Source of the DNA: Candidatus Bathyarchaeia archaeon
Lineage (GTDB): Archaea; Thermoproteota; Bathyarchaeia; Bathyarchaeales; DTEX01
DNA length: 64,000 nucleotides
Direction: 5' to 3'
Assembly (NCBI GenBank): GCA_038867895.1
Contig: JAWBXL010000001.1
Span: 19,334-83,333, forward strand
Shown: positions 1 through 64,000 of the stretch, in pieces
Numbering within the stretch: position 1 is the first letter of the stretch
Layout of the letters: every line of letters starts with the position of its first letter
Position numbers and translations under genes: made by a program
Notes under the pieces: model-generated
The model's database searches: none
Told to the model about the DNA's origin: nothing
The model's input: the letters and a program-made list of their open reading frames with translations, nothing else

Positions 1-850
1 CTTTTAATCGGCTATCCGAACTCAGCATATGTAGAAGATAGGCTTGTTTAGGCGTAACTACAAGCCGTCTACCACCCCTTGACGCAATCTCACAGAACGA
101 TCTTAATCTATCAATATCAGCATAAGCAAAATCCGTTAATACTAAATTACGAGTATTTCCGACAACCATGTTAAGCTTCTCCATAACCTCATGCTCTGAG
201 GAGACCTCAACCTCGGTCATATTTGTATGCTCACATATAACGGCTTCTGGTCTTTCTTTAAATGAAGCCTCTAGAAAATCTTCCGTCAATTCTGGTCTCT
301 GCCCGTGTCTCCTGAAATCCCCAGTATAAACGATTGGACCGGAAGAAGTGTAGATTATAAAGCCATATGATCCTGGAACAGAATGGTCTACATGTACTGG
401 CATAATTTCAAGGGAGCCAATCCTTATTTTATCGCCTGTACGGAATTTCCTGAATGTTATCCCCTTAAGGTTAAATTCTACATTCGTTGGGCGCACTTCA
501 TTTAAAGTGTTAAGTATAAGGGATGTTGTCTCTCCACAATAAACTGGTATATCTCTTCTCAAAAGCGATACGTGAGCTGAATGATCCATATGGGAGTGTG
601 AGAGGAAAACAGCGTCAATATATCGCTCAGATTCATCAAAATAGTATACTCCTTTTAGGTTAGGCAATAACCCTATCTTAATTAGCTCAGAGCTATTTCT
701 CGGCGAGAGAAAAGGTGTAGAATAAAATTTATCCCTTAGCGTGAAAGATGCCCCAAAATCAAAGAAGACTTTTGCATCATTATCCTCTACTAGAATCTTA
801 TTTCCACCAACCTCATTCACACCGCCATAAAAAGATATTTTAACCCCCAA
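1..850 (-). CDS. MBL-fold beta-CASP ribonuclease, RNase J-like (C-terminal part outside window)
   Basis: Not in the supplied ORF track because it runs off the window edge. My minus-strand translation from TTG at 850 gives MGVKISFYGGVNEVGGNKILVED. It has the HxHxDH metal motif HSHMDH (nt 581-598) and a YTGDFR motif. The frame stays open to nt 2. Confidence 0.7.
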   Translation of the reverse strand, partial: MGVKISFYGGVNEVGGNKILVEDNDAKVFFDFGASFTLRDKFYSTPFLSPRNSSELIKIGLLPNLKGVYYFDESERYIDAVFLSHSHMDHSAHVSLLRRDIPVYCGETTSLILNTLNEVRPTNVEFNLKGITFRKFRTGDKIRIGSLEIMPVHVDHSVPGSYGFIIYTSSGPIVYTGDFRRHGQRPELTEDFLEASFKERPEAVICEHTNMTEVEVSSEHEVMEKLNMVVGNTRNLVLTDFAYADIDRLRSFCEIASRGGRRLVVTPKQAYLLHMLSSDSRLK

Positions 851-2573
851 CTTGCACCCCTCCCAGCCTTTTATAATTTAGTGTTTTCAGCAGATTTTTG
901 CACGAATTTACTATTGTTAAAAGTATATGTGGCGGTGTAAAGAAACTGAATACTCTCATGTATTTTAGTGATAATGCTCTCTTAACATTCTCTAAATTTC
1001 CATTTGATATAATATATCCGTTTATGAACTCTCTTACAATTTCCTCAACCATATTTGCTGGTAGTAAAATGTAGTGCCCTGAATAATAGAGAAACTCGGC
1101 AATATCCCATACCTGGTCTCCTCCTCTCTCCGCTTGCTCAAGATCTACAAAAAATATCCTTCCATCATCCGCTACTATTATATTCTCTGGCTTGCAATCG
1201 CCAATAGATACGCCTAACATGTGAATTTTAGCTATCTCACACCCTATTTTCCTGATAACCTCAAGAAGATTCCTCTTTTCCTCTCCCGCTCTGCATAATT
1301 GTTTAATCACTTTAGAAGCTGCCGCGCCTTCAATATGCTCTTGGATAATGATTTTCTCTTCTGGGCTAACATAAATTATTGCTGGTACGTTGATTCCATG
1401 AGAGGATAAAAATCTATTTATCGTATACTCTTTCTCAAGTCTAGTTTTCCCAAGCACAGCGAAGTTTCTTGTACCTAGTGTCCAAATGGTTATAGGAAAC
1501 CATTTCCAACCATACCAATCCTTGAAGATTTTGACAACAAATTTCCTTTCTTTATTATCGTCAAAAAATCTTAGCACATATACGCTATTAAGAACCCCGC
1601 CCAGTTTCTTGACGCTGCACGCGAAAATAGAATTCTTAGTAAGAAATTTTCTAACAATTTCTTTTATGCTTATTTTCTCAGTAAATGGTATTATGCCCAA
1701 TGCTGTTGGTATAAAAATGTATTTTCTCGGGTTCTCAAGCGCTTTGAGGGATTTTTTGGAGAAATCTTTTGAATGATATGTGCTGTATATCCTGTTTTCA
1801 TCGAGAAGGGACTCTCTAATTTCTGGGAAAATTCCAAGAATGTAACGAATTATATTAGCTCTGACAACATTGAATAAGCCCACTAAATAATAACCGCGCT
1901 TCTCTTTAACTTTTGTAATATATTCATCAGTCATCTTAAGGAAGCGCTCATTAGTCGTGCAAAGGGCTCCCTCATCAATAAGCTCATCTATCGCGGCCCT
2001 AAATCCCCTGATCATTCTGGAAATGTTCTTCTCTTTTTCCTTCCCTCTAAGAATATTTATGAAGCGATATGATATTGGCGGAAAAAGAATCGCCCTGCGC
2101 GTTAAATATTCATATATAAAGTACTCAGGTTCAATCAAAAAATCTCTTGACATTTCTGGGAAGCCCAGAACTAGATTAGTCAGAATATTATTCACGATAT
2201 TCTTTTTTACCTTGACCTCTTGGCTCCATAAATACTCTATGCCCATAATTGGCTCATAAGGCGTTATAAGATTTTCAGAAAATATTCCACCAAAATATTC
2301 ATATTTAATATCATTCTCAAAACTATTTCTATCGACTATTAGCAGGCGAACCTTTTTATCCGCTAGCCATTCAGACTGGCACCTTAAAGTAGTTCTTTTT
2401 GACCCAGTTATAACTAGAATATCTATCGCGCTTCTCTCATCTGCATATCCCCCAGCATACGCTCCATAAACTAGACTAGCAAAAACATCGGCAACCCTAT
2501 CTTTCAAGAGAAAATGAAGTGCTCTCTTTAATTCTTCACTTAACTGTATTGGCATTTCTCTAGATAGTAACAT
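840..2573 (-). CDS. Nucleotidyltransferase-domain / protein-kinase-like fusion protein
   Basis: 577-aa ORF. N-terminus has a Pol-beta-type NTase signature (LVYGAYAGGYADERSAIDILVIT). C-terminus has kinase-fold motifs VVKIFK, EKEY, GDCKPENIIV and FFVDLEQA. Its stop overlaps the downstream RNase J-like start by 11 nt. Confidence 0.6.
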   Translation of the reverse strand: MLLSREMPIQLSEELKRALHFLLKDRVADVFASLVYGAYAGGYADERSAIDILVITGSKRTTLRCQSEWLADKKVRLLIVDRNSFENDIKYEYFGGIFSENLITPYEPIMGIEYLWSQEVKVKKNIVNNILTNLVLGFPEMSRDFLIEPEYFIYEYLTRRAILFPPISYRFINILRGKEKEKNISRMIRGFRAAIDELIDEGALCTTNERFLKMTDEYITKVKEKRGYYLVGLFNVVRANIIRYILGIFPEIRESLLDENRIYSTYHSKDFSKKSLKALENPRKYIFIPTALGIIPFTEKISIKEIVRKFLTKNSIFACSVKKLGGVLNSVYVLRFFDDNKERKFVVKIFKDWYGWKWFPITIWTLGTRNFAVLGKTRLEKEYTINRFLSSHGINVPAIIYVSPEEKIIIQEHIEGAAASKVIKQLCRAGEEKRNLLEVIRKIGCEIAKIHMLGVSIGDCKPENIIVADDGRIFFVDLEQAERGGDQVWDIAEFLYYSGHYILLPANMVEEIVREFINGYIISNGNLENVKRALSLKYMRVFSFFTPPHILLTIVNSCKNLLKTLNYKRLGGVQVGG

Positions 2574-2649
2574 GGTTCCTCTTGCAAAACCTTGTCATAA
2601 TCCCTTATAGATCTAAATTATTATAATATTTTTCAGCTAGATATATATT

Positions 2650-3498
2650 GTGCATAGATTTTATGCCGAAGCTATTAGAACCAAGTATTGGATGCCTGGA
2701 GAAAATTATTTAGAGAGAATAGCTGAGGCTGTTGAGGGAAGAGTTTCTGATGGTGATGTGATAGTTATTTCCGAGAAAGCTATCTGCATAGCGAAGAAAT
2801 TATTAATTAATGAGGAAAGTATTAAACCTAGCCCTCTTGCCCGCTTCTTAGCCTGCTTCTGGATGAGACTTATATGGGGATATTTCCTTGGAATCCTATG
2901 CCACCTAAAGAAAAAGAACATTATACGTTTAAGAAACTATCCGTTTAGAGAAGGCGCAGCCCATAAGGAGGTTACATTGAGGTATGCTGGTTTTCTTCAC
3001 GCTTTAATGTGGGGTTCTGAGGGCGGTATAGATGGAAGTAACCTTCCCTACGCATACGTCAGTCTCCCCCTAAAAAATGCTCAACAAGTTGCAGAAGAGA
3101 TCCGTGAGTATTTAAAGAATAGACTCGGGATAAACTTGATAATTATGATAGTTGACACAGACAAAACATATTCTTTCAGAAATTTTCACTTTACGCACCG
3201 ACCATGGCCATTAAAGGGAATTCATGTGCTCCCTGGATTCATAGCATATGTTATCGGTAGATCCCTTAAACTTAAGCGTAGACCTACACCACTAGCATTG
3301 GCTGGCGCAGTGATGAGTGTAGAGTTAGCGCTCAGGATGGCTGAGGTCGCCGATAAGGTAAGGGGGCATGGATCCGGCCGCACAGTTTGGGATATGGCTG
3401 AAAATTTTCGTGTAAATTTAACTGGTGTGACATGGGATATGCTTAAAAGGCTGGAGCATAAACCCATAGTACTCATTAGATTTTTAAGTTCCATGTAA
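2650..3498 (+). CDS. CofE-like (F420-0:gamma-glutamyl ligase family) protein
   Basis: 282-aa ORF with motifs DGDVIVISEKAICIAK, SEGGIDGSNLP and IVDTDKT, typical of the CofE fold. Confidence 0.55.
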   Translation: MHRFYAEAIRTKYWMPGENYLERIAEAVEGRVSDGDVIVISEKAICIAKKLLINEESIKPSPLARFLACFWMRLIWGYFLGILCHLKKKNIIRLRNYPFREGAAHKEVTLRYAGFLHALMWGSEGGIDGSNLPYAYVSLPLKNAQQVAEEIREYLKNRLGINLIIMIVDTDKTYSFRNFHFTHRPWPLKGIHVLPGFIAYVIGRSLKLKRRPTPLALAGAVMSVELALRMAEVADKVRGHGSGRTVWDMAENFRVNLTGVTWDMLKRLEHKPIVLIRFLSSM

Positions 3499-3519
3499 AA
3501 TGATTATTATCTAGGAAAA

Positions 3520-3966
3520 GTGGAGATAACTGTGGTGTGTATTGAGAGAAAGCTTAAAAAATTAAATTATTTGATTGAGAGACTTAAAGATGAGGTTTCG
3601 GAGGGCGCGCTATTAATTGTTGAGGGAGAAAAGGATATCGATTCTCTTAGAACCATTGGAATAATTGGAATAAAAAATAATATAATAGCTATTAAATCTG
3701 GCGGAAAAACTCTTCAGGAAATTATAGACCGAATCTCTTTTTCGGATAAAGAAGTTATATTGCTAACGGACTTTGATAGAAAAGGTAGAGAGCTTGCGTG
3801 GCGCTTATACAAGTCTCTTGAGAGAATGAAGATAAAAGTTAATTTGAGATTTTGGAGTGAGATATGCGAGTTACTTGGGGGTGACATAAAAGATATAGAG
3901 GGATTAGCGGGTTGCTTAGAGAATTTGAGGAAGAAAGTTGAAAAAGGCTTGTCGGATATAAATTAA
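3520..3966 (+). CDS. Small Toprim-domain protein (primase-like / RNase M5-like)
   Basis: 148-aa ORF with the Toprim signature LLIVEGEKDIDSL ... VILLTDFDRKGRELA. Confidence 0.6.
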   Translation: MEITVVCIERKLKKLNYLIERLKDEVSEGALLIVEGEKDIDSLRTIGIIGIKNNIIAIKSGGKTLQEIIDRISFSDKEVILLTDFDRKGRELAWRLYKSLERMKIKVNLRFWSEICELLGGDIKDIEGLAGCLENLRKKVEKGLSDIN

Positions 3967-4082
3967 GGAAAGGATAAGAATATATGTAAGATCCGAAAAG
4001 AAATAATTAAGGTTAGTTAAGACTGTAGGGAATTCGATGTTTATTAACCTGATTAATTTCATTATTTGGAGGTCAATAGTTT

Positions 4083-5222
4083 ATGAGCTCGCACTCACTA
4101 GCAATAAAATACATAATTAAAGCGAAGTTTGAGGTCGATGGGATAGTTGAAAAGCCAGATGTTATTGGCGCAATCTTTGGTCAAACGGAAGGACTTTTTG
4201 GGGCAGAATTGGATTTAAGAGAGCTCCAGAAGTCTGGTAGAGTTGGTAGAATAGAAGTTGAAGTAACTTTACAGAGAGACAATAAAACTGTGGGGACAAT
4301 AATCATTCCAACGAGCCTAGATAAAGTTTCAACGGCAATCATAGCTGCGAGTGTTGAGAGTATAGATAGAATTGGACCATGCACCGCTAAAATAACTTTA
4401 GAAAAAATTGAGGATATTAGAGAGACAAAGCGTAAAGCTATAATTGAAAGAGCAAAGGAGATACTTCAGAAATGGAGTCTTGAAACGTTACCTGAGACTG
4501 AGGAGATGTTAAAAGAAGTTTCAGAAATACTTAGAGTGGCGAGGATAAGGGAGTATGGTCCGGAGAAGCTTCCAGCTGGGCCAGAAGTAGATTCTGCAAA
4601 GGAAATAATTATTGTTGAGGGTAGAGCAGATGTAATAAACCTTGTGAGACACGGTATATACAACGTTATAGCGTTAGAGGGCGTCAAAATACCTGAAACA
4701 GTTATCAAGTTAACTAGAGAAAAAGAGGCGACAGCTTTTCTAGATGGTGATCACGGTGGGGACCTAATTCTTAAGGAGCTATTAAATGTCGCCAACATAA
4801 AATACGTAGCTAGGGCTCCAAAAGGAAAGGAGGTTGAGGATTTAACTGCTAAAGAGATTGAGGAAGCTTTACGCAATAGGGTTTCGGTTGAGGAGATTTT
4901 TGAGCGGAAGAAGAAGCGTAAAAAAATTCTTGTGTCAAAGGAGATAATTGAAGCGGCAGAAGAGCTTAGGGGGAGCTTTGAAGCGATTCTTTTCAACGAG
5001 AAAATGGAGAGAATTGGTAGGCTCCCTGTGAGTGAGCTTGCTGAGAAACTGAGGGAGATGGAGAGTGTAAATACCGTAGTTTTTGATGGAATAATAACTC
5101 AAAGGCTTGTTGATATAGCTAGCGAAAGAAATATTAAGTATCTTATTGGAGCCCGCATCTCAGATGTCATAAAGCAGCCTCTGGGAATATCATTGTTAAC
5201 GTTTGATGATATACTCGATTAA
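4083..5222 (+). CDS. dnaG: Archaeal DnaG primase / exosome-associated Toprim protein
   Basis: 379-aa ORF with the conserved archaeal DnaG N-terminus KYIIKAKFEVDGIVEKPDVIGAIFGQTEGL. Toprim motifs IIVEGRADVINL and FLDGDHGGDLI. Confidence 0.9.
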   Translation: MSSHSLAIKYIIKAKFEVDGIVEKPDVIGAIFGQTEGLFGAELDLRELQKSGRVGRIEVEVTLQRDNKTVGTIIIPTSLDKVSTAIIAASVESIDRIGPCTAKITLEKIEDIRETKRKAIIERAKEILQKWSLETLPETEEMLKEVSEILRVARIREYGPEKLPAGPEVDSAKEIIIVEGRADVINLVRHGIYNVIALEGVKIPETVIKLTREKEATAFLDGDHGGDLILKELLNVANIKYVARAPKGKEVEDLTAKEIEEALRNRVSVEEIFERKKKRKKILVSKEIIEAAEELRGSFEAILFNEKMERIGRLPVSELAEKLREMESVNTVVFDGIITQRLVDIASERNIKYLIGARISDVIKQPLGISLLTFDDILD

Positions 5223-5223
5223 G

Positions 5224-7617
5224 TCAACTTTTCCCAAAAAACTCGAGTAATGTTTGCGCATTTCCCGTCTTAGGAGGCAATAAATCGTTTTCTTTAATGC
5301 CAAATAATGAGAGTATTCTCAATGCCGCTGGAATTATTTGATTTGCCACGTAGTATTCTATGTCAACTTCGTCATATGATGCTAAAATATACGGTTTGGC
5401 TCGCTCATGAAGCTTACCTGAACCAGCTGCTATAATATAACCAATTTTATCGCCGACAGTTAATGCCCAACCTTCCCTCTGGAGAATCTTTGCAGCCTCA
5501 ACATGCGGGGCCTTCACCTCATACTCCTCAGGAGACTTTGTTAACGTTTTCCATATTATTAGGTCACGGTATGGAACCCTTCTATTTCTTAAACTTGTTA
5601 TATATTTTCGTACATAATCTACAGCTTTACTGACAGCCAGTTCCTTTAAGATTTTTTCTAAAATTTTTTCTTGAATATCCTTTGCGACGTTTGCCCAATC
5701 TCCTCTAACAACCTCTAACCCAACTATATCAAGTCTTCCATCCTGCATTAAGCCGCAATAACGCTTCTTTGCTTCCGTGAAGAGTACGCGCACATATATT
5801 TTATCTGGTTTTATCTCTAAGCCAAATCTCTCCTCAATGATTTTTGATAGTTTTTCTATTTTTTCTATGTCATTCTTCACGAAGATGCTGTCTGTGTCAC
5901 CATAAATTACTTCTAAACCGAGGTTTTTGGCAATCCTAATAGTATCCATGATGATATGTCTACCCCATGCGGTAACCGCCTCAGCAACAGGCTTAATATA
6001 CCATCTCGCGCCTATCCATCCGGCATAACCATACGTTGCATTTGCAATTACCTTAATTGCTTTTTGGCGAGCGTCAAGAAGTCTATACTTAACTGTTCCA
6101 TGATCAACTTTCTTAAGCTCCGCTCTTACATAATCTCTTGCCTTAATAAGTTTTGTAAGAACTTCACGATAAAACCCTGGGGGCTCCTTCCTAAATTTAT
6201 GATTTACCTCAGGCGCTATGAAGACGCCAGATTCAGGTTCAGGTTCCTCTGCAGAGATGTAGGTGTCTGGCGAAGCGTTGTAGGTTATCATTATATTTGG
6301 ATACATAGATTTAAAATCTAAAACTGCTATGTTTTCATGGATCCCGGGCTTAGGCTCTAGGACGAGGGCGCCAGCATAGGAAGTATATGGCCTCTCAACT
6401 TTTTTCGGCACTAATTCGCCCATTTGGTAAGCATGGCGTATCAGGAACCATTCAACTCTAAAGCCGACCGCTGCCGTGCCAACTTGATCTAATGGTAAAC
6501 CGACCAGGCTTGAGAGCTGAATGGCGAAATCCAGAATTGCCTTGGTTATACCCATTATACATTTCGTATTATCCATGGAAAACCTTAGTAGCTCCAGTCT
6601 TTTCTCCGGGTCATCCCAGTATTGGGCATATTCAACGTCTTCTATTAATATCCTCTCTCCTATTTTCATTATCCCTAAGTAATCCGCTATATGTTCTAGA
6701 GTTTTAATTTTAACTTCAGGAAATTCATCTGCATAATCAAAGAGATCTATGTTAGCCCTGCCAGTTATAGAAATATGCCCATAAGTACTTGTATGCGGCT
6801 CTGTATTCGCTCTATCGATCTTCAGGGATATCCCATTTATCCGCGCCCTCGTCATCAAATATGGTATGTCCTTTCTATTTGTTTCAAAGCCGACAATTAT
6901 ATCTGGGTCAAATTTTCTTAGATACTCTATAAAATCATTAATAATTTTTCCATCATCTCCAGTCCTCTCCGCGATAAACTGCCTTTCTTCGCCAGCGCTC
7001 GTCATGGCTGAAATTATTATGATTGAATCCCTTTCAGGCTTTGGTGAACCTTTTTGGCTATAACTTATAATCGAGAAACTTAAAATTTTCAATTTTGGGT
7101 TTTCAATAATCTCTGGTAAATATTTTGGTCTCGATTTTGCAATCAGTACTCTATCAACCTGCATATCTAATTTATTATTTTCCTCTTCCACCTCCACCTC
7201 GTGCCAGCCGCATGGGACAATATTATTGTCAATCATATAGCGCATGGAATATCTTATATCATCCTCAAGAAAGCTACCGACGCCCTTTATCCTCGAGATC
7301 ACCTTGATGCATTCTTGCATCATATCCGGATTCTGACAGTAAACTTTGACAGCCTTTACTAGCTTTCCAAAAAACTTCCGGTCTACAACTTCTGAGCTAA
7401 CCATATACGGTAAGCTGGTGCCTACCCGCTTTACTCTCTCAGCGAGTTTCTCAGCATCTTCTCCAGCTTCTGGGAGAACATAAAAATATGTTGTGAATCC
7501 TCTATCAATGACTAAAATTCTCTCTCCATCATCATTTATACCCCAAAGCCAGACTTCAGGATTATTATCCCTTACTTCATAATTTATATCTAACAACCAG
7601 AAGCGGCATAAAGGCAA
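5224..7617 (-). CDS. polB: DNA polymerase, family B
   Basis: 797-aa ORF with polymerase motifs A (DFKSMYPNIM), B (KVIANATYGY) and C (YGDTDS), plus an N-terminal exonuclease region. Confidence 0.95.
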   Translation of the reverse strand: MPLCRFWLLDINYEVRDNNPEVWLWGINDDGERILVIDRGFTTYFYVLPEAGEDAEKLAERVKRVGTSLPYMVSSEVVDRKFFGKLVKAVKVYCQNPDMMQECIKVISRIKGVGSFLEDDIRYSMRYMIDNNIVPCGWHEVEVEEENNKLDMQVDRVLIAKSRPKYLPEIIENPKLKILSFSIISYSQKGSPKPERDSIIIISAMTSAGEERQFIAERTGDDGKIINDFIEYLRKFDPDIIVGFETNRKDIPYLMTRARINGISLKIDRANTEPHTSTYGHISITGRANIDLFDYADEFPEVKIKTLEHIADYLGIMKIGERILIEDVEYAQYWDDPEKRLELLRFSMDNTKCIMGITKAILDFAIQLSSLVGLPLDQVGTAAVGFRVEWFLIRHAYQMGELVPKKVERPYTSYAGALVLEPKPGIHENIAVLDFKSMYPNIMITYNASPDTYISAEEPEPESGVFIAPEVNHKFRKEPPGFYREVLTKLIKARDYVRAELKKVDHGTVKYRLLDARQKAIKVIANATYGYAGWIGARWYIKPVAEAVTAWGRHIIMDTIRIAKNLGLEVIYGDTDSIFVKNDIEKIEKLSKIIEERFGLEIKPDKIYVRVLFTEAKKRYCGLMQDGRLDIVGLEVVRGDWANVAKDIQEKILEKILKELAVSKAVDYVRKYITSLRNRRVPYRDLIIWKTLTKSPEEYEVKAPHVEAAKILQREGWALTVGDKIGYIIAAGSGKLHERAKPYILASYDEVDIEYYVANQIIPAALRILSLFGIKENDLLPPKTGNAQTLLEFFGKS

Positions 7618-7787
7618 ACTTTCACGTCTCCTCTAAATCTTATTGTGTAAAATTTATAGAATTAATTTTTGCATGTAAGAAAATAACTATTGCGCTTACA
7701 CAAACAAAATTAAGAATATTTTATTAGCGCTTATATTTTACAATTACAAATTATATTATTGTTTTATATGCTTTGGGGCGATGTTTA

Positions 7788-8591
7788 ATGTTAATTGCTA
7801 TCCTAGGTGGCGGTGTTCTGGGCGAAGCTATCGCAAGGGGTCTGATTTCAAGCGGCTATGAAGTTATAGTTACCGAGAAAAGGGATGAGCGCATACGCGA
7901 ACTTGAGAAGCTTGGTTTTATAGTCATGAAAAATAATAAGGCAGCTGTTAAACAAGCTGAAATTGTGATACTTTGCGTTAAACCAAAGGATATTGAAGAT
8001 TTACTAAATGAAATTAGTGAAGAAATAAAGGGCAAGATCCTGATCTCCGTGGCTGCAGTCATATCAATAAGCTTCCTTAAAAAGGTAGCTCAGGGCGCAA
8101 AGATATTTAGAGCCATGCCAAACCTAGCAGTGCTCGTTCGTGAAGCATTTATAGCTTACTCAGCTGACCAGAATATAAGCCAAGGAGACATTGAAGTTGT
8201 TACAAAGGTACTTGGGGCTCTTGGAAAGGTCTATATGGTTGAAGAGACCCACATGGATGCTATAACAGCCTTAAATGGTTGTGCGCCAGCTTATATGTCA
8301 CTTGTAGCTGAAGCCATGATGTATGCTGGTCTAGAAATAGGCCTTGAAAGGGATCTGACCTTAGCCATAGTTGCGCAGGCAATGATTGGGACAGGGAAAT
8401 TAATCCTTGATGGTAAGAAAACCCCATCTGAAATATGCGCTATGGTTACGACCCCTGGTGGGGTTACCGTGGAGGGATTATTTGAGCTAGAGAGCTTCCC
8501 AGTAAGACACGCGTTTATGAGGGCTATTAAAGCAGCTGCTGAGAAGACGCGCAAGACATCGCTTTCGTTTGGTTACCAGACGGATTCCTAA
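7788..8591 (+). CDS. proC: Pyrroline-5-carboxylate reductase
   Basis: ORF 7773-8591. The in-frame ATG at 7788 gives MLIAILGGGVLGEAIARGL (Rossmann). C-terminal TTPGGVTVEGL motif. Confidence 0.9.
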   Translation: MLIAILGGGVLGEAIARGLISSGYEVIVTEKRDERIRELEKLGFIVMKNNKAAVKQAEIVILCVKPKDIEDLLNEISEEIKGKILISVAAVISISFLKKVAQGAKIFRAMPNLAVLVREAFIAYSADQNISQGDIEVVTKVLGALGKVYMVEETHMDAITALNGCAPAYMSLVAEAMMYAGLEIGLERDLTLAIVAQAMIGTGKLILDGKKTPSEICAMVTTPGGVTVEGLFELESFPVRHAFMRAIKAAAEKTRKTSLSFGYQTDS

Positions 8592-9172
8592 CATGAAGGC
8601 ACCATCTTATCAGTTTTCGCAAGATCCTTCAACCTTTCAATTCCGTTTATCTCCCTGATATATGTGGCGACGCTCTTCGGAAGAAGATCTTCCCAGTTTA
8701 GATCTAGGAGCATTCTACGTCTAATCTCGGTCGCTGAGCAGACATCCCTCCTATAGAAGGGTATTGACTCAACCCTAAAACCACTTTCAATAAACAGGCG
8801 CCTAGTTAACGGCTCATTTGAATATACTACTTCAAACCTTGGGACATGAGAACATACGTGAGAAACCCATAAGCTATGGACGTTAAGGTCCGCAACCGGG
8901 ATAATATAGTATCTACCTGGATCAACCCTTATTTCATTTAATGCAAGCCTAATCATATAAATTCTCTCACCAGCCGTGAATGGATTCTCGAGTGTATGAC
9001 TTTCTTGAGAGCTGCCGACAACAATTATTATCTCATTAGCATTGTTGAGAATATATTTTATGGCTTCAAGGTGACCTAAGTGGAATGGCTGGAAACGCCC
9101 GACATAAAGCGCTCTAATAGACTTTGTATTACTTCTATTTTTGCCCTCTTTTTCCATATCGATTTCCTTCAC
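8588..9172 (-). CDS. Nicotinamide-nucleotide adenylyltransferase (archaeal type)
   Basis: 194-aa ORF with GRFQPFHLGHLEAIKYIL (HxGH nucleotidyltransferase motif) and SATEIRRRM. Confidence 0.85.
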   Translation of the reverse strand: MKEIDMEKEGKNRSNTKSIRALYVGRFQPFHLGHLEAIKYILNNANEIIIVVGSSQESHTLENPFTAGERIYMIRLALNEIRVDPGRYYIIPVADLNVHSLWVSHVCSHVPRFEVVYSNEPLTRRLFIESGFRVESIPFYRRDVCSATEIRRRMLLDLNWEDLLPKSVATYIREINGIERLKDLAKTDKMVPSC

Positions 9173-9231
9173 ACCTGCCGGTTGCTGTAAACTTATTAAT
9201 ATTTAATTAAATCTGTTTTATTGTGATTTAA

Positions 9232-9585
9232 ATGTGCTGTGTTGATATGAAAAGTAATGAGGACTTAACCAAATATCTTCTTCGTATGACAGATTTTGAG
9301 AGGGCTGTTTTGTTAGAGGTCTTTAAGATACCTAGGGGAAAGGTTTCCACATATAAGCGCATAGCTGAGAGGGTTGGGCGGCCAAGAGCATTTAGGGCTG
9401 TCGGAAATACCTTGCATAAGAATCCGCTTTCACCAATGATTCCTTGTCATAGGGTCGTTAGGTCTGATGGCCGGATAGTTGGTGAAACTATCGTGGAAGT
9501 CGAAGAGCGGAGAAGATTATTGTTGGAAGAAGGCATACCAGTAATCAATTACCGTGTAAAATTAAGCAACGAGATTCTTTATTAG
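9232..9585 (+). CDS. ogt: Methylated-DNA-protein-cysteine methyltransferase, C-terminal domain only
   Basis: 117-aa ORF with the active-site motif IPCHRVV. Confidence 0.85.
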   Translation: MCCVDMKSNEDLTKYLLRMTDFERAVLLEVFKIPRGKVSTYKRIAERVGRPRAFRAVGNTLHKNPLSPMIPCHRVVRSDGRIVGETIVEVEERRRLLLEEGIPVINYRVKLSNEILY

Positions 9586-9666
9586 GGAATAACGTAAACA
9601 ATTATCTAAAAAAGTTTATTAACGAAGATTCTCAACAAATATATTAGTTCATAATCTTATTTTGGA

Positions 9667-10284
9667 GTGGAGAGTATAATATTGACTCAGTATTTAACGA
9701 TTCCGGGGGCGACGACGGTTGGTATAGTATGCTCTAATGGCGTTGTGTTGGCGTCAGAGAAGAGGGTTTCGTATGGTAACTTTGTTCTAAGTCGTTCTGC
9801 TAAGAAGGTCTTTAGGGTTTCTAGCCATATAGGCGCGGCTTGTGCTGGTCTTGTCTCTGACATGCAAATACTGGTGCGTGAGATCGGGGTTTATGCAAAT
9901 CTCTTTAAGCTTGAAACTGGACGCCCAATAAGCGTTAAAGCTGCGGCGAAAGTGATGTCTAATCTGCTCTTCAGCAGTAGGCTGATTCCCTATATAACTG
10001 AGACGATAATTGGCGGTGTTGATGATGAGGGACCATCGCTGTATGTGCTTGATCTTTTAGGCTCAGCTATACCAGATAAATATGCTGCTGTAGGCTCTGG
10101 AGCAGAAATAGCAATAGGTGTCCTAGAAGGCGAATATAAGGAGGGTATGACCGTTGAGGAGGGAAAAAATTTGGCTATAAAAGCCATAAAGTCCGCGATA
10201 AGCCGTGATGCTATGAGCGGTGATGGAATAGATATCCTAGTGATAACAAAAGATGGAATCAAAGAAGAATCTATTATGTTCTAG
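9667..10284 (+). CDS. psmB: Proteasome subunit beta
   Basis: 205-aa ORF with a short propeptide followed by TTVGIV (Thr1), and GSGAEIA. Confidence 0.9.
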   Translation: MESIILTQYLTIPGATTVGIVCSNGVVLASEKRVSYGNFVLSRSAKKVFRVSSHIGAACAGLVSDMQILVREIGVYANLFKLETGRPISVKAAAKVMSNLLFSSRLIPYITETIIGGVDDEGPSLYVLDLLGSAIPDKYAAVGSGAEIAIGVLEGEYKEGMTVEEGKNLAIKAIKSAISRDAMSGDGIDILVITKDGIKEESIMF

Positions 10285-10325
10285 ACCATCCATAAACTTT
10301 TTAGTTTTTATAAAAGGGTGAAACA

Positions 10326-10952
10326 ATGAAATTTAATTTAAGTGATGAGGAGGGGGCTTTTCTTGTTAAGCTGGCGAGACGAGCTGTTCTAGAGAATCTC
10401 AAGGATGGAAAAATAATCAGTCCACCCAAAGAAGTTTCATCAAATTTACTTGAGAAGAGAGGCGTTTTCGTCACAATAAACAGTGTGATTAATGGCGAAA
10501 AGGCTCTTAGAGGATGTATAGGTTTCCCATACCCAATTTACCCCCTAGTTAGAGGAGTTATAGAAGCCGCAGTAGAATCGGCAACGAGAGACCCGCGCTT
10601 CCCACCGATGAAGATTCATGAGCTTGACCATGTAATTTTTGAAGTAAGCGTTCTAACTGAACCCGAATTAATTGAAGTTAATTCACCAATGGAGTATCCT
10701 TCAAGAATAAAGATTGGCGAAGATGGACTAATAGTTGAAAGGGGATTCTATAGAGGTCTACTGTTGCCGCAAGTTCCAGTTGAATGGGGATGGGATGAGG
10801 AAGAATTTCTATGTCAATGCTGCCTAAAGGCTGGCCTACCGCCGGACGGCTGGCTCCTAAAAGGAACAAAAATCTATAAGTTCCAAGCAATAATTTTCGA
10901 GGAAACAAGTCCTAACGGACCAGTAACTAGGAAAACTCTTAAAAAGGAGTAA
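10326..10952 (+). CDS. AMMECR1-domain protein
   Basis: 208-aa ORF with the LRGCIGFPYP motif. Confidence 0.9.
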   Translation: MKFNLSDEEGAFLVKLARRAVLENLKDGKIISPPKEVSSNLLEKRGVFVTINSVINGEKALRGCIGFPYPIYPLVRGVIEAAVESATRDPRFPPMKIHELDHVIFEVSVLTEPELIEVNSPMEYPSRIKIGEDGLIVERGFYRGLLLPQVPVEWGWDEEEFLCQCCLKAGLPPDGWLLKGTKIYKFQAIIFEETSPNGPVTRKTLKKE

Positions 10953-10975
10953 AATTTATGCAATGTTGTTTGAGG

Positions 10976-12049
10976 TTACTCGCCATTTATTCCCGTCAAT
11001 TTTTTGATTCCTTCCTCCTCAATTAGGATCATGTCCTCCATACGCGCTCCACCAAGTCCTGGAATATAAATTCCCGGCTCAACTGTTACAACATTACCCG
11101 CAAGTAGCAAATCTTCACTTAATGGTCCCAGCGTTGGAGGCTCATGTATATCTAATCCCACACCATGGCCCAGATTATGAATAAAATATTTATCATAACC
11201 ATTTTCTGCAATAAATTTCCTGGCAGCTTCATCAACATCCTTTGCCTTAACGCCAGCTCTTATACGATTTATTGCTATCCTCTGCGCCCTTCTGACGGTT
11301 TCATGTATATGCTTTTGTATCCACGTTCCTTCCCCGACAATAACAGTTCTAGTCATATCCGCGCAGTACCCATGATACCTGGCTCCAATATCGATCACGA
11401 CGAGATCTCCATCTTTAATCTCCCGCTCACCTAGACCACCATGTGGATAGGCAGTTTCAGGTCCACTACAAACTATTGTATCAAATGCAACTCCGCTCGA
11501 ACCCATTTTACGCATTTCATACTCCGCCTCGGCGGCAACTTCCCACACCCTCATACCAGGTTTGATAACTTCAAGAGCCCTTTTCATTCCACAGCTTGTT
11601 AATTCAGCCGCTCTTCTTATGAGCGCTAATTCAATTTCATCCTTCACTTTCCTTAGAGACCAAATTATGTCCCCTAGCAGCTCAAACCTAACTTTTCCTA
11701 AAGAATCTTTTATTCTTTGATATTCAGCTACATCCATTTTGTCGAACCCTATGGACTTAAATCTTCTTTTCAAAATTGCATCGAGAACCTTTCTTTCAAT
11801 TTTTTCTCCAACCTCCACTAATTCAACTATTACATTTCTGGCAAGGCTTCTAGCAGCTTCATAATTTACTGAGTACACAAAAAGAATGCTTTCTTCCTCA
11901 ACTGGAATTAAGAGTTTTGCGCCCCATGGAAAACCACTCAAATAATATATATTCTTTTCATCATTCACTAAAATTGCGTCAAAGCCCATCTCAGCAACAT
12001 TATCTTTCAGTTTCTTCACGCGCTTTTCGTACACCAAGTGAGGCACCAA
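10976..12049 (-). CDS. M24-family Xaa-Pro aminopeptidase/dipeptidase
   Basis: 357-aa ORF with pita-bread motifs VIDIGARYHGYCADMTRT, HGVGLDIHEPP, VTVEPGIY and ARMEDM. Confidence 0.85.
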   Translation of the reverse strand: MVPHLVYEKRVKKLKDNVAEMGFDAILVNDEKNIYYLSGFPWGAKLLIPVEEESILFVYSVNYEAARSLARNVIVELVEVGEKIERKVLDAILKRRFKSIGFDKMDVAEYQRIKDSLGKVRFELLGDIIWSLRKVKDEIELALIRRAAELTSCGMKRALEVIKPGMRVWEVAAEAEYEMRKMGSSGVAFDTIVCSGPETAYPHGGLGEREIKDGDLVVIDIGARYHGYCADMTRTVIVGEGTWIQKHIHETVRRAQRIAINRIRAGVKAKDVDEAARKFIAENGYDKYFIHNLGHGVGLDIHEPPTLGPLSEDLLLAGNVVTVEPGIYIPGLGGARMEDMILIEEEGIKKLTGINGE

Positions 12050-12085
12050 GCCAAATATCTTGGTATGCTTATTAATGAGGTTTTG

Positions 12086-13855
12086 CTAAAAAGATATTTT
12101 GCGCAGAATTTCCTCCGGTTTTAATTCTTCTTGAGACCTTATTAAGGCTTCTTCAACATATATTTGAATAGCATATTTAACTGGGTCTATACCTATTGGT
12201 ATAAAGTTTTCTTTAGCATTAAAATACTCTATAAGCGACGCGGAACATGCGAAGCTTAGGGCTTTGTCCTCAAGTCTTGCTGAGAACATGAGAGTCTCAT
12301 CTTTTATTTCATCGAGTATAATTTCTCTAGTCTTAGCGATCAATCGATATATATCCTCAGTTATCATTACTGGTTTATATGGGAATTCATTTTTAACAAG
12401 AGGATGCCGCGTTTCAATCGCGTAGACTAGAGTTAGATGATCTCTTATTGCCTGTGCCATTTTTCCAACATCTAGTTTTCCAAGAAGAACTTTCATCTGA
12501 CTTTCAGCTATCTCCACAAAACGCCCCTTTGTTAAGCGGTGAAGTCTGCATAACATTCTATCTTCGATAGCTCTGAAGTTTGGATCTTGGATCGTTACAT
12601 CATATCCCCTTTTATGAACTGAGACATTATAGTTTACGACGAAGAATGAAGTGAACTTATACGGACCTATAACCTCCCGCTGTGTTTCATATTTTATTTC
12701 TCCCTGCTCCATAGCAATCTTAAGCGGCTCAACCATGCCCTTATACCTGAAAAAATCATTAAACTCTGGAATAATAAAGTTGAACGTTCTTCCAGCATAG
12801 GCTTGCCCGATTCTGATGAACCTAGCAGGCGTCATCCCCCCGAAGTAGCGATTTCTTCCAGGTATTCCATGGGCTGGTAATCCCATACTCATCTTCCCAA
12901 ATATTATATCCCTTGTTGCGAAGCTTTTTCCTGTTCCGGGATCGCCAAACAGTGCTAGAGACCACCCCGTCCTCTTAACTACCTTTTTGAGTGGATTAAT
13001 TACTTCAGCATCTGCTAATCCATACTGTTGAGTTAGACTAAGTAGACTATCAAAGTGTAAGATTGGTCCAAAAAGATTTTGAAGATAACTTGAGAGCTTT
13101 GATATGCTGAAGGTTTTACCAAATTTTATCGCCTCTTCAAGCCTGTTTTCAATTAGATCAGATAAATAAGAGTCTAATTCTAAATCCATTTTTTCAATGA
13201 GCTTTCTTTCCTCGGCTAATGGATCCATTTTTCTCTTTTCTTCGATTAAATTTATGGTTTCGGTTTTTAATCTTATTTGAGACTTCTCTTTCTTTCCGCT
13301 TATTTCAACTTCAACGACTGGAAAAGTTTCTTTTGGTATACTCCATTCTCTGTATTTTTCGCCGATATATGACGTGACTACTATGCCTAAATCCTCTAAA
13401 TCGCTTAGCATTTCGTAAGCTTGAGGTATTTTAGTAAAATCCTTAATAGTATATGAGTTTATAATGCCGCCGCCTTCAATAATAGCCTTTAGGAAATTCA
13501 TTCCATCTGAACCATACGTTAATTTAAATCTGCGTAATCCATCGCTAATGAGTTTCCATGAACCCTCAAAAGAGAGCTTTCCATTAATTAGTGTGTAATG
13601 CTTCCCTTTAAAGATAGCCCAGTCTCTAGGCTTATATTTCTGGAATATCTGCTTCAGAACATCATCAGTTATTTTTAAAGATATTTCAGTGGCAGCTTCA
13701 TCTTCATCAATATCCCAGCAACAAGCAAACCTATCAAAGTAAGGTATCTTCAGCCATCTACCAATATCAAACAGATGACTTATAGAATAGGCTCTCTTAA
13801 GAAGCTCCTTTCTCTCAGAGATCTTTTCACAATCCTCTGGAATCAACTTTTCCAC
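12086..13855 (-). CDS. Orphan AAA+ ATPase with an MCM/Mg-chelatase-like core and an uncharacterised N-terminal half
   Basis: 589-aa ORF. Motifs: Walker A ALFGDPGTGKS (aa 301-311), Walker B-like FIIPEFND, AMEQGEIKY, FFVVNYN, EDRMLCRL. No recognisable MCM N-terminal OB/Zn domain. Confidence 0.5.
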   Translation of the reverse strand: MEKLIPEDCEKISERKELLKRAYSISHLFDIGRWLKIPYFDRFACCWDIDEDEAATEISLKITDDVLKQIFQKYKPRDWAIFKGKHYTLINGKLSFEGSWKLISDGLRRFKLTYGSDGMNFLKAIIEGGGIINSYTIKDFTKIPQAYEMLSDLEDLGIVVTSYIGEKYREWSIPKETFPVVEVEISGKKEKSQIRLKTETINLIEEKRKMDPLAEERKLIEKMDLELDSYLSDLIENRLEEAIKFGKTFSISKLSSYLQNLFGPILHFDSLLSLTQQYGLADAEVINPLKKVVKRTGWSLALFGDPGTGKSFATRDIIFGKMSMGLPAHGIPGRNRYFGGMTPARFIRIGQAYAGRTFNFIIPEFNDFFRYKGMVEPLKIAMEQGEIKYETQREVIGPYKFTSFFVVNYNVSVHKRGYDVTIQDPNFRAIEDRMLCRLHRLTKGRFVEIAESQMKVLLGKLDVGKMAQAIRDHLTLVYAIETRHPLVKNEFPYKPVMITEDIYRLIAKTREIILDEIKDETLMFSARLEDKALSFACSASLIEYFNAKENFIPIGIDPVKYAIQIYVEEALIRSQEELKPEEILRKISF

Positions 13856-14135
13856 TCATATCCTCCTTAGAAAACTACCTGTAATAATAGTTTACTTGAT
13901 TCTTGAAAAATAAATCTTTGTTTATAAAAAGTCACGAAATCTTTATTTAAAAAGCGATCCTTTTTATTGAGTGGCAATGCTCTGTCACAAAAATGCTAAT
14001 ATACGGTAGCTAATGCTTCCTTTTGAACAATTAAAAGTTAAATCTGCATGAGCAAGACAATATGAAAAGATTAAATCTTTTTCCTTTTAACCAATGGTAA
14101 CAAACAAGAGACTTAATACTAAATCAAAAATAATT

Positions 14136-15305
14136 TTACTTAAAACAGGACCAATAAGCGCTTAATAAATCTTTTAGCTGATTAACTATCCTCTCAACTT
14201 TATCCATATTCTGCCATGGATTTGGCGGGGCTGGATAATGATCCTTTATATCATCTTCACTTTTGTTTAATTCTGCTATACCAGCTATTAACGCATACCA
14301 GCAGTAAGGTAGAACGTAAATGTTATATCCGCTTGCAATAAGGAGCACGGCTCTTCCATTACATACCTCATCTGACACTTGACCTATTATATGCGCTATT
14401 TTAAAGAAGCCTTTAGCAGTTAATCCGAGACTTCCTAGGTGGTCAGCGAAGTGAGCGTCGCTTCCACCATTGGCTATAATAATTTCAGGCTTAAATTCCT
14501 TTGCGAGTGGTGGGAATATCTCTTTTAAAGCATAGAGGTAAGTCTCCTCGCCAGTCCTTATAGGGAGTGGAATATTTACGTTATACCCTGTTCCCCTATT
14601 ATATCCTATTTCGTTAATAAAGCCGCGCCCCGGGTAAATAGTCATCGGGTCTTGATGTATCGAGATGAAGAGTACTGTGGGATCCGAGTAATATATGTCG
14701 CTTGTCCCATTTCCTGCATGAGCATCATAATCAAGGACTAGAAACCTCTTCACATGGAATTTCTCCCTTAAATATTCTATTAAAATAGCTACATCATTGA
14801 AGAGGCAGAAGCCACCGCCATAATCCTTGCCAGCATGGTGAAAGCCTCCCCCCAAGGCTACGGCTCTCTCAAATTCGCTCCTAAAAACTGCTTCTCCAGC
14901 TCTAATAACTCCGCCAATGATATACATTAAAGCCTCAAGAATTTTCTCTGAAGTCGGTGTATCTATATCGTATAACTCATTTGTCTTAGCTAAACGAAAT
15001 ATATAATCAACATATTTTTTTGTATGCACACTAAGAAGGATTTCCCTTTTAACGGGTTCTGGTCTGATTAATGATATATTCGGCAAATTAAAAAGTTTCA
15101 TTTTCTCAAAGTATTCCATGGCTCTTATGAATCTGTCTCCTCTAAACGGGTGGTTGATACCTAAATCATACTGGGTATATTTCTCATGATATACTATGCA
15201 TGTTTTTTTAGAAGGCAAGAATTTCTCTCCTGAACGCGCTTTTGTTTGTTCAATTAATATTTTTATTAATGATCTCAACATATTAAACTTAGTGATGCAA
15301 ATCAA
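14136..15305 (-). CDS. Histone deacetylase / acetylpolyamine amidohydrolase family protein
   Basis: 389-aa ORF with GGGFHHAGKDYGGGFCLFNDVAI and DYDAHAGNGT. The start is TTG 15305 (overlapping the upstream stop) or ATG 15281. Confidence 0.85.
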   Translation of the reverse strand: MICITKFNMLRSLIKILIEQTKARSGEKFLPSKKTCIVYHEKYTQYDLGINHPFRGDRFIRAMEYFEKMKLFNLPNISLIRPEPVKREILLSVHTKKYVDYIFRLAKTNELYDIDTPTSEKILEALMYIIGGVIRAGEAVFRSEFERAVALGGGFHHAGKDYGGGFCLFNDVAILIEYLREKFHVKRFLVLDYDAHAGNGTSDIYYSDPTVLFISIHQDPMTIYPGRGFINEIGYNRGTGYNVNIPLPIRTGEETYLYALKEIFPPLAKEFKPEIIIANGGSDAHFADHLGSLGLTAKGFFKIAHIIGQVSDEVCNGRAVLLIASGYNIYVLPYCWYALIAGIAELNKSEDDIKDHYPAPPNPWQNMDKVERIVNQLKDLLSAYWSCFK

Positions 15306-16036
15306 TGTTTATTCCAAAGCATATATATTGGGGCAATAATTTTCTTTACAATCTCGTTTCTTGGTTCCCTCAGGATTTCCTCAGGCTTACCGAATTGTAT
15401 TATCCTACCAGAGTACATGATTGCAATCTGATCACCAATTTTGAAGGCATCCTCTGGATTATGCGTTACGCAAAGTGTCGTTACACCAGTCTTCCTCTGT
15501 AGATTTTTGAGGTTCGCTATAACCTCAGTCTTAGTCATTTCATCAATATTGCTAAGCGGTTCGTCGAGCAGTAGAAGGGATGGTTTTGTCGCAAGAGCTC
15601 TAGCTAAAGCTACACGCTGTCTCTGTCCACCACTTAGCTCCTTCGGTCTCCGCTTCTCAAGTCCCTCTAAACCAACTATCTCTAGTAGGCTCTTCACCCT
15701 TTCATCAATTTCATTCCTTGGGTAGCCCCTAACCTTTAGACCAAAGGATATGTTCTCGTAGACGTTCAGATGCGGAAATAAGCCGAAGTCTTGCGGTACA
15801 TAACCTATATTCCTTTTTTCAATGGGCATATTGGTGACGTCCTCATCACCTATCAATATCGACCCTTTATCTGGTCTTAAAGCCCCTAAAACAACTAGGA
15901 GCAGGGTTGTCTTGCCGCATCCGCTTGGCCCCATGATAACCATGAGCTCACCAGATTTCACAAAGAGGTCAACTTCATCTAAAGCCTTTACGTTGCCAAA
16001 GTATTTTGAAACCTTCCAAACTGAGAGACTTTTCAT
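15302..16036 (-). CDS. ABC transporter ATP-binding protein
   Basis: 244-aa ORF with Walker A GPSGCGKTT, signature LSGGQRQRVALARAL and Walker B LLLLDEP. No TOBE domain. Confidence 0.9.
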   Translation of the reverse strand: MKSLSVWKVSKYFGNVKALDEVDLFVKSGELMVIMGPSGCGKTTLLLVVLGALRPDKGSILIGDEDVTNMPIEKRNIGYVPQDFGLFPHLNVYENISFGLKVRGYPRNEIDERVKSLLEIVGLEGLEKRRPKELSGGQRQRVALARALATKPSLLLLDEPLSNIDEMTKTEVIANLKNLQRKTGVTTLCVTHNPEDAFKIGDQIAIMYSGRIIQFGKPEEILREPRNEIVKKIIAPIYMLWNKH

Positions 16037-16788
16037 TCACTTCTCCTCGCAATAAATCTGAATAGAAGTAGAGCCGCTATTGATAAACTCTCTGTTATTA
16101 CAGAGGCGGCTATCGCTATTTCTGGGCTTTCCCGGGAGGCTAGATAAATTAATACTGGAAGCGTTTCCGTCACCCATGGAATCGCACCTGCAAAAATTAA
16201 TGTTGCGGCTAGCTCACCCATAGCTCTTGCCCACGTTAGCGAGAAGCCAGCAGCTAAGTCTCTAAAAGTCATTGGGAGAAGGATTCTGCTCAAAATATGG
16301 CTAGTTTTCGCCCCTAAAGACCTGGCTATTATATCTATCCCGCTCTCCCTTATCTCATGGAAGCGTCTGGCGGCGAAGCTTATTGTGAAGGGCGCTGAAA
16401 CATAGAACTTTGCTATTATTACTGCCATGAACGTATAAGCCAAACCGAAACGCCCAAACATAAGTAAATAGACAAGCCCCTCTGTAACCGGAGGAAAAGT
16501 TTGTGGAAGATCTATTAAAAACGTTTCGAGAATATACTTTCCGTGAAAATCAGAGTAAGTTAGTATGTAGGCAACTGGGATCGCGGCCGCTATGGCTAGA
16601 GCGCCAACGATGAATGCCGAGGAAACGCTAATCACGATTGCTCCATGAACTCTTCTATCGAATAATGCGCTTAAGACAAGATCCCATTTCTCACCGACAG
16701 CAACATAAAGGTAAAGAATTGATATAAACATGTAAATTATTACGACTGAAGCCATTAATTTTATTGCGATCTCAAGTTTATCACCCAT
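16033..16788 (-). CDS. ABC transporter permease (ModB/WtpB/CysTW-like)
   Basis: 251-aa hydrophobic ORF with EAA-loop ARSLGAKTSHILSRILLP ... GELAATLIFAG. It overlaps the ATPase gene by 4 nt. Confidence 0.85.
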   Translation of the reverse strand: MGDKLEIAIKLMASVVIIYMFISILYLYVAVGEKWDLVLSALFDRRVHGAIVISVSSAFIVGALAIAAAIPVAYILTYSDFHGKYILETFLIDLPQTFPPVTEGLVYLLMFGRFGLAYTFMAVIIAKFYVSAPFTISFAARRFHEIRESGIDIIARSLGAKTSHILSRILLPMTFRDLAAGFSLTWARAMGELAATLIFAGAIPWVTETLPVLIYLASRESPEIAIAASVITESLSIAALLLFRFIARRSE

Positions 16789-16823
16789 CTTTTCACCTTA
16801 AGCAACCGTGCGTAGGAATTCAT

Positions 16824-17165
16824 CTATTTTTGGGTTAAAAGCAATATTGCTTGAGCAAGATCTCCGCCTGTCTGCTCAAGTGCTGCTCTTGCTTCCTCCA
16901 AGCTCACATTTGCCTGCTGGGCAACCAGAATAACATCCTCTTCCGGAATCTGAACTTTTTTCACGATGCTTCTTTCAGCGATCTTCTCACCAGTTATCTG
17001 AAATACTTTCTGCCCTTGAACCTCAAGAACTGTGACTTCAGGGTTCTCTATTACTATTTCCATATCCCTAGCCTTGATTATAACCTCGCTTGCCTCGATT
17101 GTCCTCATACTCATACCCATGCGCTGTAAGAGTCTCTTAGCTTCTCGTGGGCTCAGTCTCCGCAT
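16824..17165 (-). CDS. nac: Nascent polypeptide-associated complex protein
   Basis: 113-aa ORF with a NAC domain and a C-terminal UBA-like segment (EEARAALEQTGGDLAQAILLL). Confidence 0.9.
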   Translation of the reverse strand: MRRLSPREAKRLLQRMGMSMRTIEASEVIIKARDMEIVIENPEVTVLEVQGQKVFQITGEKIAERSIVKKVQIPEEDVILVAQQANVSLEEARAALEQTGGDLAQAILLLTQK

Positions 17166-17214
17166 GATTTAATCCCCCTTTCATTACACATAAATGTTTT
17201 CCTCTTTTGTCTAT

Positions 17215-17742
17215 TTATCTTTCGCATCTGCCTTTGCGCACCTTAACAGCGACTCCCCTTCTAAAGGTCTTCATTTCATGACCAGAAAGTAGCGCCTTAC
17301 CGACAGCTACAATATTTTCATCATCATCTATGACGATAACTTCTTCTCTGGGGCGAATTTCTTCATCTGCGTCCACAACATGTTTGGCGAATACATCATT
17401 TCCTGCTTCAATGAAAGGGATTACACTATCGTCTACCTTAACCCATAAGCGCTTCCGCCCCATTGATGAAAAGACTCTTCTTGCCCCTTCAATAGTTAGC
17501 GTGAAAAGCCCAGTTATCGGATTTAATGCTGCTAAAAGTTCCTCGCCTAAATAAATATATTTTATTCTACCAGTCTTTTTAGAGAAGAGGACTTTGATAT
17601 GATCTGGAAATAGCTTTTCTCCGATATCTTCGCCAAATTGATAGCTAGATATTTTTCTTACGCGTTCTAGAACGTTTCTCCAAGTAATATTTGAGTTCCC
17701 CCTCCAATGAAACCCCGCGAAACATTTTCTGAGTGATTTCAA
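17215..17742 (-). CDS. PUA-domain RNA-binding protein
   Basis: 175-aa ORF with a C-terminal PUA-like segment VAVGKALLSGHEMKTFRRGVAVKVRKG. Confidence 0.6.
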   Translation of the reverse strand: MKSLRKCFAGFHWRGNSNITWRNVLERVRKISSYQFGEDIGEKLFPDHIKVLFSKKTGRIKYIYLGEELLAALNPITGLFTLTIEGARRVFSSMGRKRLWVKVDDSVIPFIEAGNDVFAKHVVDADEEIRPREEVIVIDDDENIVAVGKALLSGHEMKTFRRGVAVKVRKGRCER

Positions 17743-17805
17743 GATAAATAAATTAAGGTTGATGTTAAAATATTTTATTGATTAAATGTATTAAGGTGCT
17801 CCGCT

Positions 17806-18345
17806 TTGCAATGTGATGTTTGTGGTCGTGAAATTATTGGGAAACCGCATAGGGTGATTATTGAAAAGGCTAGAGTGATCACGTGTGCTGAGTGTGCAAA
17901 GCTTGGTTCAGATTACTGGACTCCAAAAGATGAAATCTACCAGAAAAAAGATGCTCCAGTCTTATTGAAGAGCACAAAGCCAATCGCAGGAAATAAATAT
18001 TTCCGTGATCAGCTGCCTTCACTAGATAATCTTGAGATAATTGAAGGCTTTGGATTAATAGTTAAAAGAGCGCGTGAGAAATTAGGTTTAACACCCGAGG
18101 GTCTTGGCAGGATGATTGGAGAGAAGGAGTCTGTAGTAAAAAAGATTGAGAGCGAGAAAATTATCCCAGACGTTAGGTTAGCGGCTAAGCTCGAACGGGC
18201 ACTAAGGATAAAACTGTTAGTTAAGCAATCTGAAACAGACTTAGATAGGTCGATCAGCGCTTCAATGAAAAGAAAAAGGAGTCTTACATTGGGCGAGATT
18301 GTTCAAATAAAGGGAAGTGAGAGGGGAGAGACGGACGAGGAATAG
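17806..18345 (+). CDS. mbf1: Multiprotein bridging factor 1 (Zn-ribbon + Cro/C1 HTH)
   Basis: 179-aa ORF with N-terminal CDVCGREI...CAECAK and an HTH region REKLGLTPEGLGRMIGEKESVVKKIESEK. Confidence 0.85.
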   Translation: MQCDVCGREIIGKPHRVIIEKARVITCAECAKLGSDYWTPKDEIYQKKDAPVLLKSTKPIAGNKYFRDQLPSLDNLEIIEGFGLIVKRAREKLGLTPEGLGRMIGEKESVVKKIESEKIIPDVRLAAKLERALRIKLLVKQSETDLDRSISASMKRKRSLTLGEIVQIKGSERGETDEE

Positions 18346-19603
18346 GGCGATAATAGTATATCGAAGAGAACACTTCGAAAAATCATGTATAGAGGAGCTT
18401 AAAAGCTTGGCAGAGGCAGCTGGTTATGAAGTTGTTGGCATAGTTGAGCAGGTAAGATCTCCTCACCCACGCTATAATATAGGTCCAGGAAAAGCTAAGG
18501 AGCTCGCTCAGATGGTTAAAGATTTAGGGGCGGAGAAGATAATCTTTGGAAACGATCTTAAAATCGTTCAGATATATAACCTTGCTAAAATAACTGGCGT
18601 GGAAGTAATTGATCGTTTTCAGCTGATTTTAGAGATATTTGTTAAAAGAGCCTCAACGAAAGAGGCTAAATTACAGATCGAGCTGGCACGGTTGCAGTAT
18701 GAGCTAGCTCACGCCAAAGAAAAGGTTAGGCTTGCTAAGATGGGTGAGCAGCCCGGCTTTCACGGACTGGGTAGATATGAAGCAGACATTTACTACAATG
18801 CGATTAAAAGAAGAATTCATAAAATTCAGGAGAAGCTTAGAGAGATTAGAAAATTAAGAGAAGTTCACCGTGCGCGTAGAGTCGAGCTTGATTTCCCACT
18901 AATATCATTAACTGGATATACAAATTCTGGTAAAAGCACGCTTTTTAATGTTCTGACGAAAGAAAATGTTTTTACCAGTCCTAACGTCTTCACAACTCTC
19001 TCTACAACAACAAGGGCTATAGAGATTTTTGGAGAAAAGGTCTTAATAACGGATACTGTTGGGTTCATAGATCGTTTACCCATAACCCTAATCGAAGCCT
19101 TCTACTCAACATTGGAAGAGATCACTTTTTCCGATCTAATCTTGCTAGTTATTGACGTAAGTGACTCCCTTGATGAAATCTCAAGGAAGTTTATAGCTTC
19201 CCTTGAGGTTTTGAGAAAGATAGGTGCAATCGGAATACCTATAATAGTTGCATTAAATAAGATCGATTTATTATCTCAAATGGAAGTGGATGAAAAAATT
19301 AGATATCTGAGCGCAACCTACAGGAATTTAATATTTGTCCCGATATCCGCCCTATATGGAACTAATCTAAATTTACTTAAGATGGAAATGGCTAAGATTT
19401 TGAGAAGATATAGGGATTTAGCCTTCTCAATACCCGTGTGTGAGGAATCGCTTTCCTTTCTCTCATGGGTTTATGAAAATACAAACGTGTATAAAGTGAC
19501 GTATAATGGAGATTCCCTTGAAGTGCATATTGGTGCTCCGCAAAATTTGGCAGAGAAGATAAGAGTTTTCGTTGAAAGGATTGGTGGTAAGTTTGTGCAA
19601 TAA
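18317..19603 (+). CDS. hflX: GTPase HflX
   Basis: 428-aa ORF with an HflX N-domain, G1 GYTNSGKSTLFN, G3 DTVGF and G4 NKID. Confidence 0.9.
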   Translation: MRGERRTRNRAIIVYRREHFEKSCIEELKSLAEAAGYEVVGIVEQVRSPHPRYNIGPGKAKELAQMVKDLGAEKIIFGNDLKIVQIYNLAKITGVEVIDRFQLILEIFVKRASTKEAKLQIELARLQYELAHAKEKVRLAKMGEQPGFHGLGRYEADIYYNAIKRRIHKIQEKLREIRKLREVHRARRVELDFPLISLTGYTNSGKSTLFNVLTKENVFTSPNVFTTLSTTTRAIEIFGEKVLITDTVGFIDRLPITLIEAFYSTLEEITFSDLILLVIDVSDSLDEISRKFIASLEVLRKIGAIGIPIIVALNKIDLLSQMEVDEKIRYLSATYRNLIFVPISALYGTNLNLLKMEMAKILRRYRDLAFSIPVCEESLSFLSWVYENTNVYKVTYNGDSLEVHIGAPQNLAEKIRVFVERIGGKFVQ

Positions 19604-20141
19604 ATATGATTGGAGAGTCTTTGTTCTCAGACTTGGACATAGATCTGAGAGAGACAAGCGTATTACAACACATGTTCTCTTAGTTGCTAGAGCTTTCGGT
19701 GCTCATGGAGCATTTTATAGTGGTCAGAGAGATGAGAAAGTTGAGGCAAGTATTAGGAAGGTTGTAGAGTCGTGGGGAGGACCCTTTAGTATAGAATATG
19801 TTGAAAACTGGGTTAAAAAGATAAAAGAATGGAAAAGGAATGGTGGCGTAGTCATACACCTAACTATGTATGGTCTGCCATTAAATGAAGTTATTCAAGA
19901 GATAAGGAAATCTGAAAAAGACAAGCTTATAGTTGTTGGTGGAGAAAAAGTTCCAAGAATTGTTTATGAACTCTCTGATTGGAATGTTTCAATAACATCC
20001 CAACCGCATTCGGAGGTAGGGGCTTTAAGCGTTTTTCTACATGAACTGTATATGGGGAGGGAGCTTAAGAAGGAGTTTGAGAATGCAAAAATAAAAGTTA
20101 TCCCAGAGGCAAAGGGAAAGAAAATTATAAAAATATCATAA
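19572..20141 (+). CDS. trm56: tRNA (cytidine56-2'-O)-methyltransferase aTrm56
   Basis: 189-aa ORF with VLRLGHRSERDKRITTHVLLVARAFGA. The start is ambiguous because there are several in-frame TTG/GTG codons at 19572-19593. Confidence 0.85.
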   Translation: MKGLVVSLCNKYDWRVFVLRLGHRSERDKRITTHVLLVARAFGAHGAFYSGQRDEKVEASIRKVVESWGGPFSIEYVENWVKKIKEWKRNGGVVIHLTMYGLPLNEVIQEIRKSEKDKLIVVGGEKVPRIVYELSDWNVSITSQPHSEVGALSVFLHELYMGRELKKEFENAKIKVIPEAKGKKIIKIS

Positions 20142-20237
20142 GAAGGTTTGACTTCTCCTCAAAAATTTTCCGATTAATTTAAGTTTGTTGATGACTAAAT
20201 AATAATTGTATTTATCGATCTTTGAGCGCGATTAAAC

Positions 20238-20747
20238 ATGCCAATTGTGAGCCATGACGTATTAATCAAGGTCGCATGCGCTGTTGGTGGCGAAGATGCA
20301 GCTAAGATAATTGAGGTTCTTAGTCAGAATAATGAGATGACTGAAGATGAGATAGTATCTAAAACTGGAATAAAGCTTAATGATGCCCGAAAAACACTCT
20401 ATAAACTTTATGAGCATTCTATAGTTGGACTAAGACGAGTTAGAAGTAAGGATACTGGCTGGTTTACATTTTATTGGAGGGTGCAAATGGATCAGATTGA
20501 GGGTTTCATAATAGGGCAAAAGAGGCGTATATTAGAAAAACTTGAGAAGAGGCTTGAATATGAAAATAATCACAGCTTTTATTACTGTTATACTCCTGGA
20601 TGCAAGCGCTTATCTTTTGAGGAGGCGACAGAATATTTATTTAGATGCCCTAAGTGTAATAAGTCGCTAACATATTATGATAACAGTAAAATAGTGGAGA
20701 ATCTCAAAAAGAAGATCGAAAAGATTAAAAGTGAGTTAAATGAGTGA
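20238..20747 (+). CDS. tfe: Transcription factor E (TFIIE-alpha homologue)
   Basis: 169-aa ORF with an N-terminal winged helix and a Zn ribbon CYTPGC...CPKC. Confidence 0.8.
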   Translation: MPIVSHDVLIKVACAVGGEDAAKIIEVLSQNNEMTEDEIVSKTGIKLNDARKTLYKLYEHSIVGLRRVRSKDTGWFTFYWRVQMDQIEGFIIGQKRRILEKLEKRLEYENNHSFYYCYTPGCKRLSFEEATEYLFRCPKCNKSLTYYDNSKIVENLKKKIEKIKSELNE

Positions 20748-21282
20748 AAGATGGCCTTCGCCTGAAGAGGCTGTTAAGATTCTTAGAGATGTAGGTTGCT
20801 CTGATGATGTAATAAAGCATTGCGAGGCAGTTGCAAGATTAGCTGTTAAAATAGCCAGAAAATGTTTGGAAAGAGGTGTAAATGTTGATATACAATTGGT
20901 TCACGTGGGAGCGCTTCTGCACGATATAGGTAGAGCAAAGACGCATAGTGTTCATCATGCAATTATTGGTGCTGAGATGGCGAGTTCCCTTGGTCTACCA
21001 GATAAAATCGTAGCAATTATAGAGCGGCATGTTGGAGGTGGGATATCTTCTGAAGAGGCTGTTAAGCTGGGCTGGCCAAAGAAAGACTATATGCCGGAGA
21101 CTATTGAGGAGAAAATAGTTTCATGCGCTGACAAAATGATTGAGGGATCGAATGTGGTTCCGATTGAGGAGACGATAAGACGATTTAAGGAAGAGTTGGG
21201 GGCAGATCATCCGGCTGTTGGGAGGATTAAACGTCTTTACTACGAAATTTCGAGTTTATGCTCTTGTAATGATCTGCTATAA
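20740..21282 (+). CDS. HD-domain phosphohydrolase
   Basis: 180-aa ORF with GALLHDIGR and IERHVGGG. It overlaps tfe by 8 nt. Confidence 0.8.
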   Translation: MSERWPSPEEAVKILRDVGCSDDVIKHCEAVARLAVKIARKCLERGVNVDIQLVHVGALLHDIGRAKTHSVHHAIIGAEMASSLGLPDKIVAIIERHVGGGISSEEAVKLGWPKKDYMPETIEEKIVSCADKMIEGSNVVPIEETIRRFKEELGADHPAVGRIKRLYYEISSLCSCNDLL

Positions 21283-21348
21283 TGGTCGCTTTACAAAAGA
21301 TATATAACGATACTAATTATTTTTCTTAATGAAAAGAGAGGAGTTTAC

Positions 21349-21921
21349 ATGGATGGCTTTGAGATAAGATCTAGGCTCTTAGTAAAGGATGTCATGAGTA
21401 GCCCGGTAATAACAGTTAACGAAGATGCCTCTGCCCAGGAAGTCGCTAAGCTAATGAGGGATAATGAAATTGGCTGCGTCATTGTAAGCAGTAGGGATGG
21501 AAAACCAGTGGGTATAATAACTGAGAAGGATCTAGTCACAAGAGTTATTGCTGAAAATCTCAAGCCAAGCGAAATTACTGCTAAGGAGATAATGAGCGCG
21601 CCATTAATAACAATTGATGCTGAAAAAACGATAAGCGAGGCTGCTAGAGAAATGAATCGCTATAATGTTAGGAGACTTGCGGTTATGTATAAAAGTCAAC
21701 TCGTCGGCATAGTCACAAGCAAAGATATAATCTCGGTTACTCCAGAGCTCATAGAAATAATTCAAGAGAAAGCGAAGATTTCAACTGGTGAAGAGTCTGA
21801 GGAAAAATTATCTTTAGCTGGATACTGCGATTATTGTGGGGTCTGGTCCGATAACCTTCGGGAGACGGATGGCGCATATATTTGTGAAGACTGCTACTTA
21901 GAGAGGAGAAGCGAAGAGTAA
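21349..21921 (+). CDS. CBS-pair protein with C-terminal zinc ribbon
   Basis: 190-aa ORF with two CBS repeats and C-terminal CDYCG...CEDC. Confidence 0.8.
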   Translation: MDGFEIRSRLLVKDVMSSPVITVNEDASAQEVAKLMRDNEIGCVIVSSRDGKPVGIITEKDLVTRVIAENLKPSEITAKEIMSAPLITIDAEKTISEAAREMNRYNVRRLAVMYKSQLVGIVTSKDIISVTPELIEIIQEKAKISTGEESEEKLSLAGYCDYCGVWSDNLRETDGAYICEDCYLERRSEE

Positions 21922-21945
21922 TTTAGATATCTTCTTCGTAAGAAA

Positions 21946-23298
21946 GTGAAGTCTCAGGCGATGGATGTGGCAGTGGATCTTGTTCTGAAGGAAGCTAAGA
22001 TATGTTATTCCGGAAACAAATTAATTGAGGCTGGAATAGCTATTGATGAGGGAAGAATAGTTAGGGTTGCTAAAGATGTTAATCTTCCAAGTGCCTCGGA
22101 GAAGATAAATTTAAATGGTATGCTTGTTCTTCCGGGAGTTATAGATGTTCATGTTCACTTAAGAGACCAGGAATTGTCTTCTAAGGAAGATTTTTATTCT
22201 GGTACGTGCGCCGCCGCTAATGGAGGTGTGACCCTTGCTGTCGATATGCCAAACAATAGACCAGTAACCATGAGTTCAGGGACGCTAAGGGAGAGGATGA
22301 GGATAGCCTCCAAAAAGATAATAATTAATGTAGCTTTTTATTCAGCCTTCCCAGAGAATATCGACGAAATAAAGCAAATAGTACATACTGGTGCAAAAGC
22401 ATTCAAGATATTTCTGTCTCATAAGGTTGGTGGATTAGATCCGGATGACGAAGATAAGGTGATAAGCGCTTTTAAGGAGGTTGCGGACGTTAATGTTCCA
22501 ATCGCTGTTCATGCGGAGGATAGTGTTTTCCTTCGTGAGAAGCTTAAGAAAATAGGGAATCAAAATAGTATTGACGCTTACCTTGAAGTCCATTCCGTAG
22601 AGGCGGAGATACGGGGGATTATGCGTGTAATAAGGTTTATGAGAGAGACCAGTGCCCGTGTGCACGTATGTCATGTTAGCACTTCTGAAGGGCTGAAAAC
22701 AATATTGCGTGAAAAGTCTCGTGCTCTCCCGATATCATGTGAGGCTACGCCACATCACTTGCTTCTCTCGGAAAAGGATTTTAAAAAAATTGGTAATATT
22801 GCGCTTATGAATCCACCGCTTAGACCTTTATCTGATACTTTATATTTGCGATGGGCGTTAGAAAACGGTTTAATTGATGTTGTTGCATCTGACCACGCCC
22901 CTCACGCGTTAAGAGAAAAAGATGCTTCCTCTATATGGGATGCTTCTGCTGGAATACCTGGTATTGAAACCATGCTTCCTTTAATGCTAACCATGGTTAA
23001 TAAGGGGCAAATATCAATATCGACTCTAGTTAAAGTTCTCTCAGAGAACCCCTCAAGAATTTTCGGGTTTAAAGATCGTGGTCAAATTATTGAGGGATTT
23101 TATGCAGATCTTGTCGTCGTCGATCTAAAGCGAGAGTGGACTATAGATTCATCAGAGTTTTATTCAAAGGCAAAGTTCTCTCCGTTTGATGGTTGGCGTG
23201 TTAAGGGAAAACCAGAAAAAACATTTGTGAACGGTGTGCTAGTAATGGATGAGGGAGAGATCATAGCTAAGCCAGGAAGTGGTAAAATAATTGTATGA
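21946..23298 (+). CDS. pyrC: Dihydroorotase (cyclic amidohydrolase family)
   Basis: 450-aa ORF with VIDVHVHLRD, AFKIFL, AVHAED, CHVS and ASDHAPH. Confidence 0.85.
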   Translation: MKSQAMDVAVDLVLKEAKICYSGNKLIEAGIAIDEGRIVRVAKDVNLPSASEKINLNGMLVLPGVIDVHVHLRDQELSSKEDFYSGTCAAANGGVTLAVDMPNNRPVTMSSGTLRERMRIASKKIIINVAFYSAFPENIDEIKQIVHTGAKAFKIFLSHKVGGLDPDDEDKVISAFKEVADVNVPIAVHAEDSVFLREKLKKIGNQNSIDAYLEVHSVEAEIRGIMRVIRFMRETSARVHVCHVSTSEGLKTILREKSRALPISCEATPHHLLLSEKDFKKIGNIALMNPPLRPLSDTLYLRWALENGLIDVVASDHAPHALREKDASSIWDASAGIPGIETMLPLMLTMVNKGQISISTLVKVLSENPSRIFGFKDRGQIIEGFYADLVVVDLKREWTIDSSEFYSKAKFSPFDGWRVKGKPEKTFVNGVLVMDEGEIIAKPGSGKIIV

Positions 23299-23307
23299 GG
23301 AGGAATT

Positions 23308-23799
23308 ATGAGCGACATTAAGTTCATGGTTGATGGAATGCTTGGTAAAGTTGCTAGATGGTTGCGGATGCTAGGTTATGATACGAAATATGCTGGTGAT
23401 TTGCATGACGACGAAATACTGAAGATTGCTGTTAATGAGAGGCGAATCATATTAACTAAAGATTATCAGCTTTTTAGAAAAGCCAATACTAATGGAATTA
23501 AAGCAGTTTTTGTGGAAGGGAGAACACATATTGAAAAGATGATAGATTTATCAAGGCAGCTTAACATCAGGTTAGAGGTAAGTATTGAGAAATCGCGGTG
23601 CCCAAAATGCAATTCTCCGATCAAATTAGTAGAGAAAGAGAGCATTAAAGATAAAGTGTTGTCCTCAACCTATAAGGCATATAATGAATTTTGGGTTTGT
23701 ACTGGGTGTGAGCAAGTATATTGGAAGGGCAGTCACTGGAAGAAAATAAATGAATCTTTAAATAAAGTTAAAATGCTTCTGCCTGAAAACTCTAACTAG
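23308..23799 (+). CDS. Mut7-C / DUF82 PIN-like RNase domain protein with Zn ribbon
   Basis: 163-aa ORF with N-terminus MVDGMLGKVARWLRMLGYDT and C-terminal CPKC...CTGC. Confidence 0.75.
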   Translation: MSDIKFMVDGMLGKVARWLRMLGYDTKYAGDLHDDEILKIAVNERRIILTKDYQLFRKANTNGIKAVFVEGRTHIEKMIDLSRQLNIRLEVSIEKSRCPKCNSPIKLVEKESIKDKVLSSTYKAYNEFWVCTGCEQVYWKGSHWKKINESLNKVKMLLPENSN

Positions 23800-24506
23800 G
23801 ATACTTCTATTACACTTTTATCGATAATTTTTATCTTTCCAATTTTCTTGTTCCGTAAAATGTTGTTGAGAATAAGTATCCTCTCAAAAGCATTTGGTGA
23901 GGCTAATAGCGGGCATATTAAAACATCATGGCACTTATCAATACTTGATATTATTTCTGCCACTCGCGAGTAATATAATTTTGTTGACGAGCCGCATTTT
24001 TCTTCAATAGCCTTATAGATCTCCTTTATATGTGGGCACTTCTCGTAGAACCGTTCTTCTGGGCAAACATAGTATTTAAAACTTTGAATTATATTGCTCT
24101 CGGGCAGCATCTTTTTGAGCGCGCTAACATCTATTCTCCTGTTAATCTTTCTCTCATTAACTTTATTTTCCGCATATTTTAAGAGAAGTTTACTTATTGT
24201 TGAGGAGCCTTTGCTAAAGAGTATTTCTTCTTGGACTATTTGATTATTAGTTGGTACGTATTCACCTATCCAGAGACCGGAACGTCCATTCTGTATGACT
24301 GGTCGTATCATGAAACCCCATGATCTCTGCTGTGTTCTCTCAAGTAACCACTCCGCATCATCTAATAAGCTTCCATATCCCCTAATATCTCGAAATATAA
24401 GTTTGCCAAAATCCCTATCAAAGATAATAATCACGCTGCCAAGCTTCAGATCTTTTAATTTCTTTCTAGGCATTTGAACCCTTAAAGGTGATGGCAAGCG
24501 AAACAT
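23796..24506 (-). CDS. Hypothetical protein, Cys-rich C-terminal half
   Basis: 236-aa ORF with no motif I recognise. Cys pattern: YYVCPEERFYEKCPH...KCGS...KCHDVLICP. It overlaps the Mut7-C gene tail-to-tail by 4 nt. Confidence 0.5.
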   Translation of the reverse strand: MFRLPSPLRVQMPRKKLKDLKLGSVIIIFDRDFGKLIFRDIRGYGSLLDDAEWLLERTQQRSWGFMIRPVIQNGRSGLWIGEYVPTNNQIVQEEILFSKGSSTISKLLLKYAENKVNERKINRRIDVSALKKMLPESNIIQSFKYYVCPEERFYEKCPHIKEIYKAIEEKCGSSTKLYYSRVAEIISSIDKCHDVLICPLLASPNAFERILILNNILRNKKIGKIKIIDKSVIEVS

Positions 24507-24634
24507 TTAAGTTTTTATTAATGCTTATCCATTAATGCTTCGTAAAATTTATATTTACTTTAATATTTTAGAGTGCATCAAACATGCAGAGCGTACTCAA
24601 ATATTCGTTCCTAAATGATATGTGAGGGGGAGAG

Positions 24635-24934
24635 ATTATTAAACCTGTATTTGGGGAGCTTGAGAGTGTAGATTCTGAGAGTCAAAAAAAGAGGATCCTG
24701 ATTGGGCCGCTTAAACTCACCCGCTTTGAGAAAGCTAGAATCGTGGGCGCGAGGGCATTACAAATAGCTATGGGCGCCCCAATTTTAATAGAAGTCAAGG
24801 AAAATTTAAGAAGTCCAATAGATATTGCGCTTGAGGAACTGAAGCGCGGTATCCTACCAATAACGATTCGCAGAACCCTTCCAGACGGAACCTACCAAGA
24901 CATACCCCTAAAATGGCTTCTAGAAGAGGAATAA
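24635..24934 (+). CDS. rpoK: DNA-directed RNA polymerase subunit K (Rpo6)
   Basis: Conserved core [27 protein letters not shown]...[12 protein letters not shown]. The track ORF starts at GTG 24743, inside the conserved helix. The frame is open from 24626 with no ATG/GTG/TTG before 24743, so the start drawn here (ATT 24635) is provisional. Confidence 0.75.
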
Positions 24935-24939
24935 AAGTG

Positions 24940-25060
24940 GATTGCCAGCTTCCCTGGCTTCGCGGGGCCGAAGACCCCACTAAAACCAGGGACGGAACGC
25001 GGTTTAACTTCCAAGTTCGGAATGGGTTTGGGTGTTTCCCGCGCCCTTTGGCCGGCAATC
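24940..25060 (-). rRNA. 5S: 5S ribosomal RNA
   Basis: The minus strand reads GAUUGCCGGCCAAAGGGCGCGGGAAACACCCAAACCCAUUCCGAACUUGGAAGUUAAACCGCG...GCUGGCAAUC. It has a 10-bp terminal helix I and the universal loop C/helix III motif CCGAAC..GAAGUUAARC. Length 121 nt. Confidence 0.9.
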
Positions 25061-25117
25061 CAAGATAATCTTGGATGAGCTCTGGCTCTTAACTTTTTCG
25101 CTTAAATGTGGGCATAA

Positions 25118-25128
25118 GATATATAAAA
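25118..25128 (+). promoter_or_regulatory. TATA-box-like element upstream of tRNA-Trp
   Basis: AGATATATAAAA lies about 30 nt upstream of the tRNA 5' end. Confidence 0.4.
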
Positions 25129-25173
25129 TGGATTTTTCCCAATTTTTTATGTTGGTGGGGCTGTGGTCTAGCA

Positions 25174-25201
25174 TCAGTCCACTATGAATGGACTGCTAGA
25201 A
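25174..25201 (+). other. tRNA intron 1 (D-loop, 28 nt)
   Basis: BHB with central helix CTAG 25168-71 / CTAG 25196-99, bulges CAT and AAA, and a 7-bp inner hairpin 25175-81 / 25189-95. Confidence 0.75.
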
Positions 25202-25213
25202 AGGTATGACGAC

Positions 25214-25249
25214 TGCGTTAATGCGGCTCTAGTCCGCTTAAGCCGTTAA
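25214..25249 (+). other. tRNA intron 2 (anticodon stem, position 28/29, 36 nt)
   Basis: BHB with central helix GACG 25208-11 / CGTT 25244-47 (one G.U), bulges ACT and AAG, and a long inner hairpin 25215-26 / 25234-43. Its removal creates the anticodon-stem strand AC|GGG. Confidence 0.75.
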
Positions 25250-25258
25250 GGGCTCCAG

Positions 25259-25318
25259 ATGCCAGAAGACGGGTTTGCTGACCCGCCTGGGAATGAAGAT
25301 TATCTGGAGCTTGGAGAA
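25259..25318 (+). ncRNA. tRNA intron 3 (canonical 37/38, 60 nt) with box C/D guide-like architecture
   Basis: BHB with central helix CTCC 25253-56 / GGAG 25313-16 and bulges AGA and AAA. Internally there is a D' box CUGA (25278-81), a C' box AUGAAGA (25293-99) and two antisense elements complementary to the tRNA anticodon arm. Confidence 0.6.
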
Positions 25319-25361
25319 ACCCGTAGGTCGCCGGTTCAAGTCCGGCCAGCCCCACCAACAC

Positions 25362-25378
25362 TTTTAATGCGGATTTTT
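25362..25378 (+). terminator. Oligo-T tracts downstream of tRNA-Trp
   Basis: T4 at 25362-65 and T5 at 25374-78, directly after the CCA end. Confidence 0.35.
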
Positions 25379-25449
25379 GAATCACCCTTATAAATATTCT
25401 ATTTTTAGAAATTAGTACAGCGACTCTTCGCTTATATGAGGTTAATGCT

Positions 25450-26709
25450 ATGTGGACCTCCAAGAAGTTTGCCTACGTGTCTCTGAAAGAAGCATATCTC
25501 TTAATAAGAGAGGTAGTGAAAGAAAAGCTTTTGGAAGAAGTTGTGCCAGTTTTTCAGGCATATAACCGTGTTTTGGCCGAGGACGTCATATCTAATGTGA
25601 GTATACCTCCCTTCAGCGTTTCCCATGTCGATGGGTATGCTCTCAGATCAGAGGATACCATTAAAGCATCCATAAATAACCCAGTCTCATTGAAGGTTGT
25701 TGGCAGAATTTATCTTGATGAAGGTTATAGAGGCGGGGTGAAGAGCGGTGAAGCGGCATATATCTCGACTGGTTGTGCTCTGCCAGATGGAGCCGATGCG
25801 GTGGCGCCTGTTGAGAGGGTTAGGGATAAGGGAGATTACATCGAAGTTTTAAGACCATTAAAACCAGGCGAGAATGTTATTCCGGCGGGAGCTGATATAA
25901 AAAGGGGAGAAAAAGTTTTTAGTGTTGGTCGAATTCTACACGCCCAAGACGTCAAGCTTCTAATGGATATGAAGAAATGGACCGTTAAAGTCTTTAGGAA
26001 GCCAGTTGTCGCCATGATCTCTATTGGAAGTGAACTCACAAATCGAATTGAGGAGGCTGATAAAAAGAAATTTGATAGCCATTCCATGGCAATATCAATT
26101 TTAGTTAGCGAAGCTGGCGGTGTCCCACTTAGCATGGGAATAGCGCCTGACGAGACTCACGCCATTATTAATATGCTGAAGGAGGGGCTTAAGAGGGCAG
26201 ATATTGTGGCAACCATAGGAGGGGCCTCCATAGGTGAGAAAGACTATGTTCTTGAGGCGATAAGGCAGATTGGCGAGTCGAAGATTGTGATCCGCGGAAT
26301 TAGGGTTCAGCCGGGTAGAGTTACAAGTCTATGCATGTTAGATGGTAAGCCTATCGTAATGCTCCCGGGGCACTTCCAGTCAACGTTAGTTGGGTTCTAC
26401 GCAGTTCTCCTGCCGTTAATTCGCCTTTTCAGCGGGCTGGAGCCTATAGACTCCTACCTAACAGTAAGGGCGAAGCTCTCCCGCAAGATGATTATAAGAG
26501 AGTTCCTGCCTTTTGAGAGGGTTAGGTTTGTTAAATTGATAAGAGTCTCGGGAGACTATTTTGCTGAGCCAATTTTAGGCAACTCCTCCCTAGTAAGCGT
26601 AGTCACAAACTCAGATGGCTTCATAATAATACCGCAGGGAAAAGAGATTATTGAGGAAGGGGAGGAAATTGATGTACATCTTCTTAAGGGGCTATACCCA
26701 TTTAAATAA
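25450..26709 (+). CDS. moeA: Molybdopterin molybdotransferase MoeA
   Basis: 419-aa ORF with a MoeA domain layout, including VSHVDGYALRSED and TIGGASIGEKDYV. Confidence 0.9.
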   Translation: MWTSKKFAYVSLKEAYLLIREVVKEKLLEEVVPVFQAYNRVLAEDVISNVSIPPFSVSHVDGYALRSEDTIKASINNPVSLKVVGRIYLDEGYRGGVKSGEAAYISTGCALPDGADAVAPVERVRDKGDYIEVLRPLKPGENVIPAGADIKRGEKVFSVGRILHAQDVKLLMDMKKWTVKVFRKPVVAMISIGSELTNRIEEADKKKFDSHSMAISILVSEAGGVPLSMGIAPDETHAIINMLKEGLKRADIVATIGGASIGEKDYVLEAIRQIGESKIVIRGIRVQPGRVTSLCMLDGKPIVMLPGHFQSTLVGFYAVLLPLIRLFSGLEPIDSYLTVRAKLSRKMIIREFLPFERVRFVKLIRVSGDYFAEPILGNSSLVSVVTNSDGFIIIPQGKEIIEEGEEIDVHLLKGLYPFK

Positions 26710-26741
26710 CGACCACTTCAAGCAGCATTTAATAGAAATTT

Positions 26742-27188
26742 TCAGCTTCTACTCTTCAATTTTTTGATGGCTTCAACTGCTCTATTAGCCACTTCTAGAA
26801 CAACCCTCTCCTCCTTAGTGCCAAGTCTCGCTCTATTCTTTATTCTATCGATCTTTAGGCCCATTTCTTTAATCGTGTGGGAGACAATAATTGTCTCCGC
26901 TGGCTTGTACCCTTGCCCCTCCAAGATCTTACTCATACACTTACGATCACACCCCTCAATGGCGATAACTCTGTTAGGGTTTTCCCTAACCATCTTGACA
27001 TCCTCCTCAACACCAGTTACAAACGCTGGTAGGCAGAGGAGCAGAGTCTCGTTTGGCATAATCTTGTCCACAACAACGTAAGCCGCTTGCCGAGATACTG
27101 TGCCAACAGTCTGCCCGACACCAGAGCATGGAGCTATTACAAACTTACCTAAGAACTTATGTTTTTCCATACTACTCTCCCTTAACAT
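26742..27188 (-). CDS. DGC-domain (putative zinc-binding) protein
   Basis: 148-aa ORF with IAPCSGVGQTVG, LLCLPAFVTG and AIEGCDRKC. Confidence 0.6.
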   Translation of the reverse strand: MLRESSMEKHKFLGKFVIAPCSGVGQTVGTVSRQAAYVVVDKIMPNETLLLCLPAFVTGVEEDVKMVRENPNRVIAIEGCDRKCMSKILEGQGYKPAETIIVSHTIKEMGLKIDRIKNRARLGTKEERVVLEVANRAVEAIKKLKSRS

Positions 27189-27194
27189 GTTCTG

Positions 27195-28195
27195 TTAGAC
27201 CTCATTTGTGCGCAATCTTCTGATATATGCTCTTACAGCGTCTATGAGCGTCACCAAGAAGAGCATGATAAAGAGGATTAGTATTGCTGTCTGGACGTAG
27301 GCTGCCATGACTCTTGTGGGTAATAGTTCATGGAGGATTTTTATGGTGGCTCCGTGGATTGATGCTGAGGCGAAGACTAGCACTAGCCAGAAGGTCACTA
27401 GCCCATAGATTGGTCGTCGCTTCCTGAGAACATATGCTGTCGCGGCCGTTAGACCTATTGATGCCATAAGCTGGTTGCATATGCCAAATATTGGCCATAT
27501 TGTGCTTATGGTTCCAGTTTGAAGCAGATAACTCCATAAGAAAGCCGCGGTGCCTGTGAGGGCGAGCGTGCTCACCCACCACTCACGTGGCTTTGCCGTA
27601 GTTACTCCTAAGGCATCCTGAACAAAATATCTAGCCATTCTAGTCCCATAATCCATTATTGGCATTATGAAGATGGCTGTCCAAGCTACCATGAAGAGGT
27701 AGAGCTGCCTTAAATTCTCTTCCTCCAAAGAGGGCTGCTAATGTTTCAGCGGCGCTTACGCTAAAGGATACTACCCCACCAGTCCTTCCCACAAGGTTAA
27801 AGCCTAGAGCATTTGAAAGCCTTTGGAGTTCAAGAGGCTGCATATTTAGGCTGGCGTAAACAGATGGGCTAGTGTTTATTGCGAAATAATCCTGCGGGTA
27901 TAAAAGACATGCTAGGGTTAGAGCGACCACGGCTATCATACTTTCGAGAAGCCACCCTCCATAAGCCACAACCCTTACATCAGATTCCTTATCTATACAT
28001 TTTGGGGCTACTCCTGAGCAGCAAAGACTATGCCAACCAGATATTGCACCACAAGTTATAATTATGAATAGAAAGGGCCATAAAGCGCCTGAAACTACAG
28101 GGCCGCCTACAAACGCATAATCCATTATTACGATACTTTCTAGAGCTGCTATAAAACAAATTAAGCCCGAGGGCTGTCTTAGTGGAATCATACGT
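27195..28195 (-). pseudogene. cstA: Carbon starvation protein CstA remnant (5'-truncated, frameshifted)
   Basis: Two overlapping frames (27640-28281 and 27195-27728) carry consecutive CstA motifs: LFIIITCGAISGWHSLCCSGVAPK, AYGGWLLESMIAVVALT, then IMPIMDYGTRMARYFVQ and WPIFGICNQLMASIGL. The frame switches near 27720-27745. The roughly 200-300 N-terminal residues expected for CstA are absent. Confidence 0.75.
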
Positions 28196-28922
28196 GTGGG
28201 TGCATCAAAGATTGCTGGAGAGCATGTTCTCCCATGCATTATTAGCAACTTTAAGAGGAATAATCCTTCAGTAGATTTCAACCTTGAAATTCTAGATCTC
28301 TCTCAGATTATGGAAAAGATCAGTAATGGGGAGATAGATATTGCCTCTTACACTAAACCATGCGGTGTAGAAATGCTGGAAGGGGAAATCGGAATAGCAA
28401 GGGATGAACTAGTGGTCATAACGCCACCTGGCCATAATCTTACAAAAAGAGAAGATATAACATTAGAGCAGATACTAAGATATCCATTAATACTTTATGA
28501 CACAGGTTGTGAAGTTAGCAATCTACTAAACGAATTTTTCAGGCTAAATGGGATAAGAGTTGAGAGTTTAAAGGTTAAAATGCTTATGCCAGACGTTTCA
28601 AGCTCAATAATCGCCGTCTTAGAGGGTTTAGGCTTAAGCTTCTGCCCTGAGCTTCTAGCCAAGAAGGCAAAACGGGCCGGGGTTAGTGGACATAATTCAT
28701 GTCCTAGATGCCGAGAATGCAATTTACTTAATTTGCATATCAAGATGTGAAAGAGCGCAAAGCGACGCGCTTAACGAATTCTGGAAGTACCTAACAACAA
28801 TCTTAAAGAAATTTAGAGGAAACCTTCCATGTATGCTTAGAATATTATATCTATTAGGTATAGTAAAAGTTCAGAATATTAGTCTTTCACCAGTAATCAA
28901 GAGGCGGGAATGGCATCTCTAA
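28196..28922 (+). pseudogene. LysR-type regulator remnant (HTH domain missing, frameshifted C-terminus)
   Basis: ORF 28196-28750 begins at the linker/substrate-binding domain (GASKIAGEHVLPCIISNFKRNNPSVDFNLEI) with no HTH upstream. The C-terminal LysR-like segment (AIYLICISRCERAQSDALNEFWKYL) continues in another frame from about 28686. Confidence 0.6.
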
Positions 28923-29674
28923 GAGGATTCAAAGCAAAGTCTTTCAAGACCGAATTCGTATGTTGCTGATGCGATTGTGACTCCATAAAAAATTACTCTT
29001 TTCTTTTTCTCATGGCATAACCTCAAAATTTCATCTATAGTGCCATTAACTATTGTTGAACCTGTCGCTACAACTATATCGCTCCATTTGATGGCTTCTT
29101 TGTTCCCTTCATAGGATTCTATTAACACACCTCTCTTTACTTGCCCAATGTTAGCAGAATCCATATCCGTGACTCGAAAGTTCTTAAATGTTCTTGAGAG
29201 GTTATAGGCTATTGCTGGCTGAAAGCCTATCATCAGTAGTTTACATTTAGACGACAGGTTTGAAGCCAAGTGTTCAGCGATTTTCCTACCGCATAAATCT
29301 GGTCCCTCGTCCCTACAGTGAACAGTATTTGTTACTAACCCAAGATGTCTGTAGATAGCGTTTGCAACAGCAATGAAAATAGCCCTGTTTCTACTTGTGG
29401 TTAGCTCTAACTGCTGAACGTCTTTTAGGTTTCCCTCATAATAAAATGGTTCATCTGTATAAGCTTGTCCAAGCGCCCCTCTAAACTCGGCCTGAATCAT
29501 CACCTCACGCCCCTTACAAAGAGGAAAGTCTGCTTGAGATGGCCTGCCAATAGCCTCTTCAGAATTAAGCCCCCGCACCTTAACGGTCACTTCAGAATTT
29601 TCAAGACCATTTGTTAAGACTTTCTCCCACCATCTTCTTTTCAACTCTTCAATTAGCGTCATGAACCCTCCCAC
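28919..29674 (-). CDS. DUF364/DUF4213-type Rossmann-like (putative metal-chelation) protein
   Basis: 251-aa ORF with C-terminal VVATGSTIVNGTIDEIL...VIFYGVT. Confidence 0.6.
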   Translation of the reverse strand: MGGFMTLIEELKRRWWEKVLTNGLENSEVTVKVRGLNSEEAIGRPSQADFPLCKGREVMIQAEFRGALGQAYTDEPFYYEGNLKDVQQLELTTSRNRAIFIAVANAIYRHLGLVTNTVHCRDEGPDLCGRKIAEHLASNLSSKCKLLMIGFQPAIAYNLSRTFKNFRVTDMDSANIGQVKRGVLIESYEGNKEAIKWSDIVVATGSTIVNGTIDEILRLCHEKKKRVIFYGVTIASATYEFGLERLCFESS

Positions 29675-29732
29675 TTCAAGTAAACCTTTAACATATCTTA
29701 ATCTAAAAGACGTAAAATTTATATATGTAACG

Positions 29733-29756
29733 CGATATTACAAATTTGTAATATCG
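29733..29756. promoter_or_regulatory. Perfect 24-nt palindrome (candidate operator) between TATA-like element and SD of the ABC importer operon
   Basis: CGATATTACAAA|TTTGTAATATCG is an exact reverse complement. An AT-rich TATA-like AAATTTATATATG lies at about 29715-27, an SD-like AAGGTGA at 29762-68, and the ATG at 29775. Confidence 0.6.
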
Positions 29757-29774
29757 ATATTAAGGTGACTCAGA

Positions 29775-30803
29775 ATGAGCTGGAAAATTTTTGTTGTCTT
29801 AAGCATGGTTGTCATAGTTGGTTTAGCGCTAACAGCCGCGTATCTAGCTACCTCTAATATACAGTCTCAGAAAAAGAACATCAGGTTAGCTGTCGAGTTT
29901 GTGGATCATGCTGCGTGCGCGTTTGTGGCTAGGCGTAAAGGTCTTTTTGAGGCGAATGGATTGAATATTACTGCTTTTGAGTGCTATATAACTGGCCCAG
30001 CCCTTTCCGCCGCCATAGCTAGGGAAGACATTGATGCTGCTTACATGTGCTTAGTTCCGGCAATATGCGCGTATGCCAACGCTAGGGTGCCAATAAAAAT
30101 AGTTGTAGGAATACACAAGTATGGTTACGCATTAGTTGTCGACCCAAACAGGGTGAATACTGTTAAAGATTTAGAGAAACCCGATATTCGTATTGCATGT
30201 ACGCAAAAGGGGACCTCAAATGAGGTACTTTTGCGTAAGATGATAGAAAAATATGGGCTGAACGAAGAAATCATTTTAGGTAAAATCCGATACATGAACC
30301 CTCCTTTAGCGCTCCTTTCTCTCAGAATGGGGCAAATCGACGCCGCTTTTCTTCCTGAACAATATCCAACCATGGCTGAAGAATTGGGCTTTAGAGTGTT
30401 ATTATCAGCCCAGGATATCTGGACTAACATGCAGGGAAGCGTCTTAGTAGTTAAGGAAAGCCTGTTAGAAAGCCAACCCGATATTGTGGATAAGCTCGTG
30501 AAAGCGACGTTGCAGGGAACCAAGTACATTCATGAAAGTCCGGAAGATGCTGCACAAATTGTTGCTAGCGAATTGCAGGTTGCTGGAAAGCAAGTTTTCC
30601 CGTCAGAAGTTGTTGAGGTTGCTGCGAAATTGGAGATAACGCCCAAGATTATATTGAAATCTTTAGCTACAAGAGTTATCTGCTCAAATGAGATTGATGT
30701 TGATTCTATTCAAGATGTAATTGATTACATGGCGAAATTAGGGTACATTAAATGGTTTAGAGCTGAAGATATGCTTGACTTAAGGTTCACCGGAGGTAAA
30801 TAA
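29775..30803 (+). CDS. ABC transporter substrate-binding protein (NMT1/SsuA/TauA-like), N-terminally membrane-anchored
   Basis: 342-aa ORF with an N-terminal TM helix followed by an NMT1-like periplasmic-binding fold (my recognition; moderate). Confidence 0.75.
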   Translation: MSWKIFVVLSMVVIVGLALTAAYLATSNIQSQKKNIRLAVEFVDHAACAFVARRKGLFEANGLNITAFECYITGPALSAAIAREDIDAAYMCLVPAICAYANARVPIKIVVGIHKYGYALVVDPNRVNTVKDLEKPDIRIACTQKGTSNEVLLRKMIEKYGLNEEIILGKIRYMNPPLALLSLRMGQIDAAFLPEQYPTMAEELGFRVLLSAQDIWTNMQGSVLVVKESLLESQPDIVDKLVKATLQGTKYIHESPEDAAQIVASELQVAGKQVFPSEVVEVAAKLEITPKIILKSLATRVICSNEIDVDSIQDVIDYMAKLGYIKWFRAEDMLDLRFTGGK

Positions 30804-30805
30804 CA

Positions 30806-31558
30806 ATGAAAATCTTTAAACTGCTACGTGGCATGCTACCTATAGTTATTCTTATTATCATCTGGGAAATAATATCCAGGCTAAATTTGACACTAGGCTA
30901 TTTTTTCCTCCCCCCATTCACGGTTGTGATGCAAGAGCTTTTCTATTTAACGTTCAGTGGGGTGCTCTTAAATAATCTTCTCCGTAGTCTAATTCGGGTT
31001 CTGGTAGGGTTCTTGCTAGGCTCTGTTTTCGGCATAGCTACCGGGATTGCAATGGGCTGCAGTAGAGTTATGGATGAGTTTTTAAATCCTATTATCAGTA
31101 TTCTGTACCCTATCCCGGCTGTCGGATGGTTGCCACTATTAATGTTGTGGGTTGGAATAGGAGAGATATTGCCCATAATGATCATATTTATATGCTCTTT
31201 CTTTCCAACAGCCTATACCACGGCTACGGCCATCAAGAACGTAGATAAAAGGTTAATTAGAGCCGCGGAAACATTAGGTGCCTCACCAGTGACAGTTCTT
31301 TCCACAGTGATCTTACCATTAGCTTTACCCTATATAATTACTGGTTTAAGGTTGGAAGCGGGGATGGCTTGGAGGGTGATAATCGCTGCGGAGATGGTGG
31401 CAATACCTACAGGTATAGGGGCATTATTTATGCAGGCTGAAAGCCTGGTCAGAATAGATATAATCATGGTATGCCTAATAGTTTTATCTATAATGTGCTT
31501 TCTTTTTGAAAGGTTCTTCCAGTATTTAGAGTCAAAAGTTTGTAGATGGGAGAAGTAG
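30806..31558 (+). CDS. ABC transporter permease (SsuC/TauC-like)
   Basis: 250-aa ORF with EAA region RAAETLGASPVTVLSTVILPLALPYIITGLRLEAGMAWRVIIAAEM. Confidence 0.85.
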   Translation: MKIFKLLRGMLPIVILIIIWEIISRLNLTLGYFFLPPFTVVMQELFYLTFSGVLLNNLLRSLIRVLVGFLLGSVFGIATGIAMGCSRVMDEFLNPIISILYPIPAVGWLPLLMLWVGIGEILPIMIIFICSFFPTAYTTATAIKNVDKRLIRAAETLGASPVTVLSTVILPLALPYIITGLRLEAGMAWRVIIAAEMVAIPTGIGALFMQAESLVRIDIIMVCLIVLSIMCFLFERFFQYLESKVCRWEK

Positions 31559-31572
31559 GTGAGTGATACGCT

Positions 31573-32673
31573 GTGACAAGAGTTGAGCTAAAGCATATCA
31601 GCACCAAACATATTCTCCGTGATGTAAATTTGACAATCCCCGATGGGCAACTTCTCGCCCTCTTGGGTCCAACGGGTGCTGGAAAGACAACGCTGCTTAA
31701 CGTTATTGCAGGCGTAATTGATTATGAGGGAAGTGTTCTGTTCGACGGTGAAAGCATCGATGATAAACCCGCTGGCAAGAGGAATGTTGGTTACGTCTTT
31801 CAGGATTTAGCCTTATTCCCACACCTTACTGTCTACAAAAACATTGCCTACGGTTTGAAAGTTAGAAGGAATTCTCTGGGTGAAATAGAGAAGAGAGTGA
31901 ATGAACTTCTCAGGCTTATGAAGATTGAGCATTTAAAAAACCGTTATCCAAGGAATCTCAGCGGCGGGGAAAGACAGAGAGTTGCTTTGGCTAGAGCGTT
32001 AGCATTTTCTCCACACATCTTGCTTCTAGATGAACCCCTCAACAATCTAGATCGTTATACTAGGCAATATATTAGGGCTGAAATTCGCCAAATACAGAAG
32101 GGGTTCGGGATTACAACGATTTTTGTGACGCATGATGTGGAAGAGGCCAAAGAGTTGGGTGATGCCGTCGCAATTCTTGTGGATGGTAGGCTTCGCCAAG
32201 TCGGAACCTTTGATGAAGTTTTTTCAAATCCTGCTGATGAGGAGATAGCTAATCTGCTTGGCTCTCAAAACGTTTTAGAATGCTCTAGTTACAAACACTT
32301 ATGGGGAGAATTATATGAAGTTGATTGCAAAGGAATGAAAATAGTCGTTACATGCGAAGGAAGCGTCATTAAGAAAATCTCCATACCTGCCAGAGAAATC
32401 TACATTTATGCGGATAAACCGATGGGACCGCGTTTAAACACATATAAGGGCACGGTTCTTGAAATAACTCCCCTCTCATCCTCAATAACGAGGGTAAAGA
32501 TAAAGGTTGGAGAAAACATACTTCTGGCGGAATTACCCAAAGATATTTTTAGTAGCTTAGACTTGAAAGTTGGAAAAGAAGTTTTCCTAAAATTAAGATT
32601 GAAGTCAATAATAGCGTTTGGAGCAGACCCTACTCCCGAAAAAGTAAGAGAAAAAATAAAAGAGAGGTTTTAG
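31573..32673 (+). CDS. ABC transporter ATP-binding protein with C-terminal TOBE/Mop domain
   Basis: 366-aa ORF with Walker A GPTGAGKTT, LSGGERQRVALARAL and LLLLDEP. The C-terminal roughly 120 aa form a TOBE-like beta domain (YKGTVLEITPLSSSITRVKIKVGENILLAELP). Confidence 0.9.
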   Translation: MTRVELKHISTKHILRDVNLTIPDGQLLALLGPTGAGKTTLLNVIAGVIDYEGSVLFDGESIDDKPAGKRNVGYVFQDLALFPHLTVYKNIAYGLKVRRNSLGEIEKRVNELLRLMKIEHLKNRYPRNLSGGERQRVALARALAFSPHILLLDEPLNNLDRYTRQYIRAEIRQIQKGFGITTIFVTHDVEEAKELGDAVAILVDGRLRQVGTFDEVFSNPADEEIANLLGSQNVLECSSYKHLWGELYEVDCKGMKIVVTCEGSVIKKISIPAREIYIYADKPMGPRLNTYKGTVLEITPLSSSITRVKIKVGENILLAELPKDIFSSLDLKVGKEVFLKLRLKSIIAFGADPTPEKVREKIKERF

Positions 32674-32687
32674 GCAAAGTTTTGTTT

Positions 32688-33107
32688 TTATACTAGAGTT
32701 TTGAGGGATGTTAATGCTAGAACAGCATCCAACAGCTTTTGGAATAAGCCCGCACGCGTCACTCTACCTATAATCTTACCTTTTTCAATGACATATACTC
32801 GTCTGATATCCTTTTCAACCATAATCCTCCATGCTTCTCCAAAGGATGCGTCCGGGTCAATTGTTATTAGAGGACATGACATTATATCCTTCAGTGGTAC
32901 TTTATTTACATCATAGCCTTTTGCTATAACCCTCCTTAATATATCACGTTCCGTGACAATCCCAGTCGGTAGATCGTTTATAGTTACTATAACTGACCAA
33001 ACGTTGTTCTCCAGCATTTTCTTTATGGCTTCTATGGCAGGGAGCTCGCCATCAAGAGTTACGACGCCACCTTCCATAACATCTCGGACTCTCAGTGTAA
33101 GCGGCAT
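32688..33107 (-). CDS. CBS-pair domain protein
   Basis: 139-aa ORF with two CBS repeats. Confidence 0.85.
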   Translation of the reverse strand: MPLTLRVRDVMEGGVVTLDGELPAIEAIKKMLENNVWSVIVTINDLPTGIVTERDILRRVIAKGYDVNKVPLKDIMSCPLITIDPDASFGEAWRIMVEKDIRRVYVIEKGKIIGRVTRAGLFQKLLDAVLALTSLKTLV

Positions 33108-33274
33108 AAAGGCACCCCATTGCTCTTAAACTATTTATTCATACTAGTAGTTTATAAGAGTATCAATATTTTTCCAGAAGCAATAAACTTGGTGGGCTAC
33201 ATACTTTAAGGTTTACTGGATGAGACAGGTTTATGCTTAAATATGTGCAATAAAGTTATTTTTTAGGGATAATA

Positions 33275-34183
33275 TTGCTTTCAGGGCCCATGAAGAGGCG
33301 ACAGAGAACCTCCGTGGCTATTCCAGCATCAATAGTCTTGGATGTTCCTCACCTTAGGGAGAAAACGTTTAAGATTGGTTTTATAGGTCGTGCCTTAGCA
33401 GTATTTCGCGTTGACGAAGTCATAATTTATCCGGATATTCTTGGCGTAGATCAGACTCGCGATCTGAAGTTTGTATCCACGATTCTCTCCTATATGGAGA
33501 CGCCGCAGTATCTAAGAAAGAGATTATTTGGTATGATGCCCGAGCTCCGATATGTTGGTGTTCTCCCGCCACTTAGAACTCCCCATCACCCGACTAGGAG
33601 CAGAAAGATAGATCTGAGGATTGGCGAGTTTAGGGATGGCGTTGTGGTTAGGAAGGGTAAACGTGGCGTATTTGTGGATATAGGGGTTGAGGAACCAGTA
33701 TTTATTCCGGGTTTACGTTTTCAAAAAGGTACACGTATAACTGTCAAAATTATTAGTGATGGAGATGACCAAAAAGTTGTGCTTGCGGATCCAGATGATG
33801 TTTCAGTATATTGGGGGTATAAGGTGAAGATTTCAAAAACTCCCCTTGGCCAAACAATTAAAAGTGGTTCATTTGATCTGGTTATCGCAACATCTAAATA
33901 TGGGGAGCCATTTATGAAAGTTAAAGATAAACTTTTGGAGAGATGGCATAAATCAAGAAGTGTGCTTATTGCTTTTGGGTCGCCAACTCAGGGTTTACAT
34001 GAAATAATTAGGCAGGAGGGGCTTGAGCTGGGCGAGATCTCAGACTTTATAATTAATGTTATTCCGAGGCAGGCTACGGAGACTGTTAGGACGGAGGAGG
34101 CTATTTATGCGACTTTAGCCATACTTAATCTTCTAACAGAGCCTTTATGTGCCAATGATTATGCTACTGGCAATTCTTTTTAG
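33275..34183 (+). CDS. SPOUT-superfamily putative RNA methyltransferase (DUF171 / C9orf114-like)
   Basis: 302-aa ORF with TSVAIPASIVLDVPHLREKTFKIGFIGRALAVFRVDEVIIY and an internal OB-like insert. Confidence 0.7.
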   Translation: MLSGPMKRRQRTSVAIPASIVLDVPHLREKTFKIGFIGRALAVFRVDEVIIYPDILGVDQTRDLKFVSTILSYMETPQYLRKRLFGMMPELRYVGVLPPLRTPHHPTRSRKIDLRIGEFRDGVVVRKGKRGVFVDIGVEEPVFIPGLRFQKGTRITVKIISDGDDQKVVLADPDDVSVYWGYKVKISKTPLGQTIKSGSFDLVIATSKYGEPFMKVKDKLLERWHKSRSVLIAFGSPTQGLHEIIRQEGLELGEISDFIINVIPRQATETVRTEEAIYATLAILNLLTEPLCANDYATGNSF

Positions 34184-34981
34184 GGTTGCTATGGCTGAGA
34201 GGGCTGCAATATAGCTTGTTTTAGGGTTATTTGGGAAAGGCTTGTTCACGGTCCTCGTATATATTTCTCCAAATTCGCCCTTAGCATAAATTTCATGGAC
34301 GATATCCTTTATATTTGGATCGGCTATAATTTTAACTCTTGTTTTATCGGGGCCTATGCCAGCTAGGCTTAATGTTGCGGCAACATTGATGTTCTGTGGG
34401 AATATTTTAACAGCCTCTCGAGCCGACCCCTCATATAGGACAATCGGCTCTTTTATAGAAGATAGATCATTTTTTATTTTCTTAATTAGCTTGGCATCTC
34501 TAAAACTAGCTGGTGGCTTTCTTGTTATAAGCGTGATTTCTTCGATGCGTCCTAAGGCTGCTGATTTAATATTATCTATACCCACAATTGCTCCGGATGG
34601 AACGTAGAGTCTTCTGCCAGTTTTTTCAGTAACCTTAATTATCTCAGAAAAGAGCGTCTCATCTAATAATGCGCCTGTACTCATAACCAATAGATCCTTG
34701 TTGCTATTCAGTATTTTTATGGCGCAATCCTTAACAAATTCTTGTGAAGCAGCCTCAATAATTAGCTGCACATCGCTTCTTTCCAAAATTTCGTTTAGGG
34801 ATCTTGCGATGAGGGGTTTATGACTTAGTTTAAAGACAAGATTTTCTGTCCGCTCAGGAATAATATCATATGCAATTACTAGACTTAGGTTGTTAATCTC
34901 TCCTCTATCTATAGCTTCGGCTATAACTGTACCTATTGCACCGCAACCAATTAGCCCGACACCAACCTTCGTTTGAATCAC
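34145..34981 (-). CDS. nadX: L-aspartate dehydrogenase
   Basis: 278-aa ORF with Rossmann VGLIGCGAIG and a NadX-like C-terminus. Its 3' end overlaps the SPOUT gene by 39 nt. Confidence 0.85.
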   Translation of the reverse strand: MIQTKVGVGLIGCGAIGTVIAEAIDRGEINNLSLVIAYDIIPERTENLVFKLSHKPLIARSLNEILERSDVQLIIEAASQEFVKDCAIKILNSNKDLLVMSTGALLDETLFSEIIKVTEKTGRRLYVPSGAIVGIDNIKSAALGRIEEITLITRKPPASFRDAKLIKKIKNDLSSIKEPIVLYEGSAREAVKIFPQNINVAATLSLAGIGPDKTRVKIIADPNIKDIVHEIYAKGEFGEIYTRTVNKPFPNNPKTSYIAALSAIATLKRIASSIIIGT

Positions 34982-35117
34982 CTTAACGTTTAGATTCCTT
35001 AAATTGATAATGAAATAGGGCTTAAATAAGGCTTTCTTTAAATATAGTTGCGAGTAATTCTTATTATATTGATCTCTATTATATTACTTTTCAATATATT
35101 AGGTGAGGTGAAATAAG

Positions 35118-37172
35118 TTGCTAGGCTGGCTTAGTATAGCGCCTATAGCGGGGCTTATCTCGGTTGGGCTTGCAGGCTATTTATATCGATATGTTGTAAG
35201 ACAAGATACTGGGACGGAAAGAATGCGTGAGATAGCTAGCGCCATAAAAGTGGGCGCAAAGGCGTACCTCAGAAGACAGAACATGACTCTAGCGGTTTTC
35301 GTTGCAGTTATGGCTGCTATAATCGGGGTGCTCTATACAATCTATCATCGTGGAGATGTATTCTTTGGCGTAAGCATGGCACTAGCCTATATTCTAGGCT
35401 CAGTATGCACTACAATTGCGGCATATATTGGTATGGCTGCTGCTGTTGAGGCTAATGTTAGAACAGCGAATGCGGCTAGAGAGGGTCTGAAAAAAGCCTT
35501 TCCAGCAGCATTCTATGGCGGAGCAGTTATGGGTCTATCCACTATTGGTCTATCTCTGCTAGGCGTCAGCGCATTATTCTACTTCTATAGATTTATACTA
35601 GGCTTTGGTGATGATATATCATCAAGTATAGTTTTAGGCTTCAGCTTTGGGGCCAGCGCCCTAGCTCTCTTCGCTAAGGCTGGCGGTGGGATATACACGA
35701 AGACTGCTGACATAAGCGCTGATCTTGTCGGTAAGGTTGAGCTTGGCATACCTGAGGATGATCCTCGTAACCCAGCTGTAATAGCCGATAATGTTGGTGA
35801 TAATGTTGGCGATGTAGCTGGCATGGGTGCTGACCTAACAGACTCGTATATTGCGAGCATTGTAGCAACAATGCTCCTTGGAGCTGAACTCCATGAAGGT
35901 GCTCTTGTTATACTCCCGCTTACGGTATCAGCCATGGGTCTCTTTGCGTCAGTATTAGGCGTGGTTATCACTAAGGCTAGCATTAAAGGTAATCCGGGAG
36001 CAGCGCTCAATAGGGGCTCATTTGGAACGTGGATAATATTCGCAATACTTCTACTCCTAACCACGTACTTTTCAGGCCTAGAGGGAAACAGGTGGCTTGG
36101 AGTCTTCCTACCGACGGTAGCCGGATTAGTTGCGGGGGTTGTTATTGGGCTTACAACAGATTACTTCACGTCTATAGATAGGATGCCCGCAAAGAAGGTC
36201 GCGGAAGCATCGACAACTGGCGCTGCAATCAATATCTTGACGGGCTTCTCCTATGGTATAGTAAGTATTGTCCCACCAGTGATAGGTATATGTGCTGCGA
36301 CGCTGGCCGCGTGGTACTTGTCGAGTTGGTATGGTGTTAATCCATTCTATGGAATTGCGATAGCCGCTGTCGGCATGCTTGCAACTGTCGGTATGACCAT
36401 ATCGGCCGATGCTTATGGCCCAATCTCGGACAATGCTAAGGGTATAGCTGAGCAGTCTTGGCTCGGCGAGGAGGTAATTGAAGTTGCGGACAGGCTTGAT
36501 GCCGCCGGAAACACAACAAAGGCTATAACAAAGGGCTTCGCAATAGGCGCAGCGGCGCTTACGGTTCTGGCTCTCTTTGCAGCGTATGTTCACCTTGTCA
36601 ATATAGAGGAGCTGAGCTTGATGAAACCTGAGGTTGTCGCTGGCATTTTCATTGGTGGAATGATGCCGCCCCTACTTTCAGCATTGCTAATTCTGGCTGT
36701 AGGAAGGAATGCTGAGAGAATGATTAATGAAATTAGGCGCCAATTCAGAGAGATCCCAGGACTAATGGAGGGAAAGACTAGACCAGACTATGCTCAGTGC
36801 GTTGATATTGCAACTAAGGGTGCTATAAGGGAGCTTATCCCAACATGTTCGCTGGCAATAATAGTTCCAGTGCTGACGCTAAAGATTTTGGGAAGGGAGG
36901 CTTTAGCTGGCTTCTTAGCGGGAAGTATTGTAACTGGAATAATATTTGCCCTCTTTATGGCTAATGCTGGTGGGCTATGGGACAATGCTAAAAAATACAT
37001 TGAGACTGGAGAATATGGTGGAAAAGGCTCTGAGGCCCATAAAGCGGCTGTTACGGGCGACACTGTTGGCGACCCATTCAAGGATACTGCCGGCCCATCT
37101 CTCAATACGATGATAACTGTAATGTCCTTAGTGGCAGAAGTTTTTGCGCCAATAGTAATTGGACTAATATAA
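35118..37172 (+). CDS. hppA: Membrane-bound proton/sodium-translocating pyrophosphatase
   Basis: 684-aa polytopic ORF with GGGIYTKTADISADLVGKVE, DNVGDNVGDVAGMGADL and GDTVGDPFKDTAGPSLN. Confidence 0.95.
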   Translation: MLGWLSIAPIAGLISVGLAGYLYRYVVRQDTGTERMREIASAIKVGAKAYLRRQNMTLAVFVAVMAAIIGVLYTIYHRGDVFFGVSMALAYILGSVCTTIAAYIGMAAAVEANVRTANAAREGLKKAFPAAFYGGAVMGLSTIGLSLLGVSALFYFYRFILGFGDDISSSIVLGFSFGASALALFAKAGGGIYTKTADISADLVGKVELGIPEDDPRNPAVIADNVGDNVGDVAGMGADLTDSYIASIVATMLLGAELHEGALVILPLTVSAMGLFASVLGVVITKASIKGNPGAALNRGSFGTWIIFAILLLLTTYFSGLEGNRWLGVFLPTVAGLVAGVVIGLTTDYFTSIDRMPAKKVAEASTTGAAINILTGFSYGIVSIVPPVIGICAATLAAWYLSSWYGVNPFYGIAIAAVGMLATVGMTISADAYGPISDNAKGIAEQSWLGEEVIEVADRLDAAGNTTKAITKGFAIGAAALTVLALFAAYVHLVNIEELSLMKPEVVAGIFIGGMMPPLLSALLILAVGRNAERMINEIRRQFREIPGLMEGKTRPDYAQCVDIATKGAIRELIPTCSLAIIVPVLTLKILGREALAGFLAGSIVTGIIFALFMANAGGLWDNAKKYIETGEYGGKGSEAHKAAVTGDTVGDPFKDTAGPSLNTMITVMSLVAEVFAPIVIGLI

Positions 37173-37215
37173 CTCCGGCTTCCCCATCCTCCTTTTTTGT
37201 GAATATCACCTCAGA

Positions 37216-38361
37216 TTAGCTTAACAGGTGTATATTTCCTATCCTAACATTTTTAAGATACTTTTTGGATACTTCATAACACTCGTATGCGTGCTTCCGG
37301 CTTGTTGTCGGCAAGTCATCTATAATATATTGTGGGTAGAAGGCTAGAAGCGTATATGGTATTCGCGGATCTATTTCGGCAATAAACTTGGCTATACTCT
37401 CAACCTCTGTAGAATCTATGTAGCCGGGGACAAGCAGCGTACTCGCAGTTAAGACTGGGACCTTAAGTCTCTCTGAGAAATACCTCTCGCCTATAACCAT
37501 AAAGTTTTCAAAGATCTCTTTTTTCGGCACACCGCATAGCGCTCTATAGATATTCTCATCCCAAGCTTTTAGATCAAATTTAACGATTCCACCGCTTTTG
37601 AGCGATAGTTCAGCCGCCTTTATAGTGAATTCTCTGCGCATATTACCATTTGTCTCCCAACATATTCTAAGTATACGCCTATTTTCCTCAGCTTTTTCTA
37701 AGGCTATTTCACTAGTCTTAATTGCATGGGGCATTTGTGTAGAGGGGTCTCCCCCGAAGAAGCATATACACGAAACTCTTTCATTAACTCTATTAGCTAG
37801 CTCCTCGCTACTCATGCACGGACTAAGTTTCTGTGAAAGGTAGCGGTAATGCCAGTTTTGGCAGAATAGGCAGTCTAGGCTGCAGGCCCCATAGAAGACA
37901 GCTAGATTCATATAGCCTGTTTCCGCAGCAGGCTTGTATGCGTACTTTGGATATCCAGTACCCGTGCAGCCGGGACAGAACCACCATGCAACGCAGTTTG
38001 TTGGTAGTGGATCATAGTACCATTCTAGAATACCTCTCTCAGGAGTTCCACCCATTCGCCTAATATACCCATCAACATTAAATACCAGGCCACAGAATCC
38101 CCGCGCACCTCGTCCAATAATACAATCGTTTGCACACATTCCACACTTAACGCCCTCAGAGTTCTTTGGAACCTCTGGCGGGAGATTGAAGCGCTTACGT
38201 GATTCTCTTCGAACAAGCTTAATTATCTCAAGGGCTTTTTCAGGTCTCTCCCTAACGCACTTTACACAAACCCCTAATCTGTTGGAAATTAATGGCGAGC
38301 TGGCATTACAAACCAGACAAGTACCCATTCTCCAACAATATAACATCCTGAAAATGAACAA
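37216..38361 (-). CDS. Radical SAM protein (PflA/AmmeMemoRadiSam-related) with N-terminal Zn ribbons
   Basis: 381-aa ORF with the CxxxCxxC cluster motif CSLDCLFCQNWHY and N-terminal CLVC...CVKC and CGMCANDC. Confidence 0.8.
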   Translation of the reverse strand: MFIFRMLYCWRMGTCLVCNASSPLISNRLGVCVKCVRERPEKALEIIKLVRRESRKRFNLPPEVPKNSEGVKCGMCANDCIIGRGARGFCGLVFNVDGYIRRMGGTPERGILEWYYDPLPTNCVAWWFCPGCTGTGYPKYAYKPAAETGYMNLAVFYGACSLDCLFCQNWHYRYLSQKLSPCMSSEELANRVNERVSCICFFGGDPSTQMPHAIKTSEIALEKAEENRRILRICWETNGNMRREFTIKAAELSLKSGGIVKFDLKAWDENIYRALCGVPKKEIFENFMVIGERYFSERLKVPVLTASTLLVPGYIDSTEVESIAKFIAEIDPRIPYTLLAFYPQYIIDDLPTTSRKHAYECYEVSKKYLKNVRIGNIHLLS

Positions 38362-38460
38362 TTTATCCTTTTAGATCGAAATTAACATTAAGAGCCAGAT
38401 AATTGGCGGGATGTTATATTATTTAAGTTTTAAATGCTACCGTCATAATTTATTTTTATT

Positions 38461-38706
38461 GTGTTCGGGGTTAGCGAAATGAGCGACCTTGAAAAGAGAA
38501 TAATTGATCTTTTAAGCAAATCGGAACCTTTAACTCTCGCTGAGATCGCTGAAAGATTAAATAAGAGCCCTAGGACAGTATTCAGGGTTCTGCGTAAACT
38601 CTTTGAAAAGGGTAGAATTGGTTGCGACGTAAAGACTAGAAGATATTATTTAGAAGAAAATTATGAGGAGCCAGAGCAGGAGGAGATCGAGGGTATCGAA
38701 GTCTAA
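38461..38706 (+). CDS. Small winged-helix DNA-binding protein with acidic tail
   Basis: 81-aa ORF with LTLAEIAERLNKSPRTVFRVLRKLFEKGRI. Confidence 0.6.
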   Translation: MFGVSEMSDLEKRIIDLLSKSEPLTLAEIAERLNKSPRTVFRVLRKLFEKGRIGCDVKTRRYYLEENYEEPEQEEIEGIEV

Positions 38707-38724
38707 TCTTAATTGAAATCCAAA

Positions 38725-39408
38725 TTATAAATCTTTTAGTATATCGGGTTTATCACTCGCTATTCCATCAACACCTATTCTCGCGTATTTATGTGCTTCC
38801 TCAGGAGTATTGATTGTCCAAACGATGACCTTTAAGCCATTTTCATGAGACTTTCTCACGAAAGATGAGTGGACAAACTTGTACATTGGGAGCAAATACT
38901 GGGCTTTTAATGATAAGGCTGCTTTTATAGGATCTTTATGCCTCACATAAATTAATCCAGTCTTAACGGTGTCACTTAGCTCCCTAGTCCTTTTCAAAGA
39001 CTCCTCATAAAATGAAACTATAATCACATTATCTTCCAACAACTTCCTTCTAATAATATCCAATACTTTTCCTTCTATTCCAGTCTCTTTTATCTCTATA
39101 AGTATTCTTACTTTTTTATCTAAAAAGTCGAGAGTCTCCTCTAAAGTTGGTATTTTCTCGCCTTTCTCGGTTGAAAGCTTCTTTATCTCCATTAATGTTA
39201 GCTCGCTAACCAACCCTTTACCGTTGGTTGTTCTGTCAACTTCTGCGTCATGAATAACCACAATCTCACCGTCTCTAGTCCTTCTAACGTCAAGTTCAAT
39301 AGCATTAACGCCAAGTTCTAAAGCTCTCTTAAAACTGAGTATTGTATTCTCAGGCTCGTATGCCTTAGCACCCCTATGACCAATCCTTAATTCCAGCATA
39401 AAGATCAC
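38725..39408 (-). CDS. Glycerophosphodiester phosphodiesterase
   Basis: 227-aa ORF with GHRGAKAYEPENT, IELDVRRTRDGEIVVIHD and VWTIN. Confidence 0.85.
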   Translation of the reverse strand: MIFMLELRIGHRGAKAYEPENTILSFKRALELGVNAIELDVRRTRDGEIVVIHDAEVDRTTNGKGLVSELTLMEIKKLSTEKGEKIPTLEETLDFLDKKVRILIEIKETGIEGKVLDIIRRKLLEDNVIIVSFYEESLKRTRELSDTVKTGLIYVRHKDPIKAALSLKAQYLLPMYKFVHSSFVRKSHENGLKVIVWTINTPEEAHKYARIGVDGIASDKPDILKDL

Positions 39409-39494
39409 TCAAGCTTTTATCCGCTAACAGTTATTTAACATTTTTATGAGCCTAAGGTTACAAAACAAGAAGCGCGTTGTTAAACAATGGAATC

Positions 39495-39953
39495 TCACAA
39501 AAATTTCAGGAATCTTATTCCATCTTCTCTATCACCATAATAGTCTGTTAGAATCTCGAATATTCTATATCCATGCTTAAAATAGAAGTTTATTGCGGCA
39601 ACATTATTCTTACGGGCTTCTAAATAGCAGACTTTAGCTCCATTTCTCCTTAAGATCTCTTCCATTGCTCCAAGTAAGCGTGATCCAATTCCCTTCCGCC
39701 TATGCTCCGGTTTAACCGCTATGGAATATATATGCCCCATACACTTTCCTTCAAAATTCTCCACTCGAGCTATTATATAACCAACAATTTTATCCTCAAA
39801 AACTGTAACCAAAGTTACAAACGCTGGATCCTCAAGAAAAAGCATAAAGTAGTGAAGTGGGAAAGCATCCTCCTGGAAACATTCAACTTCTATTCTATAC
39901 AGAGTCTTCAAATCTGTTTTCTTCGCCTTTCTCACTATAACCTGGTTAGACAT
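39495..39953 (-). CDS. rimI: GNAT N-acetyltransferase, RimI-like
   Basis: 152-aa ORF with acetyl-CoA motif IAVKPEHRRKGIGSRLL. Confidence 0.8.
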   Translation of the reverse strand: MSNQVIVRKAKKTDLKTLYRIEVECFQEDAFPLHYFMLFLEDPAFVTLVTVFEDKIVGYIIARVENFEGKCMGHIYSIAVKPEHRRKGIGSRLLGAMEEILRRNGAKVCYLEARKNNVAAINFYFKHGYRIFEILTDYYGDREDGIRFLKFL

Positions 39954-39972
39954 GTCTGAGAATTAATCTTTA

Positions 39973-40461
39973 ATGTCAATGATATATTTTTATGTTGATT
40001 TGAGGGTGTTGGAGACGAAGGGCATATACGTGCTCATAATATCTGTTGGTAAGGTGAAGGAGATAAGAGTTGGCTCCCTTGGCATACTAACCTTTGAAAG
40101 GGGTCTTTACGCTTATGTCGGCTCAGCCCAAAATAATTTAGAGAGAAGGGTTGCAAGACACTTCAATAAAAATAAGCGGGTTTTCTGGCACATAGACTAT
40201 TTACTCAACGATAAGGATGTGGAGATTATAAGCGTTTTCTTTAAGGAGGCTCCTAGAAACGAGGAGTGCCAGCTCGCGCTAGCCCTAAAGGATCTCTATA
40301 AACCCGTGAGAGGTTTCGGATCATCTGGCTGTAAATGCTCAGGCCATCTCTTTAAAATAGACTGTTATGAAAACATTGAAATGTTTTTGAGGAAGTTTAA
40401 ACTAAATCTTCTTGAGAGGACAAACTGTACAATTGATAAATTCCATTTGGGGGAGAGCTGA
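39973..40461 (+). CDS. GIY-YIG (DUF123 / Uri-like) endonuclease-domain protein
   Basis: 162-aa ORF with GIYVLII...YAYVGSAQNNLERRVARH...WHIDYL. Confidence 0.75.
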   Translation: MSMIYFYVDLRVLETKGIYVLIISVGKVKEIRVGSLGILTFERGLYAYVGSAQNNLERRVARHFNKNKRVFWHIDYLLNDKDVEIISVFFKEAPRNEECQLALALKDLYKPVRGFGSSGCKCSGHLFKIDCYENIEMFLRKFKLNLLERTNCTIDKFHLGES

Positions 40462-40464
40462 AAA

Positions 40465-40755
40465 ATGAGGGTTAAGGTTAGAATGCTGGGAGTACTGAAG
40501 AAGATTCTTGGAAAAGATGAGTTGTTCTTTGATCTAGATGTTTCTGGAGAACTAAGACTAAGAAATATTATTGAGAGGATTTTAGCAGAAGATGTTTCAC
40601 TAAAAGATATCTTGTTGGATCCAGATCTGAAGGATCCGCGTCCGAACACGATAGTATTAATAAATGGAAAAGAGATAGGCCTGCTGGGCGGGCTGGATGC
40701 GATTGTTAGGGACGGTGATGAGATAATTTTAATTCCCGTAGTTCATGGCGGCTAA
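40465..40755 (+). CDS. MoaD/ThiS-family ubiquitin-like protein (SAMP-like), C-terminal GG
   Basis: 96-aa ORF with a beta-grasp-like sequence ending ...IPVVHGG*. Confidence 0.8.
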   Translation: MRVKVRMLGVLKKILGKDELFFDLDVSGELRLRNIIERILAEDVSLKDILLDPDLKDPRPNTIVLINGKEIGLLGGLDAIVRDGDEIILIPVVHGG

Positions 40756-40783
40756 CAACGTTGTTGTGCCAAGTCGCCATAGA

Positions 40784-41305
40784 TCACCATGGAAGTTTCC
40801 CATGCTTTTTAACGTAGCTGACTAAGCCTCCCTCAGTTAGAATTTCAAGAAGTGCTGGCGGTATAGGCTTAACTTTATAGACCTCATTCTTGATTGTGTT
40901 CTTAATAGTGCCGCTGGCTAGGTCTATCTCCAGAGTATCCCCATCAGATATTTTATGGACCTCCTTGCATTCTAGGGCTGGCAGGCCAATATTTATTGCA
41001 TTTCTATAAAATATTCTTGCAAAAGATTCGGCGATAACCGCGCCTATACCTATATGTTTTAAAACAAGCGGCGCTTGCTCTCTACTTGATCCGCAGCCAA
41101 AATTTTTCCCGGCGACGATAATGTCTCCCCTACTTACCTTCTCGGCAAATCTAGGTATTAATGCCTCCATTGCATGCTTTGAAAGATCATCAATATTAGT
41201 TATACTCAGCTTATACTTTCCTGCTATGATTAGATCAGTGTTTATGTTATCGCCAAATTTCCATACGCGACCCATAATCACCATCTTACCGTCACCTCCT
41301 ATCAC
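40784..41305 (-). CDS. 3-isopropylmalate/(homo)aconitate dehydratase small subunit
   Basis: 173-aa ORF with GKNFGCGSSREQAP. Confidence 0.85.
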   Translation of the reverse strand: MIGGDGKMVIMGRVWKFGDNINTDLIIAGKYKLSITNIDDLSKHAMEALIPRFAEKVSRGDIIVAGKNFGCGSSREQAPLVLKHIGIGAVIAESFARIFYRNAINIGLPALECKEVHKISDGDTLEIDLASGTIKNTIKNEVYKVKPIPPALLEILTEGGLVSYVKKHGKLPW

Positions 41306-42558
41306 TCAAATAATCTTCTTGGATCAGTTATCTTCCCCTCGAGGGCTGAAACTGCGGCTGTTGCAGGCGACGCCAAATAGATCTCTGCGTCAGCGCTTCC
41401 CATTCTACCTTTAAAGTTCCTGTTTGAGGTTGATAAGCAGACTTCTCCCGGCCCTAGGATCCCTTGATGGGCGCCGGCACATGGGCCGCATCCAGGATTG
41501 CATATTGTGCAACCAGCCTCGATAAATGTTTCGATTAGTCCCTCCCTTAAGGCTTGTAAATATATGCTTCTGGAGGCCGGGATGACTATCATTCTAACAT
41601 CATCCTTAATCTTCTTCCCCTTAAGTATCTTGGCGGCAACTCTTAAGTCTTCAATGCGCCCATTTGTGCAGGATCCCAAGAACACTTGATTGACTTCTTT
41701 TCCTTCAACATCTTTAAGTGGCTTAACATTGTCGACTGAGTGCGGGCATGCAACCATTGGCTCTAAATCCGAGATATTAACTCTGATTCTTTTAGAGTAT
41801 TCTGCATCCTCATCACTCTTAAGGGAAGTGTAATCCCTGATCCCAATGCTGATTAAATATTCTCTGGTTTTCTCATCTGGTTCAATTATCCCAGTCTTAG
41901 CACCCATTTCAACTGCCATATTGCAGAGCGTTAGACGGCCATCGATATTCATATTCTTAACCGTCTCACCACAATACTCAATAGCCTTGTACGTTGCGCC
42001 ATCAGCCCCTACAATACTGATTACTTTCAAGATTATATCCTTGGGAAAAACCATTGGTGGTGCCGAACCATTAATCTCAACTCTAATTGTTTCTGGAACC
42101 TTAAACCAGAGTTTACCAGACATGAATACTGCCGCCATCTCAGTTGAGCCTATTCCAGTTGAAAATGCTCCTAAAGCACCGTATGTGCATGTATGTGAGT
42201 CGGCGCCGACAATCAGAGATCCTGGCCGAACCAGTCCGGACTCAACCATAAGTTGATGGCATATGCCGGATCCAACATCATAAATCTTTGCGCCATATTT
42301 ATGCGAGAAGCCACGCATAGCATCATGAACCTTTGCGAAGATCTCATTTGAGCTTGGGGCTACATGATCTATGACTAAGATTATTTTTGATGGATCCCAG
42401 ACGCTTTTCCCTCCCATATCCTCGAAGGCTTCAATAGCTAAGAGCACGGTCCCATCATGAGCCATGGCGGCGTCCACCTTAGCTACAACTATGTCCCCAG
42501 CGTAGACATCCTTTCCAGAAGACAAACTAAATATCTTCTCCACAATGGTCTTACCCAT
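41302..42558 (-). CDS. 3-isopropylmalate/(homo)aconitate dehydratase large subunit
   Basis: 418-aa ORF with aconitase-family motifs GADSHTCTYGALGAF, LGSCTNGR and NRNFKGRMG. Confidence 0.9.
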   Translation of the reverse strand: MGKTIVEKIFSLSSGKDVYAGDIVVAKVDAAMAHDGTVLLAIEAFEDMGGKSVWDPSKIILVIDHVAPSSNEIFAKVHDAMRGFSHKYGAKIYDVGSGICHQLMVESGLVRPGSLIVGADSHTCTYGALGAFSTGIGSTEMAAVFMSGKLWFKVPETIRVEINGSAPPMVFPKDIILKVISIVGADGATYKAIEYCGETVKNMNIDGRLTLCNMAVEMGAKTGIIEPDEKTREYLISIGIRDYTSLKSDEDAEYSKRIRVNISDLEPMVACPHSVDNVKPLKDVEGKEVNQVFLGSCTNGRIEDLRVAAKILKGKKIKDDVRMIVIPASRSIYLQALREGLIETFIEAGCTICNPGCGPCAGAHQGILGPGEVCLSTSNRNFKGRMGSADAEIYLASPATAAVSALEGKITDPRRLFE

Positions 42559-42663
42559 ATTCCATCAGCCAGGTCTAAATGATGCTGTAAATTATAAAAA
42601 CTTGATGAAGAGACTTAAAAATTTCCCGGTATTCTGATGCTCTAAAGGTGAATAATGCTTTTT

Positions 42664-43407
42664 CTACTTTCTCTTTTTTCTACCGGTTCTCTTGGCAGCT
42701 ATATGCCCAATTTTTCTTCCAGGAGGTGCGTTGCGCGAGACAGCCGTAGGCTTCTTAGCGCTTCTCCTACCGCTTCCAAAGGGATGTAGGGCTGCGATCA
42801 TTGCCCTACCACGTACCCTAGGATACTTATGTCCCTTAGCTTTCATCCAATGGAATTTTTTGCCAGCCTTCACGAAGGGTTTTTCTGTCCGCCCAGAGGC
42901 AGCTACAACACCAATTGTCGCAAGGCACTGATCGCCGATATAACGCGTTTTGCCAGATGGAAGAGATATGAGCGTTCCATCGGGTGTATGTGAGAGTACC
43001 GTTGCATATGCTCCTGAAGCGCGGACCAGTTTCCCACCATCTCCTGGCAATGCCTCTATATTACATATGGCTGTCCCTTCTGGAATTGCTCCTACTGGAA
43101 GCATGTTACCTATATTCACAGAGGCTCTTCCCCCAACTTCTATTATTTGACCCTCACGTAACCCTTCCACCGCCAGAGTATAATATCTCTCGCCAGTTTC
43201 AAGCTCTATATATGCTAATGGAGCCCCCCTACCTGGATCATGAACAAGTTCTAGCACTTGCCCCTTTAGAACCTTATCCATAATGCCCATTGTAGAGAAA
43301 TTAGGATACTTTGCTGGTGCAACCCGCTTATGCGTAGAGGCTGAAAATACTGATGAGCCTCTCCCTCTCCTTTGAACCAATATTCTCTTTCCCATTCTAA
43401 TCACCAC
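42664..43407 (-). CDS. rpl2: 50S ribosomal protein uL2
   Basis: 247-aa ORF with GNMLPVGAIPEGT and HPFGSGRR. Confidence 0.95.
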   Translation of the reverse strand: MVIRMGKRILVQRRGRGSSVFSASTHKRVAPAKYPNFSTMGIMDKVLKGQVLELVHDPGRGAPLAYIELETGERYYTLAVEGLREGQIIEVGGRASVNIGNMLPVGAIPEGTAICNIEALPGDGGKLVRASGAYATVLSHTPDGTLISLPSGKTRYIGDQCLATIGVVAASGRTEKPFVKAGKKFHWMKAKGHKYPRVRGRAMIAALHPFGSGRRSAKKPTAVSRNAPPGRKIGHIAAKRTGRKKRK

Positions 43408-43409
43408 AG

Positions 43410-43670
43410 CTAGAGTATGCCTAACTTAACTGCAAGGTCGGCCGCATTATACTCTGGCGACAGCTTTACAAAAGCCTTTTTGGTACCATCCCTAGCTATT
43501 ATAACATTGACTTTCTCAATCCTAACATCATACAGTCTCTCGACAGCTCTCTTTATATCATGCTTTGTTGCGTTGCGGTTAACAATAAAGGTTATCTTAT
43601 TTTCTTTCTCAATCATTCGGCTCGCGCGTTCTGTTATGAGTGGATACAAGATAACTTCATGAGGCTCCAA
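43410..43670 (-). CDS. rpl23: 50S ribosomal protein uL23
   Basis: The track ORF extends to 43715, but the TTG at 43670 follows the uL4 stop by 1 nt and is preceded by AAGGAGGT. The product starts (M)EPHEVILYPLITERA. Confidence 0.85.
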   Translation of the reverse strand: MEPHEVILYPLITERASRMIEKENKITFIVNRNATKHDIKRAVERLYDVRIEKVNVIIARDGTKKAFVKLSPEYNAADLAVKLGIL

Positions 43671-43671
43671 T

Positions 43672-44457
43672 CTAACCAACCTCCTTAACCAAACAAATCT
43701 TCCTAAGATATTCAATGCTTGAAATTGTCCAAATAGTTAGTCTTCCCGGATGGGTTCCTGGGGCCAATACCTCGGGGTTTAAATCTTTAGCTTTAACTAT
43801 GTCGACTCCTGGAAAGTTTCTTGATGCTTTAAATATACCCATATCCCTTGACACTACTATAAGCGGCCCAACAGCCTTCTTTAGTCTCCTGCCACGCATC
43901 TTGCCTTTACCGCTCCTAACTTTAACGCTATTCATGACTCTCTCAATGTCTGGCCAGACTCCAAGGTTTATTAGTGTATTCTTTAAGTCCCTTGCCTTCT
44001 TTATGCTCTCAAGATCATCAGTAACTATTAATGGCAAAGCCGGAACGTTATCAATTATATGCCCTCTTGCCTCCACAATCTCTTTTCTCGCAGTTGCAGC
44101 TATCGCGGAGAATAACGCTAGGCGCTTCTCCTTTTTTGGAATTTTCTTATAGATTTTCTTTTCAGCTACTGGTGGATGTGCTAAGCGCCCGCTGACCGTT
44201 CCAGGGGCGAATTTTGCCCTACCAGTGCCTAGGCGTGGTATCCTTGCAAGTCCATATCCGACACCCCAAGATTCAGCGGTTGTTCTTTTTCCAGCATATA
44301 GATCCCTGCCCTTTGGCTGTATGCGGTGTGATTGAATTGCTATAACGACCCTCTTGATAACGTCTGGTCTAAAGGGCGTCATGAAAACCTCTGGTAGCTC
44401 TACTGTACCAGCCTCTTTTCCATCAAGATTAAAGACCTTAGTGTAAACTTTTTCCAT
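43672..44457 (-). CDS. rpl4: 50S ribosomal protein uL4
   Basis: ATG at 44457 (MEKVYTKVFNLDG) lies 10 nt after the uL3 stop. The track ORF start at 44490 overlaps uL3. Confidence 0.9.
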   Translation of the reverse strand: MEKVYTKVFNLDGKEAGTVELPEVFMTPFRPDVIKRVVIAIQSHRIQPKGRDLYAGKRTTAESWGVGYGLARIPRLGTGRAKFAPGTVSGRLAHPPVAEKKIYKKIPKKEKRLALFSAIAATARKEIVEARGHIIDNVPALPLIVTDDLESIKKARDLKNTLINLGVWPDIERVMNSVKVRSGKGKMRGRRLKKAVGPLIVVSRDMGIFKASRNFPGVDIVKAKDLNPEVLAPGTHPGRLTIWTISSIEYLRKICLVKEVG

Positions 44458-44467
44458 GTGATTCACC

Positions 44468-45481
44468 CTAAACGCCCTGCTGCGACTCAAGTGAGATAAA
44501 TGTTACTTGTGGTGGCTCTTTACTCATCCTTCTTGGCGGTCTAGCAGGGTATCTTAATCTTACTAGTCTTTTTGCTGGCCCTGGAATGCTTCCACCTAAT
44601 AATATATATGTTCCTTTAACTATACCGTAATGCAGGAAGCCACCTTTAGGTGTTATCTCTTTTCCATTTTTTCCAATCTTTATTATCCTCTTATTATATT
44701 CTGTTCTTTGATGATATCCCATTTGTCCAGCCCTTGGAACAGCATATATAACCCTTTTCATGCCTATGGCACCCAGCGTCCCAACGCCACGCTCTGTCTT
44801 ACGGGATTTATGCTGTAAGGTTCTTACGCCCCACCTTTTTATTGGACCCTGAATCCCCTTACCCTTAGTTATCGCTACAACATCAACATATTGCCCCTCT
44901 TTGAAGATTTCCTCGATGGAAACCGTCTTACCCAAAATCTTCTTAACATACTCGAACTGCTCCCTTAAAGTTCCTCCGCCAACTTTAATCTCCATTAAAT
45001 CCGGCTTCTTCTTTGGGACGCTAGTTAATCTTGGCTGTGTGGCTGCCAGAACCCTGAACTCGACGATTTTATCTAGAACGTCTTCTATTCTTTTTAGGCC
45101 ATCTTCAGTCTTCTTCTCATTATAATCTTTTGGAGGAATTATAGTCCTCTCCATATCCTTAGGCAGTAAAGAGGCCCAGACTTCAGTTAAGGTTTTTAGT
45201 CCATTCTCATCTCGCGTGTATGCACGGACCGCAGCTATATACATTGGCGGCGCATCTATAATAGTGGCAGGCTGAACAATCTCCTTGCCAAAATTTATTG
45301 ATCCTGGCTCATCATCGACCATAACAACATAGGTCATACCAGCTTTATATCCAGCGAAGCCTAGTAATACTGGGCCCTCTTTAACCTCAGGCCAATACCT
45401 TATCCTACCAATTGGACGTGAAGCCCTAGCCCTAGGCAGATATGCTAGTGAACCTTTCCTAGGAGCATGATGCTTTGGCAT
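44468..45481 (-). CDS. rpl3: 50S ribosomal protein uL3
   Basis: 337-aa ORF with N-terminus MPKHHAPRKGSLAYLPR and FAGYKAGMT. Confidence 0.95.
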   Translation of the reverse strand: MPKHHAPRKGSLAYLPRARASRPIGRIRYWPEVKEGPVLLGFAGYKAGMTYVVMVDDEPGSINFGKEIVQPATIIDAPPMYIAAVRAYTRDENGLKTLTEVWASLLPKDMERTIIPPKDYNEKKTEDGLKRIEDVLDKIVEFRVLAATQPRLTSVPKKKPDLMEIKVGGGTLREQFEYVKKILGKTVSIEEIFKEGQYVDVVAITKGKGIQGPIKRWGVRTLQHKSRKTERGVGTLGAIGMKRVIYAVPRAGQMGYHQRTEYNKRIIKIGKNGKEITPKGGFLHYGIVKGTYILLGGSIPGPAKRLVRLRYPARPPRRMSKEPPQVTFISLESQQGV

Positions 45482-45573
45482 ACCACGTAACCTTCATCTT
45501 ATTATTTTTAGCTTTGCTGGCTTGTCTCTCATCAAATAAGAAAATGAGGTTATAAACCTTTCTCTTATAAAAC

Positions 45574-45608
45574 AATCTTTTTAGGAAGAAAAAGAATCTT
45601 TTTAGGAA
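45574..45608. repeat. Tandem 14-nt direct repeat AATCTTTTTAGGAA x2, 21-nt phase, in the rpl3/nadC divergent intergenic region
   Basis: Exact copies at 45574-45587 and 45595-45608. Confidence 0.5.
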
Positions 45609-45722
45609 ATTTTATCTCAAAAATCTCATACAATCACATAGATTTTTCTGGAAGAATAAGCGTTATGGGATCTAGGTAAAGTTTATGTATTAGGTTTATA
45701 GGAAAACTATGGGTGATGGGCA

Positions 45723-46586
45723 TTGAATCTTCCAGAGACATTGTTAAGGGAGAAAATTAAGAGTTTCCTTGAAGAGGATATAGGTTTAGGCGATGTAACA
45801 ACGGAGATCGTAGTTCCAAAAGGAATCAAAGTTCGCGCACAGATAATCGTGAAAGAGCCATCGGTTGTGGCAGGGCTCAATGAAGCAAAAATAATATTTG
45901 ATGTAGTCGGCGCGAGGTTCTTAGCAAATGTTGAGGAGGGCGATGAGGTTCCGCCTGGCACTCCTATAGCAGTAGTTGAGGGTGATGGAAGATGTATTCT
46001 TTTGGCTGAGAGGACGGTGTTGAACCTCCTTTCAAGGATGAGTGGAATAGCCACCGAGACAAGAAGCCTAATTAAGAAGGTTAGGGAAGCAGGATTTAAT
46101 GTACGTATAGCCGCAACCAGAAAAACTGCTCCTGGATTAAGATATTTTGATAAGAGAGCCGTTATAATTGGTGGGGGAGACCCGCATAGATTTAGACTTG
46201 ACGATCAGATACTCATCAAGGATAATCATATTGTTATTGCCGGCGGCTTAGAGGAGGCCTTAAAAAGAGCGCTTTCTTCCGCGAGCTTCTCAAAAAAGAT
46301 CGAAGTTGAGGCTAAAACTGTGGATGAAGCCATTAAGGCGGCTAGGCTGGGCGCCGATATAATAATGCTAGATAACATGAGCGTTGATGAGGTACAGAAA
46401 GTAGTTAATGCGCTTAAGGATCTTGGCTTAAGAGATAAAATTCTCATAGAAGTTTCCGGGGAAATAACAAAGGATAACATTTTAGAGTATGTAAGACTTG
46501 GCCCAGATATAATCTCTGTTGGAGCCATTACGCACTCTGTTAAGTCTATTGATATGAGCTTGGAAGTTATTGAAGTTGAAAGATGA
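45723..46586 (+). CDS. nadC: Nicotinate-nucleotide pyrophosphorylase (quinolinate phosphoribosyltransferase)
   Basis: 287-aa ORF with ATRKTAPGLR, GGGDPHRFRLDD and IMLDNM. Confidence 0.9.
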   Translation: MNLPETLLREKIKSFLEEDIGLGDVTTEIVVPKGIKVRAQIIVKEPSVVAGLNEAKIIFDVVGARFLANVEEGDEVPPGTPIAVVEGDGRCILLAERTVLNLLSRMSGIATETRSLIKKVREAGFNVRIAATRKTAPGLRYFDKRAVIIGGGDPHRFRLDDQILIKDNHIVIAGGLEEALKRALSSASFSKKIEVEAKTVDEAIKAARLGADIIMLDNMSVDEVQKVVNALKDLGLRDKILIEVSGEITKDNILEYVRLGPDIISVGAITHSVKSIDMSLEVIEVER

Positions 46587-46587
46587 T

Positions 46588-47811
46588 CTAAGATATTTTC
46601 TTTACAGATCTCTTAATAACTTCTATAATTATGGGCGCTGGTGCATCGGTTTTTATTCCCCTAGCATTAAAATGTGTCCGCGAAGCCCTATAATTCATGC
46701 CTAAAAGACCGTTAATAACTTCTTTTAATGAAGGTGTAGGTATACCCATTTTATCGCAGATTTCATCGATAACGTAATAGGTGATGGGTGCATCAGCTTC
46801 ACTCTTCAGTGAAGATACTATTTTTCTAGTCTCATGGCATATATGACTAAAATCTTTCCTCTCCAAATTTTCCTCTAATTTGTTGCAGAAATTCTTATCG
46901 GCTATTTTCCCAAGCCATAAGGGTCCAGCGGTCTTTAAGGTGGAGTTGCACCGCGGGCATCTGGAATCACGCCCAATTAATAAGATATCTTGAGCGGTCT
47001 CCCTGTAAAAGCACTTAGAGCAGTGCAATATATAGCCTATATTCTTTAGGGCTTCATCTGCCTTCTTAGCGCCATACTCGATTAAAGCATATATTCTGAC
47101 GTAGTGTCTTGTGCTATGGCTAAATAATACTTTTATCCCAATATTATGTTTAGCAGCGGTCCATGCTAAGCAGCTAGCAAGGAGCCTTATTGCTATTTCG
47201 TGGCAATACTCAGTCCTCAAGGATAAGCCACCGTACTTTCTTAAGGCTACCCTCGGATAAACCCCGCATAATGAAGCCATATCGGTCGCCGTTAAGGCTA
47301 GTAGCCCCCTATCTTTTAACGCCCTAATGGCTGAGTCAAGGTATGGTACTGGAGAGCCGAATGGGTCTATATCTATAAAGTCAAACCTATCACCTGGAGC
47401 GGCATGCTTGCTGAGGAAAAGGTTTGCGTCCTCATTTGACACAAAAATTTTCTCTTCAAGATTATTTAAGTGAACATTGTATTTGGCGAGATGATATGCT
47501 CTCTCATTTATATCGTTAATATATATGCTTTTTATACCCTTAACTTCCCTAGCGAATCTAATCCCTCTGACGCCACAGCCAGCTAATGGTTCAGAGATGT
47601 TTAGGTCTCTATTGACAATATTTTGATAAGATTGTAAAGCCAGAACAGCTATGTCCCTACAAGTTCTCATCCGAGGATTATAGAATACTGGGGCCCTAGC
47701 AGGAGCATAATCCCAGAATCCCCTCTTAAAAGACTCAAGCCTTGGAACAGCTATATCAACGATTCCCTCACAGATTATCTCTATGGGAAAATCCAGATTC
47801 AAGTTTTCCAT
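46588..47811 (-). CDS. trm1: tRNA (guanine26-N2)-dimethyltransferase Trm1
   Basis: 407-aa ORF with FYNPRMRTCRD, IDIDPFGSP and a Zn-finger CSKC...CPRC. Confidence 0.9.
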   Translation of the reverse strand: MENLNLDFPIEIICEGIVDIAVPRLESFKRGFWDYAPARAPVFYNPRMRTCRDIAVLALQSYQNIVNRDLNISEPLAGCGVRGIRFAREVKGIKSIYINDINERAYHLAKYNVHLNNLEEKIFVSNEDANLFLSKHAAPGDRFDFIDIDPFGSPVPYLDSAIRALKDRGLLALTATDMASLCGVYPRVALRKYGGLSLRTEYCHEIAIRLLASCLAWTAAKHNIGIKVLFSHSTRHYVRIYALIEYGAKKADEALKNIGYILHCSKCFYRETAQDILLIGRDSRCPRCNSTLKTAGPLWLGKIADKNFCNKLEENLERKDFSHICHETRKIVSSLKSEADAPITYYVIDEICDKMGIPTPSLKEVINGLLGMNYRASRTHFNARGIKTDAPAPIIIEVIKRSVKKIS

Positions 47812-47921
47812 TTATTTATTCTCCTCTTCAAATGAAATATTAACGAGGGAAATTTATTTTGTGGGATCTAATTAACTGTAAAATACTTATAGTATATTAG
47901 GAATGGAACTTTAAAGTTATA

Positions 47922-48983
47922 GTGATCCTTATGTGGGTTAATGAGTTGAGAAAGGATTATATAATAGATAGGTGGGTTGTGATCGCGACGCAGAGAAGGG
48001 GAAGACCCTCAGATTTTATAGAGAGATGCCCTGAGGAGAGAAGAGATGCTACGTGTCCATTCTGCCCAGGGAATGAACATCTAACCCCACCAGCATCCCT
48101 CGTCTACCTAATAGATAACAATGGTAAAATAAGGAAAGACAAGGATAAAGATAGCGAGCGACATAAAAATTGGATCGTTAGGTGCTTCCCAAACCTTTAT
48201 CCAGCATTCTCACCGGAGAGAGTGAGTGCGGAATCTAAACCCGAGGAGCACAGATATGCTCGTTTGGGGGCGTTGGGTTACCATGAAGTCCTTGTTGAGT
48301 CACCGAACCACGACGAGCATCCTGGTGTGGCTAGAGTTGGTCAATTAATCCACGTGATAAGCGCGCTTAAAGACAGAGCATCATTCTTTGTAACAAAGGA
48401 TTTTGTAAAATATGTATCAATATTCAGGAATCATGGCGCTAGCGCTGGCGCTTCGCTCTCCCATGCGCATATGCAGATAATAGCTATGCCTATAGTTCCA
48501 AAAATAGTTTTAGAGGAATTTGTTGTTAGCAAAAGGTATTATGAGAATAATAATAAATGTATCTTCTGTAGCATAATAAGCGAGGAGCGAGGGACTGAAC
48601 GCTTCATATATGAAAATAATGATTTTATCGTCTTTGCTCCGTGGGCCTCGATAAACCCATTTGAGTTCTGGATATTCCCTAAAAAACACCAGTCCTCCAT
48701 ATTAGATCTCAAAGAAAATGAGACAAGAAGTTTTGCGGAGGTTCTTAGGCTTAGTTTAGGCGGGCTTAAAAATCTACTTAATGATCCCCCATACAATCTG
48801 GGATTCCACATGATGCTTGAGGAACATTACCATTGGCATGTCGAGGTTTACCCAAGGCTATCTATATGGGCTGGCTTCGAGAAGAGTACCGGAGTCTACA
48901 TTAACGTTGTGCCTCCAGAGGAGGCTGCTAAGTACTTAAGAGAATCATTTGATTTAGAAAGGAGAAATCCTCTACTAAATTAA
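47922..48983 (+). CDS. galT: Galactose-1-phosphate uridylyltransferase-like HIT-family enzyme
   Basis: 353-aa ORF with N-terminal CPFCPGNE and histidine triad-like SLSHAHMQIIAMP. Confidence 0.8.
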   Translation: MILMWVNELRKDYIIDRWVVIATQRRGRPSDFIERCPEERRDATCPFCPGNEHLTPPASLVYLIDNNGKIRKDKDKDSERHKNWIVRCFPNLYPAFSPERVSAESKPEEHRYARLGALGYHEVLVESPNHDEHPGVARVGQLIHVISALKDRASFFVTKDFVKYVSIFRNHGASAGASLSHAHMQIIAMPIVPKIVLEEFVVSKRYYENNNKCIFCSIISEERGTERFIYENNDFIVFAPWASINPFEFWIFPKKHQSSILDLKENETRSFAEVLRLSLGGLKNLLNDPPYNLGFHMMLEEHYHWHVEVYPRLSIWAGFEKSTGVYINVVPPEEAAKYLRESFDLERRNPLLN

Positions 48984-49058
48984 CTGCGCATTAACATACA
49001 AGTTATTTAAAAATAAAATTATTGAGTTGTTGAGCGAATATTGTTGTTCTATGATTGA

Positions 49059-49316
49059 TTAACTATAGATGCTAAGGACTTTTCTTATTCCATCAATGGT
49101 CACAAAGTATTTTTTGGTTCTCTCACCAGCCCTGACCTCAGCGTATCCCTTTTCTATAAGCCTATTGAGATTCTCCTCAATCTTTTGCTTCTCCATAGAT
49201 GCCCAACGCGATATTTCCTCAATTGAAAGAGCCCTTTCTGGATCTATCGCGCCAATGTTATGTAGGATATATAGAAGATACATGTCATCTGTTATTTGTG
49301 TTATTTTATCTCGCAT
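49059..49316 (-). CDS. Small winged-helix DNA-binding protein
   Basis: 85-aa ORF with LSIEEISRWASMEKQKIEENLNRLIEKGY. Confidence 0.55.
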   Translation of the reverse strand: MRDKITQITDDMYLLYILHNIGAIDPERALSIEEISRWASMEKQKIEENLNRLIEKGYAEVRAGERTKKYFVTIDGIRKVLSIYS

Positions 49317-49321
49317 AAAAC

Positions 49322-50488
49322 TTACTCCTCAAGAGTTTTCTTGTAAACCTCTACGGTTCTCTTCGCCACAGCCTCCCAACTATACGCTTCACGAACCTTC
49401 TTTTTAGCGTTTTGTGCAAGCCAATGTGCATAACTAGGATCAGATAAGATTTTATTCACACCCCATGCTATTGAGTCTGGGCTCTCCTTATAGGCTAGAA
49501 AACCGGTCCTATCATGTTCAATTATCTCCGCTAAACCGCCAACATTACTTGCAACTACAGGGATTCCAGCAGCCATCCCTTCCAGAGCAACTATTCCGAA
49601 GGGCTCATAAACTGATGGAACCACCAGAACGTCTGAGCTTAGGGTCAGCTCAATCGTATCCTGATCACTTAGAAATCCCAGAAATGTTATTTTGTGAGAG
49701 TACCCTGTGGAATATGCTAAGTTCCAGAGGTTATCCTTAATCCAGCCATTCCCAACTATAATTATTCTAGCCTCTGGGTGCTGATCAAATATTTTTGGTG
49801 CCGCCATAATCAAGTATTCTACACCCTTCTGTGGAACGAGTCTCCCGATAAAAAGGACTATTCTCTCGCTTGGGTCTATACCAAGTCTCCTCTTAACGCT
49901 GTTGCGGTCTACATTAATCTCGTATTTTGATATATCGATGCCGTTTGGTATAACTTCTATCTTCTCGCTTGGTAAGCGGAAGTGCTCTTCAACCTCGCTC
50001 TTCATCGCGTAGCTTGCCACAATAATTCTCTTCGACTCGTAAGTTAGCCACCACTCAAACCCGTCGATCAGAAATGAGTCTGGGCTATGAAGGCCCTGAG
50101 CCCTACCTACCTCAGTACTATGTATTGTTGAGACAAGCGGCGCCCCTAAATAATGTTTTGAAGATATACTTGCAGGTGCGACAAGCCAATCATGAGCGTG
50201 AATTATATCAAACTTCTCATGCTTACTAACGTCAGCAATCCTCTTCTCCATAAAATGATTAAACAACAGCGTCCAGGTGATGAAGTTTGGGTGCCCCAAT
50301 TCTATAGGAACCCTATGAATTTTTTCACCATCTATTTCTTCATAGGAGGGTGCGCCGGGGAACTCTAAAGTAATTATGTGAATGGTATGCCCCTTTTTGG
50401 CAATTTCTCTCGCTAGACCCTCACAATGTCTTGATATCCCACCAACTATTCTCGGCGGGTACTCCCATGAAAGCATGCAAATGTTCAT
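49322..50488 (-). CDS. Glycosyltransferase family 4 (GT-B)
   Basis: 388-aa ORF with GG(I/L)..H N-terminal motif and EPFGIVALEGMAAGIPVV. Confidence 0.85.
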   Translation of the reverse strand: MNICMLSWEYPPRIVGGISRHCEGLAREIAKKGHTIHIITLEFPGAPSYEEIDGEKIHRVPIELGHPNFITWTLLFNHFMEKRIADVSKHEKFDIIHAHDWLVAPASISSKHYLGAPLVSTIHSTEVGRAQGLHSPDSFLIDGFEWWLTYESKRIIVASYAMKSEVEEHFRLPSEKIEVIPNGIDISKYEINVDRNSVKRRLGIDPSERIVLFIGRLVPQKGVEYLIMAAPKIFDQHPEARIIIVGNGWIKDNLWNLAYSTGYSHKITFLGFLSDQDTIELTLSSDVLVVPSVYEPFGIVALEGMAAGIPVVASNVGGLAEIIEHDRTGFLAYKESPDSIAWGVNKILSDPSYAHWLAQNAKKKVREAYSWEAVAKRTVEVYKKTLEE

Positions 50489-50619
50489 CTAGTCGACACG
50501 CTTACCTCATGAGAAAAATAAATGTACGCAATGATATTAAGTTTCCTGCAGGTCTAATCGAGCCAAAAAATTAAGCAAAAAATGTTTTTCCCAATACTCA
50601 AAATTTTTAAGTGATAAAG

Positions 50620-51882
50620 TTATGGAACAACTTCTTTATATACTCTGATAGTGTTTTCGGCAACTTTCCTCCATGTAAACATTTCTAATACTCTCTTCCT
50701 AGCGTTCTCGCCACATATTTTTCTAAGTTCCTCATCCTCTAGGAGAATCACTACAAACTTTGCTATGTCGCTTGGGTCATAGGGGTTTATATGAAAGCCA
50801 GTTTGATGTGGTCCAGACGGAATAACTTGCTCCCTCATACCACTTATGCCGCGGGCGCCGACGACGACTGGTTTACCCATACTCATCGCCTCGGTGCAGA
50901 CTATTCCGAATGGCTCATATTTTGATGGAAAGACGCAGACGTCTGCTGCTGCATAATATTTTATCCTTAAGTCTTCTGGCAAAAACTCGTACTTAAATAT
51001 GACTTTACCATTAAGGTTTAATCTAGCAACTTCTTCTTTCAGTAGCTCCTCTTGCTCTCCGACACCAACTATAACTAGCCTAGCTTTTGGCACGCGGCTT
51101 AAAATTTCCGGCATCGCCAGCACGAGCGTATCTGCACCTTTAACCCACGTTAGCCTTCCTATAAACAGTATCATGTATTCGTCATCAGCTATTCCTAGGC
51201 TTCTTCTTATGGCCATGGCTTCCTCCCAAGGCACGCTTTCGGGAGAATATTTCTCAGTATCTATGCCATTATATACAACTCGAATCTTCTTTTCATCATA
51301 GCCTAAGCTTACAAGGTGATCCCTCATGGCATAGCTTACTGTTATTATTCTCTCGGCGTAGCCTGCTGCGATCCGCTCTAAACGCTTTATTGTGTTTGAG
51401 CCGTCGCCAGTTCTCCCTTGCTCAGTGCTATGTACGTGGAACATAAGGGGCTTACCTAGTCCCCTGCTCGCTAATATTCCACCTATCGAACCAAGCCAGT
51501 CATGCGCTGCAATTAAGTCTACTTTCCTCTTTTCCGTCCTTACTAAATCATTTACTAGCTTGCTAGCTGATAATATGTTATAGAGGAAGATATCCCCGAA
51601 AAACTTCTTTCCATTCTCACTCCATCGTTGTATTTCCTCTGGTATAAACATTGGCAGTAGTAGGCTGATGTTCATGTTCTCAACTATTGGCCTATGTACC
51701 TCCACTCCCCCATATATATCTCTTGTCGGAGCATCCTTCGTATGCATGGCGAAAACAGTCACATCATGCCCCATTTTAACAAATTCCCTCGTTATATATT
51801 CGGCATATGTCCCAAGCCCACCTACGAGATACGGAGGATATTCGTAAGTAAAGAATACTATTTCCATGAGGATTTCTCCCAA
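50620..51882 (-). CDS. Glycosyltransferase family 4 (glycogen/trehalose-synthase-like)
   Basis: 420-aa ORF with YEYPPYLVGGLGTY and YEPFGIVCTEAMSMGKPVV. Confidence 0.85.
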   Translation of the reverse strand: MGEILMEIVFFTYEYPPYLVGGLGTYAEYITREFVKMGHDVTVFAMHTKDAPTRDIYGGVEVHRPIVENMNISLLLPMFIPEEIQRWSENGKKFFGDIFLYNILSASKLVNDLVRTEKRKVDLIAAHDWLGSIGGILASRGLGKPLMFHVHSTEQGRTGDGSNTIKRLERIAAGYAERIITVSYAMRDHLVSLGYDEKKIRVVYNGIDTEKYSPESVPWEEAMAIRRSLGIADDEYMILFIGRLTWVKGADTLVLAMPEILSRVPKARLVIVGVGEQEELLKEEVARLNLNGKVIFKYEFLPEDLRIKYYAAADVCVFPSKYEPFGIVCTEAMSMGKPVVVGARGISGMREQVIPSGPHQTGFHINPYDPSDIAKFVVILLEDEELRKICGENARKRVLEMFTWRKVAENTIRVYKEVVP

Positions 51883-51980
51883 CTACAGAAAACAAGAAAC
51901 CTGAAGAATTTTAAATTTTTCCTAACATTTAGAAAAAGATTTAACAGGTATTCGCCCAGATATCTCATTGGGAGATATTT

Positions 51981-52217
51981 ATGTTGGCATTCGTGTTTGT
52001 TCGCGTTAATGTTGATGCCGTGTCAAAAGTTGCATCAAAAATAGCCGAGATCAATGGTGTCGAAGAGGTATATGAAGTCACGGGGGACATTGATATAATA
52101 GCGAAGGTATCAGCACAAAATGTTGATGAGCTAAGTAAGATAGTATTCAAAGTTAGGGAAATTGATGGTGTCCAGGGAACCGATACAAGGATTGTGTTAG
52201 TGAGCCATACCAGGTGA
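51981..52217 (+). CDS. Stand-alone Lrp/AsnC ligand-binding (RAM) domain protein
   Basis: 78-aa ORF with VNVDAVSKVASKIAEINGVEEVYEVTGDIDIIAKV. Confidence 0.7.
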   Translation: MLAFVFVRVNVDAVSKVASKIAEINGVEEVYEVTGDIDIIAKVSAQNVDELSKIVFKVREIDGVQGTDTRIVLVSHTR

Positions 52218-52486
52218 CGTTTCTGGGAGAGAAGCCGATTACCGAGCGCATAAAAAATATGCGGATAGCCGGCTTATCTAAGGAAGAAATTGTTAAGACT
52301 CTTTATCTTGAAAAGTATCCTATATCTAATATAACCGAGGCCTTGGGTCTCTCTTCTCAAGAGCTTTTTGCGATTAATGAGAATCTACGTTTATATCTTT
52401 TAAGGTGCCCTGTTGGCCACGGATTCCTCGATGACCCCGTTCTTCATGCTCCTAATGCACATTATTGTATTGAATGTAAGAGATAG
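52214..52486 (+). CDS. Hypothetical protein with HTH-like N-terminus and C-terminal Cys/His cluster
   Basis: 90-aa ORF with a GTG start overlapping the upstream stop. It ends CPVGH...HYCIECKR followed by TAG. Confidence 0.5.
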   Translation: MTFLGEKPITERIKNMRIAGLSKEEIVKTLYLEKYPISNITEALGLSSQELFAINENLRLYLLRCPVGHGFLDDPVLHAPNAHYCIECKR

Positions 52487-52594
52487 GTTGATGAGTCAAC
52501 ATTAAGAGATGAAATAGATCTTGAGATCAGAAGACTAAAGGAGAAGGAATCTTCAAGATAAGGATGATGATTCTAATCCCTCTTTCTCTCTTTT

Positions 52595-54166
52595 TTAACT
52601 TAATTTACCAAGTTCCTTTAATTCCTTCAATCTCTCTTCAAGTATGTTCAGCAGGGTCTTTTTAACGTTTTCTCCGTCATCCCTTAGTTTTTCAGGTAGA
52701 CTTGATATTTTGGCGGCGAGGTTTTCATCGCCAATAACTTCAGAGATCCATCTCTCAAAATCTCCTCTACTTAAGTGGAAGATTATTGAGTTAACGTTTA
52801 CCTTTTTTATTGCCTTGTAGAGGTCCTCAAGGCTTATGGCTAACACGTCTGTTGGAGAGCCCGCTCGGAGAAAGAACCTAAAGCCCTTACTTGGGGGTAC
52901 GCGCCTTAATAAGCGCCTATACTCTGATTCTGGTTTACTGGATTCCATTAGACACCTAGCCCAAAGATCCAATAGAATCTTCATGTATGTTTTAAATGCC
53001 TCTACTGGCCCCCCATATGGATTAAATATGTTGTGAACTATACCTGAACCCCCACCCTTAGTACACATGTAATGGAAGTGGTCACTTGTCTGCAGGTACC
53101 GCCAAACCCTAAGTAGATTAGGCTCATTCAGCTCCTTAATAATAAGCCCAACTTCATTAAGAAGGTCAAATGAGATTGCTTGTTGGGGGTTCCCTAACCA
53201 TGCGCTTAGGTCACGTTCAATGTCGGCCCACGAGATAGTGTTCTCCGGCGGTACATCTATTGTGTCGCATGGAGCATATTTCTGAACAACCTCTTTTGGA
53301 GTGGACCAGCATAAATTATCCCACTTTAAAGATTCTATTTGAAGCCACCTAAGAAACTCAAATATTCCACTCTCAGTCCAGAAATGCTCTCCAAAAGTCT
53401 CGTAATCAAGAAATACCGTTACAAGTTGACCCGACGTATGGGCCAGCCAAGTCACATATTTGTCTGCTGTTAGGGGCCACTGATCCCACAATGTTGACGT
53501 GAAGCGAAAACCTATGTCATCTGAAAGCCTATAATTACGTAGTAGAAGGTTGATTGAGGAGCCCTTTGCCCTATACACGTAATTTGGTGATCTCCAACCA
53601 AGTATCCTCTCAACCCCCTCTGTGATCACCGTCTTAAATCCAAGGGACTCGGCCACTTTGGCGACATTATTGTTATATATGCATTCGGTGTTCTCAAAAG
53701 TTTCCGGGGTATAACTGAATAAGTCTGCTATAGTTTGCTTTTGCATTTCAACCTGCTCAATAAACTCTGATTCATCACGATTATTTAGGCAAGCTAGCGA
53801 ATGATAATACGTTTGACTTATCAGTTCGGCGGAACCCGTTTCAGCAATTTGTTTAAAGAGCTCTAGTAAATCTGGATTCCATTTCTCACATTGATCAAGA
53901 AATGTCCCAGAAAAACTAAAGGAAACTTTGAATGGTTTTCCTCCTTTTCGAGATCTCTCTATCTGCTCTAAAATAATTTTGGTTGCCGGAAAATAGCATT
54001 TTTGAGAGATGCGCATGAAGATTTCCTTGTTCAGTTTCTGGTCAAAATAAATATCAAAAAGATCCTTTATACTAACATTTTTTAAACCAAGAGAGGCACT
54101 GAGTTCAAAATTACATTTCAATCTAAAGGGCTGATGGACCTCAAAAATCAGGCATATGTCAACCAA
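52595..54166 (-). CDS. Glycoside hydrolase family 57 (alpha-glucan-active)
   Basis: 523-aa ORF with N-terminus LIFEVHQPFRL and DYETFGEHFW, typical GH57 regions. Confidence 0.85.
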   Translation of the reverse strand: MVDICLIFEVHQPFRLKCNFELSASLGLKNVSIKDLFDIYFDQKLNKEIFMRISQKCYFPATKIILEQIERSRKGGKPFKVSFSFSGTFLDQCEKWNPDLLELFKQIAETGSAELISQTYYHSLACLNNRDESEFIEQVEMQKQTIADLFSYTPETFENTECIYNNNVAKVAESLGFKTVITEGVERILGWRSPNYVYRAKGSSINLLLRNYRLSDDIGFRFTSTLWDQWPLTADKYVTWLAHTSGQLVTVFLDYETFGEHFWTESGIFEFLRWLQIESLKWDNLCWSTPKEVVQKYAPCDTIDVPPENTISWADIERDLSAWLGNPQQAISFDLLNEVGLIIKELNEPNLLRVWRYLQTSDHFHYMCTKGGGSGIVHNIFNPYGGPVEAFKTYMKILLDLWARCLMESSKPESEYRRLLRRVPPSKGFRFFLRAGSPTDVLAISLEDLYKAIKKVNVNSIIFHLSRGDFERWISEVIGDENLAAKISSLPEKLRDDGENVKKTLLNILEERLKELKELGKLS

Positions 54167-54761
54167 TCTTGATCACGCCGTTCTATTCCCGCAATTTCTT
54201 TGATTTAAGGTTTATCAAACATATTCAATATTCATAAAATTCAACTCTTAAATATTTCATTTCGATGAGAAGATATTGCGAGGATGCGGATCCTATTATC
54301 AAGACGAATATAAATCAAGTTAATTCGTTAATTGAGGGTCTCGGAGAAATTTTTCCAATATGGGTGAAGTGCTCTCTTTGGGCTAATTGATGGAAAAGAG
54401 GTTCTTGTTGTTAAGGAAATTGAGCTTTCTCAGGAACAACTTGATTGAGATACTATCTGAGATGGATCCCGAAGAATTTTAGTGGAATTGATTAGGTCTG
54501 ATAGAACATTTAGGCTTTTTGCTCTAATCCGAGCGCTATAGAGCTTCTATCTCAGAGATAGATGTAGATTCATGAGGATAGACGTGACCTAAAAGCATAT
54601 GGCTATGGCTAATAATATTCATAATTAGACTATGACATTTCATCCCACATTGTTGTTGACGACAAATTATGCAGGATTCATATTAAAATATTAGATTTAT
54701 GGCTAAAAGATTAAAAAAGGATAAAAAGGTGATCTTTTAATAGGAGTGTTTGTGGTAGGCT

Positions 54762-55910
54762 TTGAGTAAAACGGGGAATCTGGTTGTTGTTAAGGTTGGA
54801 ACAAGCAGTATAACTAAGGATGATGGTAGCCTAGATTTGGATGCAATTCGTGAGCTTGTGGATCAGATTGCGGAGGCTGTTAACAGAGGCTATAAGATAA
54901 TTCTTGTAACCTCGGGTGCAATTGCCTCAGGATTGGCTGAGCTTGCCGTTAAACCGAAACCGAGTGATATAGTTTTTAAGCAGGCTTGCGCGGCGGTTGG
55001 CCAAGCAATTCTTATGGAGCATTACCGTCAACTCTTTAGACGTCATAACCTAAAGGTTGCTCAGATCCTTTTAACCCAAGATGATCTGGCGAATAGGGTT
55101 TCATATGTACATGTGTGTAATGTTCTTGATAGGCTGCTGAGTTTAGGCGTTATACCAATAATAAATGAGAATGATGTTACATCTGTCGATGAGATAATGC
55201 CTGTCATGAAGGGCTATAAGATTAACTTCAGCGATAATGATATACTCTCAGTTTTAATAGCGAATGCCGTTCAGGCGGATTTGATCATAATATTATCTGA
55301 TGTTGATGGACTTTATAATGCTAATCCGCTGGAGGAGAAAAACGCCAGAGTAATTCCTGTTGTCGAGAAGATAACTCCTGAGATTAAGGTGGCTGCAGAG
55401 GGTAAGAGCACGTTTGGTAGGGGTGGCATGAAGACTAAGCTAGAGGCAGCTGAAATAGCGATGCAGAGCGGGATCCCCCTAATAATTGCGAATAGCAGAA
55501 GAAAAAATGTAATTATAGATATCCTAAGGGGGGAGAAAGTGGGAACATACTTTAAGCCATCTGGCAGAATGCCGAGCATAAAAAGGTGGATAGCTTATGG
55601 AGCCGGGGCGAAGGGGGCCATCAAAGTTAATGAGGGAGCTAAACAAGCAATTCTTAATGGCGCAAGCCTACTGGCGGTTGGCATAGAATCCGTTGAGGGG
55701 CAATTTAAAATTGGCGACGTTATAAGTATCCTAGGTCCAGATGGAGAAGAGTTTGCGCGCGGCATAGTTAATTACTCGAGCGATGAGCTAAATCTAATTA
55801 AGGGCTTAAGAACCCCGCAAATAAAAAAGGTTTTAGGATATATTAGGAGAAAAGAAGTAATTGTTAGAAAGCTTATGTATGTGTTTGGTGGGGCTGAGAA
55901 GAATGAGTGA
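54762..55910 (+). CDS. proB: Glutamate 5-kinase with PUA domain
   Basis: 382-aa ORF with VVKVGTSSIT, SDNDILS and a C-terminal PUA segment. Confidence 0.9.
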   Translation: MSKTGNLVVVKVGTSSITKDDGSLDLDAIRELVDQIAEAVNRGYKIILVTSGAIASGLAELAVKPKPSDIVFKQACAAVGQAILMEHYRQLFRRHNLKVAQILLTQDDLANRVSYVHVCNVLDRLLSLGVIPIINENDVTSVDEIMPVMKGYKINFSDNDILSVLIANAVQADLIIILSDVDGLYNANPLEEKNARVIPVVEKITPEIKVAAEGKSTFGRGGMKTKLEAAEIAMQSGIPLIIANSRRKNVIIDILRGEKVGTYFKPSGRMPSIKRWIAYGAGAKGAIKVNEGAKQAILNGASLLAVGIESVEGQFKIGDVISILGPDGEEFARGIVNYSSDELNLIKGLRTPQIKKVLGYIRRKEVIVRKLMYVFGGAEKNE

Positions 55911-57168
55911 AGATGTGAGTAGCATAATTTTAAATATATGCAAGAAAGCTAAGGAGGCTTCATATATTCTGGCGAGGCTTCCAACTGAGGTTAAGAATAG
56001 AGCGCTGTATAATATGGCCGATGCATTGGAGACTCATGCCGACGAGATTCTGGAAGCCAATAAAAAGGATGTTGAGCTCTCTAGGGCGAGTGGTGTTAAA
56101 GAATCTCTTCTCGATAGGCTGATTCTAACTAAGTCAAGGATATCGAAGATGGCTCAATGTTTAAGGGAGATCGCCGAGTTGCCGGATCCGGTTGGCCAAA
56201 TAATTAAGACTTGGGTTAGACCTAACGGACTTATAATTGGGCAGATGAGAGTACCGCTGGGCGTGATCGCGGTGATATATGAGTCGCGTCCAGATGTTAC
56301 CTCTGATGCAACTGGAATATGCATAAAGTCCGGCAACGCAATTATATTGAGGGGTGGCTCAGAAGCCATAAACTCCAACATTATTATAGGGAGAATTTTG
56401 AGTGAGGCTGCAATGAAATCTGGGATACCTGATGGCGCGATACAGGTGGTTCCGACAACAGATAGGAGGGCGGCCCTTGAGCTCATGAGGATGAGAGACT
56501 ACATAGATGCTCTCATACCTAGAGGCGGGGCGGATCTTATTAGGGCAGTAGTAGAGAATGCAAAGGTTCCGGTTATTGAGACTGGAACTGGCAATTGTCA
56601 CATTTATGTTGAGAGTGATGCTGACATGGATATGGCAATAAAAATAATAATTAATGCTAAATGTCAGAGACCTGGAACATGTAACGCCGCTGAGAAGCTC
56701 CTTGTTCATAGAGATATAGCTCCGGTTTTCCTACCGAAGGTTATTAGTGCCCTGCGTGCACATGGCGTTGAGGTCAGGGGTTGCGAGGAGACTAGGAAGA
56801 TTGTTTCGGATGTTAAGCCTGCAACTGAGGAGGACTGGTACACAGAATACTTGGATCTGATTATTGGTGTTAAGGTTATAAGTGGCCTAGATGAGGCGAT
56901 AGCGCATATAAACAAGTATGGAACAAAGCACTCCGATGCTATAATCACGTCAGACTTCAATAAGGCTATCCGCTTTATTCGAGACGTTGATTCCGCAGCC
57001 GTATACTGGAATGCTTCAACACGCTTTACTGATGGAAACCAGTATGGGCTTGGCGCAGAAATAGGAATAAGCACGCAGAAGCTACATGCCCGCGGGCCGA
57101 TGAGCGTAGAGCACCTTACGAGTATTAAGTACTTTATTCTTGGCCGAGGGCATATAAGAGAATTATAG
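55903..57168 (+). CDS. proA: Gamma-glutamyl phosphate reductase
   Basis: The ATG at 55903 overlaps the proB stop (ATGAGTGA). Aldehyde-dehydrogenase-type motifs include VIYESRPDV and the GTCNAAE catalytic Cys region. Confidence 0.9.
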   Translation: MSEDVSSIILNICKKAKEASYILARLPTEVKNRALYNMADALETHADEILEANKKDVELSRASGVKESLLDRLILTKSRISKMAQCLREIAELPDPVGQIIKTWVRPNGLIIGQMRVPLGVIAVIYESRPDVTSDATGICIKSGNAIILRGGSEAINSNIIIGRILSEAAMKSGIPDGAIQVVPTTDRRAALELMRMRDYIDALIPRGGADLIRAVVENAKVPVIETGTGNCHIYVESDADMDMAIKIIINAKCQRPGTCNAAEKLLVHRDIAPVFLPKVISALRAHGVEVRGCEETRKIVSDVKPATEEDWYTEYLDLIIGVKVISGLDEAIAHINKYGTKHSDAIITSDFNKAIRFIRDVDSAAVYWNASTRFTDGNQYGLGAEIGISTQKLHARGPMSVEHLTSIKYFILGRGHIREL

Positions 57169-57234
57169 TCTTTGTTGATGCTTTTGTATCCACAACATTT
57201 AAGTTAAAATGCCTCTTGGCAGTGACAATATTTT

Positions 57235-57927
57235 ATGCTTACCGAAAAGGAGATTTTGATTGCAATTTTAAAGAATACACAGAAGGAAGACAATACCAGC
57301 ATCGAGGGCATCTCTAGGGAAGCAAGAGTGCCGCAGGCGATAGTTCTGGAGTTTCTAAGCGGGCTTTATAAAGCCGGACTTTTGAGAATAGATGGCGATA
57401 AAATATATGTTGATGGAGAGCAGCGCCTAAAAATCGCTGTTAAATCTATAGGTTTAGGAGCTGATGTTGAGAGAGTTGCAAGGCTTCTAACGTGGTCCGA
57501 GTTTGAGCAATTCTCAAAAGAATCGTTGGAATCAAACGGCTTCAAAGTCGCTATGAACTTTCGTTTTAAGTGGTTTGGAAGGAGATGGGAAATAGATTTG
57601 ATTGGCTTTAAGAGACCCCTAGTTATCTCAGCGGACTGTAAACACTGGCGCCGGGGGTGGAGTGGATCAGCTAGTATTGAGGCTGCTAAAAGCCAGGTTG
57701 AAAGGACGGGGGCTCTGGCCGAAGCGTCAAGACGCATTAAAAGCAGGGTCGGCATAGGTGAATGGGAATACGCTTATTTTGTGCCAGTAATCCTTTCGCT
57801 TTGTCCTTCACGACACAAATTCTATGAGGGAACACCAATAGTACCTATATTACAGCTTAACGATTTTCTCCAAAACCTTATAGCTTATTTAAATGAGGTG
57901 AACCACTTCTATATCCAGTATGTTTAA
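57235..57927 (+). CDS. Winged-helix + Mrr-cat/PD-(D/E)xK nuclease-like protein
   Basis: 230-aa ORF with an N-terminal wHTH. The C-terminal region FEQFSKESLESNGFKV...WEIDLIGFKRPLVISADCKHW matches a D...(D/E)xK pattern. Confidence 0.55.
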   Translation: MLTEKEILIAILKNTQKEDNTSIEGISREARVPQAIVLEFLSGLYKAGLLRIDGDKIYVDGEQRLKIAVKSIGLGADVERVARLLTWSEFEQFSKESLESNGFKVAMNFRFKWFGRRWEIDLIGFKRPLVISADCKHWRRGWSGSASIEAAKSQVERTGALAEASRRIKSRVGIGEWEYAYFVPVILSLCPSRHKFYEGTPIVPILQLNDFLQNLIAYLNEVNHFYIQYV

Positions 57928-57980
57928 GCCTTTTTTCTGGCAAAATCTTATAAAAATTTTAGGCAAACTCTTAATCTAGA

Positions 57981-58290
57981 ATGGTGAGAGTTGTATCACA
58001 GTTAAATGATGATCTTATTAGGATAGTGAATATTTCAATGCCCTTTCCAGCAAAGGTTATAAGGGCTTACTCACGTCTTGGAGTGGTCTTCACAAGCGGC
58101 GATTTAGCGAGGAAGGCTGGCATATCAAGCTCGACGGCCAAATATTATAAAAAAGATGGTTGAGATGCATATGATCTCAAAGTTTCCCTATAAGAAGAAA
58201 TATCAGAAGTATGCGAATGCCAAGAATTTCTTGGATTGGCTTATGGATCTGATCAGGCTTGTTATAAGGCCGCTTGAGGAAAAAAAGTAG
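57981..58290 (+). pseudogene. Small wHTH protein gene interrupted by a +1 frameshift in an A6 run
   Basis: Frame 1 (57981-58163) ends ...DLARKAGISSSTAKYYKKDG*. Removing one A from 58149-58154 gives ...KYYKKMVEMHMISKFPYKK...LEEKK* ending at 58290. Confidence 0.5.
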
Positions 58291-58396
58291 ATTTTATGGT
58301 GCTGGAAAATTGTCTCTTAGGGAGTTGGCTGCGAGGAAAGGGAGAAAGGGTGGTGGAAAGCGCGGTAGAGTTTTGACGTTAAGAGAAATTAGGAGG

Positions 58397-58762
58397 ATGA
58401 AGAAGCGGGGTTATCAGGCCGAGAGGGATCTGGTTAAGATGCTCCGTGGGATAGGATTCAGGTCTGTGAGGATTCCGGTCTCTGCGCCCAGTAGTGAGCC
58501 CCTACCAGACGTGTTTGCGGTGAAGAGTAATTGTATAGTGGCGTTTGAGGTTAAGGCTCCAAGCCATGGAAGAGCGTACTTCCCAAGGAATCAGGTGAAG
58601 AAGCTCTTTGATTTTTTGGGCATGTTTGATGCATATCCTGTCAGAATAGCTGTTTTGGTGGCGAGGTTTCCCCGCAAATGGATTTTTAAGCGGGTAGAAG
58701 ATATTGATGACTATTTTATCAGCAAGAATGAAACGGGCAACCTAAGGCTTGAAGCTATTTAG
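58397..58762 (+). CDS. hjc: Holliday junction resolvase Hjc
   Basis: From ATG 58397 the product reads MKKRGYQAERDLVKMLRGIGFRSVRIPVSAPSSEPLPDVFAVKSNCIVAFEVK, which matches the E...PD...E-x-K Hjc signature. The track ORF extends upstream to TTG 58274 with a K/R/G-rich tail. Confidence 0.8.
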   Translation: MKKRGYQAERDLVKMLRGIGFRSVRIPVSAPSSEPLPDVFAVKSNCIVAFEVKAPSHGRAYFPRNQVKKLFDFLGMFDAYPVRIAVLVARFPRKWIFKRVEDIDDYFISKNETGNLRLEAI

Positions 58763-58824
58763 AAGGGGATAAAGTTTATACTATCCTGTGCTTTTCTCTT
58801 ATTAAAAGCGGTGAATAACGTAAG

Positions 58825-59664
58825 TTGTCTCTTGAGATACAAGATCTAGAGGATCTCCTAAGAACCTTAATCCTTGTAGAATCAGGTAGGAGAGCAGTTT
58901 CCAAAAGTAGGCTAGAGCATCGAATAGAGAGCATTTGTGATGGGAATTTCTGCGTAGATAGAACGGATTTTAGTGAAACCCTTAGAAGCATGATTGAGGA
59001 AGGCCTGATTATTGATTATGGTGACTCTATTAGATTAACGAGGAAGGGTGCCAAGATAAGCTCTGAATGGAAGAATTTCCTTTACAGGGATGAGCCAATA
59101 CTGGAGATAGTTGTTGGCATAGCTGATGGATCAATTACTAGCCTTGTAGTGATAATTTCATCGCTTATAGCTGGCTTGGCTTCTAAAGTAGCGTTTATTG
59201 CCTCCATACTGAGCCTAGCAGTCGTTGCTTTAACAAACTTTTCAAGTTTCCTTCTAGGAGGGATAACGGAGGATCTAGCTGACCTAGAGACACTACAGAA
59301 CCTAATAACTTATAGTTTAAGCGATGTATCTGATGTTAACGAGAGGGAGAGGGCTCTATTATTAACTAGGGGAATCTTTAATCTACTGCGCGTTAAGAGA
59401 AGCAGGTCTAGTATAATAGCCTCATTAATCTGCGGTGTAACAACATTCATATCCGGCATGGTGCCCCTAGCGATCTTCCTGTTACTGCCCCATCCAATCG
59501 ATATGCTTCTCTCCCTACCCATAATTGGGGCGACGATCGGCTTCTTCCTAGTATATTATCGCTCCCGTAAAACAAGAATGCCATGGAAAATAATCCTTCT
59601 TCAGACGATCATAGTGATAGTTGTCGCCGTGGCAGTTTCATTGTTGCTTGGCACTCAAATATAA
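58825..59664 (+). CDS. VIT1/CCC1-family transporter with N-terminal wHTH-like extension
   Basis: 279-aa ORF. After about 95 aa comes the VIT-like membrane domain (EIVVGIADGSITSLVVIISSLIAGLAS, multiple TM helices). Confidence 0.65.
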   Translation: MSLEIQDLEDLLRTLILVESGRRAVSKSRLEHRIESICDGNFCVDRTDFSETLRSMIEEGLIIDYGDSIRLTRKGAKISSEWKNFLYRDEPILEIVVGIADGSITSLVVIISSLIAGLASKVAFIASILSLAVVALTNFSSFLLGGITEDLADLETLQNLITYSLSDVSDVNERERALLLTRGIFNLLRVKRSRSSIIASLICGVTTFISGMVPLAIFLLLPHPIDMLLSLPIIGATIGFFLVYYRSRKTRMPWKIILLQTIIVIVVAVAVSLLLGTQI

Positions 59665-59693
59665 GTTTGATCAGCATGGAAGGTGGATGATAT

Positions 59694-60812
59694 TTGAGTA
59701 AAAAATGCATCGGGCTAATTGTTAATCCAATAGCTGGGATGGGCGGATTGGTTGGCCTTAAGGGGACTGATGGAAAAGAGATATTAGAGAAAGCGCTGAG
59801 TTTGGGGGCAAAGCCTGTTGCGCCGGGAAGAGCTGAGACTTTTCTCTCGCATTTAAAGGATCTCATCGATGGAGAAATTGATTTATTGGTCGGTGCGGGG
59901 TGGATGGGCGAATTCGAAGCTCAGAAGGCTGGCTTTGAGTGTAGTGTAATGGGCCAGAGGAAGGAGAGGACTACGGCTAGAGACACAAAGGAGATATCTG
60001 AGAAGATGCTTGAGAGCAAGGTTAGCTTGCTAGTCTTCTGTGGAGGTGATGGAACCGCAAGGGATATACTTGATGTTATAGGATTACGCCTGCCAGCGCT
60101 GGGAGTTCCAAGTGGCGTTAAAATGCATAGTGCTGTCTTCGCAGCAACTCCAGAGGGCGCTGCTAGAGTTGTCTCCCGCTTTCTGCTGGAGGGGCTGCCG
60201 CTTAGGGAGACCGAGGTGATGGATGTTGATGAGGAGGCTTTTAGGGAGGGTCGCCTCTCAGCGAAACTCTATGGCTACATGCTTGTCCCCTATGAGCCAG
60301 AACTAATTCAGGGCATCAAAGAGACCAGCTTATCCACCGAGGATGAACTATATAATCAGGCAGCGATTGCCCTCTGCTTTATTGAGAAGATTATGGAGCC
60401 AGAAACGGTATATATTCTCGGTCCCGGGACGACCACTAGGGCTATAGCGGCGCTTCTGAATGAGAGGAAGACGTTGCTTGGGGTTGATTTACTCCTTAAT
60501 GGGAAGATCATTAGGCATGATGTCAGGGAGGCTGATATCCTAGAGGCCATTAAATCAAAGAGGGCTAAGATCGTTGTAACGCCTATCGGCGGGCAGGGCT
60601 TCATATTTGGTAGGGGGAACCAGCAGATAAGCCCGAGGGTTATTAGGAGCGTTGGCCCAGAGAACATAATAGTTATCGCAACAAAGCATAAGATTAGGGG
60701 CTTAAGTTGCCTGAGGGTTGATACTGGCGACCCGGAGCTTGATCAGATGTTGAGGGGCTACATGAGAGTGATAGTAGATTATGGTGAAGAATGCTTAATT
60801 CCAGTCAAATAG
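59694..60812 (+). CDS. ATP-NAD kinase-family protein (AcoX-like)
   Basis: 372-aa ORF with LLVFCGGDGTARD. Confidence 0.75.
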   Translation: MSKKCIGLIVNPIAGMGGLVGLKGTDGKEILEKALSLGAKPVAPGRAETFLSHLKDLIDGEIDLLVGAGWMGEFEAQKAGFECSVMGQRKERTTARDTKEISEKMLESKVSLLVFCGGDGTARDILDVIGLRLPALGVPSGVKMHSAVFAATPEGAARVVSRFLLEGLPLRETEVMDVDEEAFREGRLSAKLYGYMLVPYEPELIQGIKETSLSTEDELYNQAAIALCFIEKIMEPETVYILGPGTTTRAIAALLNERKTLLGVDLLLNGKIIRHDVREADILEAIKSKRAKIVVTPIGGQGFIFGRGNQQISPRVIRSVGPENIIVIATKHKIRGLSCLRVDTGDPELDQMLRGYMRVIVDYGEECLIPVK

Positions 60813-61875
60813 CGTGGAATGAATGGCTCTTCCTAGCATATTGGCCGCGTATATTTATGTGGAAACCGCACTTAGGGCACATTTTATCCTCAGTAACATT
60901 ATAGCGTACGACGCTGAAGCCATACCTCTTTACTAAGACTTCGTTGCAGTTTGGGCAGTAGGTGTGCTCGTACCTGTGGCCTGGAACATTACCCACATAA
61001 GCGTATAGCATGCCCATCTCCCTAGCCATTCTACATGCTTCCTCAAGGGTCCTTATGCTCGTTGCTGGCTTATCGAACTTATACGCCGGGTAGTATCTGG
61101 TGAAGTGGATGGGCGTGTCCGGACTGACCTCCTTAAGGGCCCTCTCAATTATCCATCTTAGACAATTCTCGTCATCGTTGACGCCCGTTATTACAAGGTT
61201 CACGAGTTCGATATGGAGACCCATCTTCTTGGCCTCCCTAGCGTTCCTCCAGATCCTATCGACATCTATTCCTCCGCAGAATTCCTTGTAGACCTCAGGA
61301 TCCCCCTTAATGTCAATTTTTAATCCATCCATACCGGACTCTCTGAGAGCTCTTAGGGTCTCGAGGGTCATGTAGCCGTTCGAGACGTAGCATGAATATA
61401 AACCCCTCTTAAAGCCGATCTTGAAGGTGTCGATGTTCCAGTCTGTTAGGAGAGTTGGCTCCTGGAAGCTTGAGCATAGACCCTCATCACTATATTTTAT
61501 GGCTAATTCCACTATATCCTCGGGCGGATAATACTCGGCTTTCTTCGGGTCTGGAGGGAACTTTGATAAAGTCCAGTTTTGGCACCATGGACATAGGAAG
61601 TTGCATGACCAGGTTGAGTACGTGAGGGCTGTTGATCCGGGCCAGTAGTGGAAGAATGGCTTTATCTCGATGGGCCTGCTCTCTATGGCGCTTAGGTCAC
61701 CATACACGACCGTGTAGAGCTTGCCATCAATGTTTAATCGTGTTTTGCAGAAGCCATACTCTCCGGAGGCAATCGTACACCTGCGCTCGCATAGTATGCA
61801 CTCAACCTTATCGTTGGGAGCCCTCTTATAGAAGATGGATTCCCGAACGCTGGGCAGCCTAAGAAACTCTTCCAA
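60805..61875 (-). CDS. AmmeMemoRadiSam-type radical SAM enzyme
   Basis: 356-aa ORF with N-terminal CILCERRC...GFCKTR, PIEIKPFFHYWPGS and cluster motif CNFLCPWCQNW. Confidence 0.85.
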   Translation of the reverse strand: MEEFLRLPSVRESIFYKRAPNDKVECILCERRCTIASGEYGFCKTRLNIDGKLYTVVYGDLSAIESRPIEIKPFFHYWPGSTALTYSTWSCNFLCPWCQNWTLSKFPPDPKKAEYYPPEDIVELAIKYSDEGLCSSFQEPTLLTDWNIDTFKIGFKRGLYSCYVSNGYMTLETLRALRESGMDGLKIDIKGDPEVYKEFCGGIDVDRIWRNAREAKKMGLHIELVNLVITGVNDDENCLRWIIERALKEVSPDTPIHFTRYYPAYKFDKPATSIRTLEEACRMAREMGMLYAYVGNVPGHRYEHTYCPNCNEVLVKRYGFSVVRYNVTEDKMCPKCGFHINIRGQYARKSHSFHAI

Positions 61876-61969
61876 CTTCCCTCAACCCAAAAATAAAATT
61901 GCCACATAATTAAACTTTATATTTCTTCAAGTCCTTAACTTTTGAATAATTTTTTGTGGTGGGCTTGCA

Positions 61970-63358
61970 ATGGCCGCTGTTAAGGTTAAGAATAGATGGG
62001 AGATCCTAAGAAATGCCATGTCCGAGGCCGACCGAAGGGTTAGGGAGATAATCCTAAACGCTATTGAAAGGGCTGTTGAGGCGTCCGACCCAAAAAATAT
62101 TGTTCGTTCAAGGGTTAAGGTTGTTAATGAGAAGCTTGTCATCGATGGAGGAAACTTTGACCTCAAATCCTTCAAGAGGATCTTTGTTGTGGGCGGCGGT
62201 AAGGCTAGTGGATACATGGCTGAGATTATAGAGGGGATCCTTGGCGATAGGATAAGCGATGGGGTGGTTGTTGTTCCACATGGAACTTCTGGGAAACTTA
62301 ACCTCAAGATCATTAGGGTTCATGAGGCTAGCCACCCAATCCCGGATGAAAGCAGCGTTGAGGGAGCCCGAAAAATCCTTGAGTTGGCGGGGGAGGCAGG
62401 CGAGTCCGATTTAATACTATGCTTAATATCCGGGGGAGGCTCAAGCTTAATGGCGTACCCGCGTGAAGGAGTATCCCTTGAGGACAAGAGGAGGATTACT
62501 GATATTCTTCTCAGGTGCGGCGCAAAGATAAATGAGATAAACGCCGTTAGAAAGCATCTTTCAAGGTTTAAGGGCGGACATTTAGCTAGGGCAGCATGCC
62601 CGGCGACAGTAATAAGCTTACTGCTATCAGATGTGATAGGCGATCCATTAGATGTTATAGCGTCCGGGCCGACTGTTCCAGACTCAACAAGATTCAGGGA
62701 TGCAATAGGCGTCCTAAAAAAATATGGTGTGTGGGATGATGTCCCAGAAACTGTTAGAGGTCTCTTGATTAGCGGGGATAAGGGCTTAGTTGAGGAGACC
62801 CCGAAGGCCGGGGATCCATGCTTTAAGAGGGTGCATAATTTTGTTATTGGGAATAATAGGCTTGCCTCCATGGCCGCAGTAGATGAGCTTAGAAGGGAGG
62901 GGTTAAACACGCTCCTATTGACGACTTATATGGAGGGTGAGGCGCGGGTTATAGGCTCTTTCATTGGCACAATAGCTAAAGAGATTATGGCTTCAGGGAA
63001 CCCTGTTAGGCGGCCAGCCGGAATAGTTGTTGGCGGTGAGACCACGGTTACGGTGACCGGAAAAGGAAGGGGCGGAAGGAACCAAGAAATAGCGTTGGCG
63101 TCAGCGCTACATATATCTGGCATGAGGGGCGTTGCCATAGCATCCTTCAGCACCGACGGCGTTGACGGGCCAACGGACGCGGCCGGCGCAATCGTGGATG
63201 GGGCAACAATCCAGCGCTCCAGAACTATGGGGCTCAGTCCAGAAGAGCACCTCCTCAACAACGACTCCTACAATTTCTTCAGGCAGCTGGGAGACCTCAT
63301 CTTCACCGGCCCAACCGGCACAAACGTCAATGATGTAACAATATTGATTGTTCTTTAG
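61970..63358 (+). CDS. Glycerate 2-kinase / hydroxypyruvate reductase (DUF4147 + MOFRL)
   Basis: 462-aa ORF with VVGGGKASGYMA, LISGGGSSLM, GGETTVTVTGKGRGGRNQE and FSTDGVDGPTDAAGA. Confidence 0.85.
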   Translation: MAAVKVKNRWEILRNAMSEADRRVREIILNAIERAVEASDPKNIVRSRVKVVNEKLVIDGGNFDLKSFKRIFVVGGGKASGYMAEIIEGILGDRISDGVVVVPHGTSGKLNLKIIRVHEASHPIPDESSVEGARKILELAGEAGESDLILCLISGGGSSLMAYPREGVSLEDKRRITDILLRCGAKINEINAVRKHLSRFKGGHLARAACPATVISLLLSDVIGDPLDVIASGPTVPDSTRFRDAIGVLKKYGVWDDVPETVRGLLISGDKGLVEETPKAGDPCFKRVHNFVIGNNRLASMAAVDELRREGLNTLLLTTYMEGEARVIGSFIGTIAKEIMASGNPVRRPAGIVVGGETTVTVTGKGRGGRNQEIALASALHISGMRGVAIASFSTDGVDGPTDAAGAIVDGATIQRSRTMGLSPEEHLLNNDSYNFFRQLGDLIFTGPTGTNVNDVTILIVL

Positions 63359-63475
63359 TGCAAGTTACTTTTTTGGAAGCCGTTAATGCTCTAGATATCA
63401 TTTCGACAGCGTTATATGGCGCCTCCATAAATCTTTAATATTTTTAACGATAAAAGTAAAAGTGCTGGGTTCTCT

Positions 63476-63796
63476 ATGGAGAGGATTGAGGGGCAGGTTT
63501 TAAGGCTCGCGGACCTGGTGGATTATCATGAAGGCTCTATAGTTGGTCGAGCTTTAATTGATAGGGCTGCTGGATCGGTAACCCTCTTCGCCTTTGATGA
63601 GGGGCAGGGTATAAGCGAGCATACTGTGCCCTATACGGCAATGGCCATTATACTCGACGGGCAGGCGAAAATAGCAATCGAGGGTAAACCACTAAATCTT
63701 ACTGAGGGCGAGATGGTGATTATGCCCGCTAATAAGCCCCACTCTGTGAAGGTCCCAAAGAGGTTCAAGATGCTATTAATAATGATTCGGTCATGA
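63476..63796 (+). CDS. Cupin-domain protein
   Basis: 106-aa ORF with GISEHTVPY...GEMVIMPANKPHSV. Confidence 0.75.
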   Translation: MERIEGQVLRLADLVDYHEGSIVGRALIDRAAGSVTLFAFDEGQGISEHTVPYTAMAIILDGQAKIAIEGKPLNLTEGEMVIMPANKPHSVKVPKRFKMLLIMIRS

Positions 63797-63838
63797 CGGA
63801 GACAACTCTTTTTCTGGCATGTAATGGATGTGGGCTTA

Positions 63839-64000
63839 TTAGCCGATTTCCCTGGCTATCTCGGCGGCGAGCTTGGCGAGTGAGATGGCGTCTTCACCAA
63901 ATATAACTATCATCGGCTCCTTGCCGATGTCACCCATATGGTAGATCACGTCTGGCACTCCCCCAACCCTGCCTTTCGCCTGCCTAACACCCCACGGGAT
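63839..64000 (-). CDS. Hypothetical protein, C-terminal fragment (N-terminus outside window)
   Basis: Not in the ORF track. Minus-strand translation ends ...VPDVIYHMGDIGKEPMIVIFGEDAISLAKLAAEIAREIG* with the stop at 63839-41. I do not recognise the family. Confidence 0.4.
   Translation of the reverse strand: MPWGVRQAKGRVGGVPDVIYHMGDIGKEPMIVIFGEDAISLAKLAAEIAREIG

Follow-up and report, generated by a model that had tools for sequence, protein, structure and literature searches.

The DNA analysed here is a 64,000-nt stretch (the window) from a Bathyarchaeia archaeon. At 25157–25357 on the plus strand it very probably carries a tRNA-Trp(CCA) gene that is functional in this thermophilic archaeon and is split by three endonuclease-type introns. 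On direct reading, the 201 nt matched letter for letter the sequence given in a first-pass annotation of the same DNA. Four exons of 17, 12, 9 and 39 nt, with CCA encoded in the gene, are separated by introns of 28, 36 and 60 nt. The gene and its flanks are laid out as follows.

24940–25059, minus strand: 5S rRNA gene (Rfam RF00001, 75.2 bits), divergent, 97 nt upstream of the tRNA
25119–25128, plus strand: TATA-box-like element ATATATAAAA, ~30 nt upstream of the tRNA 5′ end, putative promoter
25157–25173, plus strand: exon 1 GGGGCTGTGGTCTAGCA, with the acceptor 5′ strand, U8, G9, D-stem 5′ strand and D-loop to A17
25174–25201, plus strand: intron 1 (28 nt), in the D-loop at 17/17a, motif type HBh′
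25202–25213, plus strand: exon 2 (12 nt) AGGTATGACGAC, with the D-loop remainder, D-stem 3′ strand, G26, A27 and C28
25214–25249, plus strand: intron 2 (36 nt), in the anticodon stem at 28/29, motif type HBh′
25250–25258, plus strand: exon 3 (9 nt) GGGCTCCAG, with G29–G31 and anticodon loop 32–37, anticodon CCA at 25255–25257
25259–25318, plus strand: intron 3 (60 nt), at the canonical 37/38 site, motif type hBH, containing box C/D-like elements
25319–25357, plus strand: exon 4, with A38, the anticodon-stem 3′ strand, variable loop AGGTC, T-arm, acceptor 3′ strand, A73 and CCA at 25355–25357
25362–25378, plus strand: T-runs TTTT (25362–25365) and TTTTT (25374–25378), read directly from the sequence

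Within the 64-kb window, a T-arm with a matching 7-bp acceptor stem was found at 25157–25357 only, the sole tRNA-like locus there. The genomic context is archaeal and includes aTrm56, TFE-alpha and an Rpb6 homologue. The 77 related loci with enough flanking sequence share a TATATA(A/T) motif around −30 to −38, and 5S-like sequence upstream of the tRNA was also seen in L001, L005, L006, L008, L009, L011 and L012. The T-runs at 25362–25378 we take to be a likely archaeal oligo-T termination signal. A scan for sigma-70 promoters and intrinsic terminators returned nothing; its models are not applicable to archaea.

Standard tools did not report the unspliced gene. ARAGORN called 0 genes in the 64-kb window and nothing at the unspliced locus with its intron option, and an Rfam search of the window at gathering thresholds returned the 5S rRNA only, with no tRNA match. 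Such a miss is expected because of the three introns. The joined exons give exactly the 77-nt cloverleaf that had been claimed; a tRNA finder had been proposed as a check, and ARAGORN was blind to the unspliced locus but called the spliced 77-nt product tRNA-Trp(CCA) with a normal cloverleaf, which has the 7-bp acceptor stem, the D-arm, an anticodon arm carrying CCA at 34–36 and a T-arm of the GTTCRA loop type. A tmRNA was considered and rejected: a permissive Rfam search of 25050–25450 scored it at 21 bits against a threshold of 47, and the match was confined to the acceptor stem and T-arm.

All helices and 3-nt "bulges" drawn in the first-pass annotation were present at their positions. Each intron in the window has four of four central pairs and 3-nt unpaired stretches in register, with the splice site after the second nucleotide of the stretch. 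In intron 1 the central helix joins CTAG (25168–25171) to CTAG (25196–25199), flanked by bulges CAT and AAA, and an intronic hairpin pairs 25175–25181 with 25189–25195. Intron 2 pairs GACG (25208–25211) with CGTT (25244–25247) between bulges ACT and AAG, above an inner hairpin with two 1-nt bulges. Intron 3 pairs CTCC (25253–25256) with GGAG (25313–25316) between bulges AGA and AAA, and its exon-side helix is the anticodon stem itself. The earlier description of three independent bulge-helix-bulge (BHB) motifs holds for the 4-bp helices and the 3-nt stretches but not for the strict BHB form; the motifs are of the relaxed types HBh′, HBh′ and hBH. Strict hBHBh′ has both flanking helices with at least two Watson–Crick pairs (PMC7714728), and all three introns fall short of this, with an exon-side helix of 1 bp (U-G) in introns 1 and 2 and an intron-side helix of 0 bp in intron 3. 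Introns 1 and 3 each allow a 1-nt shift of their splice sites with the product unchanged, because of A/A repeats at the junctions.

The same gene was found in nine species-level Bathyarchaeia genomes and more than 100 metagenome contigs, which gave 83 distinct orthologous sequences; L065, L101 and L104, which share the 17-nt 5′ exon and are not Trp, were left out. All genome matches were hot-spring Bathyarchaeia MAGs. Introns occupy four fixed sites (17/17a, 28/29, 37/38 and 43/44) in seven presence/absence patterns, and all states from one to four introns occur. Alleles lacking intron 1 (e.g. L072, L062) carry the junction ...GTCTAGCAAGGTATGACG... exactly as predicted, and those lacking intron 2 (e.g. 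L060, L090, L129) read ...ATGACGACGGGCTCCAGA..., with the junction GACGAC/GGGCTCC, again as predicted. The one-intron relatives L045 and L064 are unambiguous tRNA-Trp(CCA). The gene therefore holds at least two independent BHB-type introns, each absent in some orthologue. These natural intron-less alleles, and the splicing of 83/83 relatives to a 77-nt tRNA-Trp(CCA), bear out the proposed three-intron reading and its splice sites. Because it is unique in 64 kb and recurs in 83 distinct related sequences, the architecture of the locus is far beyond chance.

A fourth intron at 43/44 brings the total to four in 28 distinct relatives, including the species-level Bathyarchaeota MAGs L004, L006, L007 and L010. 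The published maximum is three introns per tRNA gene (PMC4033280, 2014; PMC8450103, 2021). By sequence comparison these relatives would stand one above it, and the ceiling appears to be exceeded outside the Thermoproteales. Nothing relevant on a published four-intron archaeal tRNA, or on tRNA introns in Bathyarchaeia, was found in a limited literature collection.

In the three-intron group, exons are 97.4% identical versus 77–83% for introns. Exons 100% identical to those of the window occur in L005, L008, L009, L011 and L012, where the flanking DNA is 75–82% identical, and in the nearest strain, L001 (99.5% identical genome segment), intron 2 holds five of the five differences found across the 201 nt. 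Exon 1 varies among relatives only as G9/A9; its other 16 positions were fixed by the search pattern, which allowed G9/A9, and their invariance is not independent evidence. Likewise, the exon 3 9-mer GGGCTCCAG is present in 83/83 relatives partly by construction, as the parser retained only sequences containing it. The encoded CCA was found in 60/77 relatives.

Base pairing is conserved in both the mature tRNA and the splice motifs. Over 31 distinct mature sequences, 95% of cells were paired in the spliced cloverleaf and five pairs showed compensatory change, with the 39–43 strand placed partly by complementarity and independently fixed by T-arm distance only in sequences without intron 4. Compensatory changes were seen at pairs 27–43 and 28–42, which bring exons 2 and 4 together over introns 2 and 3; this supports the earlier claim that the anticodon-stem strand is formed only on removal of intron 2 (AC/GGG). 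The central helix of intron 1 is fully paired (4/4) in 55/56 relatives, and six of the seven pairs of its hairpin show compensatory changes, with 92% of cells paired versus at most 54% when the partners were slid. For intron 2, 53/64 relatives keep all four central pairs, and the first two inner pairs, made up of several pair types, form in 59/59 and 58/59. At least three of the four central pairs of intron 3 are present in 83/83 relatives, most of which have a C34/A mismatch.

Unconstrained folding of the precursor did not reproduce the splice motifs of introns 2 and 3. Forming the three motifs at once gives a predicted energy of −59.3 versus −83.4 kcal/mol for the minimum free energy (MFE) fold, ~24 kcal/mol worse. 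Thermodynamic prediction alone would not have backed the three-motif drawing. The MFE fold contains a duplex between the anticodon region and the D guide of intron 3, one of the three box C/D-like elements listed below.

25266–25281, plus strand: putative D′ guide AAGACGGGTTTG (25266–25277) and D′ box CTGA (25278–25281), pairing with AAACCCGT at the 3′ splice junction
25282–25299, plus strand: putative K-turn, CCC (25282–25284) / GGG (25289–25291), with a 3-nt loop AAT and C′ box ATGAAGA (25293–25299)
25300–25315, plus strand: putative D guide TTATCTGGAGCT (exactly 12 nt, 25300–25311) and D-like box TGGA (25312–25315), pairing with GGGCTCCAGAT

This layout had not figured in the first-pass annotation. 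The D′ guide can form eight contiguous pairs in the window, which puts the fifth nucleotide upstream of the D′ box opposite C39. The D guide can form 11, which puts the fifth nucleotide upstream of the D-like box opposite C34. Box C/D guides are expected to be ~12 nt long, to pair over at least 8–9 bp and to set their target against nucleotide five upstream of D or D′; both putative guides fit this at the sequence level. We consider it probable that intron 3 also serves as a box C/D guide RNA, directed at C34 and C39. The 1xxx pattern groups share a conserved ACGGGTTT. The K-turn pattern xxGA-CC...GG-(G/A)AT-GA is present in 64/64 distinct versions; with tandem G-A pairs beside a 3-nt bulge and a canonical stem, it is a C′/D′ kink-turn at the level of sequence only, and its third stem pair covaries (38/52 paired, against 21.5 on average and at most 32 after shuffling). 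In place of CUGA, the D-like box of the window gene has TGGA; most relatives have GTGA or TTGA, and the box fits xxGA in most of the 1xxx pattern groups. It overlaps the splice-motif strand GGAG. Only one of the guide–anticodon duplex and the splicing helix can form at a time, and the duplex is the more stable.

Several of these features sit poorly with intron 3 being only an intron, in which anticodon complementarity and GA motifs would be by-products of the splicing motif or relics of a decayed guide, with no guided methylation. The heptamer TCTGGAG, counted as lying outside the splice strand GGAG, is invariant in 83/83 relatives. Exactly 12 nt separate C′ from the D-like box, the fifth-nucleotide rule points to C34 and C39, which are also the two Haloferax positions, and the C′/D′ K-turn is conserved with a covarying stem. 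We nevertheless give that explanation some weight, while considering it rather unlikely, as the box C consensus (RUGAUGA) was not found in the element, the best candidate (CAGATGC) straddling the 5′ splice site and leaving a 15-nt spacer, and the D-like box UGGA overlaps the splice helix. No Rfam C/D family reached significance at the locus in a permissive search of 25050–25450 (sR40, 12 bits), and the two-intron (0110) relatives have lost the D′ complementarity and the in-register D box. Pyrobaculum has a separate trans-acting sRNA, sR26, for C34 of its tRNA-Trp (PMC6009581), and the Haloferax intron and its methylations are dispensable (PMC4090602).

Two further explanations concern the gene as a whole. 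The failure of ARAGORN and Rfam to detect a tRNA at the unspliced locus would suit a decaying tRNA-Trp pseudogene with accumulated insertions, a functional uninterrupted tRNA-Trp lying elsewhere in the genome. This is highly improbable: exons match fully between species with flanks no more than 75–82% identical, the insertions in 83 sequences occupy precisely one set of four sites and retain conserved splice motifs with compensatory changes, the upstream promoter is conserved, and every spliced product is a perfect cloverleaf. A different intron arrangement (e.g. one long intron) encoding another isoacceptor is suggested by ARAGORN -i, which assigns 38 relatives in unspliced form to Gln, Ser, Ala and other identities, always with a single intron of 75–120 nt. 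These labels conflict among orthologues and ignore the invariant exon GGGCTCCAG, the window locus receives none, and L045 and L064, with their single introns, encode tRNA-Trp(CCA) unambiguously. A73 together with G1–C72 and G2–C71 presumably fits archaeal Trp identity, and we regard a different isoacceptor as extremely improbable.

For a functional three-intron tRNA-Trp gene, we infer from archaeal tRNA biology that transcription would start from the gene's own TATA promoter, that EndA would cut the six sites and RtcB ligase would join the exons, and that the released introns would probably be circularised. Relaxed BHB motifs in multi-intron tRNAs are known substrates of EndA enzymes of the (alpha-beta)2 or epsilon2 type (PMC4033280, PMC4090602). 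As all three motifs here are relaxed, a broad-specificity EndA of one of these types is expected in the host. The motifs of introns 1 and 2 would be self-contained hairpins sequestering both D-stem strands, and for that reason the D-arm would form only after both introns are removed. Intron 2 is probably removed before, or independently of, intron 3, because it splits the anticodon stem (AC/GGG) that serves as the exon-side helix of intron 3. That the guide duplex excludes the splicing helix and is more stable suggests that methylation may come first, or that the excised intron may guide it in trans, after which the RNA would refold and be spliced.

From the comparison of orthologues, we consider it likely that Bathyarchaeia tRNA-Trp genes form a gain/loss series at four sites, with one to four introns, of which the window represents one state. 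Intron 3 of the window gene would be a box C/D guide that has degenerated yet probably remains active, its D box overlapping the splicing helix, with methylation and splicing coupled by a conformational switch.

Multi-intron tRNA genes have been described mainly for Thermoproteales, in Pyrobaculum, Thermofilum and Caldivirga (Sugahara 2008, Fujishima 2010, reviewed in PMC4033280, PMC8450103). The kind of gene is thus already known; the four-intron relatives would be new against the published maximum. Like the Thermoproteales genes, which carry up to three endonuclease-type introns, one canonical and the rest non-canonical, the window gene has three; relaxed BHB motifs (hBH, HBh′), very short exons and escape from standard tRNA finders are also shared. 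Unlike them, the host is a member of Bathyarchaeia, not Thermoproteales, and thus of another class of Thermoproteota, and the same gene can be traced through seven intron states at four sites, with relatives reaching four introns.

Archaeal tRNA-Trp introns are known to nest a box C/D sRNA that guides Cm34/Um39 (PMC4090602, PMC11408192, PMC7994747), as in the euryarchaea Haloferax volcanii and Pyrococcus (sR50) (Clouet d'Orval 2001, Singh 2004, cited in PMC4090602, PMC7994747, PMC11408192). Intron 3 resembles the euryarchaeal pre-tRNA-Trp guide in being a long canonical intron (60 nt, versus an archaeal tRNA-Trp median of 65 nt), in having two putative guides that match the two sides of the anticodon stem-loop with predicted targets 34 and 39, and in the mutual exclusion of guide fold and splice motif. 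It differs in that box C is unrecognisable, the D box has the non-consensus form UGGA, C′ has AUGAAGA in place of RUGAUGA, a C instead of a U stands at position 39, and the host tRNA has two further introns. In Cyanidioschyzon merolae, nuclear tRNA genes can likewise hold as many as three BHB-type introns, with D-loop and D-stem positions among them, and motif stability sets the order of removal (PMC3728597). Unlike the window gene, that system is eukaryotic and nuclear, uses a different endonuclease and is non-homologous.

For annotation, standard tools miss tRNA-Trp at this locus, and the intron mode of ARAGORN gives relatives a wrong Gln, Ser or Ala label; MAGs from this lineage could seem to lack tRNA-Trp, skewing completeness counts based on tRNAs. 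For evolution, identical exons combined with four independently varying sites provide a clean natural data set on intron gain and loss. For mechanism, a splice helix that overlaps a putative guide box, together with a guide duplex in the most stable predicted precursor fold, leads to a testable model of how methylation and splicing would be ordered in a precursor needing three or four excisions.

Excision of three introns from the tRNA-Trp(CCA) gene, as the first-pass annotation had proposed, left exons of 17, 12, 9 and 39 nt that join to 77 nt. The transcription of window 25157–25357 behind that proposal was identical to the actual sequence on direct reading, and ARAGORN folded the joined exons into a normal tRNA-Trp(CCA) cloverleaf. 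The suggested ARAGORN check worked for the spliced product only; the unspliced locus gave no tRNA, intron option included, and none was detected across the whole 64-kb window. Rfam at gathering thresholds returned nothing from the window except a 5S rRNA gene (24940–25059, −). With permissive settings, 25050–25450 matched only tmRNA, below threshold (21 bits vs 47), and this match was rejected as a product of the tRNA-like acceptor stem and T-arm. Both strands were scanned for T-arms whose following acceptor strand can form a perfect 7-bp stem with a partner at most 330 nt upstream, and tRNA-Trp was the sole such locus in the window. The introns and their splice motifs, scored in canonical geometry (4 exon nt, 3-nt bulge and intron-side helix on the exon strand; 4 intron nt, 3-nt bulge and exon-side helix on the intron strand), were as follows.

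Introns of the tRNA-Trp gene
25174–25201, +, intron 1: central helix CUAG/CUAG; intron side 7 bp in the window; exon side 1 bp; HBh'
25214–25249, +, intron 2: central helix GACG/CGUU; intron-side hairpin with two 1-nt bulges in the window; exon side 1 bp; HBh'
25259–25318, +, intron 3: central helix CUCC/GGAG; no contiguous intron-side helix; exon side 5 bp (anticodon stem); hBH

Relatives were collected by a genome scan with the 3' exon (one genome per species) and by searching metagenomes with the 17-nt 5' exon (at least 120 loci), together yielding at least 83 distinct pre-tRNA-Trp sequences of 131–244 nt. Eight of the nine genome loci came from Bathyarchaeia/Bathyarchaeota MAGs and one (L004) from an 'uncultured archaeon'. 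The neighbouring MoeA gene led to the NCBI MAG GCA_038866775.1, whose locus L001 was 99.5% identical to window 22449–29709, with five differences in the 201-nt gene, all inside intron 2. Another locus, L005, was syntenic with the window (81.7% identity across 7.4 kb). On the evidence of these MAGs and the L005 synteny, we assign the host to a thermophilic Bathyarchaeia archaeon, and the archaeal marker genes in the window (aTrm56, TFE-alpha and an Rpb6 homologue) agree with this origin.

The 5S rRNA gene (75 bits) is divergent and lies 97 nt upstream of tRNA-Trp; 5S-like sequence is likewise paired with, and upstream of, the tRNA in L001, L005, L006, L008, L009, L011 and L012. Upstream genes at 19572–20141, 20238–20747 and 18317–19603 (all +) include aTrm56 (tRNA Cm56 2'-O-methyltransferase, E = 7.5e-52), a TFE/TFIIE-alpha homologue and a GTPase with GTP-bdg_N/GTP-bdg_M/MMR_HSR1 domains, read as HflX-like. 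A 236-aa ORF (23796–24506, −) between a Mut7-C-domain gene and the Rpb6 homologue had no Pfam match. Mechanical ORFs overlapping tRNA-Trp (25218–25463, −, 81 aa) and 5S (24795–25058, −, 87 aa) are almost certainly spurious. The overlapping ORFs 27195–27728 and 27640–28281 (both −) match Pfam CstA in the related MAG; because they are short and CstA proteins usually span several hundred residues, they may represent one CstA gene that is split or frameshifted.

Introns occupied four fixed sites among the at least 83 relatives: 17/17a, 28/29, 37/38 and 43/44. With presence (1) or absence (0) written in that order, the matches listed comprised 2 distinct sequences of pattern 0010, 4 of 0011, 21 of 0110, 3 of 1010, 10 of 1011, 15 of 1110 (window included) and 28 of 1111. 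Relatives without intron 1 read GTCTAGCA directly joined to AGGTATGACG, and those without intron 2 read ATGACGAC joined to GGGCTCCAGA, each exactly as predicted. Spliced products were 77-nt tRNA-Trp(CCA) in 83/83 of the matches listed. In the three-intron group exons were 97.4% identical and introns 1, 2 and 3 were 79%, 77% and 83% identical. Cloverleaf cells of the 31 distinct mature sequences listed were 95% paired, vs at most 54% with slid partners. In the same set pairs 27–43 (A-U, G-C, U-A, U-G) and 28–42 (C-G, U-A) changed on both sides; their strands belong to exons 2 and 4, with introns 2 and 3 in between, the 39–43 strand being fixed by T-arm distance except in intron-4 sequences, where it was located partly by complementarity. 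Among the matches listed, the 77 loci whose flank was long enough had TATATA(A/T) ~30–38 nt upstream, and 60/77 encoded CCA. Identical exons in diverged species, together with conserved promoters and splice motifs, rule out a pseudogene. By sequence comparison, the structure, splice junctions and conservation of the gene are shown; the original observation is confirmed and its interpretation supported, although motif type and lineage had to be corrected.

The motif correction concerns the three proposed bulge-helix-bulge elements, whose helices and bulges are real, although none is the strict hBHBh' form (PMC7714728). Relaxed motifs at non-canonical positions are cut by broad-specificity (alpha-beta)2 or epsilon2 endonucleases (PMC4033280, PMC4090602). 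All four central pairs formed in 55/56 listed relatives for intron 1 (intron strand CUAG or CUGG), 53/64 for intron 2 and only 33/83 for intron 3, most with a C34/A mismatch. The intron 1 hairpin is well supported, with compensatory changes in 6/7 pairs, 92% of cells paired in the relatives listed and a covariation score reached by 0/500 shuffles. In the hairpins of introns 2 and 4 the first pairs formed in 58–59/59 and 39/39 listed sequences, respectively, with several pair types. The precursor fold with all three motifs enforced reached −59.3 kcal/mol vs −83.4 for the MFE; support for the motifs is therefore comparative, not energetic.

A fourth intron of ~30–42 nt at 43/44, besides the window's three, was present in at least 28 distinct sequences, including four species-level MAGs called Bathyarchaeota.

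Four-intron tRNA-Trp genes
L004:1259–1498, +, MAG titled 'uncultured archaeon'
L006:1845–2085, −, MAG
L007:135–376, +, MAG
L010:1848–2090, −, MAG
At least 24 further metagenome sequences, e.g. L015, L017, L033, L126

Intron 4 pairs ACCC with GGG(U/G/C) between bulges GUA and AAA or AGA. Among the matches listed its hairpin covaries and every four-intron gene splices to a 77-nt tRNA-Trp. The intron-less junction is the window's own CCCGT followed by AGGTC.

By established archaeal tRNA processing, transcription would proceed from a TATA box at ~25119–25128, precursor ends would mature, EndA would cut six sites, RtcB would ligate the exons and the introns would be released, probably as circles. 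Central helices of introns 1 and 2 occupy C12–G15 and G23–G26 and would separate the D-stem strands until both introns are gone. For intron 3 the anticodon stem serves as exon-side helix, and intron 2 interrupts the 5' strand of that stem (AC-GGG); excision of intron 2 would make this helix contiguous, from which we predict that intron 3 leaves only after intron 2.

The 60-nt intron 3 comprises, in order, the 12-nt segment AAGACGGGUUUG, CUGA, a short CCC...GGG stem, AAU, GA inside AUGAAGA, UUAUCUGGAGCU (exactly 12 nt) and UGGA. Its middle follows the kink-turn pattern (xxGA, C-G stem, 3-nt bulge, GA) in 64/64 distinct versions among the matches listed, where the third stem pair also covaries (38/52 paired vs a shuffle mean of 21.5). 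AAGACGGGUUUG pairs with AAACCCGU across 8 bp, placing the fifth nucleotide upstream of CUGA opposite C39; UUAUCUGGAGCU pairs with GGGCUCCAGAU across 11 bp, placing the fifth nucleotide upstream of UGGA opposite C34. These are the two positions methylated in Haloferax pre-tRNA-Trp under guidance of an intron-nested box C/D RNA, which also accounts for the typical ~65-nt length of archaeal tRNA-Trp introns (PMC4090602, PMC11408192, PMC7994747). In Sulfolobus, Haloferax and Thermococcus, tRNA-Trp carries Cm34 (PMC7668247). Intron 3 is thus probably a box C/D guide. Counting against this, it has no recognisable box C, its D box (UGGA) is non-consensus, the permissive Rfam search of 25050–25450 gave no significant hit for a guide, and two-intron relatives among the matches listed have lost the D' complementarity and D box register; that it is just an intron without guide function is the less likely but still serious alternative. 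The precursor MFE fold contains the duplex of the putative D guide: at window 25250–25311 the anticodon-loop segment GGGCUCCAGAU pairs with AUCUGGAGCUU inside intron 3, and the CUCC/GGAG splice helix, mutually exclusive with this duplex, is absent. Together with the overlap of UGGA and splice strand GGAG, the modelled fold suggests that the precursor may switch between methylation-competent and splicing-competent forms.

With the intron option, ARAGORN labelled 38 unspliced relatives among the matches listed as tRNA-Gln, tRNA-Ser, tRNA-Ala or others, each with one long intron. The single-intron Gln, Ser and Ala readings were rejected as they are mutually inconsistent and drop the invariant anticodon exon. 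Automated pipelines will probably overlook tRNA-Trp in these MAGs or assign it a wrong identity. Three metagenome loci (L065, L101, L104) share the 17-nt 5' exon yet are not tRNA-Trp; because the anticodon region reads CTTGGGGTG (L065, L101) or CTTGGGGGA (L104), they are probably tRNA-Pro. In all three the T-arm or anticodon region contains an insertion; non-canonical introns may thus occur in further tRNAs of related organisms as well.

Multi-intron tRNAs with relaxed motifs are well described in Thermoproteales, with three introns per gene as the stated upper limit (PMC4033280, PMC8450103). The window gene is like these in every tested respect, but its host belongs to Bathyarchaeia. The literature searched yielded no report of tRNA introns in Bathyarchaeia and, with incomplete coverage, no published four-intron archaeal tRNA. 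Three-intron tRNA genes are therefore a known kind whose occurrence in Bathyarchaeia appears new, and the greater novelty lies with the relatives, in their fourth intron and in the series of intron gain and loss, and less in the window's own three-intron gene.

Follow-up and report, generated by a model that had tools for sequence, protein, structure and literature searches.

The DNA analysed here is a stretch of 64,000 nucleotides from a member of the Bathyarchaeia (the window), and it contains a tRNA-Trp(CCA) gene with an encoded CCA that is interrupted by three introns (Table 1). Excision of all three in silico gives a 77-nt tRNA-Trp(cca) that is accepted by ARAGORN, and when intron 3 alone is retained the same program reports a 60-nt intron after position 37; C25255 is thus C34 of the tRNA, and C25320 is C39. 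In its unspliced form the gene is detected neither by ARAGORN, which returns zero hits for the whole 64-kb window, nor by the Rfam tRNA model, and the output for the window at the gathering threshold is 5S rRNA only. The positions of introns 1 and 2 recur in two relatives, L001 and L031.

A MoeA-coding gene flanks the tRNA-Trp gene, and its product is identical to a protein of a Candidatus Bathyarchaeia MAG. The syntenic locus L001, whose MoeA is 75% identical, has the same three introns. Synteny at MoeA is lost by 73% identity (loci L002-L004), and at L248 and L249, where MoeA is 64-68% identical, the upstream neighbour gene is different and a tRNA-Trp gene was not found. The synteny route yielded one full homologue, L001, and the contigs of the closest relatives end inside the T-arm.

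Table 1. Positions of the tRNA-Trp gene, its introns and the elements recognised or proposed in and around intron 3 of the window
Feature	Coordinates	Strand	Remarks
tRNA-Trp(CCA) gene, encoded CCA	25157-25357	+	ARAGORN on spliced product
tRNA-Trp exons	25157-25173, 25202-25213, 25250-25258, 25319-25357	+	
Intron 1, D-loop, after nt 17	25174-25201	+	boundaries inferred
Intron 2, 5' strand of anticodon stem, between nt 28 and 29	25214-25249	+	boundaries inferred
Intron 3, canonical 37/38 site, 60 nt, proposed guide RNA	25259-25318	+	ARAGORN i(37,60) and covariance model
Guide 1 (proposed), ACGGGUUU, plus unpaired N+1 G25277	25269-25277	+	pairs with 25317-25324
D' box CUGA	25278-25281	+	
K-turn canonical stem, hairpin-capped (CCC 25282-84, GGG 25289-91, loop GCCU)	25282-25291	+	
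A25292 and C' box AUGAAGA (25293-99)	25292-25299	+	
12-nt spacer 3' of C', holding guide 2 (proposed), AUCUGGAGC, at 25302-25310	25300-25311	+	pairs with 25252-25260
GGAG, 3' strand of the central helix of the bulge-helix-bulge	25313-25316	+	pairs with CUCC 25253-25256
Target of guide 2: G31 to G37 and intron nt 1-2; C34 is C25255	25252-25260	+	
Target of guide 1: last two intron nt and A38 to U43; C39 is C25320	25317-25324	+	

An earlier note on this DNA, made from the sequence alone, had proposed that intron 3 is a cis-acting box C/D guide RNA aimed at C34 and C39 of its own exons. It had correctly located every element that it listed (the boxes, the hairpin, the antisense elements, TGGA and CAGATGC), and both complementarities are indeed perfect: ACGGGTTT (25269-76) is the exact reverse complement of AAACCCGT (25317-24), and ATCTGGAGC (25302-10) is that of GCTCCAGAT (25252-60). 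The duplex of guide 1 is 8 bp long and runs from N+2 to N+9, and G25273, the fifth nucleotide upstream of CTGA (N+5), has C25320 (C39) as its partner. In guide 2 the partner of C25255 (C34) is G25307, which is both nucleotide 8 after the C' box and the fifth nucleotide upstream of TGGA.

For its bulge-helix-bulge splicing motif a canonical intron needs a complement of about 4 nt to the anticodon loop, and TGGAG is present twice in intron 3 (25305-09 and 25312-16), so that the resemblance to a guide might be due to chance or be a by-product of the splicing motif. The pairing of GGAG 25313-16 with CUCC 25253-56, between 3-nt bulges at 25257-59 and 25317-19, fills the splicing role, and the upstream copy in AUCUGGAGC is therefore surplus to splicing. 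The intron was shuffled 100,000 times with its dinucleotides preserved, and G-U pairs were counted. An xxGA box with 8 bp or more in the register of C39 turned up in 368 of the shuffles, and a C'-like box with 9 bp or more and C34 at nucleotide 8 in 17, each figure referring to one feature; neither is likely by chance. Conservation of both features in homologues is much stronger evidence than the shuffles: they are conserved and covary in more than 100 homologous introns (below), and an origin by chance or as a splicing by-product is almost certainly wrong and effectively refuted.

For comparison, 116 distinct canonical tRNA-Trp introns were gathered with exon sequence only, by a genome scan and a metagenome scan. 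The genome scan, with a T-arm/acceptor pattern, gave five further archaeal genes, Bathyarchaeia included (L010, L031, L050, L093 and L117), plus outgroups, and these five tRNA-Trp genes have the same type of intron as the window. In the metagenome scan the pattern prescribed the anticodon arm, base 1 of the intron and its final three bases, and it admitted introns of 46-76 nt; the sample of 116 therefore represents only lineages with a long intron, and its sequences are not independent of one another phylogenetically. NUGANGA, followed after exactly 4 nt by C-N-GGAGC, is present in 114 of the 116, always with C34 opposite nucleotide 8 after the C' box, which reads AUGAAGA (66), AUGACGA (45), AUGAUGA (2) or GUGAAGA (1). 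A guide 1 complement of at least 7 bp, next to an xxGA box and with N+5 opposite C39, is found in 95 of 114 homologues, and in 85 of these 95 the pairing is exactly N+2 to N+9. Their D' boxes are CGGA (56), CUGA (36), CAGA (2) and CCGA (1), with the GA invariant. The splicing strand is also recognisable throughout, since in 114/114 homologues three or all four of the 4 nt that precede the terminal AA can pair with C32-C35.

A covariance model of the intron alone, built from 50 other Bathyarchaeia introns with the window's clade excluded, matches 25259-25319 at 51.2 bits (E about 6e-10), which is its sole match in the window. The alignment of homologous introns that the earlier note had proposed as a check thus speaks for the core of its proposal: in more than 100 introns the guide complementarities and the C'/D' boxes are conserved, with compensatory changes, and the two antisense elements aimed at C39 and C34 persist across the Bathyarchaeia in the order and spacing of the euryarchaeal guide.

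The D' and C' boxes form what we judge, from its 3-nt bulge and covarying stem, to be a genuine K-turn. In the window it consists of CUGA 25278-81, the CCC/GGG stem, the bulge A25292-A25293-U25294 and then G25295-A25296, which are predicted to make sheared pairs with A25281 and G25280. The 3-nt bulge is the only register that is supported: with it a stem of at least 2 bp can be formed in 104 of 105 introns, whereas a bulge of 2 nt allows this in 60, one of 4 nt in 14 and one of 5 nt in 4, and in 104 of 105 homologues the stem directly adjoins the GA of D'. At the second stem pair C-G (88) alternates with U-A (15), and at the third C-G, A-U, G-C and U-A all occur. When partners were permuted among sequences the observed stem length was reached in 0 of 2000 trials; in the MAFFT alignment 79.5% of the stem cells are paired, with 39 cells changed on both sides, and the covariation score of the stem was reached by none of 500 shuffles and collapsed in every slid register. 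The D' and C' boxes named in the note are thus supported as a pair. Position 5 of C' and position 2 of D' are also associated (A-G 50, C-U 25, A-U 15, C-G 13). These two positions make up the pair adjoining the sheared G-A pairs.

Both guides reach across the exon-intron junctions. Guide 2 pairs with intron nucleotide i1 in 105/105 parsed introns and with i2 in 101/105, the latter with covariation: the i2 pair is U-A in the window, U-G in L001 and A-U in most other introns. In 18 parsed introns there is a mismatch opposite A36, and an extra pair to i3 is gained in all 18; the first spacer nucleotide after C' is almost never paired. Guide 1 covaries with its own anticodon stem across the Bathyarchaeia, the Hadarchaeales (L090) and the Haloferacaceae (L072). 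Since both duplexes contain junction bases of the intron, with covariation, the substrate would be the unspliced pre-tRNA, and splicing would take 2 bp from each guide duplex. When the precursor is folded in cis, the guide 2 duplex (-32.2 kcal/mol) and the splicing-competent fold (-29.1 kcal/mol) are mutually exclusive, and the incompatibility of guide duplexes and splicing helix within one molecule that the note had foreseen is borne out. Formation of both guide duplexes at once in cis would make a pseudoknot. The RNAalifold consensus of the family is the guide 2 helix plus the K-turn stem.

In an alternative reading C39 alone is methylated, through the D' guide, and the second element is no methylation guide but an accessory or unwinding strand, which would open the anticodon arm, compete with the splicing helix and hold splicing back until the tRNA has been modified. 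The element 2 duplex is the lowest-energy cis fold and the helix of the family consensus, no D box adjoins this element, and in eukaryotic snoRNAs extra base pairing can aid C/D methylation. The strict 4-nt spacing, with C34 always at nucleotide 8, is however the exact geometry of a 12-nt guide, and the same geometry is found in Haloferacaceae and Hadarchaeales introns. Element 2 is, moreover, better conserved than guide 1 (114/116 versus 95 with at least 7 bp), and about 10% of the homologues have lost guide 1 and retain the K-turn and element 2. Cm34 is also known in archaeal tRNA-Trp, that of the crenarchaeon S. acidocaldarius included (PMC7668247). We consider methylation of C39 alone unlikely.

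In a different explanation, no methylation is guided at all: the K-turn and the complements would serve folding of the pre-tRNA, the order of splicing or quality control, with L7Ae as a chaperone, or the excised circle would act on other RNAs. Deletion of the Haloferax intron is not deleterious, and the selective reason for its retention is debated (PMC4090602); the tRNA-Trp intron excised in Sulfolobus solfataricus, 65 nt long, is a stable and abundant circular RNA (Danan et al. 2012, PMC3326292). If this explanation held, the N+5 and nucleotide-8 registers would fall on positions known to be methylated by coincidence. Homologues carry the module to the same extent whether their gene has one, two, three or four introns, and each of the two complements covers splice-junction nucleotides that belong to this pre-tRNA alone. 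We regard this explanation as very unlikely.

The terminal half of a box C/D RNA is where the proposal of the note fared less well. Its candidate C box, CAGAUGC (25256-62), straddles the exon-intron boundary and is half exonic, and in the 116 homologues the stretch of 10-17 nt on the 5' side of guide 1 varies, without a conserved motif that contains GA or resembles a C box. Its candidate D box, UGGA (25312-15), overlaps the splicing strand GGAG (25313-16). Nucleotides 13-16 after C', where a D box is expected, read GUCA, GUCU or GUUA in most introns; GA is present at nucleotides 15-16 in only 30 of 114 homologues, 23 of which have tails of at most 9 nt, and in these 23 short-tail cases, to which the window belongs, the splicing strand GGAG or GAAG overlaps nucleotides 15-16. 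Across the family the tail ranges from 6 to 19 nt.

Searches for other closing structures gave little. With guides and boxes held unpaired, RNAalifold returned the anticodon stem and the K-turn stem only, with no terminal stem or second K-turn, and in an exhaustive search for helices between the 5' region and the tail the splicing helix was the only recurrent one. In the window this helix, UGGAG 25312-16 with CUCCA 25253-57, reaches 5 bp if U25312 pairs with A36. A K-turn in which G37-A(i1) would provide the GA of box C was rejected, as it has no adjoining stem and, in introns with long tails, no partner GA. Two further features lie in this region: a conserved K-G-U-N-A sequence 3' of guide 2, and a conserved GGUC after guide 2 that might pair with GACC (the GA of D' plus stem), which is invariant.

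It could still be argued that the intron is a complete box C/D RNA acting strictly in cis, with a degenerate terminal K-turn made of CAGAUGC and UGGA, in which UGGA would set N+5 for C34. The GAUG of CAGAUGC and the GA of UGGA could form tandem sheared pairs in the window, UGGA begins exactly 12 nt after C', and L001 carries the same two sequences. Against this, UGGA is part of the splicing strand and GA is confined at that site to the minority of mostly short-tailed homologues just described; in the related intron L189 the corresponding GUGA is off register by one nucleotide; on the 5' side of guide 1, G37-A(i1) is usually the only GA; no canonical stem adjoins such a K-turn; and the pseudoknot of two simultaneous cis duplexes also weighs against a strictly cis guide. 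A complete box C/D RNA of this kind is thus unlikely. What stands of the earlier proposal is the internal D'/C' motif with its two guides, and what is not supported is the terminal C/D motif. At the level of sequence no terminal C/D K-turn is recognisable in these introns, and the internal kink is the only one that is. Within the 64-kb window, a regular-expression search gave no canonical four-box C/D sRNA, and a crude motif scan of the same window, which is a small part of the genome, gave no fibrillarin, Nop5 or L7Ae.

Taken together, conservation and covariation support well the central reading, in which the intron is a guide for C34 and C39 in the precursor that contains it, and we think it probable that intron 3 represents, in the Bathyarchaeia, the methylation guide known from tRNA-Trp introns of archaea. 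On this reading a short hairpin would close the K-turn formed by the D' box CUGA and the C' box AUGAAGA and, by analogy with the known systems, L7Ae would bind this K-turn and bring in Nop5 and fibrillarin. Upstream of D', an 8-nt segment would bind the 3' side of the anticodon stem together with the final two bases of the intron, placing C39 at N+5, and the 12-nt segment after C' would pair with G31-G37 and the first two intron bases, placing C34 opposite nucleotide 8, which is the N+5 site in the standard 12-nt archaeal spacer. These duplexes hold intron bases and would form at the expense of the anticodon stem and of the splicing helix, so that the substrate should be unspliced and methylation should precede splicing, an order that fits targets including intron nucleotides. 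Methylation might take place on the same molecule or on another one. The RNA would be closed by the anticodon stem and the splicing helix in place of a terminal C/D K-turn.

The selection of C34 without a D box is the weakest and least certain step; C34 opposite nucleotide 8 is N+5 only if a D box or an equivalent lies at nucleotide 13. We tentatively suggest, as a real possibility, that the intron of Bathyarchaeia, and apparently of Hadarchaeales, is a natural single-K-turn guide in which pre-tRNA helices replace the terminal C/D motif and C34 is set by its distance from C' and not by a D box.

The tRNA-Trp intron guide is a textbook example of an intron by which the host RNA is itself modified, and in the literature surveyed here it is described for the Euryarchaeota, with one suggestive note for Sulfolobus; our literature search found no published description of such a guide in Bathyarchaeia. 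That order and spacing are unchanged in more than 100 sequences from Bathyarchaeia argues that the module is ancient and common to the two major branches of the Archaea, and its conservation helps explain why the intron is retained. A family whose internal K-turn covaries and whose two guides are precisely spaced, and which yet has no terminal C/D motif, also offers a natural experiment on the placing of Nop5 and fibrillarin with one K-turn absent. There is a practical side as well, since genes of this type escape ARAGORN and the Rfam tRNA model, and no Rfam family captures the intron module.

The closest known systems are the euryarchaeal guides. The tRNA-Trp introns of Haloferax and Pyrococcus guide Cm34 and Um39/Cm39 (PMC4090602, PMC6313347, PMC11408192), and for such homologues the literature favours action in cis in one case and in trans in another (PMC4090602, PMC11408192). 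A 2024 review places the phenomenon in Haloferax volcanii and other Euryarchaeota (PMC11408192). The guides of Haloferax volcanii, Pyrococcus abyssi and furiosus, and Methanocaldococcus lie in the same gene and in the same 37/38 intron as in the window, with the same order of modules (guide for 39, D', C', guide for 34) and with targets that likewise span the exon-intron junctions. The spacing of C', 4 nt and CUGGAG found in the window is also that of the Haloferacaceae intron L072 and the Hadarchaeales intron L090. The host of the window, on the other hand, belongs to the Bathyarchaeia (TACK/Thermoproteota) and has two extra introns in the gene, and its guide intron has 60 nt, compared with the 103-105 nt reported for H. 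volcanii. L072 has both C/D and C'/D' motifs, and its D'/C' K-turn is also capped by a hairpin, whereas the Bathyarchaeia introns have no terminal boxes; in L090, read by eye, the internal CUGA and AUGAUGA are perfect and, as in Bathyarchaeia, terminal boxes are not recognisable. Its sequence features make the intron of the window a variant, with a single K-turn, of the guide known from euryarchaeal tRNA-Trp introns.

Profile searches see little of this relationship. The scan with Rfam C/D models that the earlier note had suggested did not place the intron in a C/D family: the only match in a permissive scan was the Pyrococcus model sR40 (RF01297), at 12.2 bits (E = 5.2) and below its 50-bit gathering threshold, in an alignment that covers only the D' guide and box (CGGGUUUGCUGACC) that the two have in common. 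Nine related loci, the Haloferacaceae intron among them, likewise matched no C/D family in Rfam.

Within the TACK archaea, to which the window also belongs, the comparable case is the S. solfataricus intron mentioned above, which is reported to have no consensus C and D boxes but two 7-bp complements to positions 34 and 39 of its own tRNA (PMC3326292); that paper gives no K-turn or comparative analysis, and we have compared the intron by its published description.

For a guide with only one K-turn the nearest parallel is engineered. BMG1 has a 4-bp stem in place of the terminal C/D motif, and Sulfolobus proteins still methylated the target of its D spacer; such stem-ended guides select the nucleotide 5 upstream of the stem (PMC9670817). 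Wang, Yang and Ye (2022) ask whether guides without a terminal C/D motif occur in archaea (PMC9670817), and the introns described here are a candidate answer to their question, with one C/D motif replaced in nature; if the single-K-turn reading is true, they would be the natural counterpart of the engineered guides. BMG1 and the window share an intact internal C'/D' K-turn, two spacers and the lack of a terminal C/D motif, and in the window the 12-nt spacer runs into UGGAG, which could form the 5-bp stem with CUCCA, and the base 5 nt upstream of that stem pairs with C34. Unlike in BMG1, the 5' strand of the stem in the window is the target itself, so that a BMG1-like arrangement could work only on a second molecule. 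In most homologues the tail from guide 2 to the splicing helix is 2-11 nt longer, and a ruler measured from the stem would therefore miss C34 in most of them and fits the short-tail class only. With canonical archaeal C/D sRNAs the window has in common the K-turn, antisense elements of 8-10 bp, the N+5 rule at D' and the 12-nt spacer. These sRNAs have two K-turns where the window has one, and the module of the window differs from them also in being embedded in, and aimed at, its own precursor.

The tRNA-Trp(CCA) gene of the window carries, besides the canonical intron 3, two further introns (listed below with the neighboring features), whose positions are shared with the syntenic relative L001 and with L031, another tRNA-Trp gene of the same intron type. 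Related genes L010, L031, L050 and L117 also have an intron in the variable region, and the window gene has none there.

Features in and around the window tRNA-Trp gene
Feature	Position	Strand	Remarks
D-loop intron, after nt 17	25174-25201	+	boundaries inferred from cloverleaf and relaxed BHB (bulge-helix-bulge) motifs
Anticodon stem intron, between nt 28 and 29	25214-25249	+	boundaries inferred from cloverleaf and relaxed BHB motifs
5S rRNA gene	24940-25059	-	97 nt upstream of tRNA-Trp, divergently transcribed
Mechanical ORF, 81 aa	25218-25463	-	overlaps tRNA-Trp gene
Mechanical ORF, 87 aa	24795-25058	-	overlaps 5S rRNA gene

Almost certainly, neither of the mechanical ORFs is a gene. In L010, L050 and L117, three further Bathyarchaeia loci, a 5S gene is found no more than about 2 kb from tRNA-Trp, and L001 sequence upstream of its tRNA-Trp matches the window 5S region, so the linkage of the two genes looks conserved. 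The contigs that encode the closest relatives of MoeA, the protein encoded beside the window tRNA-Trp (L245-L247; 76-79% identity), all terminate within the tRNA-Trp T-arm, and the multi-intron tRNA or the adjoining 5S region may be a break point for assembly.

The two putative guides of intron 3 are not kept equally among its homologs. Guide 1, complementary to the 3' anticodon stem, is lost in the introns of L093, L133, L134, L156, L164 and L177 and partly lost in those of L148 and L167, and all of these retain the K-turn and the C34 complement. Guide 2, which faces C34, reads C[A/C/G]GGAGC in 21 of the 116 distinct homologous introns (e.g., L240, L244, L191 and L147), giving a mismatch opposite A36. 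In each of the 18 introns of this class that were parsed for the pairing, intron nt 3 forms an additional pair with the guide, a pattern that looks like maintenance of duplex length.

On the 3' side of guide 2, at nt 12-16 after the C' box, K-G-U-N-A is conserved (L125-L244 and related loci), and GGUCA by itself is the form found in 42 of the 114 introns with a C'-like box, 4 nt and a C34 complement. It occupies the place expected of a D box, GA is mostly absent from it, and its GGUC is complementary to the GACC of the D' box and stem.

A much shorter arrangement is seen in the Aenigmatarchaeota locus L110, whose tRNA-Trp (around 5748-5845) has a 25-nt intron that we read by eye as UAAUGGAGCU-CUGA-ACA-AUGAAGA-G. 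By the same reading it has a single guide, with C34 opposite the N+5 nucleotide and paired to it, and a K-loop-like D'/C' pair comes directly after this guide; the intron could represent the guide module in a minimal form of half the size.
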